Shown one piece after another: positions 1 to 64,000 of a DNA stretch of 64,000 nucleotides; the first letter of the stretch is position 1; the number at the start of each line of letters is the position of its first letter. The stretch covers positions 186,001-250,000 of the forward strand of contig CBFFSA010000006.1 of assembly GCA_965644495.1 (NCBI GenBank), in the 5' to 3' direction. The translations under genes were made by a program, and so were the position numbers. Under the pieces are notes generated by a model. That model was not told the DNA's origin, did no database searches, and was given only the letters and a program-made list of their open reading frames with translations. Origin of the DNA: Perkinsela sp. CCAP 1560/9. Its lineage: Eukaryota; Protista; Euglenozoa: Kinetoplastea.

Positions 1-17
1 TACATGAACAGGAAATC

Positions 18-857
18 ATGAAGCTTGTCCCGAACAACGTTTTTGCCGCTGTACAAATGTTGTGGTTAACACATCTGGATGACAAAGTTATGTGCGGAAT
101 ACTGCCTGATCGTGCGACAACATTTGAGGCTATAGTAGGCTCCAGCTATTCAAGCGAGTTACTCCGAGTCTGGACTGAATGGTCACGTTTCTCGTCGCCA
201 GATTTCGACTCTAACATTAAAAGTAATTTTAGTATACTACATCCAAATGATAAAGTCACTTCATGTTCTGTGAGGCACATGTCTCCCATTGAGGCATTTG
301 TTGACCGCTATAAAGCCCCTCTCTTATCAATGCCGTATGGTATTTTTCGAAAGCTAATGCGCGCAAGACTTTACGGCGAGCGAACACGGTTTGTGTCGCG
401 CAAGTCTGAACGTAGGAAAAAACATTCTGTGCATCAATTACGTCCGAAGATACGACTACAGCATTCGAAAATAAAATCTCTCTATTTTCGGAGACCCACG
501 AGTCCCAAGCTTGATCAGGACCATCCGGTGTTTCACACAGTGCTTTCACTCCCTGGGCTTTCACAGTCATGCGTATCTTACCACCCACGTGCACGTACTT
601 CAACATTTTCTGAATCGAAAAAAATTCGTGAATTTCTGATGCTTAATGAGTCGCACCTGTTCGAAAAACAAAAAGAACTAGAATGTTCGTTACTTCCATG
701 TTTGATGTGCAAAAACGATTCTCTTCGAATTTATTCCAAGAATACACGCAACCGAAATCATGAGACTCGTCGAAAAGAATGTGCTCCGGCACTGTGGTCC
801 ATTGGTTCTTTCCTAGCAATGCTTATAATAATGAAGCGAGACGAGAACAACGAATGA
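18..857 (+). CDS. Orphan 279-aa ORF, function unknown (may be non-coding)
   Basis: Long ATG-initiated ORF on the same strand as the host genes; no recognisable motif. Confidence 0.25.
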   Translation: MKLVPNNVFAAVQMLWLTHLDDKVMCGILPDRATTFEAIVGSSYSSELLRVWTEWSRFSSPDFDSNIKSNFSILHPNDKVTSCSVRHMSPIEAFVDRYKAPLLSMPYGIFRKLMRARLYGERTRFVSRKSERRKKHSVHQLRPKIRLQHSKIKSLYFRRPTSPKLDQDHPVFHTVLSLPGLSQSCVSYHPRARTSTFSESKKIREFLMLNESHLFEKQKELECSLLPCLMCKNDSLRIYSKNTRNRNHETRRKECAPALWSIGSFLAMLIIMKRDENNE

Positions 858-1588
858 AAGTGTAACGACCTATGTAAGTGTGCCTACTAAGCATCAAGTA
901 CATACCGTATACCCCCCCAGTACGAGAGTTTTGGCCCTTTTTGGGCAGACCCCCAGTAAGAGAGATTAGGATCGAAAGCCCCACAGGAAGCGTATAGGGG
1001 GTAGAGGGTGAGTGTCCGCATATCGGGGGCCTCGGGGGTAACCCAAATAAGCGTTTTAACCATAGCTGTAGGATTATTAATAATTCAGTTCGGTAATAAT
1101 AATTATTATTAATAGATTATTAATAATTTATTAATAATTTATTATTGAGCTTTCACACTCAGATTTCTCGCCCTTAATTATGTATAAAACAATATTTTCA
1201 TGCCGAAAAGGAGCATTGATGGGGATCTCCTTATGGAGTCGATGTTGATACTTCGAGCATCATTATCTGCACCTCAACCTACACGGGAAGTAGGATCCTA
1301 CACCTGACGCAGGTAAATGTGCTGTACCAACGGCAACTCCTTATGGAGTGCTGATATCGAGGGCCGGGAAAAGCCAAACTCTGTATTTGTATGATGTGTC
1401 GCAACGAAAATGAGCTTTCTGGATCTCCTGGCGGTCTTCCCTGGTGCTGCCATCATACTGCTGCAAATGACGCCGACCACATGTCTACATGCGAGGGGCT
1501 CCTCATGTGTCACTCACAGCCCCTCGTGTAAATGCATATTGAATTATTAATAATATTAATAATTTGATATTTTGAATAATAATAATTA

Positions 1589-1926
1589 CTGTACCCCCCC
1601 TGCTTATGAGTTCCCCGGTTTTGAGAAAAAGGAACTCATAATCGTACCAGATCAGAATTCGAGCCATAAAAACGCGAAAATTCGGGCCCGCGGCGCGAAG
1701 CGCCACGGGTTTTCCTTGACAATAATACTGGCGCTAAAATGTTTATTCACTCAGTGAGCGAGCCTGCTAGAGCAGGCTGAGTACGGGTGTTGGGGGGTTT
1801 ATGAATTTTTGTTCAGTGCAAAAAAAAGATTGCCTCGCGAAAAGTGGGTACAAAAACATTCGCCTTAGAAAAAGGAACTCATAAGCGCACCAGAATTGGG
1901 GGAACTCATAAGCAGGGGGGGTATAG
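1589..1926. mobile_element. MITE, TA target duplication
   Basis: TIR CTGTACCCCCCCTGCTTATGAGTTCCCC / GGGGAACTCATAAGCAGGGGGGGTATAG; internal AAAAGGAACTCATAA repeats. Confidence 0.8.
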
Positions 1927-1929
1927 TAT

Positions 1930-4560
1930 TATTTCGTTCGTGTCGGAGGGCGGAACGGCTTGCTGGAGCTTCACACCCACGTAGGGACTGATAGCTGACT
2001 CGGGGTGGTCGGCCGAGTTAGCCCGATGTAACCACGTCGCGCAAAACGGAAGAATACATCGCCTAAATCCTCCGGACACTAACCCCGTGAAGGTAACGGG
2101 ACAGGAGCACACACACCGAGGACACCCCCACCCCACTACCCGACCCCCACATTACAGACCCCATTCCCACACCCCCGCTTCAGGGGATGGGCCGTGCCGG
2201 ATGCCAGCGAGGATTGCGCCGAGGCTGGCAGCCTCAGAGCGGGCCCGTATCCAAAATCCCATCGCAATAGGGGGCCCATCCCGACACCCAACAGCTTTTC
2301 ATCGGGCCCCAAGTCCACATCCCCTGTTCTGGGGGGGGCATGCCGGATGCCAGCGAGGATTGCGCCGAGGCTGGCAGCCTCAGAGCGGGCCCGTGTCCAA
2401 AATCCCTTTGTAATTGGGGGCCCACCCCGCTCGCGGGACCCTGATCGAGCACATCGCTGCGGCCGCCAATGTGCCCAAAACTTCTCAGCGGACGACGGGA
2501 CAGGGGGGACATCGGAGGTGGGGGGGGGTGTCTTCCACCACACGAAACAAGCAATCCACCCCGACAGCCCAGGGCGCTCCAGTTGAGGAGCGAGGACAAC
2601 CCCCTTCCCCCGAAAACTTAGCAGAGCTCCTTGGGAGGGGGTCTTTACGTAAACTATATGCACTCCAATACCCGGCTTGGAAGGAATACATTGCCAGTGT
2701 ATGGCATGATTTTGTAAACAAGTCAGTGGAGGGCAAGTTCGAGATGGCTTGGAACCTCCTCCTCGCCGTTAAACGTTTCCTTTTCCTCCCCGAGGACAAG
2801 CTGTCGCAACGCCAGCTAGCGCGCGAGCTCAGAATGCGTGCCCATCTAGAGGGTTCGGAGACCTTGGCTCCATCCCCGAGTCAGGCCAACGGTGCCCCGT
2901 GGTCTGTCAAAAAACGGGTCGAGGAATCGTGCAGGGCGGGTTGCTTCTCCAGGGCGGCCAAAACGGTACCACAAGTACCCTTCACCTTGGGGAAGGCCAA
3001 TGCATCACGAGCTCAAGGGGGGTCAAGCAAGGTGACCCCATGGCTCCCATCCTATTTGCCATAGGGATCCAGGGGGCAATCGCCAGAGTGGCGGCCAACT
3101 TCACAGGCACGCTGAAGGTCTGGGCGCACCTGGATGACGTCACCTTTGCTGGTGAACCCAAGGTTTACGCCAAAGCCCTAGAGGCCCTCCGCGAGGAGCT
3201 GAAGCATCTTGGGCTACGGCTAAATACCGCTAAATGCAAAGTAGCTACCAGACACAAGGACCTCTTCTCCCGGTTCTCCGGATCTCGCATGGTCCACTCC
3301 CCTGGGAGGGTCAAACTACTGAGGGCTTTCATCGGGGTGTCGGAGGCTAGGGAGGAAGAATGGGTGCTTTCCAAGGCCCCCAAGGTAATCTCCTTCCTGG
3401 AGAAACTCAAGGACATTAGCAGGCAATGCGCCTTGTCCCTCTTAAGACTCTGTGGGAGTCCTCGATGGAACTACGTCGTAAGGACCCACGAGGCCCCGGT
3501 CACTAAAGTGGCCAATACCCAGGTCAACAAAGCCGTCCTGGCGTGTGCTGAGGCCTTGTGTGGTCCTGGCATGTGCTGAGGCATGTGCAGAGGGGGATGG
3601 GCTCCTTGGGAAAAACGGCGTTCTCCAATAACCTTTTCACGGCAGATTTCCTGGGGACCATCCCCTTCGAGTACAAGGCGGAAGACATGCAGGCCAAGGC
3701 GAAGAACTCCCTACAGGGCCGACCCCAAAAGGGGTTCCTTGGCATGCCAGCCAAGGAACAGCGGCGCAACCTCTGTGAGGCCGCGTTGGGGAAAGCCCCG
3801 ACGGCTACCCAACTGGTCTGCATGCGACAGACCCAGAACATTCACTCCACTAAGTGGATGAACGCAAGGCCCAACCGGCCGGAGTACTACATGCGGGACC
3901 CGCAGTGGGAGACTGCGGCCCGTCTCCGGTACTTGGTCGCCCCCACCTCGGAGCCTGAGCTCCAGTGCGTGTGCGGTGCAACCCTCCGCAACGAGGAGTT
4001 TTGCGTACACGCGCTGGATTGCAAGAAGGTTAAGTGGAAAACACAGGTCTCCCGCCACAAGGAGGTCAAGGAAACCTTTCGAAACCTCTTAGTGCAGTAT
4101 GGTTTCAAACCGGACCTACACGAACCGAGGTTCGACAATGGACGGGGGCCCGACATATGCTTCCAACTGGGACGGAAGACCGTCCTAGTTGATGTCACCG
4201 TGGTGAACCCACTGGCCCCGTCCTACGTGGAGAAGGAGGCCGCAGAGCCTTCTCATACCCTGAGGATAGCCGAGGCCAACAAGCGGCGCTGACATGATGA
4301 GATGGCGACCGCCCGAGGGATGGAATTTTACCCCTTGGCCTTCACCACCTACGGGATCCCGGGCCCAGAGACCTTGAACTTCCTAACCAAGGTGGCCAGG
4401 GCCCACACATCCGACAAGAACGGATGCATGTCCCACCTCCTGATGGCCATATGGGTGGCCATCCAGAAAGGTTATGCCCAGATTGTACAAGCGGCAGTAC
4501 AAGACTGGTACCGCCGCGGGGTACGAGGCTAGCTGGGCGATGGGGTTTAGGGAGGGGATT
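1930..4560 (+). mobile_element. Degenerate CRE/SLACS/CZAR-like non-LTR retrotransposon (RT + CCHC + RLE endonuclease)
   Basis: RT motifs GVKQGDPMAP and AHLDDV (ORF 2899-3579); CVCG..HALDC zinc knuckle; RH, PD..D and K RLE motifs (3558-4292); FYPLAFTTYG after a TGA; frameshifts and an internal deletion; 146-bp-period direct repeat at 2195/2341. Confidence 0.85.
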
Positions 4561-5677
4561 ATTACTAATTATTGCGGTGGTTGTATAACTACCGCTCTAC
4601 CCTCGATTATTGGAAAAAAGTGAACAAAAACAGTGAAAATATAAAGAGGAACACAGTAATATAATAGAAGAAAAAAATATAAAAGGGGGCCCCGGTGGTC
4701 CAAAATTGAAAAAAAAATTGAAAAAAATGGGGGGTCTAGGGGGGCTCCAGGGGGGGGGGCGTACGTCGTTTTTTGAAAATTTCAAAATCTTGATTTTCGA
4801 GATCGAGCGCAGGGAAGTGGTAGATTAGGCCGCGGCGATGACTTTCCACCCCCCCACCTGGGGGTACCCCCCCTGGTACGCGCGGGAGGGGTCCGACAAT
4901 GTCAAAATTCCGAAATTTTTGGGATGACCAAAAAAAATTTTTTTTTGACCCCAAAAAAAGTAAAAATATTATTTTTCCAAAATCGACTCCTAAAAAATAT
5001 TTGGAGAGCTTGGGACCTCAGTTACCATTCTACGACGTTTTTGTCGACAGGTTCGACTCCTGCCCCTACTCGTCTAAAAATTGTCTAAAAAGTTGGAGGA
5101 AAATATTAAATTGGCAAAAGAAGTAAACCCCCCAGTAAGTGAGATTTGACCATTTTGACCCAAAACGCATTCTCTTACTGGGGGGGGTATACGGTAAGAA
5201 GAATTTCTAAGATCGCACAACGCCAAAATTGAATGTAAAAAACTGCACTTGTCATTTCGAGATCGCCTTGGGTAATGCAAGAGACTTGAAGGTAAAAAAA
5301 CCAAGTACTGAGTAGCGATTCCTCTTCGTTATGCAGGGGTGGGTACGAAAATATGGAGGGGTCAATACCGGTCATCCATTTTACACGTTATTTGTACACT
5401 CCTCAAAGTCCTCCCAATTATTTGTCTGATCAACTCTAAGCCCTCTATAGGTATGTAAGATGTTAAATCGCCAGAAAAATTAGTGTCGAGAGGTCGATAG
5501 TTCATTTATTCTACCGAATTTTTCTCAAATTTTATGCTGTTCCCTACACGTCAGGCACCTGGTAGCTTTTGTGTATATCTATAGTTGACTCAGTAAGCCT
5601 TCATCCTAAACTGTTCTTTCGCACCCTTTAAACGCAAAAAACTTCTTCCACGCCCAAAATAAACGTCCTTGGAAATG

Positions 5678-6520
5678 AGGTGGCCACTTTTTCATGGGGT
5701 AGTCATCTGGCCACCTTTTTGAGGTGTGGCCAGGTGGCCACTTTTTCAGGGGTTGCCCAGCTGCTCCCTTTTTCAGAGCGTGGCCAGGTGGCCACTTTTT
5801 CAGGGTGTGGCCAGGTGGCGACTTTTTCGGGCTGCGGCCAACTCGCCACTTTTTAAGAGCGTGGCCAGGTGGCCACTTTTTCAGGGTGTGGCCAGCTGGT
5901 CCCTTTTTCAAAGGGTGGTCAGGTGGCCACTTTTTCAGGGGATGCCCAGCTGGGCACTTTTTATTATCTAACTCGCCTACTAAGGTTAATTCCGCGAGCC
6001 TTAAATGGGCATAAAACGAGTACAAAAATGATTTTTTTAAAATTTTAAAAACAGAGGTATGACTCATCAATCAATCTCCGTAATATTTCAAATATGAAAG
6101 GACAGCTGACCACCTCCTGCATGAAAGGACAGCTGGCCACTTTTTCAGCGTGTGACCAGGTGGCCACTTTTTCAGGGGGCGGCCAACTGGCCACTTTTTC
6201 AGGGGGTGGCCAACTGGCCACTTTTTCATAGGGTGGTCAGCTGGCCACTTTTTCGGAGGGTGGCCAGGTGGTCACTTTTACAGGGTGTGACCTGGTGGCC
6301 AGTTTTTCAGGGTGTGGCCAGGTGGCGACTTTTTCAGAGGGTGGCCAGCTGGACACTTTTTCTTAGGGTGGCCAGGTGGCCACTCTGTGTGGCCACATGT
6401 GTGGCCAGGTGGCCACTTTTTCAGGGGGTGGCCAACTGGCCTCTTCTTCAAGGGGTGATCAGCTGGCCACTTTTTGAGGTGGTTTTTGTAGACTTGAGCC
6501 ACTACTTGAGGTGGTGGTTT
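5678..6520. repeat. Degenerate ~24-bp tandem array (CCAGGTGGCCACTTTTTCAGGGTG), interrupted at ~5966-6095 by another repeat
   Basis: Visible periodicity. The same unit occurs at ~32700, 33655-33885 and 42990-43190. The interrupting segment recurs at 40929. Confidence 0.9.
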
Positions 6521-6525
6521 TTTTA

Positions 6526-6709
6526 GAATCCAGGTATAAAGGGGCGAGGGAGATACGAAGCAACAGATGTAGCAGATTCCCACTGAAAAGAAATCGCATC
6601 TCCCTGCACGAGGAATGCCTACCTATGCGCGTGCTATACGATTTCTTTTCTGTAGGAATCTGCTACATCTGTTGCTTCGTATCTCCTTCGCCCCTTTATA
6701 CCTGGATTC
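6526..6709. repeat. Long hairpin or MITE with ~70-bp inverted arms
   Basis: GAATCCAGGTATAAAGGGGCGA..GCAACAGATGTAGCAGATTCC and its near-perfect reverse complement. Confidence 0.8.
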
Positions 6710-6749
6710 ATACCTCGTTTGGGTCCTTGTTACCAAACTTGTTACCAAG

Positions 6750-7155
6750 TTATTGCTCGATCAGCGGAGTGAGAAGGTCATCTACCGGCATTCGTGATAT
6801 CATCATACGTGCCTGGCGACGCATCAGCGTTATGTTCACGTCTGTGACGAGATGTAGCGTAGCAGCTCCGTCACTGAGAATGCCGTGGGACGTTTTGGCC
6901 CGGCGTTCTCCTACTTTCCGGAACACTGCTAGGGCACTAGAGCTCCATGAGCCGTAGCTCTCAACCATTGCTGTGAAGTCGCTTCCTGCAGACTCAGATT
7001 CACGGCGCTGTCGGGCTTTCTGGTCAGAGGCGTAGTGCTCAGCGAAAGACCCCGCGGCCACCCAGCTAGCATTTCTGGCTGTGTCCGTGTATTTTGATTG
7101 CTGGGCGTGAGTGACCGCGAAGTCAAGCACTATAGGTTTTCCGAGGAATATTACC
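6750..7155 (-). pseudogene. C-terminal RLE endonuclease fragment of a CRE-like retrotransposon
   Basis: DFAVTH...K...FTAMVESYGSWS resembles the CRE RLE C-terminus. Confidence 0.65.
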
Positions 7156-7384
7156 TTTATCTTTTTTTTCGGTCAAAAAAAGTTTTTGGGTCCCCCCGCG
7201 AAATTGTTTGATTCTTTTTGTCGGGCAAAAGGCCGGCGAAAGGGGGGTGACGGGGGTGACGCAAGGACGTGAAGGGGGTGGCGACAGGGGGTGGCGAAAG
7301 GGGGAACACGGCCAGTCGAGGCACATGAGGAAAAGCGCTCTTACAAAAAAAAACAAGCAACAAGGTAAAATTGCATAAATTATA

Positions 7385-8309
7385 AACCCCCCACAGCGAA
7401 TAAATCACCCCCCTCTTTTTTTTGTACAACGAGGCTTAGGGGGGTTGCGGCACCACTTTTTCGTTCAAAATTTTGAGATCTGCACGTTCCCGCTGTTTTT
7501 AGACCTCTTCACAGATAACAAATTAAAACTCATTTTTTTAATGACGTTTTTACATAGTCATGCTAATATTACCCGAAAAATCTCATGTTCCTCGACCAGG
7601 GGGGGAGAAGGGGGTCAACATGAAAATGGTGTCACAGATCTTCGCTAGGGGAACGAGATCTCTCGATTGCAACAAAAATGATCAAAAACAGATAACAAAC
7701 ATTCAACTTGTCACGTGGTGGAATATTTGTCTTTGATTGGTTCTTTCTTGAAACGGTGATAAATCAACTTTTTTAAGCTGTCCCCTTTACTTTTTGCTTG
7801 AAGGGGCCTAAGGTGGTTAAGATATCATTTTCTCGTTCAAAATTCAGAGATCTACACGTTCCCACCATTTTTAGATCATTTTAGAAACTGAAAAAAAAAA
7901 TTATTTTTAGGTTCTATTTTTTTGCATCGTCATACCACACTAATTTAAGAAAACAAACACTCCGCGACCAGGGGGCACAAGTGGGTCAATATTAAAAAAT
8001 AGCGGCAAAGATCTTTGCTAGGAGAACGAGATCTCTCGTTCGCAACTAAAATCAGCAAAAACGGACAAAAATAATTGAATTTCTCATGGGAGGAGAAGAT
8101 TTATTTTGTTAAAGTGTGAGAAATTGGTCTCTTGAAAAATGAGAAGAAAGTGATAATCCATCTATCGGATGCACGCATTTGAGAGCCTTGGTTCCATGCT
8201 ATAACGCGCAAAGTCTTTGTGTTGGGAACAGCAAAATGCAACAAAAATGAGCTCAAACGGACACTTGGCTGAAAAGTTAGAGGGGGGTAACTTTTCGCTG
8301 TGGGGGGTT
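7385..8309. mobile_element. Non-autonomous Tc1-type element related to the element at 22834-24133
   Basis: TA|AACCCCCCACAGCGAA ... TTCGCTGTGGGGGGTT|TA; shared subterminal segments GAGATCTGCACGTTCCCGC and GCTCAAACGGACA. Confidence 0.75.
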
Positions 8310-8945
8310 TACGTTATGCAGACCTCCTTCCGTTTTCTTCGGCTTTCGAAGCCAATTTTTCTTTTTTAATCTTTTCGTTAAACGCGGAGGTAGTTTTCAA
8401 CGCGAAGCGCGCAGCGTAAGTGACTTCTATGTTGAAAACAACCACCACGTTTAGCGAAGAGCCTAAAAAAGAAAATTACATAGCTTATACATTCGTATGT
8501 ACATAGGGTATACTCATCGTATTAGGTATCTTGTATAAAGTGTCTTACACATAGGATGCATGAGTGCTGATCCTTCACAACCTGGTGATCTGGACGTTCT
8601 GAGCGGTGGTTTCGTATTGAAAAACTTAATGTATGAACTGAATCCCTTTGGGTCAGGAAAGGTCCTTCTCTCTGCTGTCAAACCGGGGACGAAGCAGGCT
8701 GAGCAGCGCACGATACCTCCCTATACCCCTGCATTACCTTCTTCACATCCTTGCGCTTTTGAGAATGATCAACTAGCGAAATGTAATGCCACAATCGACG
8801 CACAAGTACTACTGGGTGGTCGGTGTGCAATATGTAATTCCGAACGCAAAAATCTGATGAAATGTCTAACCAAGCATAAATACACTGATGTATGAAATTA
8901 ACGGTAATGTATCATTTGAGGTACTGTGACCTCTCTCTTAATATA

Positions 8946-9694
8946 CAGGGGGGTGCACGAAAATATGGGGGGGGGTCAAAATTCTTATAACTCGCCCAAT
9001 TTTGGAAAATAATAGCGCATTCGAGAGCTTTCACAGAGTTACGTGTCATGTGATAATGCGTTTCCCGCATTTTTTTTTTTAAGAATATAAAAAAATCATG
9101 ATTTTTCAAAGTGCAAAATTCTGCAGTTTTTTGAAAAAAATGCCTTTTTTGTGAATTTATCGACTTTTTTGATCCTAATACAGTATTATGCCCCAGAAAA
9201 GGTCATATTCGAATAATAAAAAGGTGCAGAAGCGGAGTAGATTTTGTTATTCGCCTCGTGGGCAACTTAAAGCATCTCACAGGATACTCTTGGTTAAAAA
9301 ATTCTCGATTCTGATATGGACGAGCATAAAAACTCGCTTTGTCCAACGGATCGTGCAGGTTTGAGACGAGCGATCGCCTCTAGGATCGAAAATAAAAAGG
9401 AGCGCAATACGATGTATTTTTGAGGACTTTAAAGAGTGTTCCAACGCGTGTGGAAATTGTGTTGGACAAAAAAGGTGGAAATTGTGGATACTCGCTTTTT
9501 TTACCAGAAAAAAAAGCTTGCAGTAGCCCTTTTTACGGTATTCAGGAGAATGCATATACCTGGAAACTACGCAAAACGTAATATCACATGACACGTAACT
9601 CTGTGAGAGCTCTCGAATGCGCTATTATTTTCCAAAATTCGCCGAGTTGTAAGAAATATAACCCCCCCCCCCCATATTTTCGTGCACCCCCCTG
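8946..9694. mobile_element. MITE with ~120-bp TIRs, TA TSD
   Basis: TA|CAGGGGGGTGCACGAAAATATGGG...ACAGAGTTACGTGTCATGTGATA and its reverse complement at 9571-9694. Confidence 0.85.
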
Positions 9695-9758
9695 TATTAT
9701 ACACCCCCCTGCATTATTCATAACGTGTATATTTACACGTTTTTCAGGTTTGTGAATA

Positions 9759-12224
9759 CCGTTACCACCCCCTTAGATATCCTAGTACGTTACTTATCTT
9801 CTTTTGTGATGAAATCTCCGGGTCACGAGAGGATAAGTAGCGTACTAGTTTACAGAGAAAAGTTTCGGATTTTTTCATTTCATTCAGTGGTAATTTTTTT
9901 CCAACTTCAGAGTTGCGCACATTTATTTCAGAATAGAAATACATACATGTATTTGCGCATGTACCAAAGAACTTCTGTTCACCATACAATACAGATGCTT
10001 CTATACTATTTCTACACTGCATACTAAAACTCTATTACTACCAAATGCGTCAACCATTGCCATCACTCATTTTTAGCGCGAATCAGGTTAGGGGTGCTCT
10101 AATGCCTCGAGACCCTGTCGTTGTTGTCACTGCTCCAGAGAACATTACCAACATCCTTCCGACAGCTCAGCTTCTCACGGAGCAGCATGTGGAAAGCGAG
10201 CGTGAGCGCAAGTCTCGAGTAGAGCTTACGATACAGCAGAAATGCAACATCTGCGCTTCTCTGGATGCAGGAAAAACAGAACGACTGTTTGCTCAAGAGT
10301 ATCACCTTGATCGAAGCACCGTCAGAAAACTATATAAAAAAAGCAAAAGTGGGACCGTTTGGTGCGCCTTGGCTGCGGTTCTATGGGCCAGTGTCACCCT
10401 CCGCGCCAGAATGCCGCACTATATGAGGCCGGAGCCAACATGCTGCAAACTCTGCGGGAAGCTTTCACTGGAGTTACGAAGACAATGATGTTTTCGTTTT
10501 TCTTTGGTAACTCAGCTCACTTTCGGGGCTTGTCTGAGTATGGCAAAGACAAGTTTTGGCTACGCTTTTGTCATTTTGCAAATGTGTGCCGACGCCGGGT
10601 GAACGGTTGTACACAACTTGTTCCTACCGACGCCGAAGAGTCATTCAGTAAATTTCTTGATATGATCGCTCTCATGAATGCCGACCGCGGTGGGTACACT
10701 ACCATTGTGACTGGTGACGAGACTTCGGTGTGTTGGGAGCCCGTAAGTGAGATAACCTATGAAATCCGTGGTACAGAGAGAGTAAAGGTTAAGACATGTG
10801 GAAAAGAAAAGGCCATGGTAACGGCTTGGTTTTGGGCAACGTCTGTGCTTGTTCCCGGTTCCTCCCCAGAACAACGTACTTGGGAACATCGTTTGTTTCC
10901 ACCACACCTGTTGTGGAGCGCTCAATCTTGTGAAGGTCGAGTTGCACGGGAAACGAAGGCAGCATTAGATCTGTATGGTTGCACTTCAACCGTTACAGGA
11001 TCATGCTGGATGACAGGAGATTCCTTTTTTCAATGGATGATAAAGGAATTTTTTAACACCAGTAAATATCCACCCAGCAAGACTTTATTGATTCTAGACT
11101 TGTACGCAAGTCACCGAACCGAGGTAGCCCTGTCCCTTCTTCGTCGCCAGGAAATCGACGTTTGTTTCGTCCCTGCAGGCTGCACAGCGCTGGTTCAGCT
11201 CATGGACTTGGCTGTCAATCGGCCGTTCAAGCAAAAGTACAAGGAGCTGTTCGCTCATTGGCGTGCAGCGACCAGAACACAAAAACGGCCACCCACTCGC
11301 CGGCTAATCACTCAGTTCGTTGCCGGAGCCCTAGCTTCCGTCGAGACTTCAGCTTACGAGAAGTCCTTTTGCAAAATTTATGTTCCTGCCTTACAGCGCG
11401 ATTTGCAGACCGTCCCGATTTCAGCGGTTGAAGATTTACGTGCCAACACCTTAGTTGTGACAGCCACGACTCAAGATACCGATGAAGAGACCGGTTTTAT
11501 TTCTCTTTTGGCGCAAACTTTAACTTTAGAGGATGAAGCGCGTCCCGAAGACGAGGAGTAAGGTCCTAGGCTATGTCCTAGGCTAATTTTGATTATTAAA
11601 GTATACTACTGAAAATCATCTTCTTGTATGTGCGCGGCATACATTTTAACAATTCTTGTATCATTATTTTCAAGGTGCGTTCAAGGCTATAGGTCAGGGG
11701 CATTGCCTATTTTCTTTTTTGACAATGTTGGGGTTTAGCGCTCCCCACCTTCCCGAGCTACGTCCACAGCAACGTTTTTCATATTATATTTTTACTCGTC
11801 GTATCTAAGTTTTTCTGTGGTTTTCCTTAGTGTCTTGTAAATCCTCTATAGGTATTCCAATTTCCGCGCGCTTCTTCCTTCAAGTGGCACAGTGTATGTT
11901 TGAAAGCAAAATACTTACGTACCTTTTTTCGTATACAACACATTATTTACATAGCATATCTCCTTTATCACAGCCATCACATAATTTTTAACTTTGATTT
12001 TGATGCCTCACTTGGACAGCGTGCAACTCCGACGAAAAGAACACATCGGCGAATACTTTCGACGCGGTTGTATCATGCAAAAACACCTTTTGGCACAAAG
12101 GTCACTCGAACTTCTTCTAGTACGCTACTTATCCTAGTATGCTACTTATCCTAGTACGTTACTTATCCTCAAACCGTCCATTTCGGAGACAGAATGCGGG
12201 ATATCTAAGAGGGGGGGGTAACGG
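9759..12224 (+). mobile_element. pogo/Tigger-like DNA transposon
   Basis: TA|CCGTTACCACCCCCTTAGATATCC ... GGATATCTAAGAGGGGGGGGTAACGG|TA flanking the transposase. Confidence 0.85.
10045..11561 (+). pseudogene. pogo-family transposase (HTH_psq + DDE_1, DD35D) with one frameshift near 10340
   Basis: ELTIQQK..EYHLDRSTVR HTH; GDETSV, LILDLYASH and LVQLMDLAVNRPFK catalytic motifs. Confidence 0.85.
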
Positions 12225-12901
12225 TATTAAGGTGAGGTGCATAATAGAGCATACATCTCCTTAGTACGATAGTACCGTACTTACATACATCTCCGTAGTA
12301 CGGTGCTTTGTACTAAATGAAGTACGGACCCCCGATTTCGCACTACTAAGTACTTAGTACCATACTATCCGTACTAATTATGGTGTTACTTATGGAAACC
12401 TGATCTTGTATTCGCTCGAGATAGTATCCTGTGCGTAAAAAGTATTGTGGTGTCGCTGGGGTATGTATTTCGTTTTCAGGCTGATAGATACGGAAAATGC
12501 AACTACGTTGGATTGCTCCGCCCACATGGATGTTTCTTGCCACATGGATTGCTCTGGACTATGTTGTATTGTACAATGTATGTAATATGTATGTACATAT
12601 TGAGCGTGTTGTTATAACTGCACAGGAGTTTCCTGTTCAGGGTACAACACGCCATTATCTCGGCGTAGTAAACACGCCTTTGCTTGCCTGGCACAGTGAT
12701 CGCCGGAAAATTATATTTTTTTTTTTCGGTTCATTTCACTGCCCAAGTTGCTTCCCACTTAAGGGGCTGGCCCCCACAACTGAGTGATCTCCCCGGCGGC
12801 ATAGTATTACCTACATGTGTCAAGGAGGCTAAGAAGTGAGGCCAAGGAACTCTGTCTGCCTTAAGTTTCGCGCATTATGATTGTTGAATATGGATTGATC
12901 A

Positions 12902-13855
12902 TTAGTTTGGGTCTAGATGGGACAATGCTACCTGGAATGCAGATTCCAGAATATCATGTTTAATACTGAAACCAAACTCTGCGCAGGTCAAGCCGTCCGC
13001 CGGATTCTCCTTAGATCTAATGTGGAAGACCCTGTACGACATTTTTCCTTTCTTCTGTCTTTCGATATCCATCAACTCTAAGCAGATAGAGCGTCGAATT
13101 GATGTGTTTCTCTGCAACGACCGCACCGCATCCAGATTATCGCACCCCAGAATGACATGGGGGGCGAACTCCCATCCTTTCAACGAAGCGCGCTTTGCTG
13201 CCGCGAACTCAGCGTCGTATATGTTCTCCAAATATTGCGCAGTATACCATTGAACCAAAAGCTTGCTATTGGGATCAAAGATCGCAAATCCCATGTGCGT
13301 TAACGAGGCATCTGAAAATCCCACTACGAATCGCTTAATAGGAACAGGTGGAAGTTTGTGACACGTGTCGTTAAGCAACATTCTCCCCCAGTGCCATCTC
13401 AGCAGCCCTAGTTGGTGTTTTGTGAGTGAGTATACCGCATCTTCTGCTAGAAAAGACAGTGCCCGGGACATCATGCGAACGTCGCACACACCTGCGTAAG
13501 AAGACTGAGCCACCATTGTATCCCACATGAGAACACCTATTATTTTCATGATGTTGCGCACGGAATCGCGTGTTTTCAGTTGTATCGTACTCCACCGGGA
13601 CATGTTCGATGATGTATGCATCCAGCAGAGATTGCCATTCTTCAGGGAGAAGTCAATTCCCAAAAATGTTGCTGTATTTGACACGGAAACATACTTCCAC
13701 TCAATATTACAACCTTTAGGCGGATGCTTGCTGGCTTTTCGTAAATTTGATGTCAACTGATCAAGAATGTTTTTATGATGAGCCACTGCGAACACATTAT
13801 CAATCCACAAGAAAATTGCAACTTTTTGATTTGTCTTAATATTTATTAGAAACAT
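12902..13855 (-). CDS. 5'-truncated RT/RNase H of a DIRS/VIPER-type element
   Basis: LWIDNVF (YxDD-equivalent), TFLGIDF, FSDAS, AEFAA, GCDN and HIRSKENPADGLT, typical of DIRS RNase H. Confidence 0.85.
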   Translation of the reverse strand: MFLINIKTNQKVAIFLWIDNVFAVAHHKNILDQLTSNLRKASKHPPKGCNIEWKYVSVSNTATFLGIDFSLKNGNLCWMHTSSNMSRWSTIQLKTRDSVRNIMKIIGVLMWDTMVAQSSYAGVCDVRMMSRALSFLAEDAVYSLTKHQLGLLRWHWGRMLLNDTCHKLPPVPIKRFVVGFSDASLTHMGFAIFDPNSKLLVQWYTAQYLENIYDAEFAAAKRASLKGWEFAPHVILGCDNLDAVRSLQRNTSIRRSICLELMDIERQKKGKMSYRVFHIRSKENPADGLTCAEFGFSIKHDILESAFQVALSHLDPN

Positions 13856-13969
13856 GAAAGCCGGTGGACTTTCAGTAGTGTCTCGTACCTGATGTACTTC
13901 GTATCCTATAGGACATGCTCTATATCATCCTATATGATATAGGATGATCATATAGGTCACCTATATGAT

Positions 13970-14150
13970 CCGGTAACCTTGCAAAGTAGACCTTGAACAA
14001 CCCATTGCTGAGCGATTCCAAAGAAAGCAACCAAAGGATTCTTTGGAAACTTTACTATACCCCTTTTCTCTACAGAAACCCTTTAGAACTTCAATTCTAT
14101 TTTCATACAGCTTTCGCGTACTTGGCGCAATAGATTGCAAGCAATTCTTG
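13970..14150 (-). pseudogene. Tyrosine recombinase N-terminal (SAM-like) fragment
   Basis: Manual translation: LQSIAPSTRKLYENRIEVLKGFCREKG...FGCFLWNRSAMGCSRSTLQGYR. Confidence 0.65.
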
Positions 14151-16244
14151 AAGCAATAGATTGCAGGCGAGACGCTCGACGAAACTTTCTGTGCGAGGGA
14201 GGCTTCCTTGACTTTGGTATTCTTGCATAGGTAGCAAAACTAGATTCTCACAGAAGGAGGTTCTGGATATGTACAAATAATTAATAAGAATACAATATAT
14301 TTGTAGTAGGGATATTTTATCTTTGTTTCTCTGGATTTCTAATATGTAGTATGTATGTGCGTACTACCTCTGTTTCCATTATTGGGGCTGTAAATAATGG
14401 CTAATCTGAAGAATCTTTGTTTAATGATGTGTCTACTCTAATAATGAGGTGTATGCAGAGTCTTCACCACGTCGTATTATCTCTTGTGATAATTGCAATA
14501 CAGAACCAAATATTATCCAAAAACGATTCAAGGTCTTTCTTTTTCTTCTCTTCTCTGGAATACGCTTACTGATTTCCCTTAAATCAATCCATGTGTCATG
14601 GCACACATAGCTATAAATTTATTAATAAGTATATTGGGCGGCAGTACGTTGTACATCACTTTCAAATTGAGAAAAATGGGTTTATTATCAAAGGGTTTAT
14701 AAGTAAAGAAATAACGTCGAATATCTAGCAATCACGCGAATAACTACTCCCCATCATACGTTGAAATCATGTATTTTTAAAACTTTGGAATCAAAACTTG
14801 GAGTAATAATATATTGTACTTCGATTATTATAAGTTTTGTATCACTTTAAGTGCGTGCATTCTTCGTAAAGCGAAACATCAATGAGTACTGGTGCATTAC
14901 TTGATTTATTTACTCATTGCTTAGCTATTGTTCCCATCCCCTACAGAGGGGATTGGGTCCACTTTCTTTGGCTGACCTCCTTGTTGGGCGAAAGGAACCT
15001 TTGAAACCTTTTGATAACCCCTCTTCCGAGAATGAAAACCTATACCTCTCCCGAAGAATTTTTGGTGCGGTGGGTAATTTGAGCGGCGGATGTGGTCGTT
15101 GTCCCGATTCGCACTAAAGGCGCATTCCGGGACACAGACAGGATCAAGGTTGGGGAGGAGACCAACGTTCGTGCGACAGGCTTCCAAAACTCTTGGCACA
15201 TTCTGCACCTCTGCTTTTGCGTTAAACGCCAAGAAGTGTGCCGAGAGTTCTAGCACAAAATGGTTTAGCGAAATTGCCATTGCATCGTTCTCGCGACAAT
15301 CATTCGAGGACACACCCTTTCCAGCTTCAGCAAAAAGGTTTCGGCAGAAAAGCGAAAATTTTGTTTGAAGAAACGACGCTGCAAAACGACGAAACTCTTC
15401 GTCCTCCAGGGCATCCCAGAGCTTCCCCCCCAAATGAGGACGGCTTTCGATCCCTGCCCATTCCGTTAGCTGCCCTCCCTCCTTCTCTCCGTCGCGGGCT
15501 TTTTGAATTTTCATTTCCTTTGGAGGATTGAGTAACAATTATGCCAACTTTGAACGTTGACTTAAGTCTACGATCAGAGTTTCAAAGGCCTGGACATTTT
15601 GAGTACGACGAAACCCTAGGATTTTACTTGACAATTGAGCTCGGACTTCTAGCGATTCGCCCTTGTAGGCACTGTCGACGAACTCCATAACAGCCATCGC
15701 ACATTCATCTTCGCTTATTTCTGCCATATACTTGGCTATGCTCGCCAAGCTGACATTCCGATTAAAGCGGAGTTGAATTTTTATGTCCGTTTTCGTTGAG
15801 ACTGGGTCATGCTCACTCGGTGCAACCTCAACTTCGTCTCGGTTCATGGTCAAAACGTTTCTTCGAGGCATAATAAGATATAAATTTTCCTTTTCTTTCG
15901 GCAAGTATGATCATCGAACCTGAACAGTAGGGCCTGTCAAACTATTGCCCAAACCACAGGTAAAAAAAATATATAATTTTCCGGCGATCACTGTGCCAGG
16001 CAAGCAAAGGCGTGTTTACTACGCCGAGATGGCCGCAATGGCGTGTTGTACCCTGAACAGGAAACTCCTGTGCAGGTATAACAACACGCTCATTATCACA
16101 GCTCCATAAGCACCTAGATACAGGACCCAGCCCGAGCTGCTAGGCAAGCTTAGCACAGCATCACCCCCTTTTCCCCCCTTTGCAATCTAAATTTAGTATC
16201 CTCGGGACATGGAATCCCCAGGACCCCGAAAATAAACAACACAT

Positions 16245-16602
16245 TTCGGAACACATGACCGAGGGGAGGGAGTCACGAATGACCTCGGAGGAAGATGACA
16301 ACTCCCAGAACGTGCACCCTCGGGACATGGAGTTTACAAGAAGACCTCGAATACCATACCTAAACTGATTCGGAACACATGCCCGAGGGGAGGGAGCCAC
16401 GAATGACCTCGGAGGGAGATGACAACCTCCGGAACGTGCACCCTCGGGACACGGAGTCTACAAGAAGACCTCGAATACCATACCTAAACTGATTCGGAAC
16501 ACATGCCCGAGGGGAGGGAGTCACGAATGACCTCGAAGGCAGATGACTACCTCCGGAACGTGCACCCTCGGGACACGGAGTCTACAAGAAGACCTCGAAT
16601 AC
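16245..16602. repeat. 124-bp tandem repeat, ~2.9 copies
   Basis: TTCGGAACACATG recurs at 16245, 16369 and 16493. Confidence 0.9.
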
Positions 16603-16796
16603 GAACATTCATAGGGGCTGTGAAGTAATGTCGTGCCAGGCTTCCCAAGCCATTTCGTGCGAGTCTCCCAAGCGCTTCTTTATTATAAAGATGTCGGAAA
16701 AAACATAAGAAAATACAGTAAGTAGATGAATAAATAGATAATATGAAGAAAGTCCAGAAATAAATACAAGACCTTTGTTTCCGTTTACCCACTATA

Positions 16797-18869
16797 CAGG
16801 GCCGTTTATGTCAAAGTTGAACAATTCCACAGGTTGCACATGATGTCGAATTCAAATAAAATGTGCGGAAAGCGTTAGTTTAGAACACAAGCAGATAGGG
16901 AAAAATATTTTCTACGCACATGGGCCCCTGTACTCAAAAGATGCAACGGTCCAAAAAGGCAATCTCAGGCAAAATTAACCAAGTATTTTATCATTATTTT
17001 TCGATAAACTTTAGTTTTTAGTACTGAGTTTCTCCCCTTTCCCAGAAATCACTTATTTTAACATTAGTACACATACAGTATTTAGTAAGGAATCTTCTTT
17101 CCTTTATATAATATGCACAACTCGAGTCTTTTTTTGAAGGAGACATGCAGCTTCTTTATCGACTCCTTCGCTTCTACCGAGTCCAAATATGATTCACATA
17201 CGCGCTTAATTTCACCTGCAGAAATGGGGCATTTACGGTTCTTGAATTGCTTTGTTTGGTTCCACAAGTTCTCAATTGGATTAAGATCTGGGGAATCCGC
17301 CGGCCAGCGAAGCATTAACTCTCTAGTTGTACTCATGTACCGTGACAAGTTCATCGCCTTTCGATCTTTGCACCACTTTTTTGTAAGTATGGCCCGATGA
17401 GCGGGAGCACCGTCTTCCATAAGAATAATGTTTTCATGAGTGGCTGCGTAAGGCAAAAAATGGGACTCCAATATCGACTTGCGGTAATATAACGATCCGA
17501 GTTTTAATTCCTGAGGAAATTCTTCCCGCTTTTCCCCAGGTAGCAATTCACGCGAAGCTTCATCCTTGTAAAACTTGGTGAAATCGCACCAGTGGTAAAA
17601 AACGTGTCCGTCGCCCGCAATAGCACCCCAAATCATTACTTTCGTTGGATGATGCGTCCTTGACTTATACACAATGTCAGTCGGACTTTGCCAAGCACCT
17701 CTGGACATGTCCCCCGCTTCCATCCAGGATTCGTCAGAAAATATTAATCGCTTAAAAAATATGCCTTCGGTTGCCTCGTTCTCTTTTAACATTGATTGAC
17801 AAAAAGCGACTCTTGCGTCCATTTTTTTTGGGAGAGAGACAGATTTGATACTTTGGCCTTAAAAGAATAACCACCGTAGTAGAGCAAAGCACGTAATCGA
17901 AAACGTGGAATTATCAGTCGGCCGTTGCTCATTTCTACGAAGGCGCATCTCAGACTGTTAAGAGAACGGTGCGTTGGATGGGCTGCCATTACGCTCGACA
18001 GCATTCCTTTGGCCTGCTCAAAATCTTCCCAGTTTTCTAGCACCTGGCGCACGTGTCGAACTTTTTGAAGTCTTTCTCCAGCCTTAGAACTTTTTAGAAC
18101 ATAAGTGCAGGTCGAACGGGGCAAAGCAAACATGTAACAAAGGTCAGCGTGCCGGTAAACGCCGCTCCTGTGAAACAATTTTATAGCCATTACATCTGTT
18201 TCTGTTAACCGCGTTCTAGTTCTATATATATTCTATATATTTGAACTGCGGTTCGTCTGTTCATTGTTTTTCTTTTCATGGGTCGACCTCGCTTTCCCTG
18301 TTGCTTTTGTTCAAATGTCTGGGTGTGCTGCTGGCTGCACAACAATTGCAAAGATTTAATTATTTGAAATTTTTCAGTCTCCTCTTCCCTGTATCGTACT
18401 TCAGAAGTGCTCTTTCTTCCTTTACTATCTTCAGTTCGTTTTCTAACAGAGAGCAATCTCAGCCTCTTTGCAAGTGAACTCACTGTTTTTCATGCTTGCG
18501 TTTACCCTCTCACATATTTCATCATACCGCGTTTCTTGCTTGCAGTTACGATTCACAGCATTTCGTAACTGTCGTGTGCGCAAACGCAGTTTATGTTGTA
18601 AGCTTTCGATACGTCTTCGTAGATTACGTTCGACGTTCCTCTTGCTTCGCACCTCATCCGCCGTTACTTCTGTTTGACTTTTTTCCTCGTAAAAAAATAT
18701 TAGTGTCTGAACCGCGCTTGGCGACAAAGTCATCATATTTTTCCTTTCTAGAGGAGACTCGCGCCTATCTTTTGAGGTACATACAATATGGATATAAAAA
18801 GTATGTATATAAAAAATTGAACAAAACATATACTTGTAAGAACTGTTCAAAAAATGCTGAACGACCCTG
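16797..18869 (-). mobile_element. Tc1/IS630-like transposon, DD46E, fragmented transposase (17082-~18740)
   Basis: Imperfect TIR TA|CAGGGYCGTTYA..TTGAACA at both ends; FSDES, KVMIWGAI, MEDGAPAH and WPADSPDLNPIENLW motifs. Confidence 0.8.
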
Positions 18870-19950
18870 TAGCTCAATACTTTATCCGTTTAATATTGCG
18901 TTTTGTTCTGCACTCTTCCCTCACACTTTCCCGTGTTTTTGCACGAGAACGCCGGGCTTGGGACCGGTATCTAGCGTGTTTCTGGAGCTTTGATAATGTA
19001 GTACTGTCACCCCCCCTTTATACTTCCGCCGGTTTCGGTACTTTTGGAAGTATAAAGGGGGGGGGTCTGACTTTTAGGAGTATAAAGGGGGGGGTCTGAT
19101 TTTTTGAAAAATCCGCGAAACAAATATTTTTGAAAAAGGGGCAAAAAAAAATATGCGCCGCTTCCTATTATTCTAGCTAAAAATCAATCATCTAATCTCC
19201 AAACATGCAGGGCATAATGTTTGCTTCCGTGTTCCTCTTGCACACAATCAACATACGCTATATATTACGCTGTAGTGAATACGTGTCGAGACGATCTACG
19301 ATTAGAAGCTTCATGGGACAGTCTTTCAAACGATGTACATTCGCCTTTGCTGCAGCAGGCGCATGTCCGCGCTGGCTGTCATCCCGCCCAGTTCGCTAAG
19401 GAGGAGTTCGTCAATTTTTTCGCATCTCGACATGTTGGTCCTTGTGCAAACCCTTGTGCAAACCCTATCGCGCTTGCGACTACGATAGATTTACTTTTTT
19501 CTGGAAATATCCGACACCATTTTTCCGGATGGAGCGGATGGTTCGAGATCAGACGCCGTACTTCTCGCTGATTTGTGGAGCACTGCTATTCGAATGACAC
19601 ACATTCAACTTCTCCTACATTGTTGGGTTCTTTCCTCCCTGGGGTGAACCGACGGACACTGGTAATGTCGCAGGCTCCGCGCTTGAAACCATTATTTCGT
19701 TGGGAGGCCGAACGCGATGAAGAGGGGGATAAAGCTTAACCCACTGTGAGTATTGGGAAAATACTCCTTGGGGGAGTATACATGGGAAAAAATACGGCAA
19801 ATAATTTAAATGTATATCTAGCAATATCTCTACACACATCTCTAACGTTTAAAAAATGTAGAAAATTGTTATTTTTATAAAAACGTAGAAGTTTTTCTGT
19901 AACGGAGATTCCTGCTACGATCCCGTAGCCCTAGTCGGCCAAACGGGTTG

Positions 19951-20027
19951 TCTTATCTTATCTTATCTTATCTTATCTTATCTTATCTTATCTTATCTTA
20001 TCTTATCTTATCTTATCTTATCTTATC
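19951..20027. repeat. (TCTTA)n microsatellite
   Basis: About 15 perfect pentamer units. Confidence 0.97.
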
Positions 20028-20309
20028 CAATTTGAACGCCTTAGAGAGTCTTTACACAATTCTACTGCGAAAACAAAAGGAAAATTGGCGAAAAGAAAGT
20101 CGAAAATTTTCTTTTTTTTGGGTACATTCTCACCCAACGTTACCCAAAAAAATACATTTAATATATATTTTAAAATATATTTAAAAAAAATATAAAAAGT
20201 CCTTTAAAGGAACTTTCATCCACTGAAAAAAACTTTTTTTACTATAAAAAAGTTTCCGCGAACCCTGTATATTTTCAATAATCAGAATCATCGCAATCTC
20301 AATATTCCC

Positions 20310-21032
20310 ATGCTACTGAGAACACTAATTTTCCGTGACCAGCTTAAGAATCTATCTGATTCTTCAAAGCGACTATTACATGCCCAGTACGGCGCAGCCA
20401 AATTTGAGAAACATCCTGAAGAAATCACTATACCCGGAAACTTTAGGTGGCATTCCCATCCATTTTATCATAAGCCACTTCCTCGAGGCACCTCCGGTGA
20501 ACCTATGGAATTCGTCCTCGCAATACTTTACTACAATCAGCCCGTGCAAATTAAAAATCTGTGGGATTTATGCCGCAGTATTCCACTTGTTCCTCTTGAT
20601 AGCCGTAGACACTTGCGTCAAGTGATACATCAAGCGAGGCTTGAAGGATGGATACATTTCGAAAAGACGGATAGAATTTGGATGGCATATCCTACACGTG
20701 AGAGATACAACGAGCTCAAGACAACAGTTTGTGAGTGGAGGGAAAAATGGTTAAAGCAGCAAGGTTCCAAAAACTATAATAAAAACATGCCATGCGGGGA
20801 TACATTATTGAGTTTCGCGAATCGCTTACCTGCTTCTGATACAGATGTGCATTACGATCGCATTGGGGAACAACTCAATCGTATCAAGCCCATGCTTAAC
20901 AAACATGAGCACACCAAGATTGCTTACCTGCCATATACAGATCCCAACGGAAAAGTGAATTTTATGTGGTGGTATGATTCAGCCTGTAATACAAATGTTC
21001 CGTCGGCCACGTTTCGTAACAATAGCAATTAA
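20310..21032 (+). CDS. Conserved-looking hypothetical protein, probably mitochondrial
   Basis: Clean 240-aa ORF with globular composition and a short MLLRTLIFR presequence-like N-terminus. Confidence 0.7.
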   Translation: MLLRTLIFRDQLKNLSDSSKRLLHAQYGAAKFEKHPEEITIPGNFRWHSHPFYHKPLPRGTSGEPMEFVLAILYYNQPVQIKNLWDLCRSIPLVPLDSRRHLRQVIHQARLEGWIHFEKTDRIWMAYPTRERYNELKTTVCEWREKWLKQQGSKNYNKNMPCGDTLLSFANRLPASDTDVHYDRIGEQLNRIKPMLNKHEHTKIAYLPYTDPNGKVNFMWWYDSACNTNVPSATFRNNSN

Positions 21033-21425
21033 GGCTTTTTGCAAGCTTCTAAACCCAATAAATTATCATAAATAAATCTCATTGAGTTTTTTGAAGGAAT
21101 TTTTGAAACTCCACTGCCAACATTCCCCCGCACGCTAACGCTTAGTCTTATGATTTCCGCAATGTAAGAAAACTACTAGCTCAGAAAATTTCGGAGAAAC
21201 AACAATATGAATTGTATCTTCTCCAACACAACCAATGTTCTCGCATACTTTCTTGGAAAAAAAAATTGTTTGACAAACTTTACTACAGAGATAAAATTTA
21301 CAAGTGATAAAAGATGGGACGAAAACTATTCTTGATGGCGATAACGTTATCCTGAGTTTCGAAACAGCCAGTACAGCAGCATAAATTCATTTCTTAAGAA
21401 AAATTAACTTTCATTATATGATTAC

Positions 21426-22103
21426 ATGCACTCGCTGTCTCGTACGAAGTTGTGTATCGCCCATACTGGCACCGTCCCAATCCGCATATTACAGAGTTAT
21501 CTATTGAATGAGAATCGTGCGATTAAGCTATACCGGGAACGGTTTGCTTCCATACGTCGAGATATTAAGATTCCAGGATTCGGATGCCATACGAATGCTA
21601 GCGAAAAATTAGTAGGTCGACGTGATGGAACAGTGTATAAGGTTCCACCTCTGAGTGCAGGGATTTGTCGTGCAACTATAGTTGGTATCTTGTATGACGT
21701 AGTTCCCGGAAGACTTCAGCGAGCGTGTGTACATGATACAAAAAAAGTTACAAATGTACCGTGCATGATGCTGAGATTGCAAACCTTGACATTTTCATCT
21801 GACAATCTCTCAATGAACATACCATGTACCTCAAAAGATATGCATAAAATTTTGGTTCATAATTCAAGAATCAGCCAAGATTTCACATTTTTTCTTCAAG
21901 AAGCTTGCCACATGCATTCTTCGAAGAATAATGTTGCATTATGCATACAAGAAGCGGAGTGGAGAGGTAAACTTATTATGCGAGTTACTGGTGATGTCGG
22001 GTTACACAATTCATATGTGGCAAAGTACGCGAAGAAAGTACACGATCCAACTCTGCATGTACTTCATGCTGCTCATTCTATACACATACTTAGAAGTAGC
22101 TAG
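21426..22103 (+). CDS. OB-fold protein resembling the KREPA editosome/SSB family
   Basis: RATIVGILYDV..G / KDMHKI / VTGDVGL / PTLHV aligns by eye with the KREPA OB-fold pattern (VTLVGVVHDI / KDHHTI / VNGRLRL / PYIQV, recalled from memory). Confidence 0.55.
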   Translation: MHSLSRTKLCIAHTGTVPIRILQSYLLNENRAIKLYRERFASIRRDIKIPGFGCHTNASEKLVGRRDGTVYKVPPLSAGICRATIVGILYDVVPGRLQRACVHDTKKVTNVPCMMLRLQTLTFSSDNLSMNIPCTSKDMHKILVHNSRISQDFTFFLQEACHMHSSKNNVALCIQEAEWRGKLIMRVTGDVGLHNSYVAKYAKKVHDPTLHVLHAAHSIHILRSS

Positions 22104-22534
22104 TTAAACAACCAGAAGAATGAAAAGAGAAACACCGTCTAAACGAAAAGTTGATCTAGAAGGCCACTCACACACTGATAGTGCATAAAACTCGCACTCT
22201 GATAATACCCCCTTTAATATGCATCCCCACAAAATTGAGCAGGTTCGTGAAGTGAAGAGCATGGGATAAGAAGGTTTAAACCACCTGGGTTTGCCTGGGT
22301 TTGCCAATTTTCTATATTATACAGTGGTTTCAAGATATCTTCCCCCTGCGGAAACTTGATTTTTTTTCTGCTTTTTCTAATTTTCGCAGTATCGGATAGA
22401 TCTCGTTCCTCTAGTTAAGAACTTTGCCGCCTTGTTTATGTAGGGACCCCCTGGTACCCCTTGTGTCCAAAATACTGTCCAAAAAGGACTTGGTTTTTTG
22501 GGTCATTTTTCTGAAACTGCCGGCGTTAGTAATA

Positions 22535-24155
22535 CTGTACCCCCCCTCTTTATAATAGGCTCGATTTTGCCCAAATGAACCTATATGGAAGATTAAAAGT
22601 TGGCACAGAAATCACCCTACATTTTGGAGCGAGGATCCAAGAATTGTTCAATCGCTAAGTGGACCCCGGCGATCTGCTAAAGTGAAATGTCCGGCACCAC
22701 CCCGCGCCATACCTCGAAGAAGCATATGAAAATAAATAACAAAAAATTTAAGACGGTGCAGGAAAATTAAAAAAAATCTTCCTCGGTTTGCCAAAAAAAA
22801 AAGAACCTATAAAGGGGGGGGTCGAGGCTATTAAACCCCTCCGCACCAATAAGGCGCCCCCCTTAACTTTTCAAAAAAATGTCCGTTTGAGCTGATTTTT
22901 GTTGCATTTTGCAGATCTCAACACAAAGACTGCGCGTGAAGAAACGAAACAAAAAGAAACCCATATGCAAATTTTAAAGAAGAATTACAATTTTTTCACC
23001 TTTTCCCCTTTGTTGGCCACACAAGCCTTGAGCCGAGCATCGCAGCTCAAAACCGAATCATCAATATATACACTTTTTATGAGGTCTTCCTTATTTGAAG
23101 GAGTGTACTCATCGACAAGCTCTTGCACCATACTCCACACGTTTTCTATGGGGGAAAGATCAGGGGAGTTCGGTGGCCAATTTGGCAATAGTGTCATTTC
23201 GGTTTTTTCAAGATAAGCCTTAGATTCTTTGGCAGTGTGCGATGTCGCTCCATCTTGCTGAAAAATACAGTTGGGAGGAAATTGTACTTTTTTAGTGTAT
23301 TAGAAACGCATGTAATTGAGTTGGAAGAGAGAACAACAAGTTTCCTATAGCCTACCCCCACGGCACCCCATACATGACACTTAGGTGCCCAACGCACTCT
23401 TTGTCGCTTTGCGGGCTTTTTGCCTGGAGCCATCCACATCTTTTTTCTATGATCCTTTGTATCGAACAGCTTTTCGTAAGTAAAAACTAAACGAGAGGTG
23501 TCCCACTTTAGTTCTTCCCATTTTAAAGCAAACGATACCCTTTTCTTTTTCTGTACCTCCGTCAGCCCTTGTGACAAAGGCCGTGACCCATACTTGTAGC
23601 CTAGGGAACGTATATCTCTATTGATGGTGTCAGAAGATACGTTTACACCCTTTCTCTTCAGTTTTCCACGAATCTTGCGAGAAGACCCATTTATGGGGAC
23701 CGCCGCTCGGCCCAAAGGCTCAAGAGCATTTTTAACAAGATTCTCCTTTTTTTGATCCTATTTTTTACTTCAGGGCTTTGAGTATAAATATTTTCCAGCG
23801 ATTCATTTTTCAAATATTTTCTAATATGTTTTACATTAACATTAAACTCGTGAGCTAGTTGTTTCTTTGCAACCCCCTGACCATACCTCATGCGCAATAA
23901 CACTTTTCCACTTTCTGTAAGAACACCCCTCGGGAGTCGATATGTATTTTTTGGCATGACAAGGTAAAAAAGATTAAAAAAAATATTTCTATTTTTTTTG
24001 TTTTTCCAAGAGACCTAAAAATGGCGGGAACGTGCAGATCTCAAAATTTTACACGACAAAGTGGTACGATAACCCCCCTAACCCCCCTCGTGCGAAAAAT
24101 AAGGGGGGGGTGCCTTTTTGATGCGGAGGGGTTTATAAACAGGGGGGGGGTACAG
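22535..24155. mobile_element. MITE (CTGTACCCCCC ends) with a Tc1 element nested in its right TIR
   Basis: TA|CTGTACCCCCCTCTTTATAATAG; right end TAAACAGGGGGGGGGTACAG|TA. Confidence 0.7.
22834..24133 (-). mobile_element. Tc1-like transposon, DD35E, frameshifted transposase (22985-23957)
   Basis: TA|AACCCCTCCGCAC ... TGCGGAGGGGTT|TA; HVWGAVG, QQDGATSH and WPPNSPDLSPIENVW; first Asp mutated (FTYEK). Confidence 0.85.
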
Positions 24156-24801
24156 TACCTTCTCAGGTATTAGGAAGAGACGCAACCCTGAGAGCTCATA
24201 TTTTCAAAACCAACGTTTTGTCTTTTCGATGCTACCCATGTTGAGTTCAAATACAATATTAACCCCTCGACAAGAATAAGGCACGCCCTTGTTTTTCGCG
24301 CGCGGGGACTCATGGGGGTTGCAGCACCATTTTTTCGTTCACAATTTTGAGATCTGTGCGTTCCTGGGGTTTTTAGACTGTTTTAAAAATTTGAAAAAAA
24401 TAGTTTGAGAAAGTAATTTTTGAGAACAGTTTTTGTAAAATTATGGTAAAATCCAAGTATCGTCCACCAAGTGGAGGGATGACACCATGGGGAAAATATT
24501 ATAATAATATTTTGATGCCACCGAATGCGACTCTCTGCTTTCCATCATGGGATGCACGACAGGCTTCTCTAGAATCTGACGTTATTGCGACACAGATGTT
24601 CCTCCGCGGTAATGTGGAGAATATTGGATTTGCGTGAAGTTGGTTTGACAAGAAAGCGACGTTTATAGATATTTGCTATACCTGTAGTACATTTTTTTAA
24701 GTTTACTTAGGGTGTTTTTCCGTGAGTTCTTAATGCTGGTCTTGTTTTTCCCTTTGTAAACATACAAGTTTGAAGTTTCTTCCGTTCTATATTCTATAAT
24801 A

Positions 24802-24925
24802 CTGTACCCCCCCCTAGTTATCTGTCGCTACTTTTCGAGAAAAGGTGACAGATAACTAGGGGGGGTAGGGGTGCGTCAGATAACTAGGGGGGTCAAAGTG
24901 CGACAGATAACTAGGGGGGTCCGTC
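24802..24925. mobile_element. Left end of a MITE of the same family as 62356-62704
   Basis: TA|CTGTACCCCCCCTAGTTATCTGTC plus CAGATAACTAGGGG repeats. Confidence 0.7.
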
Positions 24926-25754
24926 GTCAAAAAAAGCGAGGGAACGAAATGTTACAGAAACGGTATCTTTATTGCCTAGGAAAATTCCTTTCTACCCCAA
25001 TGGGGTACTACAAGCTGAAGGCATGCGCCTACGGGTTAAAAGAAGCCCAGAGAGTAATTTACACACATTTTATTGGGCTAAAATATTAATTACGTTACAT
25101 CAAAGGGTAAAGTCATCCATGGGTAAGGTCATCCATGGGTTAAAGTAAAACATCGGGAGCTATCGGACTCCAATTTGCACAAAGGTCACGACGGGAAAGA
25201 ATGTGAATATCACGGTTTTCAAACCCAGGGTAAAGGGGACGAGGGAGATACCAATAGTGCAGGTGAGGCAGTTTCCCACGGGAAAAACGGTATCTCCACC
25301 TTTTTCGGCGCCTGTGCCACAGGGGGGATACCGTATTTCATGTGGGAAACTGCCGCACCTACACTATTGGTATCTCCGTCGTCCCCTTTACCCTGGGTTA
25401 CATGGTAAAAACATGTTCCCTAGGACTCCTTACAGCTTCCCACGCGAGGAAGTCGTCGTCGCTGCGTTTATTTTAATCATACAGGGTGGTACCTGTAGAG
25501 ACATAAAATTGTGGTATAGGGACGCATGCCACGTATATACCATCAATTATTGAAGGGAATATCCTAGTGTGCCCCCCTCCCATTCAAGGGATTCCCGTTG
25601 GGTCCATATTACAAAGCTTCCACGAACTGCAGCGGCACACATGCTCTGTAGGCATTTAAAAGCTAACGGCTTATTGCCGTTAAAAAGGCTGTATAGATGA
25701 TTGCATGTGGTGTTCGGAAGACCTCTTGCCCCGATTTCAAATACTAGTAGATGA

Positions 25755-27201
25755 TGTGGATTGTCATACTCAGAGCAACACCTTTTTGTCATACTCAGTG
25801 CAACAAAAATGAGAAAAATATGGGTGTGTTCCGGATGTCAGGATTTTCGCATACTCAGTGCAACACTGTTTTTTCGGTCGGACAGCACCACGAACGGACG
25901 CGGGATTGTATGAGCCACGGACGCGGGATTGTATGTAAGAAACAATGGATTAAGAAAAAAAAATTATATAAGGAGAAGAAAAAAGGAGTACCTGGATAAT
26001 CGATATTGACGGAACAACATAACGCGTTTCTTTAGTAAAGAGATAAACTTTTTACCTTTACTGCTTTACAACTTACGGCTATACAACTTACTGCTTTCAG
26101 TATAGTACCGTCTCTTTATAGTAAAATTTAAGTCTCTTTGGGGAGACCCATTTCAAGCACTTTCGTGGCCGTTTGTTCAGTTTGTTGACCGTCTTACTAA
26201 CTTCGCGCTGTGTCAACTCCCCAAAAGTATCTGACTTGGTGTGATACTACCGGACCAGACCATTCATGTTTTCAACGGCCCCCTTTTCCCACGAATGGTA
26301 AGGATGACAAAAGTAAGATTTGCATCCTAACTTCTTGTTGATGGCTTCATGATTGGTATTTTCAGTTCCATTGTCATACGTTATGGTATGCACTTTGTAT
26401 TTCTTTAAGGCTTTCAGCACCTGTGTTTCAACTTGTTTTGACTGCTTGGATTGAAATACACGAAGGACAACAAACCTACTCTTTCGTTCACAAAGGGTCA
26501 GGATGAAATACCCACTTTTCTTTGCTCCCTCAATTAAATCGGCCTCCCAATCACCATACCGACGTCGTGTGTTTACTATTTGGGGACGATGATCGATAGA
26601 AACCCGGTTTGGAATGGTACTTCGACCATGAATGCGTCGAACATAAGGCCGCCTTCCGCGGATCCGTAGGCACTTATGAATCTTCCCCCATTGTCTTTGT
26701 CTCGACGAACAAATCGATAGATTGTGGAAGTGGATGGTGAACCTTGTGAGCCGACAACAAGTGTATTAGCAACCTGCTCCGGGCTGTGAAGCTTTCGGAG
26801 ACGGGTCTTTACATTTTTTTCAAGACTGGCTCGAATTAGACGTGGTCTGGCCCCTTTATTAACCAGTCGTCTCTTGGCAACACGATGGGCACGGCTGGAA
26901 CGGTATTGCCCACCTCTGTTCCTGTTGCGTGCCAGCTCACGACATACCGTACTTGGGGACTTATCAATCGATCGGGCAATTTCCCTCTTCGTTGCGCCAC
27001 TTTCAAACATCGTTTGAATATCTTTGCGATTGCTTTCAGATAATCTTCTGTACTTTTGCATGAATGAACTCAATTATGTAGAAATTAGTATATGAAGTGT
27101 ACTATGTAGAAATTAACCTTTTGTTGCGCTGAGTATGACAATTATTATTATTTTGTTGCACTGAGTATGACAATTTGTTGCACTGACATTGACAATCCAC
27201 C
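25755..27201 (-). mobile_element. IS30-family element, 1447 bp, 3-bp TSD (TGA)
   Basis: Ends TGTGGATTGTCATACTCAGAGCAACA / TGTTGCACTGACATTGACAATCCACC; TGA at 25752-54 and 27202-04; IS30 transposase inside. Confidence 0.9.
26097..27062 (-). pseudogene. IS30-family transposase (HTH + DD33E), with one frameshift (~26678) and one TAG (~26248)
   Basis: REIARSIDKSPSTVCRELARN; HSPEQVA; STIYRFV; SIDHRP; GDWEADLIEG; ITYDNGTE; FCHPYHSWEKGAVENMNGLVR; LNKRPRKCLKWVSP. Confidence 0.92.
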
Positions 27202-27739
27202 TGACATCTCGGGTTAGACATTCTGCGGCGGTGTAGTATGGCATTGTATTTGTCGCGTTTCCGTTGGTGTGACGCATCCATGGCCTCCTCCCATGGCACT
27301 ATCAGTTCGATTATGTATTCTGTTCCATCACTGAGTGTCACAAGTGCATCTGGGCGTAATAGGATGTCTGAAAACCACCAGGATGGAAGATTCCGCTCCC
27401 CTGGTAGATCGAAATGCTGTTGGGCTGTGTTCTGGGAGGCTCGAAGAAACTTTGATAACTCTTTAAGGACAAAGTTATGACGGAGCGTGTATCTATCTTG
27501 CGTGAGGGCAACTTTGCAACCAGTAAGTATGTGTCGTACGGTTTCCGTTTCTCTCTTACACAGAGTACATTTGGTGTCCGTGTACATTGTGATTCCCCAT
27601 CTTCTTCGGTTTGCCTTCGTGGGGAGCGCCGTAGTTGTCATGGCGGCAGCGTGGAAACGTGATATTTTCTCATTTCTGTTACCGTTGACAGCAGCTACAC
27701 AAAAAAATCCACCTGGCACTATCCCCACTGGCAGGCTGG

Positions 27740-30660
27740 AATATGAACGATTACTAGCCCGCTCAAGCTATCGCAAAGTAAATCACGTCCAAATAGCCTC
27801 CTGGCGTGACATCTGTCACGGTATTACAATAGGATGCTCTTCTGCCTCGGAAGCCGAAAAGCTCAATGTAGCCTGACACCTTCTTGGGGCCGTCAAACGC
27901 TACCTCTTTATCCCCTCAGAAAAACTAAGCCACCGACAGCTGGCGCACGAACTTCGTTCACGTTTTTTAAAACCTGATCAGGAATGCAATCCTCCGAAAA
28001 CGCCCATTCCTCCAGCTAATGATAAATCCTCAGCGGCAGAGAAACGATCGCTTAGACTTCTTAGAAGTAGAGCGATATCGAAGGCCGCGCGCGCCCTAGA
28101 CAGTACGGAGAGAGATCCCCTCACCCCAGCAGAGATAAAGCGGGCCGCGGCCGTTTTACACCCACGCAGTATCGCTTCCCTATGCCGCGCCCCTCTGAGG
28201 ACACTACGGTCAACGTAGCTGGTCCAGATACCATTGAAGCGAATCGGCGGATGCTCCTGCGGCGGATGCTCAGCTCCTGGCCCCTCAGGTTGGACCCGCG
28301 AACTCTTGTCCCCCATCTCCTTATGGACGAACATGTTCTAGCATGCGTCGTCTGGATTGTAAAGCGAGCGTTGGAAAACACAGCTCCACCAGGCCTACGA
28401 AATGCCCTAACGCAGAGCGACTTATGTCTCTTCAGGAAAGATGACATCCCAAGTGACACCCCCGCATGCCGCCCGATTGCTTTGGGAGAGCTATTTTTAA
28501 AACTAGCGAGCTCCTATGCACGGTCTCAAGTTTCGAGCTTCACGGAGAAAAAATTCAAAGATATTCAATTTGGTGTGGGTGCACCACATGGAACGCATCA
28601 CATCATTTTTCGTTCACGTCGTGCTTTCAGAAGCAGTGTGAACAATACTCTACTAACAGTTGACCTTAAAAATGGCTTCAATACGATTGAACGAGCTTTT
28701 ATTGCTAGAGTCATACGTCAATGCCTCCAATTACAACCTCTGATTGGGATCTTTCTCTTCGCATACAGTCTAGTCTTATTCGTGGACTCGAACCCATCTC
28801 TAGCAGCCGAGGCGTACGTCAGGGAGAGGCGTTAGCACATTTATAATGCATATTAACTGCACGTTTATAATGCATACTAAGCGGCACATTCAAATGCATA
28901 TAGCACATTCACATGCATAACAGCACATTCACATGCATAATGCACATTCACATGCATATTAAGCGGCACATTCACATGCATAAAATTTTAGGCACGGATT
29001 TCAACTTTTTCGAAGTTGGTGCGGGGTGCTATGGAAGCTCACCTTTGCTCCCGGTGAGGCCCCGGAGTTGCGAGAGGCCTCCATACCCCACAACTACCAC
29101 CTTCCCCCCCTATTTAGCGGGGGTCGCGCGAGCGACCCCTGATAAATGGGGGGAAGGTGGTAGTTGTTTTGGGGGAAATGAGAGGCCGAACGCACGGAGG
29201 GGCCGGCCGGGCCAATGAGCCAATAATATCTACACGTTTTTTGAATTTTGTGATTAAAAGGGAAGGATCAACAAAATTGAGAAATATGCATGTGAATGTG
29301 CTATATGCATGCGAATGTGCTATATGCATTTGAATGTGCTGTTATGTATGTGAATGTGCCGCTTAGTATGCAATATCAATGTGCAGTAAATATGCATTTG
29401 TATGTGCTATATGCATGTGAATGTGCTGTTATGCATGTGAATGTGCTGTTATGCACCTGAATGTGCTATATGCATGTGAATGTGCTAATATGCATCTGAA
29501 TGTGCTATATGCATTATAAATGCGCCGCTTAGTATGCATTATAAATGTGCGGGCGGCAGATCCTTTGCACCATCTACCCAAGCAGGCAGCTTTGACTCTC
29601 TTCCGACACTGTGGAGCAGTAAGAAGGAATCACATAGTACAGAGTCACGAATTGGAATCAACATTGGAGGCGAACAGGCAGATTGACGCTGCAGTAATGA
29701 ATTTCGCGGAAGAGCTACTAGGTGGGTCCGGAACGCTTGAGAAGAACCCGTTGCAAAATAAAACTTTTACGGGTGACCTCATCGGATCCACTCTTTGGCG
29801 AAAACGCGGAGCAGCTTTATTCTGATACCCCCCACGCGGTCTACCCCCCCCCGAGTCTCATTTTGGCGGAAGAGCACAGTCTTCAAACAAACTCGAATTA
29901 CGAACACCCCTAAGTCATAAGCACAAGGCTCTCTTCGCGCAGCTCTCCAACAAATATTCGAAATACTGGATGGAAGCGGTCCCTAATCGCCCCGAATTTT
30001 ACCGACGCGACTCGGAGTGGCAGACTGCCCTCCGCATGCGTTATCTCCTAAGCCTAGTGTCGTCCCCAAGCATACAATGTGTATTCGGGGAACTGCATCC
30101 CAATGACTACTTCCCAGTGCATGCTCTTGATTGCAGTCGAGCACGCGGCAAGACGGGAGCATCGAGACACGCCCTAGTAAAATCATGCTCCTCAAATATT
30201 TTGAGACAGTATGGATTTAACCCCGACATTATGGAGCCCAGCTTCGAAGAAGGAAAAGGCCTAGACTTATTATTTCAAATGGGACATCAACTTGTTATGG
30301 TGGATGTCACAACAGCCAACCCATTAGCTCCTTCTTACGTAGAGATGGAGAGTAAAGCGCCCGGAAAAACCCTTGTCCGGGCAGAGGCCACGAAGCACAA
30401 GACCTACGACAGTCTTGCAGCAACACATGTAATGAAGCCTTTTCCCCTAGCCTTTTCTGCATTCGGTGTTCCCGGAAACGAAACTCTAGCATTTCTACGG
30501 AAGTGCGGAGGGTACACGTCGGACAGGCACGGTTTTCTCCGCCATGCTATACAACGTGGCCATACAACGTGGCAACGCCCAAATCATTTCGGCCGCCACG
30601 TTTCAATGGCGGCAAACGGGTATCTTGTAGGGAGTAATTATTCATAAATAATATAAAAAA
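27740..30660 (+). mobile_element. Second degenerate CRE-like retrotransposon, interrupted at 28829-29558
   Basis: KRYLFIPSEKLSHRQLAHELR matches copy 1; CRPIALGE, QFGVG and VDLKNGFN RT motifs; HALDC and DVTTANPLAPSY RLE region; A-rich 3' tail. Confidence 0.85.
28829..29558. mobile_element. Non-autonomous element: inverted 19-bp tandem arrays flanking the ~175-bp palindrome
   Basis: GCACATTCACATGCATA arrays (28835-28982), palindrome 29047-29219, ATGCATGTGAATGTGC arrays (29284-29550); related copy at 40370-40630. Confidence 0.75.
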
Positions 30661-31004
30661 AACAAAAAAGTTGTAATTAGCTTTTTTGAACCCTACCTGG
30701 CTAGCGGGGGTAGGGGGTCGCTCGAGTGAAAAGGACCTCGGATTCGGAACGATTGGGTCGAAAAACGGTGGTAGTCATTTAAAGGCCCAAATTCAATTTT
30801 TTGCCTACACAATTTATGGTAACTTATACAACGAAGGGTAACTTTGCACCAATTAAGGTACTAAATTATTGAAGCAATTAAAAAGCAATTGAACTTTTAG
30901 CAAAATTTTAGACGTAGTCTTTTTCCTTCGGAATAGAGATTCTATTCGATTCAGGTAAGATTGTCCGTATTCACGAATATCCTGACTGACAACTACTGTA
31001 AGTA

Positions 31005-32351
31005 ATGAGTGGCACTAAGCTAGGTCTTGGAATAGAATCTTCTGCGAACAAATTAGCAGTAGGCATCGTAAGCTCCGAAGGCAGTGTGATGGCAAATGTG
31101 CGTAGAACCTATACTCCGACCATAGGATCCGGATTTCTACCTCGAGAGACAACGCGGCATCATGAAACTTACATTCTAGAATTAATCAAGTCTGCACTCG
31201 AGAAGGCACATCTAACAAGGCCTTCCCATGATATCGACTTGATATGCTACACCAAGGGCCCTGGAATGGCTGGCCCTCTTTCTGTGGGTGCCACGGTGGC
31301 TCGTACACTCTCTCAATTATGGGGAAGACTGAGGGCTACGTACCTTGCTGATGTTCAGCTTGGTATTTACAGATGCAAAACAAAACAAGCCCAGGATTCA
31401 GGGATCCCGGACGGCAAATTGCTGCTCTTGCCAATAGTTGGTGTAAATCACTGTGTTGCTCACATAGAAATGGGGCGTTTGATTTGTGAATCATCCAATC
31501 CTGTGGTTTTATATGTAAGTGGAGGAAATACACAAGTGATCGCATATCGCGACAATAAATATCATATTTTCGGAGAAACCTTGGACATTGCTGTAGGAAA
31601 CTGTCTCGATAGATTCGCCCGTATGTGCAACCTCAGCAACGAACCGTCCCCGGGGTATAATGTGGAATTAGCAGCGCAGAAGAGCAGACTCCATTCTTGT
31701 TTGCAGCATGTTCAGAATACGGATGATATGCCACATGTACTTGAATTGCCATACGCAGTTAAAGGAATGGACATGAGTTTTACTGGTATATTGTCTTTGA
31801 TTCAGAGGTACATCATATCATTTAGCACAGACGACGCGATTGATCAGAGAATTTTGTGTAGAAAAATTATGGATTGTTGTTACATTTTCCAGGAAACCAT
31901 ATTCTCTATGCTAGTGGAGGTAACTGAACGTGTGATGGCACACTGTGGTGCAACAGAAGTGCTAATGGTTGGTGGAGTGGCCTGTAATGCGAGACTTCAA
32001 GAAATGATGAGGAAAATGGTATATCACCGTGAATCAATGGTCCTTGCTCATCGAAAAGGGACGCGTAGCAAATACATCTCGCATGACATGGATGAGCGAT
32101 ACTGCATTGACAACGGGTGTATGATTGCTCATACTGGTTTACTGCATGACAGATCTACATGTGATCTTAACAGCTCCTCCAATGAAAATCACTCCAGCGC
32201 TGCCGAAGTCGAATCACAGAATGACATACGCCAACGTCTGGAAAGGTGTGGTATACGTCAAAGATATAGAACAGATGAAGTTCACATTCCGTGGCGCTCC
32301 TCCCTAAATGATGAACAACGAAATGGGTCACCCGCATCCGGAAATAAATAG
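31005..32351 (+). CDS. KAE1: tRNA N6-threonylcarbamoyltransferase Kae1/OSGEP (KEOPS complex)
   Basis: LGIESSANK, YTKGPGM, VNHCVAHIEMG, LYVSGGNTQ, GETLDIAVGNCLDR, GGVACN, YCIDNGCMIA, QRYRTDEV. Confidence 0.96.
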   Translation: MSGTKLGLGIESSANKLAVGIVSSEGSVMANVRRTYTPTIGSGFLPRETTRHHETYILELIKSALEKAHLTRPSHDIDLICYTKGPGMAGPLSVGATVARTLSQLWGRLRATYLADVQLGIYRCKTKQAQDSGIPDGKLLLLPIVGVNHCVAHIEMGRLICESSNPVVLYVSGGNTQVIAYRDNKYHIFGETLDIAVGNCLDRFARMCNLSNEPSPGYNVELAAQKSRLHSCLQHVQNTDDMPHVLELPYAVKGMDMSFTGILSLIQRYIISFSTDDAIDQRILCRKIMDCCYIFQETIFSMLVEVTERVMAHCGATEVLMVGGVACNARLQEMMRKMVYHRESMVLAHRKGTRSKYISHDMDERYCIDNGCMIAHTGLLHDRSTCDLNSSSNENHSSAAEVESQNDIRQRLERCGIRQRYRTDEVHIPWRSSLNDEQRNGSPASGNK

Positions 32352-32387
32352 AGAATATAAAATAGAAATGTTACTTCTCTCTTTTTT

Positions 32388-32484
32388 AGGCCCTGCGTTA
32401 AATCCGGTGGTTGTTTTCAACTTGGAAGCCACTCATGCTGCGCACTTCGCGATGAAAACTACCTCCGCGTTTAACGAAGAGCCT
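32388..32484. repeat. ~100-bp palindromic miniature element
   Basis: AGGC..GTTAAA..CGGTGGTTGTTTTCA / TGAAAACTACCTCCGCGTTTAACGAAGAGCCT; other copies at ~8368, 45405, 45570, 56917 and 62815. Confidence 0.8.
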
Positions 32485-33036
32485 AAACAAATTGGTCGGG
32501 CTGAAAAAAGCTGATGGATTCGAGCAAAAAATAGAAGATTTTTAGCCAAAAATTGGGAGATTATTGTGTATTTTTGTGTTTCAAAGTTTGGGGAATATTT
32601 TTGAGCCCCTAAACTAACTTCCGGACATTTTGAAACGCATTTTACTCGCCGACGGCATAACAAATAATCGAAAAAAAGTTATGATTTTCTCGGCCTTGAA
32701 AAGTGGCCAGCTGGCCACGCCCTGGCACAATGGTGGGTCAAAGTAAATGACTTTTGCATAAGTCAAGGACTTTTGCATAAGTCAAGGACTTTTGCAGAAG
32801 TCAATTTTTAGCAGGGACCCCCTTTATATGAGTTGGTCCATTGCGACTCATGTATAGCACCATCATACAGATCTGTCATTATACTACCGAATTACCCCCT
32901 GGTTTGGGTCCTGGGGAGAATATTTGGAGGCAACAATGTGCATGACATTTTGCCAAAAAAATACCTTTTTCGGCGATGTTGACCTTACGATATCCCACTC
33001 GCACATTGATAATGCATAGAGCACATTGATAATGCA

Positions 33037-33063
33037 TAAAGATACAGTTTCTGTACCTTGTTG
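33037..33063 (+). other. 3' part of a kinetoplastid spliced-leader (SL) exon
   Basis: AAAGATACAGTTTCTGTACCTTGTTG: conserved ACAGTTTCTGTAC core followed by 7 nt ending in TTG; no GT donor follows. Confidence 0.75.
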
Positions 33064-33884
33064 TTCATCTTTTCTTTCCCCGGCAACGGGCATAATCTTA
33101 CTGTTTTATATGCCCGTTGCCGGCCGGCACTAAGGCCGAAACTGTCCCTCTTTCTCGGCGAAGTAGGGGACGCGCTTCCACCCCATCACCCCTCCCCGGC
33201 TCACTCCTTGAGTGGGTTTTCTTCCCTCCCCGGCTTTCTTCCCTTCGCGCCCTTTCCTTCCCGGGGAGCCATGCGCCATGGTGGCCTCCCTTGAGGACCA
33301 CTGGGCGTGGCTCTGCCTCGTCTTATCGCGAGGCAGCGGTCGGTTGCAGTGCGCCCCTCCGGCTGCGTAAAGAGGTGGTGAGTTGCCTGGACCACCTCTA
33401 CCGACTGGGACCGAGTCGGTTGCAGTGCGCCCCTCCGGCTGCGTAAAGAGAGGGCGAGTTGCCTGGACCCCCTCTACCGACAGAGTCCGAGCTAAACCCG
33501 CTTGGTGCGACATCCGTCAATACGGAATGTGCCGATGATATCGGCTGTCGCATCAAGGGCTGTATCTCTGCGCCAACGAGCGCATGAACATCAACTACTG
33601 CACATTGATAATGCATAACGTGCCGCACATTGATAATGCATATAGCACATCCGTTAGGGTGGCCAGGTGGCTACTTTTTCAGAGGGTGGCCAAGTGGCCA
33701 CTTTTTCAGGGGGTTGTCAGCTGGCCATTTTTTCGGAGGGTGACCAGGTGGCCACTTTTTCAGGGGGTGTCCAGATGGGAACTTTTTCGGGGGGTGGCCA
33801 GGTGGCCTCTTTTCCAGGGGGCGGCCAGGTGTCCACTTTTTCAGGGGGTAGTCATCTGGCCACTTTTTTGCGGGGTGGCCAGGT

Positions 33885-34372
33885 GCTCACAGTTGGGCCT
33901 TGCTCGCAGACGGGGGGTTTTGCCTCCAGAAGTGGGCTTCGCTCACAGTTGGGCCTTGCCTCTGGACAATCCTGCGGAAGTGGCGGACATAGGTTCTCAT
34001 TGCACGGGGTCCAAAAAATACAGCATCCCTCCTCCATTTCCTACGCATACGCAAGTCACAAATGTCACAGATATCAACACTAAAACTAGGCATCGCAGTA
34101 TAGGAAAATAAATACACAATCCTACGGAAGTGGCAGACATAGGTTCTCAGTGCGCTCCAGCGCGCGGGTCGCCAAAAAATATAATTATGTCCCAGGGCTA
34201 CGCTCACAGTTCGGCCTTGCTCGCAGACGGGGGGGTTTGCCTCCAGAAGTAGGCTTCGCTCACAGTTGGGCCTTGCTCGCAGACGGAGGTTTTGCCTCCA
34301 GAAGTGGGCTTCGCTCACAGTTGGGCCTTGCCTCTGGACAATCCTGCGGAAGTGGCAGATATAGGTTCTCAG
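33885..34372. repeat. ~56-bp repeat cluster (GCTCACAGTTGGGCCTTGCTCGCAGACGG...)
   Basis: Units at ~33885, 33941, 34202, 34258 and 34313. Confidence 0.85.
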
Positions 34373-35118
34373 TGGTAATTCTTCTCTAAATTGTGCGTAT
34401 TCGTTTCTTTTTGTCCCATTTCTTCACGCGCAAAGTCCTTGTGTTGAGATCTGCAAAATGCAACAAAAATCAGCTCAAAAGGACATTTGTACGAAAAAAA
34501 AGAGGGGGGTCACTTTTCGTGAGCGGGGGTTTATATTCAAGTTTAAAACCTAAAAGTGATGAGGCTGAGTGTTTGTGTAGTAAAGGGTGCGGTATAGTTG
34601 AGTGTACAAAAGCCTGCAGAGACTGGCTTAAGGAGCATATCCATAACGTGGCGTACGACCCTAAAAAACCGGGTAAGTGCGCCAAGTCATAATGTTCACG
34701 CTTTCTAGATTACCACACTACCGATATTTCACAAAAAAAAGTATGAATCTTGGTTAGAACATAAAAAATGTACACATATTTGCTTTTGATTATCCTTTGA
34801 TCAAATACAATCTTAACTCAGATTTTTTCTACGCAATTGTTGAAATATGACGCAAGGAAGATTGACCGAGACCGCACTGAGGCCGCACCGATACATCACA
34901 CCTTTATGTAGAGAAGGCGTTCGGATCTCTCTGAAACCGCGCGAAACCGCGGCGAAACTGCGCGAAACCGTGCTGACACAGCACCCGCAGCCCCTCAAGA
35001 ACAAACCCCCCAGAACAAACCCTCCTTACCTCCACCCGCACACACCCACAACAAACCCTTCCTACCTCCACCCGTACACACCCAGAACAAACCCTCACTG
35101 CCTCCACCCGTACTCACC

Positions 35119-36021
35119 GGCACCCGCACCCTTATCTGTCATAGAAATTCGCACCTTTATCTGTCATACAGCACCCTTATCTGTCATATAAGCCGCACCC
35201 TTATCTGTCATACTAAGGTGCACCCTTATCTGTCATAATACATTTTTTGTTAATTTTCTGTGAATGACGGTGAAAGGTAGAGTCAGCACACGCATCGATT
35301 CAACTCATCGGTCTCATATCGCATTGTTATATAATAACGGAGAGATGTCACAGGAGGAGTTTATTCATTTGTGCTTTCCTTATCAATTTTCCCAAAAGAG
35401 ATCCCTTGGGCGTGCAAGTTTGATCTCAATAATTAGTATCAAAAAATTCATGCTTTTTTTTTTGGGCTTCTTTTTCGCGTCCGCAGTTCCGGTTTTTCTC
35501 TCTCTTTATGATATCTAGACCTTGTCGTATCTGGGATTTCTGTGGTTTGTCTCGGTGTCGTCCAATACAACTGATCATCACCTAGGGCTTCGCAAATGCT
35601 TCCCACGAACTCAGCGTCACACTTTAACGTGACTCAGTGGCCCGGCCGGCCCCTCCGTGCGTTCGGCCTCTCATATTCCCCAAAACAACTACCACCTTCC
35701 CCCCATTTATCAGGGGTCGCTCGCGCGACCACCGCTAAATAGGGGGGGAAGGTGGTAGTTGTGGGGTATGGAGGCCTCTCGCAACTCCGGGGCCTCACCG
35801 GGAGCAGAGACGAGTGTTCACTATCTCTTGAAAACACCTTTAGTTTCCAAATAATGCATCATCAATGTGCTATATGCATTATCAATGTGCTGTATGCATT
35901 CTCAATGTGCTGTATGCAATATCAATGTGCTATATGCATTATCAATGTGCTATATGCATTATCAATGTGCTATATGCATTATCAATGTGCAGTAACTATG
36001 CATTATCAATGTGCGAGTGGG
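35119..36021. mobile_element. Array-palindrome element (GCACCCTTATCTGTCATA array, palindrome 35631-35805, 20-bp array)
   Basis: Ends CACCCGCAC / GTGCGAGTG; interrupts a ~33-bp C/A-rich tandem repeat that resumes at ~36023. Confidence 0.65.
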
Positions 36022-36344
36022 GACCCACAACAAACCTCCCTTGCCTCCTCCCGTACACACCCGCAAGAAACGCTCACTGTAGCAATATTCTCATAATTTA
36101 TGAGAAGTGTGAGTGGCTCTTCTACATAAAAAAGTCGGAAGGGGCGTATGGTGAGGGCCCGCGTGGTAGGCCTGAGCCATACGCGGCGTCGTTAGTGGCA
36201 AGCAATTTGCGAAGCCCAGTTTAGCAACAACCACCGCTTTTTGACGAAGCAGCTACCACCGCGACATCGTTAAAGTTAAAATATTCGTTTCGATGAGTAC
36301 TCATCCAAACTACGCCAATCTGGCTTAAAAGTTAAATTTTAAAA

Positions 36345-36416
36345 TTCCGATACCGGGAATCGAACCCGGGTTTTGCGGGTGAGAGCCGCATGTGCTACCG
36401 ACTATACCATATCGGA
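36345..36416 (-). tRNA. tRNA-Glu(CTC)
   Basis: Cloverleaf; acceptor TCCGATA/TATCGGA; anticodon arm TGCGG-CTCTCAC-CCGCA. Confidence 0.95.
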
Positions 36417-36491
36417 ACAAGAATGTAACGGATGAAATGTTTGGAATTGAGAATAGGAGGCTTGATGAATTACCGCTGTGCACATCAAATA

Positions 36492-36563
36492 GGCTGAATG
36501 GTCTAGTGGCATGATTCCCGCTTAGGGTGCGGGAGGTCCCGGGTTCGATTCCCGGTTCAGCCC
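36492..36563 (+). tRNA. tRNA-Pro(AGG)
   Basis: Acceptor GGCTGAA/TTCAGCC; CCCGC-TTAGGGT-GCGGG; T5 terminator. Confidence 0.95.
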
Positions 36564-36585
36564 TTTTTCTGTACATGGAAACAAA

Positions 36586-36658
36586 TACCTCAGACGGGAC
36601 TCGAACCCGCAACCTTTGGCTTAGGAAGCCAACGCCTTAACCATTAGGCTACTGAGGC
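36586..36658 (-). tRNA. tRNA-Arg(CCT)
   Basis: Acceptor GCCTCAG/CTGAGGT; TTGGC-TTCCTAA-GCCAA. Confidence 0.95.
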
Positions 36659-36688
36659 GCCTGAACTGATGTGGGATGGAGGAGAAAA

Positions 36689-36769
36689 CGAGGACGGCAG
36701 GATTCGAACCTGCGCGTGAGAACACACTTGATTTCGAGTCAAGCCTCTTAACCACTTGAGTACGCCCTC
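36689..36769 (-). tRNA. tRNA-Ser(CGA)
   Basis: CTTGA-CTCGAAA-TCAAG; long variable arm. Confidence 0.93.
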
Positions 36770-36789
36770 TAATTGTGCGGTTGCGTGGC

Positions 36790-36861
36790 GATCCTGTGGC
36801 TCAAAGGTAGAGCGTCAGACTCCGGATCTGAAAGTTGCGGGTTCGAGTCCCGTCAGGATTA
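36790..36861 (+). tRNA. tRNA-Arg(CCG)
   Basis: Acceptor GATCCTG/CAGGATT; TCAGA-CTCCGGA-TCTGA. Confidence 0.93.
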
Positions 36862-36923
36862 TTTCCGACTAACGTATACCAAAGACCAAGGGGCCCTAAC
36901 CTCATGCTCGTAGCTCCTTCAAC

Positions 36924-36995
36924 GATCGCTTGGTCTAGTGGCATGATTCTCGTTTTGGGTACGAGAGGTCACGGGTTCGATTCCCGTAGCGGTCC
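36924..36995 (+). tRNA. tRNA-Pro(TGG)
   Basis: CTCGT-TTTGGGT-ACGAG; T5 terminator. Confidence 0.94.
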
Positions 36996-37057
36996 TTTTT
37001 ACTCTCCGGCAAAACATTTTCCTCCATTTTCAGAGAATCTTCATCCCCACGGAGTGT

Positions 37058-37130
37058 GCCCGTCTAGCTCAGTCGGTAGAGCGCCAGACTCTTAATCTGG
37101 TGGTCGTGGGTTCGAGCCCCACGGTGGGTG
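37058..37130 (+). tRNA. tRNA-Lys(CTT)
   Basis: CCAGA-CTCTTAA-TCTGG; T4 terminator. Confidence 0.95.
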
Positions 37131-37190
37131 TTTTCTCCCCTCGCCAGACCGTTCGCTCGGTGAGCGCAGAGCGAGAGGAAAAATGAGTAA

Positions 37191-37262
37191 GGTCTCATAG
37201 TGTAGTGGTGAGCACAGCGGACTTTGAATCCGCTAACCTGGGTTCGATTCCCAGTGAGACTG
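37191..37262 (+). tRNA. tRNA-Gln(TTG)
   Basis: Acceptor GGTCTCA/TGAGACT; GCGGA-CTTTGAA-TCCGC. Confidence 0.94.
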
Positions 37263-37317
37263 ATTTAGCAATTCTTACCCATTCTAACAAGCAAAGTGAA
37301 TGTAAGACCCGAAGCAG

Positions 37318-37390
37318 TCCTCCGTGGCGCAGTAGGTAGCGCGTTAGACTGTTAATCTACAGGTCGTTGGTTCGAACCCAACCGGAGGAG
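37318..37390 (+). tRNA. tRNA-Asn(GTT)
   Basis: Acceptor TCCTCCG/CGGAGGA; TAGA-CTGTTAA-TCTA; T4 terminator. Confidence 0.94.
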
Positions 37391-37607
37391 TTTTCACGAT
37401 GGCACAATAAGAAGTGAGGGGCTGCGCGTGACGCTAACCGCTGTCCCCCGCTAAATAGTGGGGAAGGTGGTAGTGGGGGGGTTGTTGTTTCTTGCACCCT
37501 TTTGGCCTTTACAGGCTATGGGCCCTCTACCGTCCACGCGAGGGGGCCCGACGGCTCCGATGCGTACGACCGGTCCTTGCGGACCGGCGGGCGAGCCAGC
37601 CGTAGCA

Positions 37608-40600
37608 AGCATAAGTATAGGAATATTGCATAGCCGTCTAATCATGTCACAAAATACTGTGAATTGGTTTAGTATAGGTTTAGTTTTTCGGTATCACACT
37701 TTCACGTGACTCAGTGGCCCGGCCGGCCCCTCCGTACGTTCGGCCTCTCATTTCCCCCACTCGCACCCTTATCTGTCATAAACGCGGCACCCTTATCTGT
37801 CATAGAAACTCGCACCCTTATCTGTCATAAATGCACCCTTATCTGTCATAATGCACCCTTATCTGTCATATAAGCCGCACCCTTATCTGTCATATAAGCC
37901 GCCCCCTTATCTGTCATATAAGCCGCACCCTTATCTGTCATAAACTGATTAAAAAAAAGTCGATCCCTTAAAAAAAATTTCAAGGCCTAAAAAGGATTTC
38001 AACCCCTAAAAAAAAAAGATCGACCCTTAAAAAAAACTCAACCCCTCCCAAAAATTTACAATTTTGCTACACAGTTAACGTAAAAAATAGCTAACCTCAA
38101 TTGTGGTCCCGGTGAGGCCCCGGAGTTGCGAGAGGCCTCCATACCCCACAACTACCACTTTCCCCCCCTATTTAGCGGGGGTCGCACGATTAGGGGTATC
38201 GAGGCCTCTCGCAACTCCGGGGCCTCACCGGGAGCAAAGGTGAATTTATTCGGTACCTCGGCCGACCATCTTTACGTGCCATTTACGGTTCTGTTGTGCA
38301 GACGGGTAAACAAGATCTAGGTTTAGTTTTTGGGTGTCACACTTTCACGTGACTCAGTGGCCCGGCCGGCCCCTCCGTGCGTTCGGCCTCTCATTTCCCC
38401 CAAAACAACTACCACCTTCCCCCCATTTATCAGGGGTGCGCGTGCCCGCCCGCTAAATAGGGGGGAAGGTGGTAGTTGTGGGGTATGGAGGCCTCTCGAA
38501 ATCGGTGCCTAAAACTTTATGCATGTGAATGTGCTGTTCCGAAGTATAGGAATATTGCATAAGTATAGGAATATTGCATAAGTATAGGAATATTGCATAA
38601 GTATAGGAATATTGCATAAGTATAGGAATATTGCAGAGCCCCTCTAATATTTTTTTAACTTTTGAAAAATTTCTCCTGGCAAGATCCGACCTGTATTGGA
38701 TTTTACAAATCCTTTTCCTTGTAGATGAGATTCCAAAGTATATACGCACATCACATTTTCAAAAAATGGAAAAGTTGCATATAGGGGGTGACCCCGCCAA
38801 AGTAGCCAAAAACAGGTGAAAGTGGGCTTTTTTAAGCAAAATCCACGAAAAGTGGCCATTTTAGGGCATTTTAGAAGGGTCACCCCTAATATGTGAAGTC
38901 TTCATTCGAAGTAAAAGTAGTTCAAAGTGATAGATTAGGGTACGTTATAGCGTCCATATGTTCGGTATTCCATTTTCCCGGGGTTACAAGTCTATGAGGC
39001 ACGTAACAAATAAAAAAAATCGCATATTTTCGAGAAATATACCACCCCTGACTTTGTAAAAATTTGTTTCAAATTACAAAAAATAGGTGGTTTCCCGACA
39101 GTGTAATCGCAGATCTATACAACGGTTATAATTGTCTACCGAAATCAAGAAACTCATATTAAGGGGTGGGGGGTCAAAAATAGAGTTATGCAATATTCCT
39201 ATACTTATGCAATATTCCTATACTTATGCAATATTCCTATACTTTGACCAATTTATTGGGTACCTCGGCCAACCATCTTTACGTGCCTTTTACGGTTCTG
39301 TTGTGCAGACGGGTAAACAAGACCTAGGTTTAGTTTTTGGGTGTCACACTTTCACGTGACTCAGTGGCCCGGCCGGCCCCTCCGTGCGTTCGGCCTCTCA
39401 TATTCCCCAAAACAACTACCACCTTCCCCCCATTTATCAGGGGTCGCTCGCGCGACCCCCGCTAAATAGGGGGGGAAGGTGGTAGTTGTGGGGTATGGAG
39501 GCCTCTCGCAACTCCGGGGCCTCACCGGGAGCAGAGACGAGTGTTCACTATTTCTTGAAAACACCTTTAATTTCCAAATAATGCATCATCAATGTGCTGT
39601 ATGCATTATCAATGTGCTGTATGCAATATCAATGTGCTATATGCATTATCAATGTGCTATATGCATTATCAATGTGCAGTAACTATGCAATATCAATGTG
39701 CCGCTTAGTATGCACTATCAATGTGCTATATGCATTATCAATGTGCTATATGCATTATCAATGTGCTATATGCATTATCAATGTGCGGCACGTTATGCAT
39801 TATCAATGTGCAGTAACTATGCATTATCAATGTGCGAGTGGGCCCCTCTAATTTTTTTTTAACTTTTGAAAAATTTCTCCTGGCAAGATCCCACCTGTAT
39901 TGGATCTTACAAATCCTTTTCCTTGTAGATGAGACTCCAAAGTACATACGCAGATCACATTTTGTAAAAATGGAAAAGTTGCATATAGGGGGTGACCCCG
40001 CCAAAGTAGCCAAAAACAGGTGAAAATGTGCTTTTTTAAGCAAAATCCACGAAAAGTGGCCATTTTAGGGCATTTTCCCGGGGATACAAGTCTATGAGAC
40101 ACGTAACAAATAAAAAAAATCGTATATTTTCGAGAAATATACCACCCTTGACTTTGTAAAAATTTGTTTCAAATTACAAAAAATAGGTGGTTTCCCGACA
40201 GTGTAATCGCAGATCTATACAACGGTTATAATTGTCCACCGAAATCAAGAAACTCATATTAAGGGGTGGGGGGTGAAAAATAGAGTTATGCAATATTCCT
40301 ATACTTATGCAATATTCCTATACTTTGACCGGCGAGCGGGGGGCGCGCAGGGCGGAGAGCAGGTAGCGAACAGTTGTGGGGTATGGAGGCTATGAGCTTC
40401 CATAGCACCCCGCACCAACTTCTCGAAAAAGTTGAAATCCGTGCCTAAAATTTTATGCATGTGAATGTGCTATATGCATGTGAATGTGCCGGATTTATGC
40501 ATGTGAATGTGCGGCTTAATATGCATGTGAATGTGCATTACGCATGTGAATGTGCTATATGCATTTGAATGTGCCGCTTAGTATGTATTATAAACGTGCA

Positions 40601-40630
40601 GTTAATATGCATTATAAATGTGCTAACGCC
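37608..40630. repeat. Nest of array-palindrome elements with an imperfect ~1-1.2-kb tandem duplication
   Basis: Palindrome copies at 37708, 38107, 38351, 39358 and 40372; arrays AAGTATAGGAATATTGCAT, GCACCCTTATCTGTCATA and TGCATTATCAATGTGCTATA; 38636-39250 is similar to 39842-40330. Confidence 0.85.
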
Positions 40631-42008
40631 GGCACGTTCGTTGAATGTTCAACGAACGGGCACTCAGTTCGTTGAAGATTCAACGAACGTGCCCTAAAGC
40701 CCAGAGTTGCCTCACTGTTAAAAACCCTTCTATCGCTCATTGTCTTGGTCACTATTATTTATACTATTCTGAAAAAAGAGGCCCCCTTTTTTCTAATTCG
40801 CGATATTGTGCATCCATATTAACGCAGCTAGAATATATTTGCGTGATTTTTATACATTTTTGTACGTTCACATTTCGTAGATTTCGAGATTTTCGCACCT
40901 TTTTGCTATAAAACTTTATAGTGAGTATCTAACTCGCTTACTAAGGTTAATTCCGCGAGCCTAAAATGGGCATAAAACGAGCACAAAAACGATTCTTTTA
41001 AAATTTTAAAAACAGAGGTATGGCTCATCAATCAATCTCTGTAATGCTCCAAAAATGAAGAAAATCGAGTACAGTCAGCAATTTTTGAGAACCGTTTTAC
41101 CAAAATCGCGACTCGGAATGCGGCTCAGAGATGGACATTTCAAATCCGAAAAAAACGCGAGGATCGTTGATTATGTTCCCAAAATTGACAGACTACACGC
41201 TGTTTGAACGTACGGGGAATATTTTTGAGCTCCTAAACTACACTGCCGCCAAAAATTATTGAATTTTTAATTGGTGTCGAAACCGGACAACTTTTAATTT
41301 AAAATTCAATAACTTTTGTGCCAATAATTTTTGTAGAAATGTGTACATGCGCAAATCTTGGGCTGTGGGAAATTAAGCGCCCGTCGTAGTGTTTTCACGT
41401 TCTTATTGACTACCGTGGGTTGGCGGGTTGCTCGTCTCATGGCCTTCGTCAGGTAGGAGTGAAATGGTGCGAGGGTGCATTCCAACAGAGAATTTATCAT
41501 TGTACTCTTATTGGTAGATAAAAGCAATGCATGTATTAAAACAATGCAGCTAATGTTGCGTACAAAGGTGAATAACAAAAAAGAGCGCGCGTTAAAATAT
41601 TTCATTTTAATATCTAGTGCGGGGAAAAAGTGTAGACCGATAGAACAAAACATGGAAAAAACCCCACAAAATATCAGCATAAAATCTGAGTAAATGTTAT
41701 TGCGCACTTTCACAATTCAATACCATCAGAAAATTCAATACAATCAAAAATATTTTGGAGGTGCTCATCAAAGGGGGAGTCACAGCAACTAAACTTTAGG
41801 ACCGATTCCATACGATGAGAGAGGAGTAAACGTCAGACTCTGAGCGGATTTCACCTTCATCATCCAAGAAAATCGCACCACTAGACGTACTCATTTACTG
41901 TATGTAAATGAGTTCACACACTATCCAAATGAGTTTGCAAATGCTTGTAGGCATCGAGACGTGACGGTCGGTTTTTTTTGCTGCCAAATAACACCACTGG
42001 AATTTCGG

Positions 42009-42776
42009 TTATTTCCCAGGAGGCCATAATCTGAGCTTGGGGAAGTTCTTGCATAGCCTGCACAATGTACGACACTTTTTTCTCTCGGCAAAGTGTTCGC
42101 GATGTGCAAATAACGTTGGAGATGGCTGAATTGAGGTCGGAACGCGCAAAGATGCGGGATACATCATCGTTGTAGAGCTGAATTCGTCTGTGTTAAACAC
42201 AAGTTCTTTTTCACAACGATTTTTATAGCTTTCAAGCTGTGAAAAGAATGTTTTAGATGCCTCAACAACTTCATTCGGCGTAACAGTTCGATCGCTAGTA
42301 GCGTGGCGGACACGAATGTTATTTTGCTTCATCCAGTCCTTTGCCCATGATAGCGAAAACTTCAGAGGACCCCCCTTTAGGGATGTGGATTTCGGGGAAG
42401 ATTGCTCTTTGATACCGCGGGCCACACTAGCTACAAGAGCCGCGTACACTGGGACAGCTTGCTCCCTCATTTTGTCGAAAGCTTGAAGGACAAGTGAAGA
42501 TTCCTTTCCCGTAAGTAGGCCACGCCGGCCGCGACTACCGATGTTTTCTAGCGAGCGCATGCCCTTATATTGCGAAACGCAAGCAGCCGAAATTACTCGT
42601 CCAAATTGATCCAAAAATCTCTCCATAACTAGTGCATTTTTACATGCACCTCGAGTGTTGTCAAAAAGCCATTCGCGCTCGTCCGGCGCTAAATCTTTCG
42701 AGGACGGCTGACTTTTCTTCGTCTGATGGATCGAATTCGCTACCAAAAAATGCTGAGCAATGTCCTGGTTGACCAT
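42009..42776 (-). pseudogene. Truncated pogo/CENP-B-like transposase
   Basis: LKFSLSWAKDWMKQNNIRVRHAT (CENP-B HTH) and LVFNTDEFS (first catalytic Asp). Confidence 0.7.
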
Positions 42777-43543
42777 CTCGAGCGGTTGACAAAAAATAAA
42801 TAATAAATAAAACGCAGGCAAAAAACGACCATTTTTAATTAAAAATTCAATAATTTTTGTACCATGAATATTAGCGACAATAAAATTTGACTGGGGTGTA
42901 AGTTCCAGAACTATTTTTTGAAACGCACTTCACTCGCCGACGGCATAACAAATGAATGAAAAAAAGGTATGATTTTCTAGGCCTCGAAAAAATGGCCAGC
43001 TGGCCACCCCCTGAAATAATGGTGAGCTGACCACTTCCTGGAAAAATTGCCAGATGGCTGACCGAAAATACAGTTTGCATTTCATATACGTAAGATGAAT
43101 GGCGTCGTCCAAAACAATTCGCATGCTCGCCACCACCTGCATGAAAGGAGCCACTTTTTGGGGGGGTGGCCAGCTGGGCACTTTTTCTGGGTTAAAGTAA
43201 AGGACTTTTGCATAAGTCAAGGACTTTTGCATAAGTCAAGGACTTTGCAGAAGTCCTTTTTTGACCACCAACCGCTTAATATGCATTCGTTGATTCCGAA
43301 CGAGAGTTATCGCCAATTTACAGATCCATGATCACACTGCCTAAATACCTCCTATTTTGCGTGCTCGAACACAAAGTTCGACAGGACCAACGACCGGATA
43401 TTTCACAAAAAAAAATTGAATTTGATCAATCTTGGTTATAAATCTTGGTTGTAAATCTTGGTTATATTCAGGGTTATATTCATCTTGGTGTATTCAGGGG
43501 TCCCTAAAACTTTATATTATATAAAGTGTATATATAATATATA

Positions 43544-44157
43544 CAGTATCTCAAGAAACTGATCACACTTTCTCGCGTTGAACATTGTTGTAAAAAAACA
43601 TACACCCCGACGCCATTATGCTCCCCCCACCGTATTTTAGAGTTCCTATGACGGCTCGGGCACTAGGTGGTTCACCATGCCTCTTCCACACTCAGTGAAT
43701 AACATCAGATCCGAAACGGTTGCTTTTGGTTTCGTCGGAAAAATACACCTAAGACCACTCTTCCTTCCAATTCTTGTGGTCTAGGGCAAATTTCATACGC
43801 ATAGCACGGTGTCTATCGCTCAGGAAGGGTTTTCGCTGACGCTTCCGACCCTCCAGACCATCAGAGCGCAAGATATTACGAATGGTTTCTGGACAAACAT
43901 TGCTGATGCCTTCGCGGCAGAAACGATTCCGCACTGCCACAGCAGTCCTTTCCGCCCCGCTCTGAATTAGATGCTGAGAGCGCCTTATCGAGGTCTCAGA
44001 GAGGTTTCTAGGGCGACCTATACGACCTAGGCGACTAATATGGTATAGAAGGCTATATTACCACACCATAATATTAAGTAGAGCAATATGCTTTATAAAA
44101 CATTTTCTTACAACAATGTTCAACGCGAGAAAGTGTGATCAGTTTCTTGAGATAGTG
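43544..44157 (-). mobile_element. Internally deleted Tc1-like element with ~50-bp TIRs
   Basis: TA|CAGTATCTCAAGAAACTGATCACACTTTCTCGCGTTGAACATTGTTGTAA and its inverse; ETIRNILR..RKPFLS..R.KFA and YFSDETK relic. Confidence 0.85.
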
Positions 44158-46034
44158 TATAGTTTATAGTATTTCAAAAACAATTATAGTACTATAAATG
44201 CCATTTATAGTACTATAAATACTTCAAAGTGTTCGAAAAACTTTGTTTTTAAAGGAGGATGAAAGGGGTTCAAGAATAATCCCAGAATGGTAGTGGATGT
44301 TGTAAGGGGTGTTCATCTCGGGGGCCTGGCGTTCGGCTCGCAGTTCCGGGGTTGAAAAACCTTCTCTGAGATGGCAGTCTCAGAGGGGTGCCCCATTTTC
44401 CTTTTTTGACGCTGAGTAGACAGTGCGGGATTTGGGCAAAGTTACCCTTCTTTGTATAAGTTACCCTACGTTGTATAAGTTACCCTACGTTGTATAAGTT
44501 ACCATAAATTGTATATGTTAAATTTTGAATTTACATCCTTTATATGACATTGATGGAAAATGCAAATTCAGTGATATGATATCGAAATTGGTAATGTAAA
44601 CTATTCTTTGCTTGCCTTTCCCCTTTGCTATGATCCCATTATATGCACGTTCGACAGGGTATAAAATTGTCAGTTTTTGTCGAAAACACTTTAGAAAATG
44701 GGGGCGCACTTACGTTCCGCTCGTATATTCGGAATGAGGCACAATTACGAATAGCCAAGCCCTCAATATACATTCCCAGAGCTTTTTCTTTCGGAGAACT
44801 ACATTTCAGTATAAGGGGTGACCCCTTCAAAGTGGGCTAAAACAGGTAAAAATGATGCTTTTTGACAGAAAACGCCCATTTTGGGGCAAAAAATGCCATT
44901 TTCAGTGGGGTCCCCCTTATACATAAAATCCTCGTTTGTGAAAAAACTGGTACAGGAAGAGTCTTTGAAGCCTAGTCTCGCCCGTACATGAGACTTTGAG
45001 TCAAATAAGAACGTGGCTTAAAAAGGGTGCAACTTACGAAAAGTGTTTTTTTCCGGGCACTTTCAGGGGGGTGCAAGCTGTGAGAAAGAACCATAAATTG
45101 CATAAGTTACCATAAATTGCATAGGATGAGGCCACAAAACGATGACCTCTATAGCGGGTCACTCCATCACTCATGACACATAAATGTTTTGTATTTCATG
45201 CAGGGCAAAACATGCAGACCGAGCGCCTGACGTACGACGAGCGTTATCAACGGCCATTACAGCGCATTCAACGCCGGTCGTACGCAGGGATTCGGCCTAT
45301 GGCCACGCCGCGTGGTGGCACGCGCACCCTTATAACGTATAAAACTCGCACCCTTATAATGCATATTGTAACCTGATAACGCATAATGTACTCTTTATAT
45401 TATCTAGGCTCTTTGTTAAACGCGGTGGTTGTTTTCAACTTAGAAGTCACTCATGCTGCGCGCTTCGCGTTGAAAATTACCCCCGCGTTTAACAAAAAAA
45501 TTCGAAGCACAAAAATAAGAACAAGCGATTTTCATCTCATTTTAGAGAATCATTTTTTAGAGGATCTTAGAAGTCACTCATGCTGCGCGCTTCGCGTTCA
45601 AAACTACCACCGCGTTTAAAGAAGAGCCTAAAAAAGAAAATTCGGCCTGGACAGCTAAAGTAAAACAAAGATTATAGCCAAAAATAGCCGATTTTAGGGT
45701 AAAAATGGGGTGATTTTTGGGTATTTTTGCTCTCAGAGCGCGAAATCTGATATTTGCGTATGAGAAATAACTCGTAGGCGTGAATGAAAGCCTACTGAAC
45801 GTATTGGGTATAGAATGCGACTCCAACCACACCATTCTTTTAACATAAAAAGACCCCGTTGGGTCCGAAAATTACTTTTCCGCACTTTTTGGTCAAAAAT
45901 GGGCCACTTTGGGAGGCGTGCCACGGCTAGAAGATGGGGTATCTGGCGAAAACAACGGTGTAGATGGCTAGTATAGGTCCCAAAATCTTAAAATGCAACA
46001 GCGAAAAAAATAATGAAATTATTTTTTTTTAGGT

Positions 46035-47020
46035 CAGGGCTTTACTAGGGGTTGGGTGTGGTGGAAAAGTTGGGCTTCGAAAATTGCTTCCCACTAACGT
46101 CAGACTCAGTGGCCCGGCCGGCCCCTCCGTGTGTTCGGCCTCTCATATTCCCCAAAACAACTACCACCTCCTCCCCATTTACCAGGGGTCGCTCGCGCGA
46201 CCCCCTCTAAATAGGGGGGAAGGTAGTTGTGGGGTATGGAGGCCTCGCGCAACTCCGGGGCCTCACCGGGAGCAGGAATGAAATCCTAGCGCTCTTTAAC
46301 TTACTTCTCCTCTCCACTTCTTTTCTTTTTAACTTATTTCCCCCCTCCACTTTTTTTATGGGGTCGTTTTTTTTTCGGCAAATTGCTTCCCACTAACGAC
46401 ATACATTTTTGTCTTGCAGACAGGTAAACAAGGCTTTGCTAGGGGTTGGGTATGATGGAAAAGTTGGGCTTCGCAAATTGCTTCCCACTAACGTCAGACT
46501 CAGTGGCCCGGCCAGCTCCTCCGTGCGTTCGGCCTCTCATATTCCCCAAAACAACTACCACCTCCCCCCCATTTATCAGGGGTGCGCGTGCCCCCCCGCT
46601 AAATAGGGGGGGGGAGGTGGTAGTTGTGGGGTATGGAGGCCTCTCGCAACTCCGTGGCCTCACCGGGAGCAGGAATGAAATCCTAGCGCTCTTTAACGTA
46701 TTTCTCCTCTCCACTTTTTTTTCTTTTTAACTTATTTCCCCCCTCCACTTTTTTTTATGGGGTCGTTTTTTTTCGAGGGGGTGGGTCACTTTTTTTTAGG
46801 GGCTCGCAAAAAATGTGCATTATAAGGGTGCGAGTTTTATGTGTTATAAGGGTGCGAGTTTTTATGCATTATCAGTGGCACAATATGCATTATCAGTGGG
46901 ACAATATGCGTTATCAGGGTGCATTATGCATTATAAGGGTGCGAGTTTTATGCGTTATAAGGGTGTGAGTTTTATGCGTTATAAGGGTGTGAGTTTTATG
47001 CGTTATAAAGGTGCGAGTGG
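46035..47020. repeat. Two tandem ~400-bp units each carrying the palindrome, followed by a 24-bp array ending in GTGCGAGTG
   Basis: Palindromes at 46103-46273 and 46497-46670; TTATAAGGGTGYGAGTTTTATGCG array at 46815-47019. Confidence 0.85.
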
Positions 47021-47636
47021 CGGTCCTCAAGGGAGGTCATGCAGCGCCTGGGGGGTAAAGGGGCACTGGACTTCCACTGTGGGGGGGCGTCGTTGAGAGG
47101 CTGCAAGAAGCCTTTCGGCTACACAGCGTCGTTGAGTGGAACACTGACTATACTGAGCATCACGTCATCTTCCCTCTTCCACATGACTGTGAATCGTATG
47201 CTGTGTGACTGTTCACGTGCCGCCACTCGCACATTGATAATGTTTAGTTAAGGAGCCCAATAAATTCACCTTTGCTCCCGGTGAGGCCCCGGAGTTGCGT
47301 GAAGGCCTCCATACCCCACAACTACCACCTTCCCCCCCTATTTAGCGGGGGTCGCGCGACTTATACAATTTATGGTAACTTATACAATTTGTGCTAACTT
47401 ATACAATTTATGGTAACTCATACAATTTATGGTAACTTTCTCCCGGGATTTTATTGCGGCACACGTTAATTACGGGACAACTCAATTACGGGACACTTAG
47501 CTAAGGGACACTTGGGCCTTGGGACTGAGTTTCGCTACCACTGCCTGTAACGAAGTGTGATGGATCGGGGTAGGCCGGCGTATTCTCCGCAAAGCAGTTT
47601 TACACGCCTAAGTGAGTGGTGTATAAAAATAACATA

Positions 47637-48076
47637 AACCACATATCCATTTAATATTCCCCCCCGGTATGTGTCAAGGTATGGGTATGTTATCAAGGTA
47701 TAGGTATGTAGAGTACCTAGTAGTAGTACCTAGTAGTAGACTGGTAATGAAATAGGAAAGAGAAGAAAATCAATTTCATTGTTAGAACCTGTATCTAAAG
47801 ATGTACCGCGTGCAGTAATAAATGCTAAAACGTATCAAACTACATCTAAAAACGCATAAAATTGTTACCGATATGTTTCATGGAGCCCCCTCGGCGTGGA
47901 TTTCATAAACGAAACATTTTGTTAAAAAAGTACGTGACATTATGATTGGATTTTTGTACCGTTGCAGAAAAAGGCCGTGGGACGAGGGGGGGGGTATGTT
48001 AAGTGTCGCAGGCCAGAATAACATACCCCCCCGGTATGTTGTCCAAGGTATAGGTATGTTAAACGGGTATGTGGTT
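47637..48076. mobile_element. MITE, TA TSD, nested in another TIR-element relic
   Basis: TA|AACCACATATCCATTTAA ... TTAAACGGGTATGTGGTT|TA. Confidence 0.65.
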
Positions 48077-48415
48077 TAAAATATAACAACAGAACCTGTA
48101 GCACAATCACTCACTACATTTTACAGATCATCTGACAGGTCAAGGCTAAGGGACACTTAATTACGTGACACTTTTGACCAAAAATGGGGTGTCCCTTAAT
48201 TAAGGTGCCCCGTAAAAAAGTTCTGCACTGTATTTCGCAACCACTACTTATAATTTAGGTTGTGACTTTTTTCAAGTGCGTGAGGGCCGAGGAGTAGGAG
48301 ACTCGAATTTTCGCAAAAAAAGGGTTTCTTCGCGCCTACTTCGCAGACCTGGCATTCGAAGTTATGCGCTTCGTCGCTTATTTTGGCATTTCTGAGAAAA
48401 AAAAAGTTTTATATA

Positions 48416-49189
48416 CAGGGGGGGCCACGAAAACTGACTAGCTTCGCATTTTAGCCTCGTGAGGCCGTTTGAGCTAATTTTTGTTGCAAACGAGAGATCT
48501 CGTTCTGAATATCGTGTCTACGCTATTTAGAACTCGTTTGTATAAACCTGATATTTTGCATTTCGAAAATACTGAAATTTAAGAACAATGAAGAAGCGAA
48601 ATGGGTTTTTTAACTGGATGCATCGGCGGCCGGGGGCTGCTGTTGTCCTTGACAATGCGCCAGGGCACGGGGCAGCCCGGAGAATAGGTAAGCTGGAAGG
48701 AATTAAAATTATTGACTGGCCTTCGAAATCTCCTGATCTCAATTTGATTGAGAATTTGTGGAGTATGATGGATAAGTACATCCACACCCATCTTCGTCCG
48801 AAAAATCGAACGGAATTGCAAGCTGCTATTCCTAAGGCGAAGGACTACTTGTTGGCAGAGTGTCACGAGGCGTATGTGAACACGTTACAGAATCTTCCCA
48901 CACGCCTCGATACTCTACGTGAGCGTGGAGGTGGGAATACTGGATATTAAGACTTAGTTTCTACCGCGAAAGGCCAAAAATTACTATTTTGCGCCCTTTT
49001 TTCAATTTGCAAAATCTCAAAAATTTCAGTTTTTCGACCCATGGGAAAGGCTTGCTTTCATCAGTTTTTGTATTCTAAATAGCGTAGACACGATATTCAG
49101 AACGAGATCTCTCGTTTGCAACAAAAATTAGCTCAAACGGCCTCACGGGGCTAAAATACGAAGCTAGTCAGTTTTCGTGCCCCCCCCTG
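48416..49189 (+). mobile_element. Internally deleted Tc1-like element, ~116-bp TIRs, DD32E C-terminal fragment (48588-48950)
   Basis: Near-perfect TIRs with TA TSD; VLDNAPGH..WPSKSPDLNLIENLW..GGNTGY. Confidence 0.88.
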
Positions 49190-49364
49190 TATATTGGGGG
49201 AAAGTAAAGCACTTCTGCACAATGTAAAGCACTTCTGCACAATGTAAAGCACTTCTGCACACCAAGTCCCTCATTGGCCCGGCCGGCCCCTTCGTGCGTT
49301 CCGCCTCTCATCTCCCCCTAAACAACTACCCCCCTATTTAGTGGGGGTCGCTCACGCGCGCGGG

Positions 49365-49941
49365 TCTTCTCCACGGGAGATCAGCGTGAGTCTTGCGTAA
49401 AGAAGATGATGTTAAGGTGTCGCGTGTCGCAGTGTATGGTTTCATCAAGCGCGATGAATCGCTCGGGGGAACACTATAAGTGCCTGCGTTGAGGCGGTGG
49501 TCGAGGCCGTCGCCTGCGCGGCAAAAACCTTTTTAAGATACCGAAGAAACGGCCAATTGTTACGCGAACGGCCAATCGTTATCAACACGCGGGGAAGATT
49601 TGGTGACTGGGAGTGCAACCAAATAGAGGGATCAAAGCACAGTGGGTTCTTTCTAAGTTTGCTGGAACAGAAAAACAGATTTGGTATACTGAAGATACTG
49701 CGCACGAAGAAGAGTGAGGTCGTTGCAGAGGCCATTGGTAGCATCCTGGAACACTATCTTCTTTCATACGATTACGTATGGCAATGCGTCAGAGTTTGCG
49801 AAACATGGGAATGTAAACACGCTTCTTGGGTGTGACTCATTCTTTTGCAAACCCTATGCCAGGTGGGAAAACGGTAGAGTAGAAAACTTTGACGGTGTGG
49901 TTAGAGATTTCTTCTCCCCAGACTATGGGGAAAGCCATTAA
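49365..49941 (+). pseudogene. Second, divergent IS30-family transposase relic
   Basis: ERPIVINTRGRFGDWECNQIEG; frameshift; HTITYGNASEF..LGCDSFFCKPYARWENGRVENFDGVVRDF. Confidence 0.85.
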
Positions 49942-50898
49942 GAAGGAAAGCCATTAAGAAGGAAAGCCATTAAGAAGGCTCTAGATGGGCACAATATGAC
50001 GCTGCTCAGCAAGTACGACATCACTCTACATAAGGCCCAACCACAGAAGATTGAGGAGCCACGATACGAACAAATCATACGAAGTTCAGACCAGCCATTC
50101 CGAATCTCACCAACGCCTGAAAATCCAACCCCTTCACCGAAAGAGGCTGTGCGCTACCGGATCCCACGCCGGCATAAGTGTATCGCAAAGCTGAAGTATG
50201 GCCACGCATGCTACAAAATATTTAGCCCGCTTCCAGTCCACAACGGTGACGTCACGGTAACCACCGTTTCCTCCGACCAACTTGAAGACACAAACCAGCG
50301 CGACCCGATATTATCCAGGAACTGCCCATTAGACCAAAGTATCACAAATACGAAAGGTCATCAGAGCGCCCGAGGCTCACAAGAGGCTCTTCAATGCAAC
50401 AAGGTCAGCACGCATTCGCAAGAACCATCTAATGCAAGAATCTCCAGCCGCCCATTTTTGTTTGATTTTTTTTTCAATTTTGGACCACCGGAGCCCCCTT
50501 TTATAAATTTTTCTTCTATTATATCACTGTGTTCCTCTTGTATTTTCACTGTTTTTGTTCACTTTTTTTTCAATAATCGAGGGTAGAGCGGTAGTTATAC
50601 AACCACCGCAACTCACCTTTGCTCTCGGTTAGGCCCCGGAGTTGCGTGAAGGCCTCCATACCCCACAACTACCACCTTCCCCCCCTATTTTAAATGATTT
50701 AGCGGGGGTCGCACGAGCCAACTTATCATGCAATACAACGGCAATTATAGCACTTTTATAGTACTATAAACTTTAAATACTATACATTCCAATACTTTGT
50801 ATTCCAATACTTTGATCTACATTGTTTTTATTATTCGGTATATTGCTCAGTATCGGATTTGGGTAGATCCTATTTGTTCGATTAACTTTTTCCTTTAA

Positions 50899-52473
50899 AT
50901 GCCCCACCCGTATCCTCGAAGATCCAAAAAAGTGCGAAGCGTTCTTTTCGATCCTGCCCGAGGTGGACGTGTACTCGGTAAGGACCAAACAGATGGATCT
51001 CATGATGGAGATCCCCCAATTAGTCTTTTTTTCAAGTTGATCATTGAGAAATATTCCCTTTTGGTTAATCAACGAGCCTTGAATTTGTCACAGATATCTC
51101 AGTACGAAGAAACACGGTCTGTCATCAATTTCAATACCCAGCACGCCTGTGAGGCGCTTTGCTCGTGCATAAAATCTTATTACCCCGATGTCGAGGCAAT
51201 CGCACTAGACCGGAATCGTATAAAGATGCCATTAATGCTGCTTAATGCCATGAAGAAATTTGATCTCTCGAGCCGTATTACAGCGATATCTTTGCAAGGA
51301 AATCCAATCTGTGAACTGGGATTTCTTCACAAGTTAAAGTTGTTTCCAGCCCTCCAAGAGCTCCGCCTTAAAGAGTGTCCCGCTACTCGACGTTCAAATT
51401 ATCGCAAAGAGGTCGCACGAATCCTCCCCGAGCTCATGCTCCTCGATGACGAGAGCGCGGAGGCGATCTCCCTATCCCTCCCCTGGCCGCTCTACCCCTC
51501 CCCGGGTGGGTTTTCCCCCGACCCCTCCGACCCCGACGCCACGTGTCGTGCCTACCTCCTACGCTACCTCGCCGCGGTGGAGGCCAACGCCGTGGAGTCC
51601 CTCGTCAGCTTCTACCACCCCGCCTCCACCCTCTCCACCACCGTCACCGAGGGGTTCTACTTCCCCACCCCCCCGGGCGCCACCCCCGCCGAGCGCCGCA
51701 CCCTCGACCGCGCCTTCCACGAGCTCCGCCACCTCCACAGCCGCAACCTCGCCCCCGCGCACCAATCCAAGGACGCCCACAGCAGACTCACCCGGGGCTA
51801 CCTCGAGCTCACCCACGCCCTCCGCGCCCGGCTCTACCTCGAGACCCCCCGGGTCACCCAGGCCGTGGAGCTCGGCCCCCACGTCGAGGTCACCCACCCC
51901 CCCGCATTCGGCGCCCACGCGTTTGGGAAGATCCCTTTCTACATTGTAAAGATGCATGGGACACTGAAGTACTGTTTTGAAAACACAAAAGACGGGCCAA
52001 AGGAAAACAGAGAAAACAAAGAAAACAGAGAAAACAAAGAAAACAGAGAAAACAAAGAAACCCCACACGAGACCATCATCACACGGTGGTTCGACCGCTC
52101 CTGGGTGCTACTCCCCCGGGAGAGTGGGGAGCTGGGGATATGGAGTGACATGTGGGTGTTGCGGGGGGGAGAGGGGAGGGGGGGGCCGTTGTGGGGCCCC
52201 GCCCAGGGGGACCGGGTCGAGAAGCTCGCTCGTCGGTTCGCGCTCCCGGAGACGGTGGCACAGGAGGTGATTGGAAAGTCCGGGAATGATTTACAGTGTG
52301 CCTTGTTGGGGGAGTTGGTGAGTCGTACCCGGTTGCGTCCGGAGATTGCGTTGGCGTGTTTGTCCGAGCGGGAGAATGATATGGAGAAGGCACTGGCGTT
52401 GTTTGAGGAGAGGAAGGGGGAGCTGCTGCCGAGTCATTTTTGTGAGGAACCGCAAGGCGCGGGGAAACCGTAG
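50899..52473 (+). CDS. MEX67: mRNA export factor Mex67/NXF1 (LRR, NTF2-like and C-terminal UBA domains)
   Basis: MPHPY start, INFNTQ.CEALCS.IKS, LRRs, SLPWP, FDRSWVL and C-terminal LSERENDMEKALALF, matching trypanosomatid Mex67 as recalled. Confidence 0.85.
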   Translation: MPHPYPRRSKKVRSVLFDPARGGRVLGKDQTDGSHDGDPPISLFFKLIIEKYSLLVNQRALNLSQISQYEETRSVINFNTQHACEALCSCIKSYYPDVEAIALDRNRIKMPLMLLNAMKKFDLSSRITAISLQGNPICELGFLHKLKLFPALQELRLKECPATRRSNYRKEVARILPELMLLDDESAEAISLSLPWPLYPSPGGFSPDPSDPDATCRAYLLRYLAAVEANAVESLVSFYHPASTLSTTVTEGFYFPTPPGATPAERRTLDRAFHELRHLHSRNLAPAHQSKDAHSRLTRGYLELTHALRARLYLETPRVTQAVELGPHVEVTHPPAFGAHAFGKIPFYIVKMHGTLKYCFENTKDGPKENRENKENRENKENRENKETPHETIITRWFDRSWVLLPRESGELGIWSDMWVLRGGEGRGGPLWGPAQGDRVEKLARRFALPETVAQEVIGKSGNDLQCALLGELVSRTRLRPEIALACLSERENDMEKALALFEERKGELLPSHFCEEPQGAGKP

Positions 52474-52749
52474 AGGGTGGAGTGAAGGGGGTGGTTTACG
52501 GTGTGAACCATTCGCTACGCCTAGTGGAACGCTTTTTTCGACACGGTCGAATAGCCGGTATTTGTGTTATACAGGTAAGACGATGTAAACTACGGGAGTT
52601 TTTATAGCGAGAGAGTGTAGTTCTGCATGTTTCAAAGCATGAACTTCCTCTTCTTTTTCTCTCTTTTTTCTACTTTTTTTCTACTTTTTTTAATCCCGCT
52701 CTTTTCTTCCTCTCCTCTTTTTCCCACCCTCTTTTCTCTCTTCCCCCCT

Positions 52750-53520
52750 ATGGACGCTGAAACCCTCGCCGGGGTAGGTGGCTTCATGGCCTCCCAAACC
52801 GACCCCTCCAAACCCAAACCCCCCGAGTCCCGCCAGCGCGGCTCCTTCCCCCTCCGTCCGCTCACCATCAAACAGCTCCTGGACTCCACCCACGTCGGGG
52901 ACGGCACCATGGTCGTCGACGACAAGGAGGTGGGGCAGATCACCGTGCTCGGTCGTGTCCTCTCCCACCCCGACGGCCCCCCCACCCCCGGGCTCGCGCG
53001 CATGTTCGCCGTGGCCCTCTGCGACGACACCGGCACCCTGCTGTGCAAGAAGTGGATGGACGCCGCGGAGCCCTTCGACCCCGCCTGGGCCGTCGGGAAC
53101 TACCTCCGCGTGTCCGGGGCCGCCAAGCTCACCGAGGGGGTCCCCTCCCTCACCGGGCAGTTCCGCCCCGTGGTGGACAGCAACGAGGTGATCTACCACG
53201 GGCTGGAGTGCGTCCTGGTGCATCTCCGCAACACACGACCCCCACCGGCAAAGGGGAAGGGGGAAGCGGGGGAAGCGGGGGAAGGAAAAAGAGTCACCCC
53301 CGTCCCCGAGGCCCCCGTCGGGAGTCTGCGGGAGGCGCTACGAAAGGTAGCCGCCGGGGGGGATCGACGGCAGGGGATGACGGTGGAGGAGATGGTGTCG
53401 AGGCTGGGGGAGAGTGGGCGGGTGGGGGTGGGGGTGGGGGAGGTGCGACGGGAGGTGGGGTATCTGGTTTCGCAAGGGTTGTTGATTACAACGGTGGATG
53501 AGAATCATTTTACGTGTTAG
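52750..53520 (+). CDS. RPA2: Replication protein A 32-kDa subunit
   Basis: GGFM, LRPLTIKQL, DDTG, RPVVDSNEV.YHGLE and C-terminal winged helix LITTVDENHF; start placed after the polypyrimidine tract. Confidence 0.92.
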   Translation: MDAETLAGVGGFMASQTDPSKPKPPESRQRGSFPLRPLTIKQLLDSTHVGDGTMVVDDKEVGQITVLGRVLSHPDGPPTPGLARMFAVALCDDTGTLLCKKWMDAAEPFDPAWAVGNYLRVSGAAKLTEGVPSLTGQFRPVVDSNEVIYHGLECVLVHLRNTRPPPAKGKGEAGEAGEGKRVTPVPEAPVGSLREALRKVAAGGDRRQGMTVEEMVSRLGESGRVGVGVGEVRREVGYLVSQGLLITTVDENHFTC

Positions 53521-53835
53521 GGGAAAGGGGGGGGGTGGAGGGGGGGGTGAATTGTACAAGGGGACATGTGTTTTTAGGATGTAGTGTTGCATTTAGGTTC
53601 ACTTGTTTTCTTTATTCGTCTGTAGAGAAAGGTTGATGATGGAACTTAAAAGTTGCTAGTCATAAGATTGTATTGAACGGGTCACAACGAATGGGGAATA
53701 CGATGCAAGACATTGAACTCTGAGTAACAGCTGTATTTTTGAACCATTTTTTTTTCGGTTTGTATTCTACACAAGTTTCTACCCAATTGAATTTCATCAA
53801 CAAACAAGTCAAAATATTACCCCACTCTCCGTGAC

Positions 53836-55863
53836 ATGAAAAACGAAACCCTCTCACTGAACACGAAAAAGAAACTCATGGCCCTCGCCCACGAAGCGAG
53901 TGGTTTAAAACGGAAAAAGCACCTCTCGGAGTCTATCCCCACACCCTCAGACGCCGAAACCCCGGAAAATCCACGTCCGCCGGTTTCCGCATTCCCTTCA
54001 ACCTCCTCCCGCTTCGGTCCTGCCCCCCTCCCCCCCTCTTCCCTCACTTTCGAAACCCTCGGCGGCATGTCCCAGGCCAAAATCGCCCTCCGCGACGCCC
54101 TCTTCCCCATTTTTCACCGCCCTGAACTCTACCGCTCCCTCGGTGCGGACCCCCCCTCCGGGATTCTCCTCCATGGGGTGCCGGGATCGGGAAAAACCAC
54201 CCTTGCCCGGGCCCTGGCCGCTACGCTCGGCGTCCCGCTGTTTCACCACACCGCCTCGGAGCTCACCGCGGGGGTCTCGGGGGAGAGTGAAGCCTTAGTC
54301 CGGGAATTGTTTCAAACCGCAATTTCGTTTTCTCCCTCTATTATTTTGCTCGATGAAATCGACAGCATTACGGGAAAACGCGACGACAGCACACGAGAAA
54401 TGACAAGACGCGTGGTTTCGCAGTTTCTCTCCTGTATGGACCAATTAGCGGTCGCGTGGCGTGAGAGAGGCACCGTGGTGGTGGTCCTGGGCACCACAAG
54501 CCGGTTGGATACCATTGACCCCGCGGTCCGGCGTGCGGGGCGGTTTGATCGCGAGATTGTGCTCTCCGTACCGAACACAGCAGAGAGGGAAGAGATATTT
54601 CGTGCGCTGTGTGCGGAGATGAAGGTGAGTGAAAAAGTCGATTTCGCAGAGGTCGCACGAAAAACCCCAGGGTTTGTTCCCGCAGATTTACATGCCGTCA
54701 CAAAGGAAGCCGCAGGGTTGGCCATTCGGCGAGTCATGGACACGGAAAGTAAACCCACCCAATCCCCCAACCCCACAAACCAACCAACCACCCCAACCCC
54801 CCCTCCTCCACCCGTTTCCATGGACGAAGACACCCCCTTGGCGTCCTCCTCCCCCCCTCCCCCCCTCTCCCTCCTCCCCCGCGACATCACCGCCGCCCTC
54901 ACCACCGTCCAGCCCGCCGCCCTCCGCGAGGGCTTCACCACCCTCCCCTCCGTCTCCTTCCACCACGTCGGGGCCCTGGCCCCCGTCCGCGCCGAGCTCT
55001 TCCGCTCCGTCGTCCTCCCGCTGCGCCACCCCGCGCTCTACCGCCGCTTCGGGTTGGCCCAATCCCTCGGGGTCCTACTCCACGGCCCCCCGGGCTGCGG
55101 CAAGACGCTGCTGGCGAAGGCGGTGGCCCACGAGGCGGGGGCGAACTTCATCGCGGTGAAGGGGCCGGAGCTGCTGAGTAAGTACCTCGGGGAGTCCGAG
55201 CGCGGGGTGCGGGCGGTGTTCGGGCGCGCCCGGGCCAGTGCCCCGTGTGTGTTGTTTTTTGATGAGTTGGATGCGCTGGCGCCGCGGAGGGGGGGAGGGG
55301 ACGCGGGGGAGGGGGGAAGTGGAGGAGGAGCTGCGGAACGGGTGGTGAATCAGCTGCTCACGGAGATGGATGGGATGGAGGCGCGGGATGTGGTGGGGGT
55401 GTATGTGTTGGGGGCGACGAATCGACCGGATCGGATTGACCCGGCGTTGACGCGACCCGGGAGGTTGGATAAGACGTTACATGTGCCGTTACCGAGTCCC
55501 GAGCAACGGGTGAGTATTTTGGAGAAACTGGCGAAGGGGTTTCCGTTGAGTCCGGAGATTGATTTGGAGGGGACCGCGAAAGGGGATGTGCGGTGTGAGG
55601 GGTTTAGTGGGGCAGACCTCGCGGCACTGTTGCGGGAGTCCGCGTTGCTGGCGGTGAGGGAGGTGTTGGGGCACTGTTGTGAGGAGTCCGTGGGGTTCTC
55701 CTCGGCCAATGCCGTCGGGGAGTTGGTGGCGAATTTGGATGCGGGGATCAGCCAGCCATGTATTCAACCCGCGCATTGGAATGAGGCGCTGACAAGGACG
55801 CGGCGATCGGTGTCGGATAGGGTGGCACAGGCGTACGGGTCGTATCAGGCCGGTCGTACGTGA
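53836..55863 (+). CDS. NVL: Type II AAA+ ATPase NVL/Rix7 (ribosome biogenesis)
   Basis: Two AAA modules ([15 protein letters not shown] and [15 protein letters not shown]); [17 protein letters not shown] and RPGRLDK. Confidence 0.9.
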
Positions 55864-57278
55864 GGGAAAACTAAAGAGGGGATGAAAAAATAAAATTGTA
55901 GTTAAGTAAGAAATAATCCATTTGTTGGTCTTGTATTTAAGCTTTTCTTTGTATCTATGATTTTTAGCAGGGTAAGACAAATGGGCTTTAGTGTATAGCA
56001 AACGGATGGATTTTAGTTATTGGTTTTGCATGGATGAATTCTATGATCGTTAAGGGAAGCACGCTGCAGACGCCATCAGATGTGCCAGTCAAAAACCCAG
56101 CGAAACGCAGAAAGAAAGTAACGGGAATAGCCTTCAAAGATATATCCCAGAGGCATGAGAAAAACACTAAAGAAGGCCGTATAGGGGAAAAGTCGCATCA
56201 AACTTCATCGTTAAAGGCTGACTCAAAGGAATCTAAGGCACCTGATCCAGCTGCAGGAAGCCCGGCAGCGAGATCCTCCTAAAGTGAGATTGCCCTCATT
56301 GATATGAGCATTAGCGAGTTGATTACAGAGTCCATTCATCTCATAAGTGGCGTCAAAAGGAGTTGCGACATATTGCCTTTCACAAAGTTATGAGTCCGAA
56401 ACTGCGGAATTATGTTCTTGCGATTGGAGAAACAGAGTCTTAAACTCATGGTTTTTCATGTTTTCCAATATTAGTTTTGTGAACGACCTAGAATTCAACA
56501 AGCTGACTATCACGATTTTTTCTTGCTGAATGTTCCTTGGTACGCCCTTTTCATTACCTTCACCACAGTTTTCATCGCTCAAGATTTTTTGCCATGGTAA
56601 AAATAGATAAAAAAGTTAATTTTCCTGAGGGGATCATTACGTTTCCTACTGTAGAGTACAGCGGTACATTAGCTTAGCATTTTCGTAATGTAATCGTACA
56701 TAAAATTGGGGGACTGCGGTGGGATCTCACAGGATCTCACGACCGCGCTGAAATTAACGTCGCGCTGCTTCGCGTTGGCGCGTCAGTCGCGACTGTTCTG
56801 TTTGATTTTGCTTTGAATGGTTTCGTGTGATCTCACGCGATCTTGTGGAATCTCGTTTGAACCTCACCTGCAGCCCCTCAATTCTATACATTGTACGGAA
56901 GTTTTCGTTTGTAGTTGCTTCGTTAAATGCTGTGGTTATTTTCAATTTAGAAGGCACCACTGCTGCGCGCTTCGCGTTGAAAACTACTTCCGCGTTTTAT
57001 GAAGCGACTAAAGACCGACAAAAAGAATTCTCAAAAGATGACGAATATCTATTTTTGGGGGTGAAAAAGCCATTTTTAGGCCTTAAATGAGAAGGTTTTA
57101 CCCCAAACTTGGGCCCTATTTTGATGCCTTACCGGCAGAGGTAGGAGGGAGATCTGATTAGAAAACGTGACGTCCAATTCCTTGAATAAAAAATTGTACT
57201 CTCTACATGCTCCACCACTCAAGACTACCTACACGAGACGACCCTTACCCACCCAACTAAGTCCTCTGCACCGCTCTG

Positions 57279-59825
57279 ATGAAACTCCCCACAAAAATCT
57301 ACATTAAAAAGATTGCCCACTCGCGCCCGCTGGATGCCATGACCTTCACCTTCCATCAGGCGACAAAAGGAACATGTAACCGCGGCGCACTGATCCAAGC
57401 GATACAACATTGTTACCAAGATAAGGACACCTCCCCGCACCGCAAACGCCATCGCGGATGTTGGGAGAACGCCCTCTGCGCGGTCCTCGGCGCCGAAGCC
57501 GCGGGCTACCCTCGCCTGGGCGAAATCTACCGCGAACTCGCCAAATGTGCCTACCACAACCGCGCCTGGGAGGGTGCCCTCCACATCCTTGCCCACTGGC
57601 GTTGTCCCCAAATCGATCCCCACGCCCTCACAGCCGACTCCCCCGCACACCCCCCACTTCCTCCTCCTCACCCTCAAAATCGCAACTCAACCCTCAACCC
57701 CTCCTGCCTCACCCCCCCTCCCCCACCCCCTTATTCCACCTCCGTGAACGCCCTCCCCTTCGCCATGACTCATCACTCTAAACAACAATCACAGCAACAA
57801 CAAGAACAACAGCAACAATCACAACAGGAACAATCACAACAATCACAATCACAATCACAACAACAACAACAATCACGTCGACGACAGCAACAACAACAAC
57901 AACCACAACAACAATCACAACAACAACGACAATCACAACCACAACAACAACAATCACGTCGACGACAGCAACAACAACCCCCACAATCCCAGCAACCAGA
58001 ATCTTCAATCACCCCCTTTTCCCCTTTTTCCCCATCCCCTCTTTCCTCTTCCCCCCCCTCTCTCCCCCCCTCCCCCGCCCCCTCCCCCCGTCCCCTCCCC
58101 TCCCCCTGCCTCCACCACTACGCCCTCGCGTCCCTCGCCCCCACCCCCCACTGGCCCCTCGCCCTCGCCGCCCTCCACGACCTCCCCCGCTGCGGCCTCA
58201 CCCCCTCCCCCACCACGTACGCCCTCGTGCTGCGGGGGCTGGAGCAGAGCGCGCAGTGGAGGCGTGCGCTGTGCGTGTACGACACGGTGAGGGGGGTGGG
58301 GGGAGTAGTGGGGGTGAGGGAAGTAGTGGGGGAGAAGGGAGTGGGGATGAAGGTGAAGGGAGTGGGGGTGAAGGGAGTAGTGGGGGTGAGGGGGATGGGG
58401 GTGAAGGGAGTAGTGGGGGTGAGGGAGATGGAGGTGGGGGTAGTGGGAATGGGGAAGGAAGGGATGGGGGCAAAGGGGACGGGGACAAAGGAAATGAAGG
58501 CAAAGGAGATGGGGGAGATGGAGGGGATGAGGCAGATGGAGGGGATGGGGGAGATGGAGGGGATGGGGGAGAGGGGGGTAGTGGGGGCAAAGGGGATGAG
58601 GGGAGTGGGGGCAAACGGGGTGAGGGAGATGGAGGGGATGGGGGCAAGTTGGATGGGGGAAACGGGGATGGGGGTGAGGGGGGTTGTGGGGGCTAGGGTG
58701 GTGGGGACGGTGATGGGGGCCTGTACGCGTGCGGGTCAGTGGGAGGTGAGTTTAGCGGTGGCGGGGGATTGGGTAAGGGGGTGGGGTGAGGAGGAGAGAG
58801 GGAGGGGGAGAGGAGGGAGGAGAGAGAGAGGGGGGAAGGAAGAGGAGGAGGAGGTGAAGGAGGAGGATAGGCATGTGAAGGATGAAAAGGAAATGAATAA
58901 GAACCATAAGAGTCAGCAAAGTGATATGATTCGTCACAGAAACGACGATAAGACCCCGCACCGTGCGGTATGGATTAACAGTGATGTGTTCTATCAACTC
59001 ATGCGGGCGTTATCGAAAGGAGGGGTGTGGCAGGAGGTGGTACGGGCGTATGAAGCCGCAGAAAGGGTCGGAAGGGGGACAGATCGATCACGTACGTTGG
59101 TGGTACGGGTACTGCATCATGCAGGGCAGTGGGAGAGGGCCGTGAGGGTGGCGTGTGAGAGTATTGGTAAAGGAGAGGATCGCGGCCGGGGAGAGGGTAG
59201 AGAGGAGGAAGAGAGGGGTGAGCTAGAGGTCGAACCGCTGGAGTATGATATACGGAATGACAACGGCAAAATGGATAGATATAAAATGCGTATGTGGAGC
59301 TATGCACTCGGGGTATTGCTTCAAGGGTGCAGGTACGCTAAAAACGAGCCCTTGACAACGTCTCTTGTACAATACGTCCACGAAAATACAGCAAGCCTTA
59401 CTCCACTCTCCGGTTTACTTTTCTCGGAGCTTTGTCACGAGGCCGCACGGCTGGGGCATTTCCAAATTGCCATGCGCCATGCGGAAAAAGCAATGCGCAA
59501 CAATTTAATGATGAATGCCGTGGTTCAACTGCTGGGTTCGACAAGGCAATGGGATGAAATGCTTAAGTCCTATCATCGGTACCAGAACAACCCACGTTTC
59601 GTGATGACCTCGGAGAGCTTAGACCACTTTTTACAGGGTATGGGGCAGCTACGGAATTGGCACCAAGCCCTAGCTGTGGTTGATTCGTTAGAAAGCAATT
59701 CGAAGCGTTGGGCTACCAAAGGGGCCCCTTCCATTGTGAATGTTACCCATTTACGTACACTGTACGATTTATGTGAGTCGTGCGGGTACCATCATAGCCA
59801 ATGGCGATGGAAACACCATCCCTGA
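57279..59825 (+). CDS. Pentatricopeptide-repeat (PPR) protein with polyQ, Pro-rich and Gly/Met/Val-rich insertions
   Basis: PPR-like motifs [43 protein letters not shown] and [17 protein letters not shown]. Confidence 0.8.
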
Positions 59826-59979
59826 GCCATAGTTACAAGCTTTGTCATGTTATACGCCACAATTTTAGTTTTCAGTTAAGTCCAGTGTCATTTTTTCACA
59901 TGCCAAAAAAACGTGCTTTCGAATTCAAATCTTGTTTTTTTGCTTAGAACTTCCTTTTTCCCACCAAATCCCCTACTCC

Positions 59980-61047
59980 ATGAAACCCCGTGCCCCACGT
60001 TGTCGTCACTGCAAACGCCCCGACACCCTGGTCGAGGACGAACACGAGGGCTACACCATCTGTACCCACTGCAACTACATCGCCGGCACCCTCCTCGACG
60101 CCTCCGAGGGGGCTGAATCCTTTATCTCCTCCCGTGCTGATATCTCCTCGGATCTTACACTCCGGCCTGATTTCTTATCCTCTTCCTCTGCTTCTTCCCC
60201 CACTCTTGATGCCACCACCGAAGCCGACCTGCGGCTACAAAAACAAAAACTCGTTAAACTAGGAAACGCTCTAGGACTACGACAACCCGTTGTGGATCGC
60301 GCAGTCTCGTTTTATTTCGCCTATGGAGATTATCTCAAAAGGAGAGGCGACAAAGCACTGCGGGGGAAAGAGGAGATTCTAGCCGCGTGCCTACTCGAGG
60401 CCGCGGCACAGTCCCAGGTAGCCGTGTCGCTCCCTGAGCTCCTACGGGGGATGCGCGTACCGGACAAAGAGGCAAGGCGGGTTGCGGGGAATATCACAAG
60501 GGTGCGGCATAAAGTGCAGGATGTGGTGGGAGGGGGAGGGGGGAGAGGAGAAGATGCCGTACAAAAGGGTGTGGAGAGGATAGAAATTGGAGACCCGACT
60601 AGAGAAGGTTTTGAGAACCAGAGCTTCTCAAGCCCCGTGGTTACTTTGGAACAACGCTACCGGGAGATGATGCAGCGTTGTGTACAGCGGCTGTGTGTGC
60701 CTGGGGTGTACACGATTGCGCTGGTCGCACGTCTGGGGGCGCTGTTGGAGGATAAACTCCCGGCAGCACGACACCCGGAGGTAGTGCTGGCATATGTGGT
60801 GTACACGATACTCACGAGCCAGGACTACCTCTCGCTGTGTGGCACACGAGTGGAGTTTGTGATTCCGCTCGGGAGTCCGGGGGAACGGATTCTGCGCGCA
60901 AAATTGTCCGACCACTTTGGTGTGAGGTGGGCCGACGTGGAGGCGTTCGGGGGTAAAGTCACGGAGGATGTGCGTCAGGGGATGATGTACGAGGCGGAGA
61001 GGTATGCGAGGGAGCTGAGAAAACCGCAGGAGACCAAGAGGGAGTAG
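59980..61047 (+). CDS. TFIIB-like transcription factor (Zn ribbon + cyclin repeats)
   Basis: CRHC..LVEDEHEGYTICTHC ribbon and ILAACLLEA cyclin helix; ~355 aa fits TFIIB better than BRF1. Confidence 0.75.
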   Translation: MKPRAPRCRHCKRPDTLVEDEHEGYTICTHCNYIAGTLLDASEGAESFISSRADISSDLTLRPDFLSSSSASSPTLDATTEADLRLQKQKLVKLGNALGLRQPVVDRAVSFYFAYGDYLKRRGDKALRGKEEILAACLLEAAAQSQVAVSLPELLRGMRVPDKEARRVAGNITRVRHKVQDVVGGGGGRGEDAVQKGVERIEIGDPTREGFENQSFSSPVVTLEQRYREMMQRCVQRLCVPGVYTIALVARLGALLEDKLPAARHPEVVLAYVVYTILTSQDYLSLCGTRVEFVIPLGSPGERILRAKLSDHFGVRWADVEAFGGKVTEDVRQGMMYEAERYARELRKPQETKRE

Positions 61048-61395
61048 GGATCTCTTCGGAGGATTTCTATGGTTCTTTGCGAGAACTTCGCGAGGTGTAA
61101 ATTTACACCTTAACAAAGGAAATAGTTTCGTTTCTTCAAGATATTCGAAGGGCACGCACACACGGTGCATTAAAGAATCTATGTTACTCCATTTTTACTG
61201 CACTCTGTGCAAGTGAATTTGTATTGTAGCGAGAGGGTCTAGCCTTCCTGTAGAATTCCGGTAAGAATTCCTGGTACCACTTGGAATCACGGTTGGCTCT
61301 AAGCTTCCACTGTTTCGCAAGTATCTTTTTTTCGTACATCATCAAGAGTTCATATTTTTTCTTCTCTCGCTTCTTTCACATATCCTAACAGCCTT

Positions 61396-62325
61396 ATGCA
61401 CCCTTTCATCTCTCTCGCTTTGCCTCGCATCTGTTGTGCAGATTCAAGCGGTTCCCAGAGGGGCCGCATTCGAGGCTCGTCGCTTCCTGCCGAAGTGGAA
61501 CTTGCACGGCTTGTCGCGAAGATTACGAATCCACACCCTTCATGGAAGACTACTGTCCCACTGGAGAAGTGGCATGGTGTCCGAATAAGTGAGGAAGGAC
61601 AACTACATACATTTATATATATATTCTGGGGAGAGTATAGTGGAAGAAGCAAATGCGGCCACCATAAGTAAGGTCTGAGTGGCGAATTCACCTGGAAGTT
61701 TCTCCCAAAAGAGCTACGAACATTTGCCATCCACTGTGGAATGGATTTAAAAGGGATGGTGCCATTGAACGAATTACCTGCTTCCATGACGCACCTTAGC
61801 CTTCCATATTGCCAGTACAGTGGGCCCCTTGATTTTTCTCAAGCGCCGACCAAAATGCGTTCTATTCATCTCTACCACAATGAATTTTCGGGCCCATTGG
61901 AATTATCACAACTGCCCCCTAATTTGTTTTCACTGCGGCTGGAGTACAACGCCTTTTCCGGTGAAATAACGCTTAAAAATCTTCCGAAGGATATGAACGA
62001 ATTGTTTCTGAGGGGCAATAACCTATCAGAATCACTCTGCCTCGTTGGGATTCAGGATAATTTTGATATACTGGCATTGGATGACAATAACTTTGAAGGG
62101 TGTGTAGATCTAACGTCCCTTCCTAGGGCCCTTCGCGAGTTATACCTTCAGAAAAATAAATTGTCGGGTTCTGTAAGGTTTAATAACCTTCCTGAATACA
62201 TTGAAACGATCGATTTGTCACACAATGAGATCAAGGAATACGAGCCCAAGGTTGTGCCACGGTGCACTGTTACTTCTTCCGAAGACGTACTAGTATTGAA
62301 GGGATCTGTTGAAATGATAACATAG
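61396..62325 (+). pseudogene. Leucine-rich repeat protein copy with one in-frame TAA (61669-61671)
   Basis: Collinear with 62959-63876; GAA>TAA at HK*GL. Confidence 0.85.
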
Positions 62326-62355
62326 CCTTTGAGTCAGGATCAAAACGTAAATATA

Positions 62356-62704
62356 CTGTCCCCCCCCTACTTATCTGTCACTACGTTTCGCGAAAGGGTG
62401 ATAGATAACTAAGGGGGGGGGTAGGGGTGTGACAGATAACTAGGCGTATCAGTGTGCGACAGATAACTAGGGAGGGTGTCTGTCACAAAAAAAAGTCAGA
62501 ACATGGAATTACAGGAACGGTTTATAATAGCACCACGCTCGACCATTCGCTTGAAACAGAAAAAAAAATGTATGTTTCATTTTATGATTTTTTTCGGAAA
62601 AAAGCATTTTACTTATTTTTAAAAAATGACAGATAACTAAGGGGGGTAGTCGAAGAAAAAAATTCGAAGTGCCAAAAAGTGACAGATAACTAGGAGGGGC
62701 ACAG
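62356..62704. mobile_element. MITE, TA TSD
   Basis: TA|CTGTCCCCCCCTACTTATCTGTCAC ... GTGACAGATAACTAGGAGGGGCACAG|TA; internal AGATAACTA repeats. Confidence 0.85.
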
Positions 62705-62958
62705 TACTACAAAATTTCAAGTAAGTAGTACGTCCTTTTAAATATCCCGTACTTAGTACGGGAACCATTTGTGTATAGGCGCCAATACTTATTTTGAACT
62801 GTGTTCCGGGTTATTGCACTTCGCGTTGAAAACTACTTCCCCGTTAAACGACATCCCTGTTTTTCAAAGTTCACTGTTCCACAAATTTCTTTTCTGTGTA
62901 CTTTATCGAAAGTATAGATTTATTTTTTCGTTTCTTTCATTCATATATCCCCGACCTT

Positions 62959-63876
62959 ATGAACCCTGTGATCTCTATCACGTTGCGTCACATCCATTGT
63001 GCGGATTCAAGTTGTACCAAAAAAGGCCGCATTCGAGGCTCGTCGTTTCCTGCCGAAGTGGACCTTGCACGGCTTGTCGCAAAGATTACGAATCCACACC
63101 CTTCATGGAAGACTACTGTCCCACTGGAGAAATGGCATGGTGTCCGATTAAGTAAGGACGGAGAACTTGAACACATCTTCTGGGGAGGGTTTAGTGGAAG
63201 AAGCAAATACGGTCATAAGGAAGGTCTGCGGGGCGAGTTAATTTGGAGGTTTCTCCCGACTGAACTACAAACATTTGCTATTAACTGTGGAATGGATTTA
63301 AAAGGGATGGTGCCATTGAACGAGTTACCTGCTTCCATGACACACCTTAGCCTACGATATTGCCAGTATAGTGGACCCCTTGATTTTTCTCAAGCGCCGT
63401 CCGAAATGCGCACTATTCATCTTGACCACAATGAATTTTCGGGCCCATTGGAATTATCACAACTACCCCCTAATATGTATTCGCTGCGGCTGGAGTACAA
63501 CCGCTTTTCCGGTGAAATAACGCTTAAAAATCTTCCGAAGGATATGAACGAATTGTTTCTGACCGGGAACAAACTATCAGGATCACTCTGCCTCATTGGC
63601 ATTCAGGATAAGCTGCGTATATTGGCATTGGATGACAATAACTTCGAAGGGTGTGTAGATCTAACGTCCCTTCCTAGGGCCCTTCGCGAGTTATACCTTC
63701 AGAAAAATAAATTGTCGGGTTCTGTAAGGTTTGATAACATTCCTCAATACATTCATACGATCGATTTGTCAAACAATGAAATCAAGGAATACGAGCCCAA
63801 GGTTGTTCCACATTGCACTGTTTCCTCTTCTGAAGATGTACTTGTGTTGAAGAGAGCTGTTGAAATGATAATATAG
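62959..63876 (+). CDS. Leucine-rich repeat protein (LP..L..L.L..N.FSG repeats)
   Basis: About 8 plant-like LRR units; tandem paralogue of 61396-62325. Confidence 0.9.
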   Translation: MNPVISITLRHIHCADSSCTKKGRIRGSSFPAEVDLARLVAKITNPHPSWKTTVPLEKWHGVRLSKDGELEHIFWGGFSGRSKYGHKEGLRGELIWRFLPTELQTFAINCGMDLKGMVPLNELPASMTHLSLRYCQYSGPLDFSQAPSEMRTIHLDHNEFSGPLELSQLPPNMYSLRLEYNRFSGEITLKNLPKDMNELFLTGNKLSGSLCLIGIQDKLRILALDDNNFEGCVDLTSLPRALRELYLQKNKLSGSVRFDNIPQYIHTIDLSNNEIKEYEPKVVPHCTVSSSEDVLVLKRAVEMII

Positions 63877-64000
63877 CCTTTGAATCACGAAGCGTTTGAA
63901 GCAGGATCGAGGTCTAGTAGATACAACCCAGGCTAAAGTGTACGAGGGAGATACTAAAGGTACCTTTGGAAAACCACCTCAAAACTGGAACGATATCTCC

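Follow-up and report, generated by a model that had tools for sequence, protein, structure and literature searches.

Can a bacterial insertion sequence live on as a transposon of a eukaryotic nucleus? IS30 is a prokaryotic family of insertion sequences (ISs) with a DD33E motif, terminal inverted repeats (TIRs) of ~20–30 bp, and target-site duplications (TSDs) of 2–3 bp. An element with a transposase gene of this family, 1,447 bp long, occupies positions 25755–27201 of the DNA considered here, a stretch of 64,000 nucleotides (the window) taken from contig C6 of an assembly of 21 Mb in 110 contigs, the genome searched in this study. The element splits the open reading frame (ORF) of a retrotransposon. 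An earlier note, made from the sequence of the window alone, had proposed that the element belongs to an IS30-derived lineage of eukaryotic transposons. We consider it about 90% probable that 25755–27201 is a mutated, non-autonomous copy of a DNA transposon with a bacterial IS30-family transposase, and that it is part of a kinetoplastid-like protist's nuclear genome.

Prokaryotic insertion sequences have very rarely passed into eukaryotes; when all IS families were compared with 430 eukaryote genomes, only IS607 was recovered (Gilbert and Cordaux 2013; PMC3673617). The eukaryotic superfamilies listed under IS names are ISL2EU, IS3EU, and IS481EU, with more expected and IS30 unmentioned (Kojima and Bao 2023; PMC10045372). 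Neither a eukaryotic IS30 lineage nor the name "IS30EU" was found in the literature that we searched, and within this scope of published papers the earlier statement that no described eukaryotic IS30 superfamily was known stands. A second eukaryote species with this IS30 lineage was likewise not found in protein, GTDB, and metagenome searches, which leaves one organism as the source of all the elements described below.

Structure of the Element and Its Transposase Gene

The transposase gene runs on the minus strand of the window, and the element is bounded by inverted repeats and a short duplication (Table 1). The TIRs measure 25–26 bp, with arms of 25 nt at 84% complementarity in the repeat analysis, and together with the 3-bp TGA duplication they agree with the ends of ~26 bp and the TGA target duplication that had been described for this locus. 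Each end has three repeat sites, consisting of the TIR and two copies of its inner 16–23 nt, and the subterminal copies at one end are inverted relative to those at the other. The terminus GTGGATT of the window TIR is also present in bacterial relatives (L106–L112).

Table 1. Features of the element, its target duplication, and the interrupted host ORF, in window positions
Feature	Position	Strand	Basis
Downstream half of split host ORF, H-LLVFEIGARG to stop at 25547–25549	25550–25753	−	112 genomic paralogous matches
Left TSD copy (TGA)	25752–25754		Letters read directly; matches 27202–27204
Left TIR, TGTGGATTGTCATACTCAGAGCAACA	25755–25780	+	Arms 25756–25780 / 27176–27200
Two left subterminal copies of inner inverted-repeat motif CATACTCAGTGCAACA	25786–25808, 25850–25865	+	Direct-repeat family and inverted pairs
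19-nt motif present twice, 23 nt apart	25894–25935	+	Second copy only in the window element (0/3 sister copies)
IS30-family transposase pseudogene, ATG at 27061	26110–27061	−	Three-frame translation, Pfam, NCBIfam, alignment to intact sisters
Two right subterminal repeat copies	27119–27141, 27151–27173	−	Inverted pairs at 100% and 96%; direct-repeat family
Right TIR	27176–27201	−	Inverted pair with left arm
Right TSD copy (TGA)	27202–27204		Letters read directly
Upstream half of split host ORF	27204–27728	−	zf-RVT E 3.5e-8 (Pfam); 116 genomic paralogous matches

Domain models and motifs agree on the identity of the transposase. Its N-terminal piece (27061–26693) contains an HTH_38 domain (Pfam, E 7e-15) and its core piece (26684–26250) an rve domain (Pfam). 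On the NCBIfam model NF033563 ("IS30 family transposase"), whose cut-off of 80 bits is set for the whole protein, the core piece scores 163 bits and the N-terminal piece 44 bits. The motifs GDWEAD, TYDNG, and SWEKGAVEN can be read directly in the translations, with 33 residues counted between the Asp of TYDNG and the Glu of AVEN, and D175, D230, and E264 show little or no variation in the alignment. The family assignment, the HTH domain, the three motifs, and the D-33-E spacing are all as the earlier note had them. Its description of a full-length transposase is correct for the length of the gene but not for its integrity. Compared with three sister copies, the window copy has lost 1 bp in the C-run at 26685–26689, which shifts the reading frame; it has a TAG stop at 26247–26249 at a Gln codon of the intact copies; and a 7-bp deletion near 26130 places the last codons out of frame. 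A fourth lesion, a 23-bp duplication, falls in the non-coding tail, where it accounts for the repeated motif listed in Table 1. The 1-bp deletion, being in a homopolymer run, could be an assembly error; the TAG stop and the 7-bp deletion are not in such runs, and the TAG stop is common to the window copy and one sister copy (L003, C1:2214116–2215557). The window copy is a dead, non-autonomous pseudogene copy.

Insertion into an R2-like Retrotransposon

The element is flanked by the two halves of a single retrotransposon ORF. The upstream half encodes the C-terminal part of the retrotransposon protein, in which a CCHC zinc finger precedes a PD..E.K endonuclease motif, and when the element and one TGA are taken out, ...MSNPRC joins H-LLVFEIGARG in frame. 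In a protein-level search of the genome, the two halves adjoin each other without any gap at dozens of paralogous loci, for example at C9:368404–368901 (residues 11–175) followed by 368905–369078 (residues 2–59) and, on the minus strand, at C4:601834–602328 followed by 601639–601833, with more examples on C1, C3, C10, and C47. A further paralog, L045, which was analysed from its 1.5-kb flank, is uninterrupted across the insertion point (...MTNPATF-LLVIEVGARG..., ERKMTNPATFLLVIEVGARG). The claim that excision restores the host reading frame is thus borne out both by direct reading and by the contiguous paralogs. The search for empty-site copies that had been suggested as a check gave a divided answer: contiguous copies exist at the protein level, at 45–52% identity, but searches of the genome with both flanks found no paralog at the DNA level that spans the insertion point.

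The paralog L045 also helps to identify the host element. It contains an RVT_1 domain (109 bits) and a zf-RVT domain, and its protein aligns to the R2 proteins 9nl3 and 9dou over residues 31–693 (E ~3e-29), in a stretch that extends from the reverse transcriptase to the C-terminal endonuclease region. Host retrotransposon proteins show the motifs C..C...H....C and PD...E.K. On the basis of the two domains and the alignment to 9nl3 and 9dou, the host is an R2-like non-LTR retrotransposon of the restriction-like-endonuclease type. HERO, the name given to it in the earlier note, is one candidate for its clade, beside NeSL, CRE, and R2. As in R2, a reverse transcriptase is followed by a CCHC zinc finger and then by a C-terminal PD..E.K endonuclease. 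Unlike R2, the host element is present in hundreds of dispersed genomic copies, and for this reason it is not obviously site-specific. To our knowledge, non-LTR retrotransposons with a restriction-like endonuclease are known only from eukaryotes, and because the target gene is of this type, the locus provides clear proof of a nested insertion.

Other repeats are found close to the interrupted ORF. A second R2-like remnant at 28182–30647, on the plus strand, faces the interrupted one and comprises a reverse transcriptase–like ORF (28182–28835) and an endonuclease-like ORF (29970–30647). Right after the host ORF, at 25300–25467, lies a MITE-like repeat of ~170 bp that is unrelated to the host element; it has an inverted partner at 25222–25297 and at least 67 genomic matches at 83–94% identity.

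IS30 Copies in the Genome

The window copy is one of many. At least 130 protein-level matches to IS30 were found in the genome, and a DNA search returned three more near-full copies at 96% identity to the window element, together with fragments and diverged copies. The genomic subfamilies stand at 98, 72, 65, 59, and 40–45% protein identity. An intact ORF of 317 aa is present in two copies of the window subfamily, at C1:822080–823030 and C18:39005–39955 (L002/L059 and L004/L060). Intact sister ORFs score 250.7, 245.3, and 253.1 bits on NF033563 over model positions 1–267; the 317-aa ORF that scores 250.7 bits on this model reaches 61 bits on the IS481 model. A heavily decayed IS30-like fragment also lies within the window itself, at 49420–49917, some 22 kb away from the element; its identity to the intact ORF is 29%, and it has five stops (E 6e-16).

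Insertions in two subfamilies could be delimited by their duplications. In the window subfamily, the TSDs are TGA for the window copy, ACGT or CGT for L002, AGT for L003, ACT for L005, and CAG for L007. One of these copies, L005, is an internally deleted derivative of ~830 bp that has kept both ends and its TSD. The subfamily at 59% identity comprises seven copies of 1,424 bp that are 97–99.8% identical; all seven have an intact 315-aa ORF and are flanked by a perfect 3-bp TSD that differs from copy to copy (CTT, GGA, TAC, GAT, CCT, GAC, and TTT). Their ends start GGCGGATT and include subterminal repeats, and judged by their sequences the seven copies look recently active. A count of copies with both TIRs and TSDs had been proposed as a check on the lineage, and it yields 12 insertions on many contigs, each with a duplication of its own. 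The TSD is 3 bp in 11 of the 12; in the other it is either 4 bp or 3 bp with an additional base. No target-site consensus is evident among the 12 insertion sites.

Because the same TAG stop occurs in the window copy and in L003, which sit at different sites with different TSDs, a defective lineage appears to have moved after its transposase was lost. We infer that the defective copies were presumably mobilised in trans by intact copies. Values of pN/pS are 0.16–0.57 among three copies of the 59% subfamily and 0.9 for the intact pair of the window subfamily; because these ratios derive from just 8–26 differences, they are suggestive only. Upstream of the ORF, in the left end of the 59% subfamily, pyrimidine tracts followed by AG are visible. 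In the window subfamily, nothing convincing as a trans-splicing signal was seen upstream of the ORF.

Relationship to Bacterial IS30 Elements

Outside this organism, the nearest proteins in a set of 5.8 billion proteins, in GTDB species genomes, and in metagenome contigs are 44–51% identical to the protist transposases, and bacterial, plasmid, and metagenomic collections contain no relative above ~52% identity. Near-identity to the IS of a co-cultured bacterium had been named earlier as an observation that would speak against a eukaryotic lineage, and the best match of ~52% is far from it. Most of the named nearest relatives are aquatic Verrucomicrobiota (Akkermansiaceae, Puniceicoccaceae, and Lentimonas). 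In a maximum-likelihood tree of 104 proteins, of which 16 are from the protist and 88 are prokaryotic or metagenomic, all 16 protist rows form one clan (ultrafast bootstrap 99, SH-aLRT 89, and 100% of bootstrap trees), and a quick tree of 87 rows gives the clan a support of 91. A phylogeny against ISfinder IS30 members had been called for; in the present tree, set against prokaryotic and metagenomic proteins, the protist copies form a single clade. This clan adjoins the IS30s of aquatic Verrucomicrobiota, and the tree singles out no exact bacterial sister.

One bacterial relative allows the ends to be compared. It is present as four identical copies of 1,214 bp (L106–L109) in a Verrucomicrobiae chromosome, where each copy starts with GGTGGATT and has a 3-bp TSD (CTG, ATA, GTT, and TCC), with a single inverted repeat per end and no subterminal copies. 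The protist elements resemble bacterial IS30s of this kind (L106–L109 and the Lentimonas-type cluster) in having one ORF with HTH_38 and an rve-type DDE core at the 33-residue spacing, a full-length match to NF033563, TIRs of ~25 bp beginning GGTGGATT, and a 3-bp TSD. In contrast to the bacterial elements, they are ~200 bp longer, with a protein identity of 44–51%; each of their ends has two or three extra copies of the inner inverted repeat; and they reside in a eukaryotic nucleus, where non-autonomous and deletion derivatives appear to be mobilised. The comparison with L106–L109 indicates that the bacterial terminus and stagger were retained in the protist elements, whose multi-site ends are an addition. 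The model match, the HTH domain with D-33-E, the TIRs, and a TSD of 2–3 bp are all those of IS30; only the prokaryotic host is missing. These relationships suggest that an aquatic bacterium passed on an IS30 once, long ago, and that the lineage then diversified in the nucleus; the nearest relatives are IS30s of the Verrucomicrobiota type.

The Host Genome and a Second Assembly

The genes around the element are those of a eukaryote. An NXF/Mex67-type export factor, a double AAA ATPase, and a Kae1/TsaD homolog are encoded in the window in a run of genes on one strand; for the NXF homolog, a search of a protein atlas returned broad eukaryotic clusters only. Long ORFs at 50.9–63.9 kb are all on one strand, and nine tRNA genes (Glu, Pro, Arg, Ser, Arg, Pro, Lys, Gln, and Asn) lie on both strands within 1.05 kb (36344–37390). 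Elsewhere in the genome, kinetoplastid membrane protein 11 (PF03037) is matched at 150 bits; the paraflagellar rod family PF05149 has no genomic match, and the controls for that search were silent too. We read the host as a kinetoplastid-like protist. At 33044–33065 there is a short sequence (ACAGTTTCTGTACC...) that we take, as a lead only, to be a spliced-leader-like remnant. A duplicated 20-nt motif stands just before this remnant. In a different part of the window, at 10359–11561, a 400-aa ORF has a pogo-type DDE_1 transposase domain (E 1.6e-14) and belongs to a transposon-rich island.

A second record of the insertion comes from the ENA assembly ERZ24900291, which contains contigs 99.95–100% identical to this genome, flanks included, and because of this identity is taken to be from the same organism. 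It is also the source of the only hits that are closer than the bacterial relatives. Its 196.5-kb contig ERZ24900291:ctg4005l (L242) is 100% identical to window 24102–29558, so that both junctions are covered, and it has on record an ORF that extends out of the host gene and over the right junction into the terminus of the IS. The contig departs from the window at 29558/29559, where it has an extra ~390-bp copy of a common hairpin-type repeat; this is either a polymorphic insertion or a difference between haplotypes. Because ctg4005l is identical over the junctions and differs at 29558/29559, the same insertion is carried by a second, non-identical assembly. The junctions are therefore supported by two assembly records, which probably share reads.

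Discussion

Could the element be bacterial contamination, or a chimera that arose when the assembler joined bacterial to protist DNA? Its transposase family is otherwise prokaryotic, and the second record comes from a metagenome-style assembly, both of which are compatible with such an origin. However, both flanks belong to one retrotransposon ORF that closes in frame, the 12 insertions lie on many large contigs and each has its own TSD, prokaryotic and metagenomic relatives stop at ~52% identity, the GC content of the element resembles that of its surroundings, and the same junctions recur in the second assembly. We regard contamination as very improbable. The earlier argument, that an insertion this precise speaks against contamination, is strengthened by the contiguous host paralogs, the 12 TSDs, and the second record. 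More far-fetched still is a laboratory artefact, in which an IS30 of the cloning host would have hopped into cloned DNA. Such cases are documented for eukaryote genome projects (PMC3673617), but here a comparison with 5,426 E. coli genomes gave no match at the DNA level, IS30s carried by plasmids reach 41% identity at most, and the protist genome contains many diverged subfamilies together with decayed copies.

If the element is at home in the protist nucleus, it might be assigned to a known eukaryotic superfamily (IS481EU, IS3EU/GingerRoot, or Ginger) instead of to IS30. All of these have rve-type DDE cores without an HHCC finger (PMC10045372), and the IS481 model does produce a weak hit. That hit amounts to 58–62 bits against a cut-off of 224, whereas the IS30 model gives 245–253 bits against a cut-off of 80; the TSDs are 3 bp, compared with ~4, 15, or 25 bp in IS481EU and 6 bp in IS3EU (PMC10045372); and the termini read GGYGGATT, not TGT..ACA or TA..TA. 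We give such an assignment hardly any credence. Membership in IS30 could also have been acquired more than once, through several independent transfers from bacteria into the protist. Protein divergence among the subfamilies reaches 60% and is as large as their divergence from bacteria, and a bacterivorous protist would be constantly exposed to bacterial DNA. Against this stand the single clan formed by the 16 protist rows among 88 prokaryotic rows, with a bootstrap of 99, and the derived subterminal repeats that both examined subfamilies share and that the examined bacterial relative lacks. Repeated transfer is therefore unlikely, and one transfer remains the preferred reading.

A transposition pathway can be proposed for the element. 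The DDE transposase would be supplied by intact sister copies and may bind the TIRs and the repeated subterminal motifs, which are predicted sites. It would then move the element and insert it with a 3-bp staggered cut. At this locus the element entered the 3′ part of the R2-like retrotransposon ORF, which is split within a codon. The chemistry could be copy-out/paste-in via joined ends, by analogy with IS30. Expression of a bacterial gene may have been eased by the promoter-less polycistronic transcription and trans-splicing of kinetoplastids.

The 12 insertions with TSDs, the intact young copies, and the confinement to a single protist clade support the IS30-derived eukaryotic lineage that had been proposed for this locus. 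On balance, we lean toward the fuller reading that these elements constitute the first IS30-derived eukaryotic superfamily ("IS30EU"). A whole IS with its ends would have passed from an aquatic bacterium to a bacterivorous kinetoplastid-like protist, its ends would have been rebuilt into multi-site arrays, and its subfamilies would have drifted as far from one another as from bacteria, while the lineage stayed active and its intact copies mobilised defective ones. The concept is the same as for IS481EU, IS3EU/GingerRoot, and ISL2EU, in which a lineage descended from a prokaryotic IS family proliferates within a narrow range of eukaryotes, and IS481EU also occurs in protists (PMC10045372). The IS family, the TSD length, and the termini differ, and the protist elements match the IS30 model and not the IS481 model. 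IS607-like and IS5-like sequences in eukaryotes are likewise prokaryotic ISs acquired by horizontal transfer, and with ~40–50% amino-acid similarity to the nearest bacterial IS they are about as distant as the elements described here (PMC3673617). In contrast to those sequences, the present case concerns IS30 and includes many subfamilies, with intact copies that are nearly identical and bordered by TSDs.

An IS30 lineage that retains a bacterial terminus and a 3-bp TSD in a nucleus serves as a clean natural experiment on the requirements that a bacterial transposon has in a eukaryote, among them expression without a promoter of its own, entry into the nucleus, and recognition of its ends. The near-identical intact copies offer a compact transposase of 317 aa that, from its sequence, would appear to be active in a eukaryote and that can be tested experimentally. 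To this the locus in the window adds a nested insertion with paralog-based closure, a stop shared by two copies, and a comparison of ends with a bacterial relative.

The family also extends to a deep second protist clade, at 40–45% identity, represented by L075, L076, L079, L080, L082, and L084 on contigs C10, C48, C19, C12, C50, and C20 (G000). The transposases of this clade have a conserved C-terminal extension ending ...LLVDSSQE(S), which is missing in the bacterial relatives.
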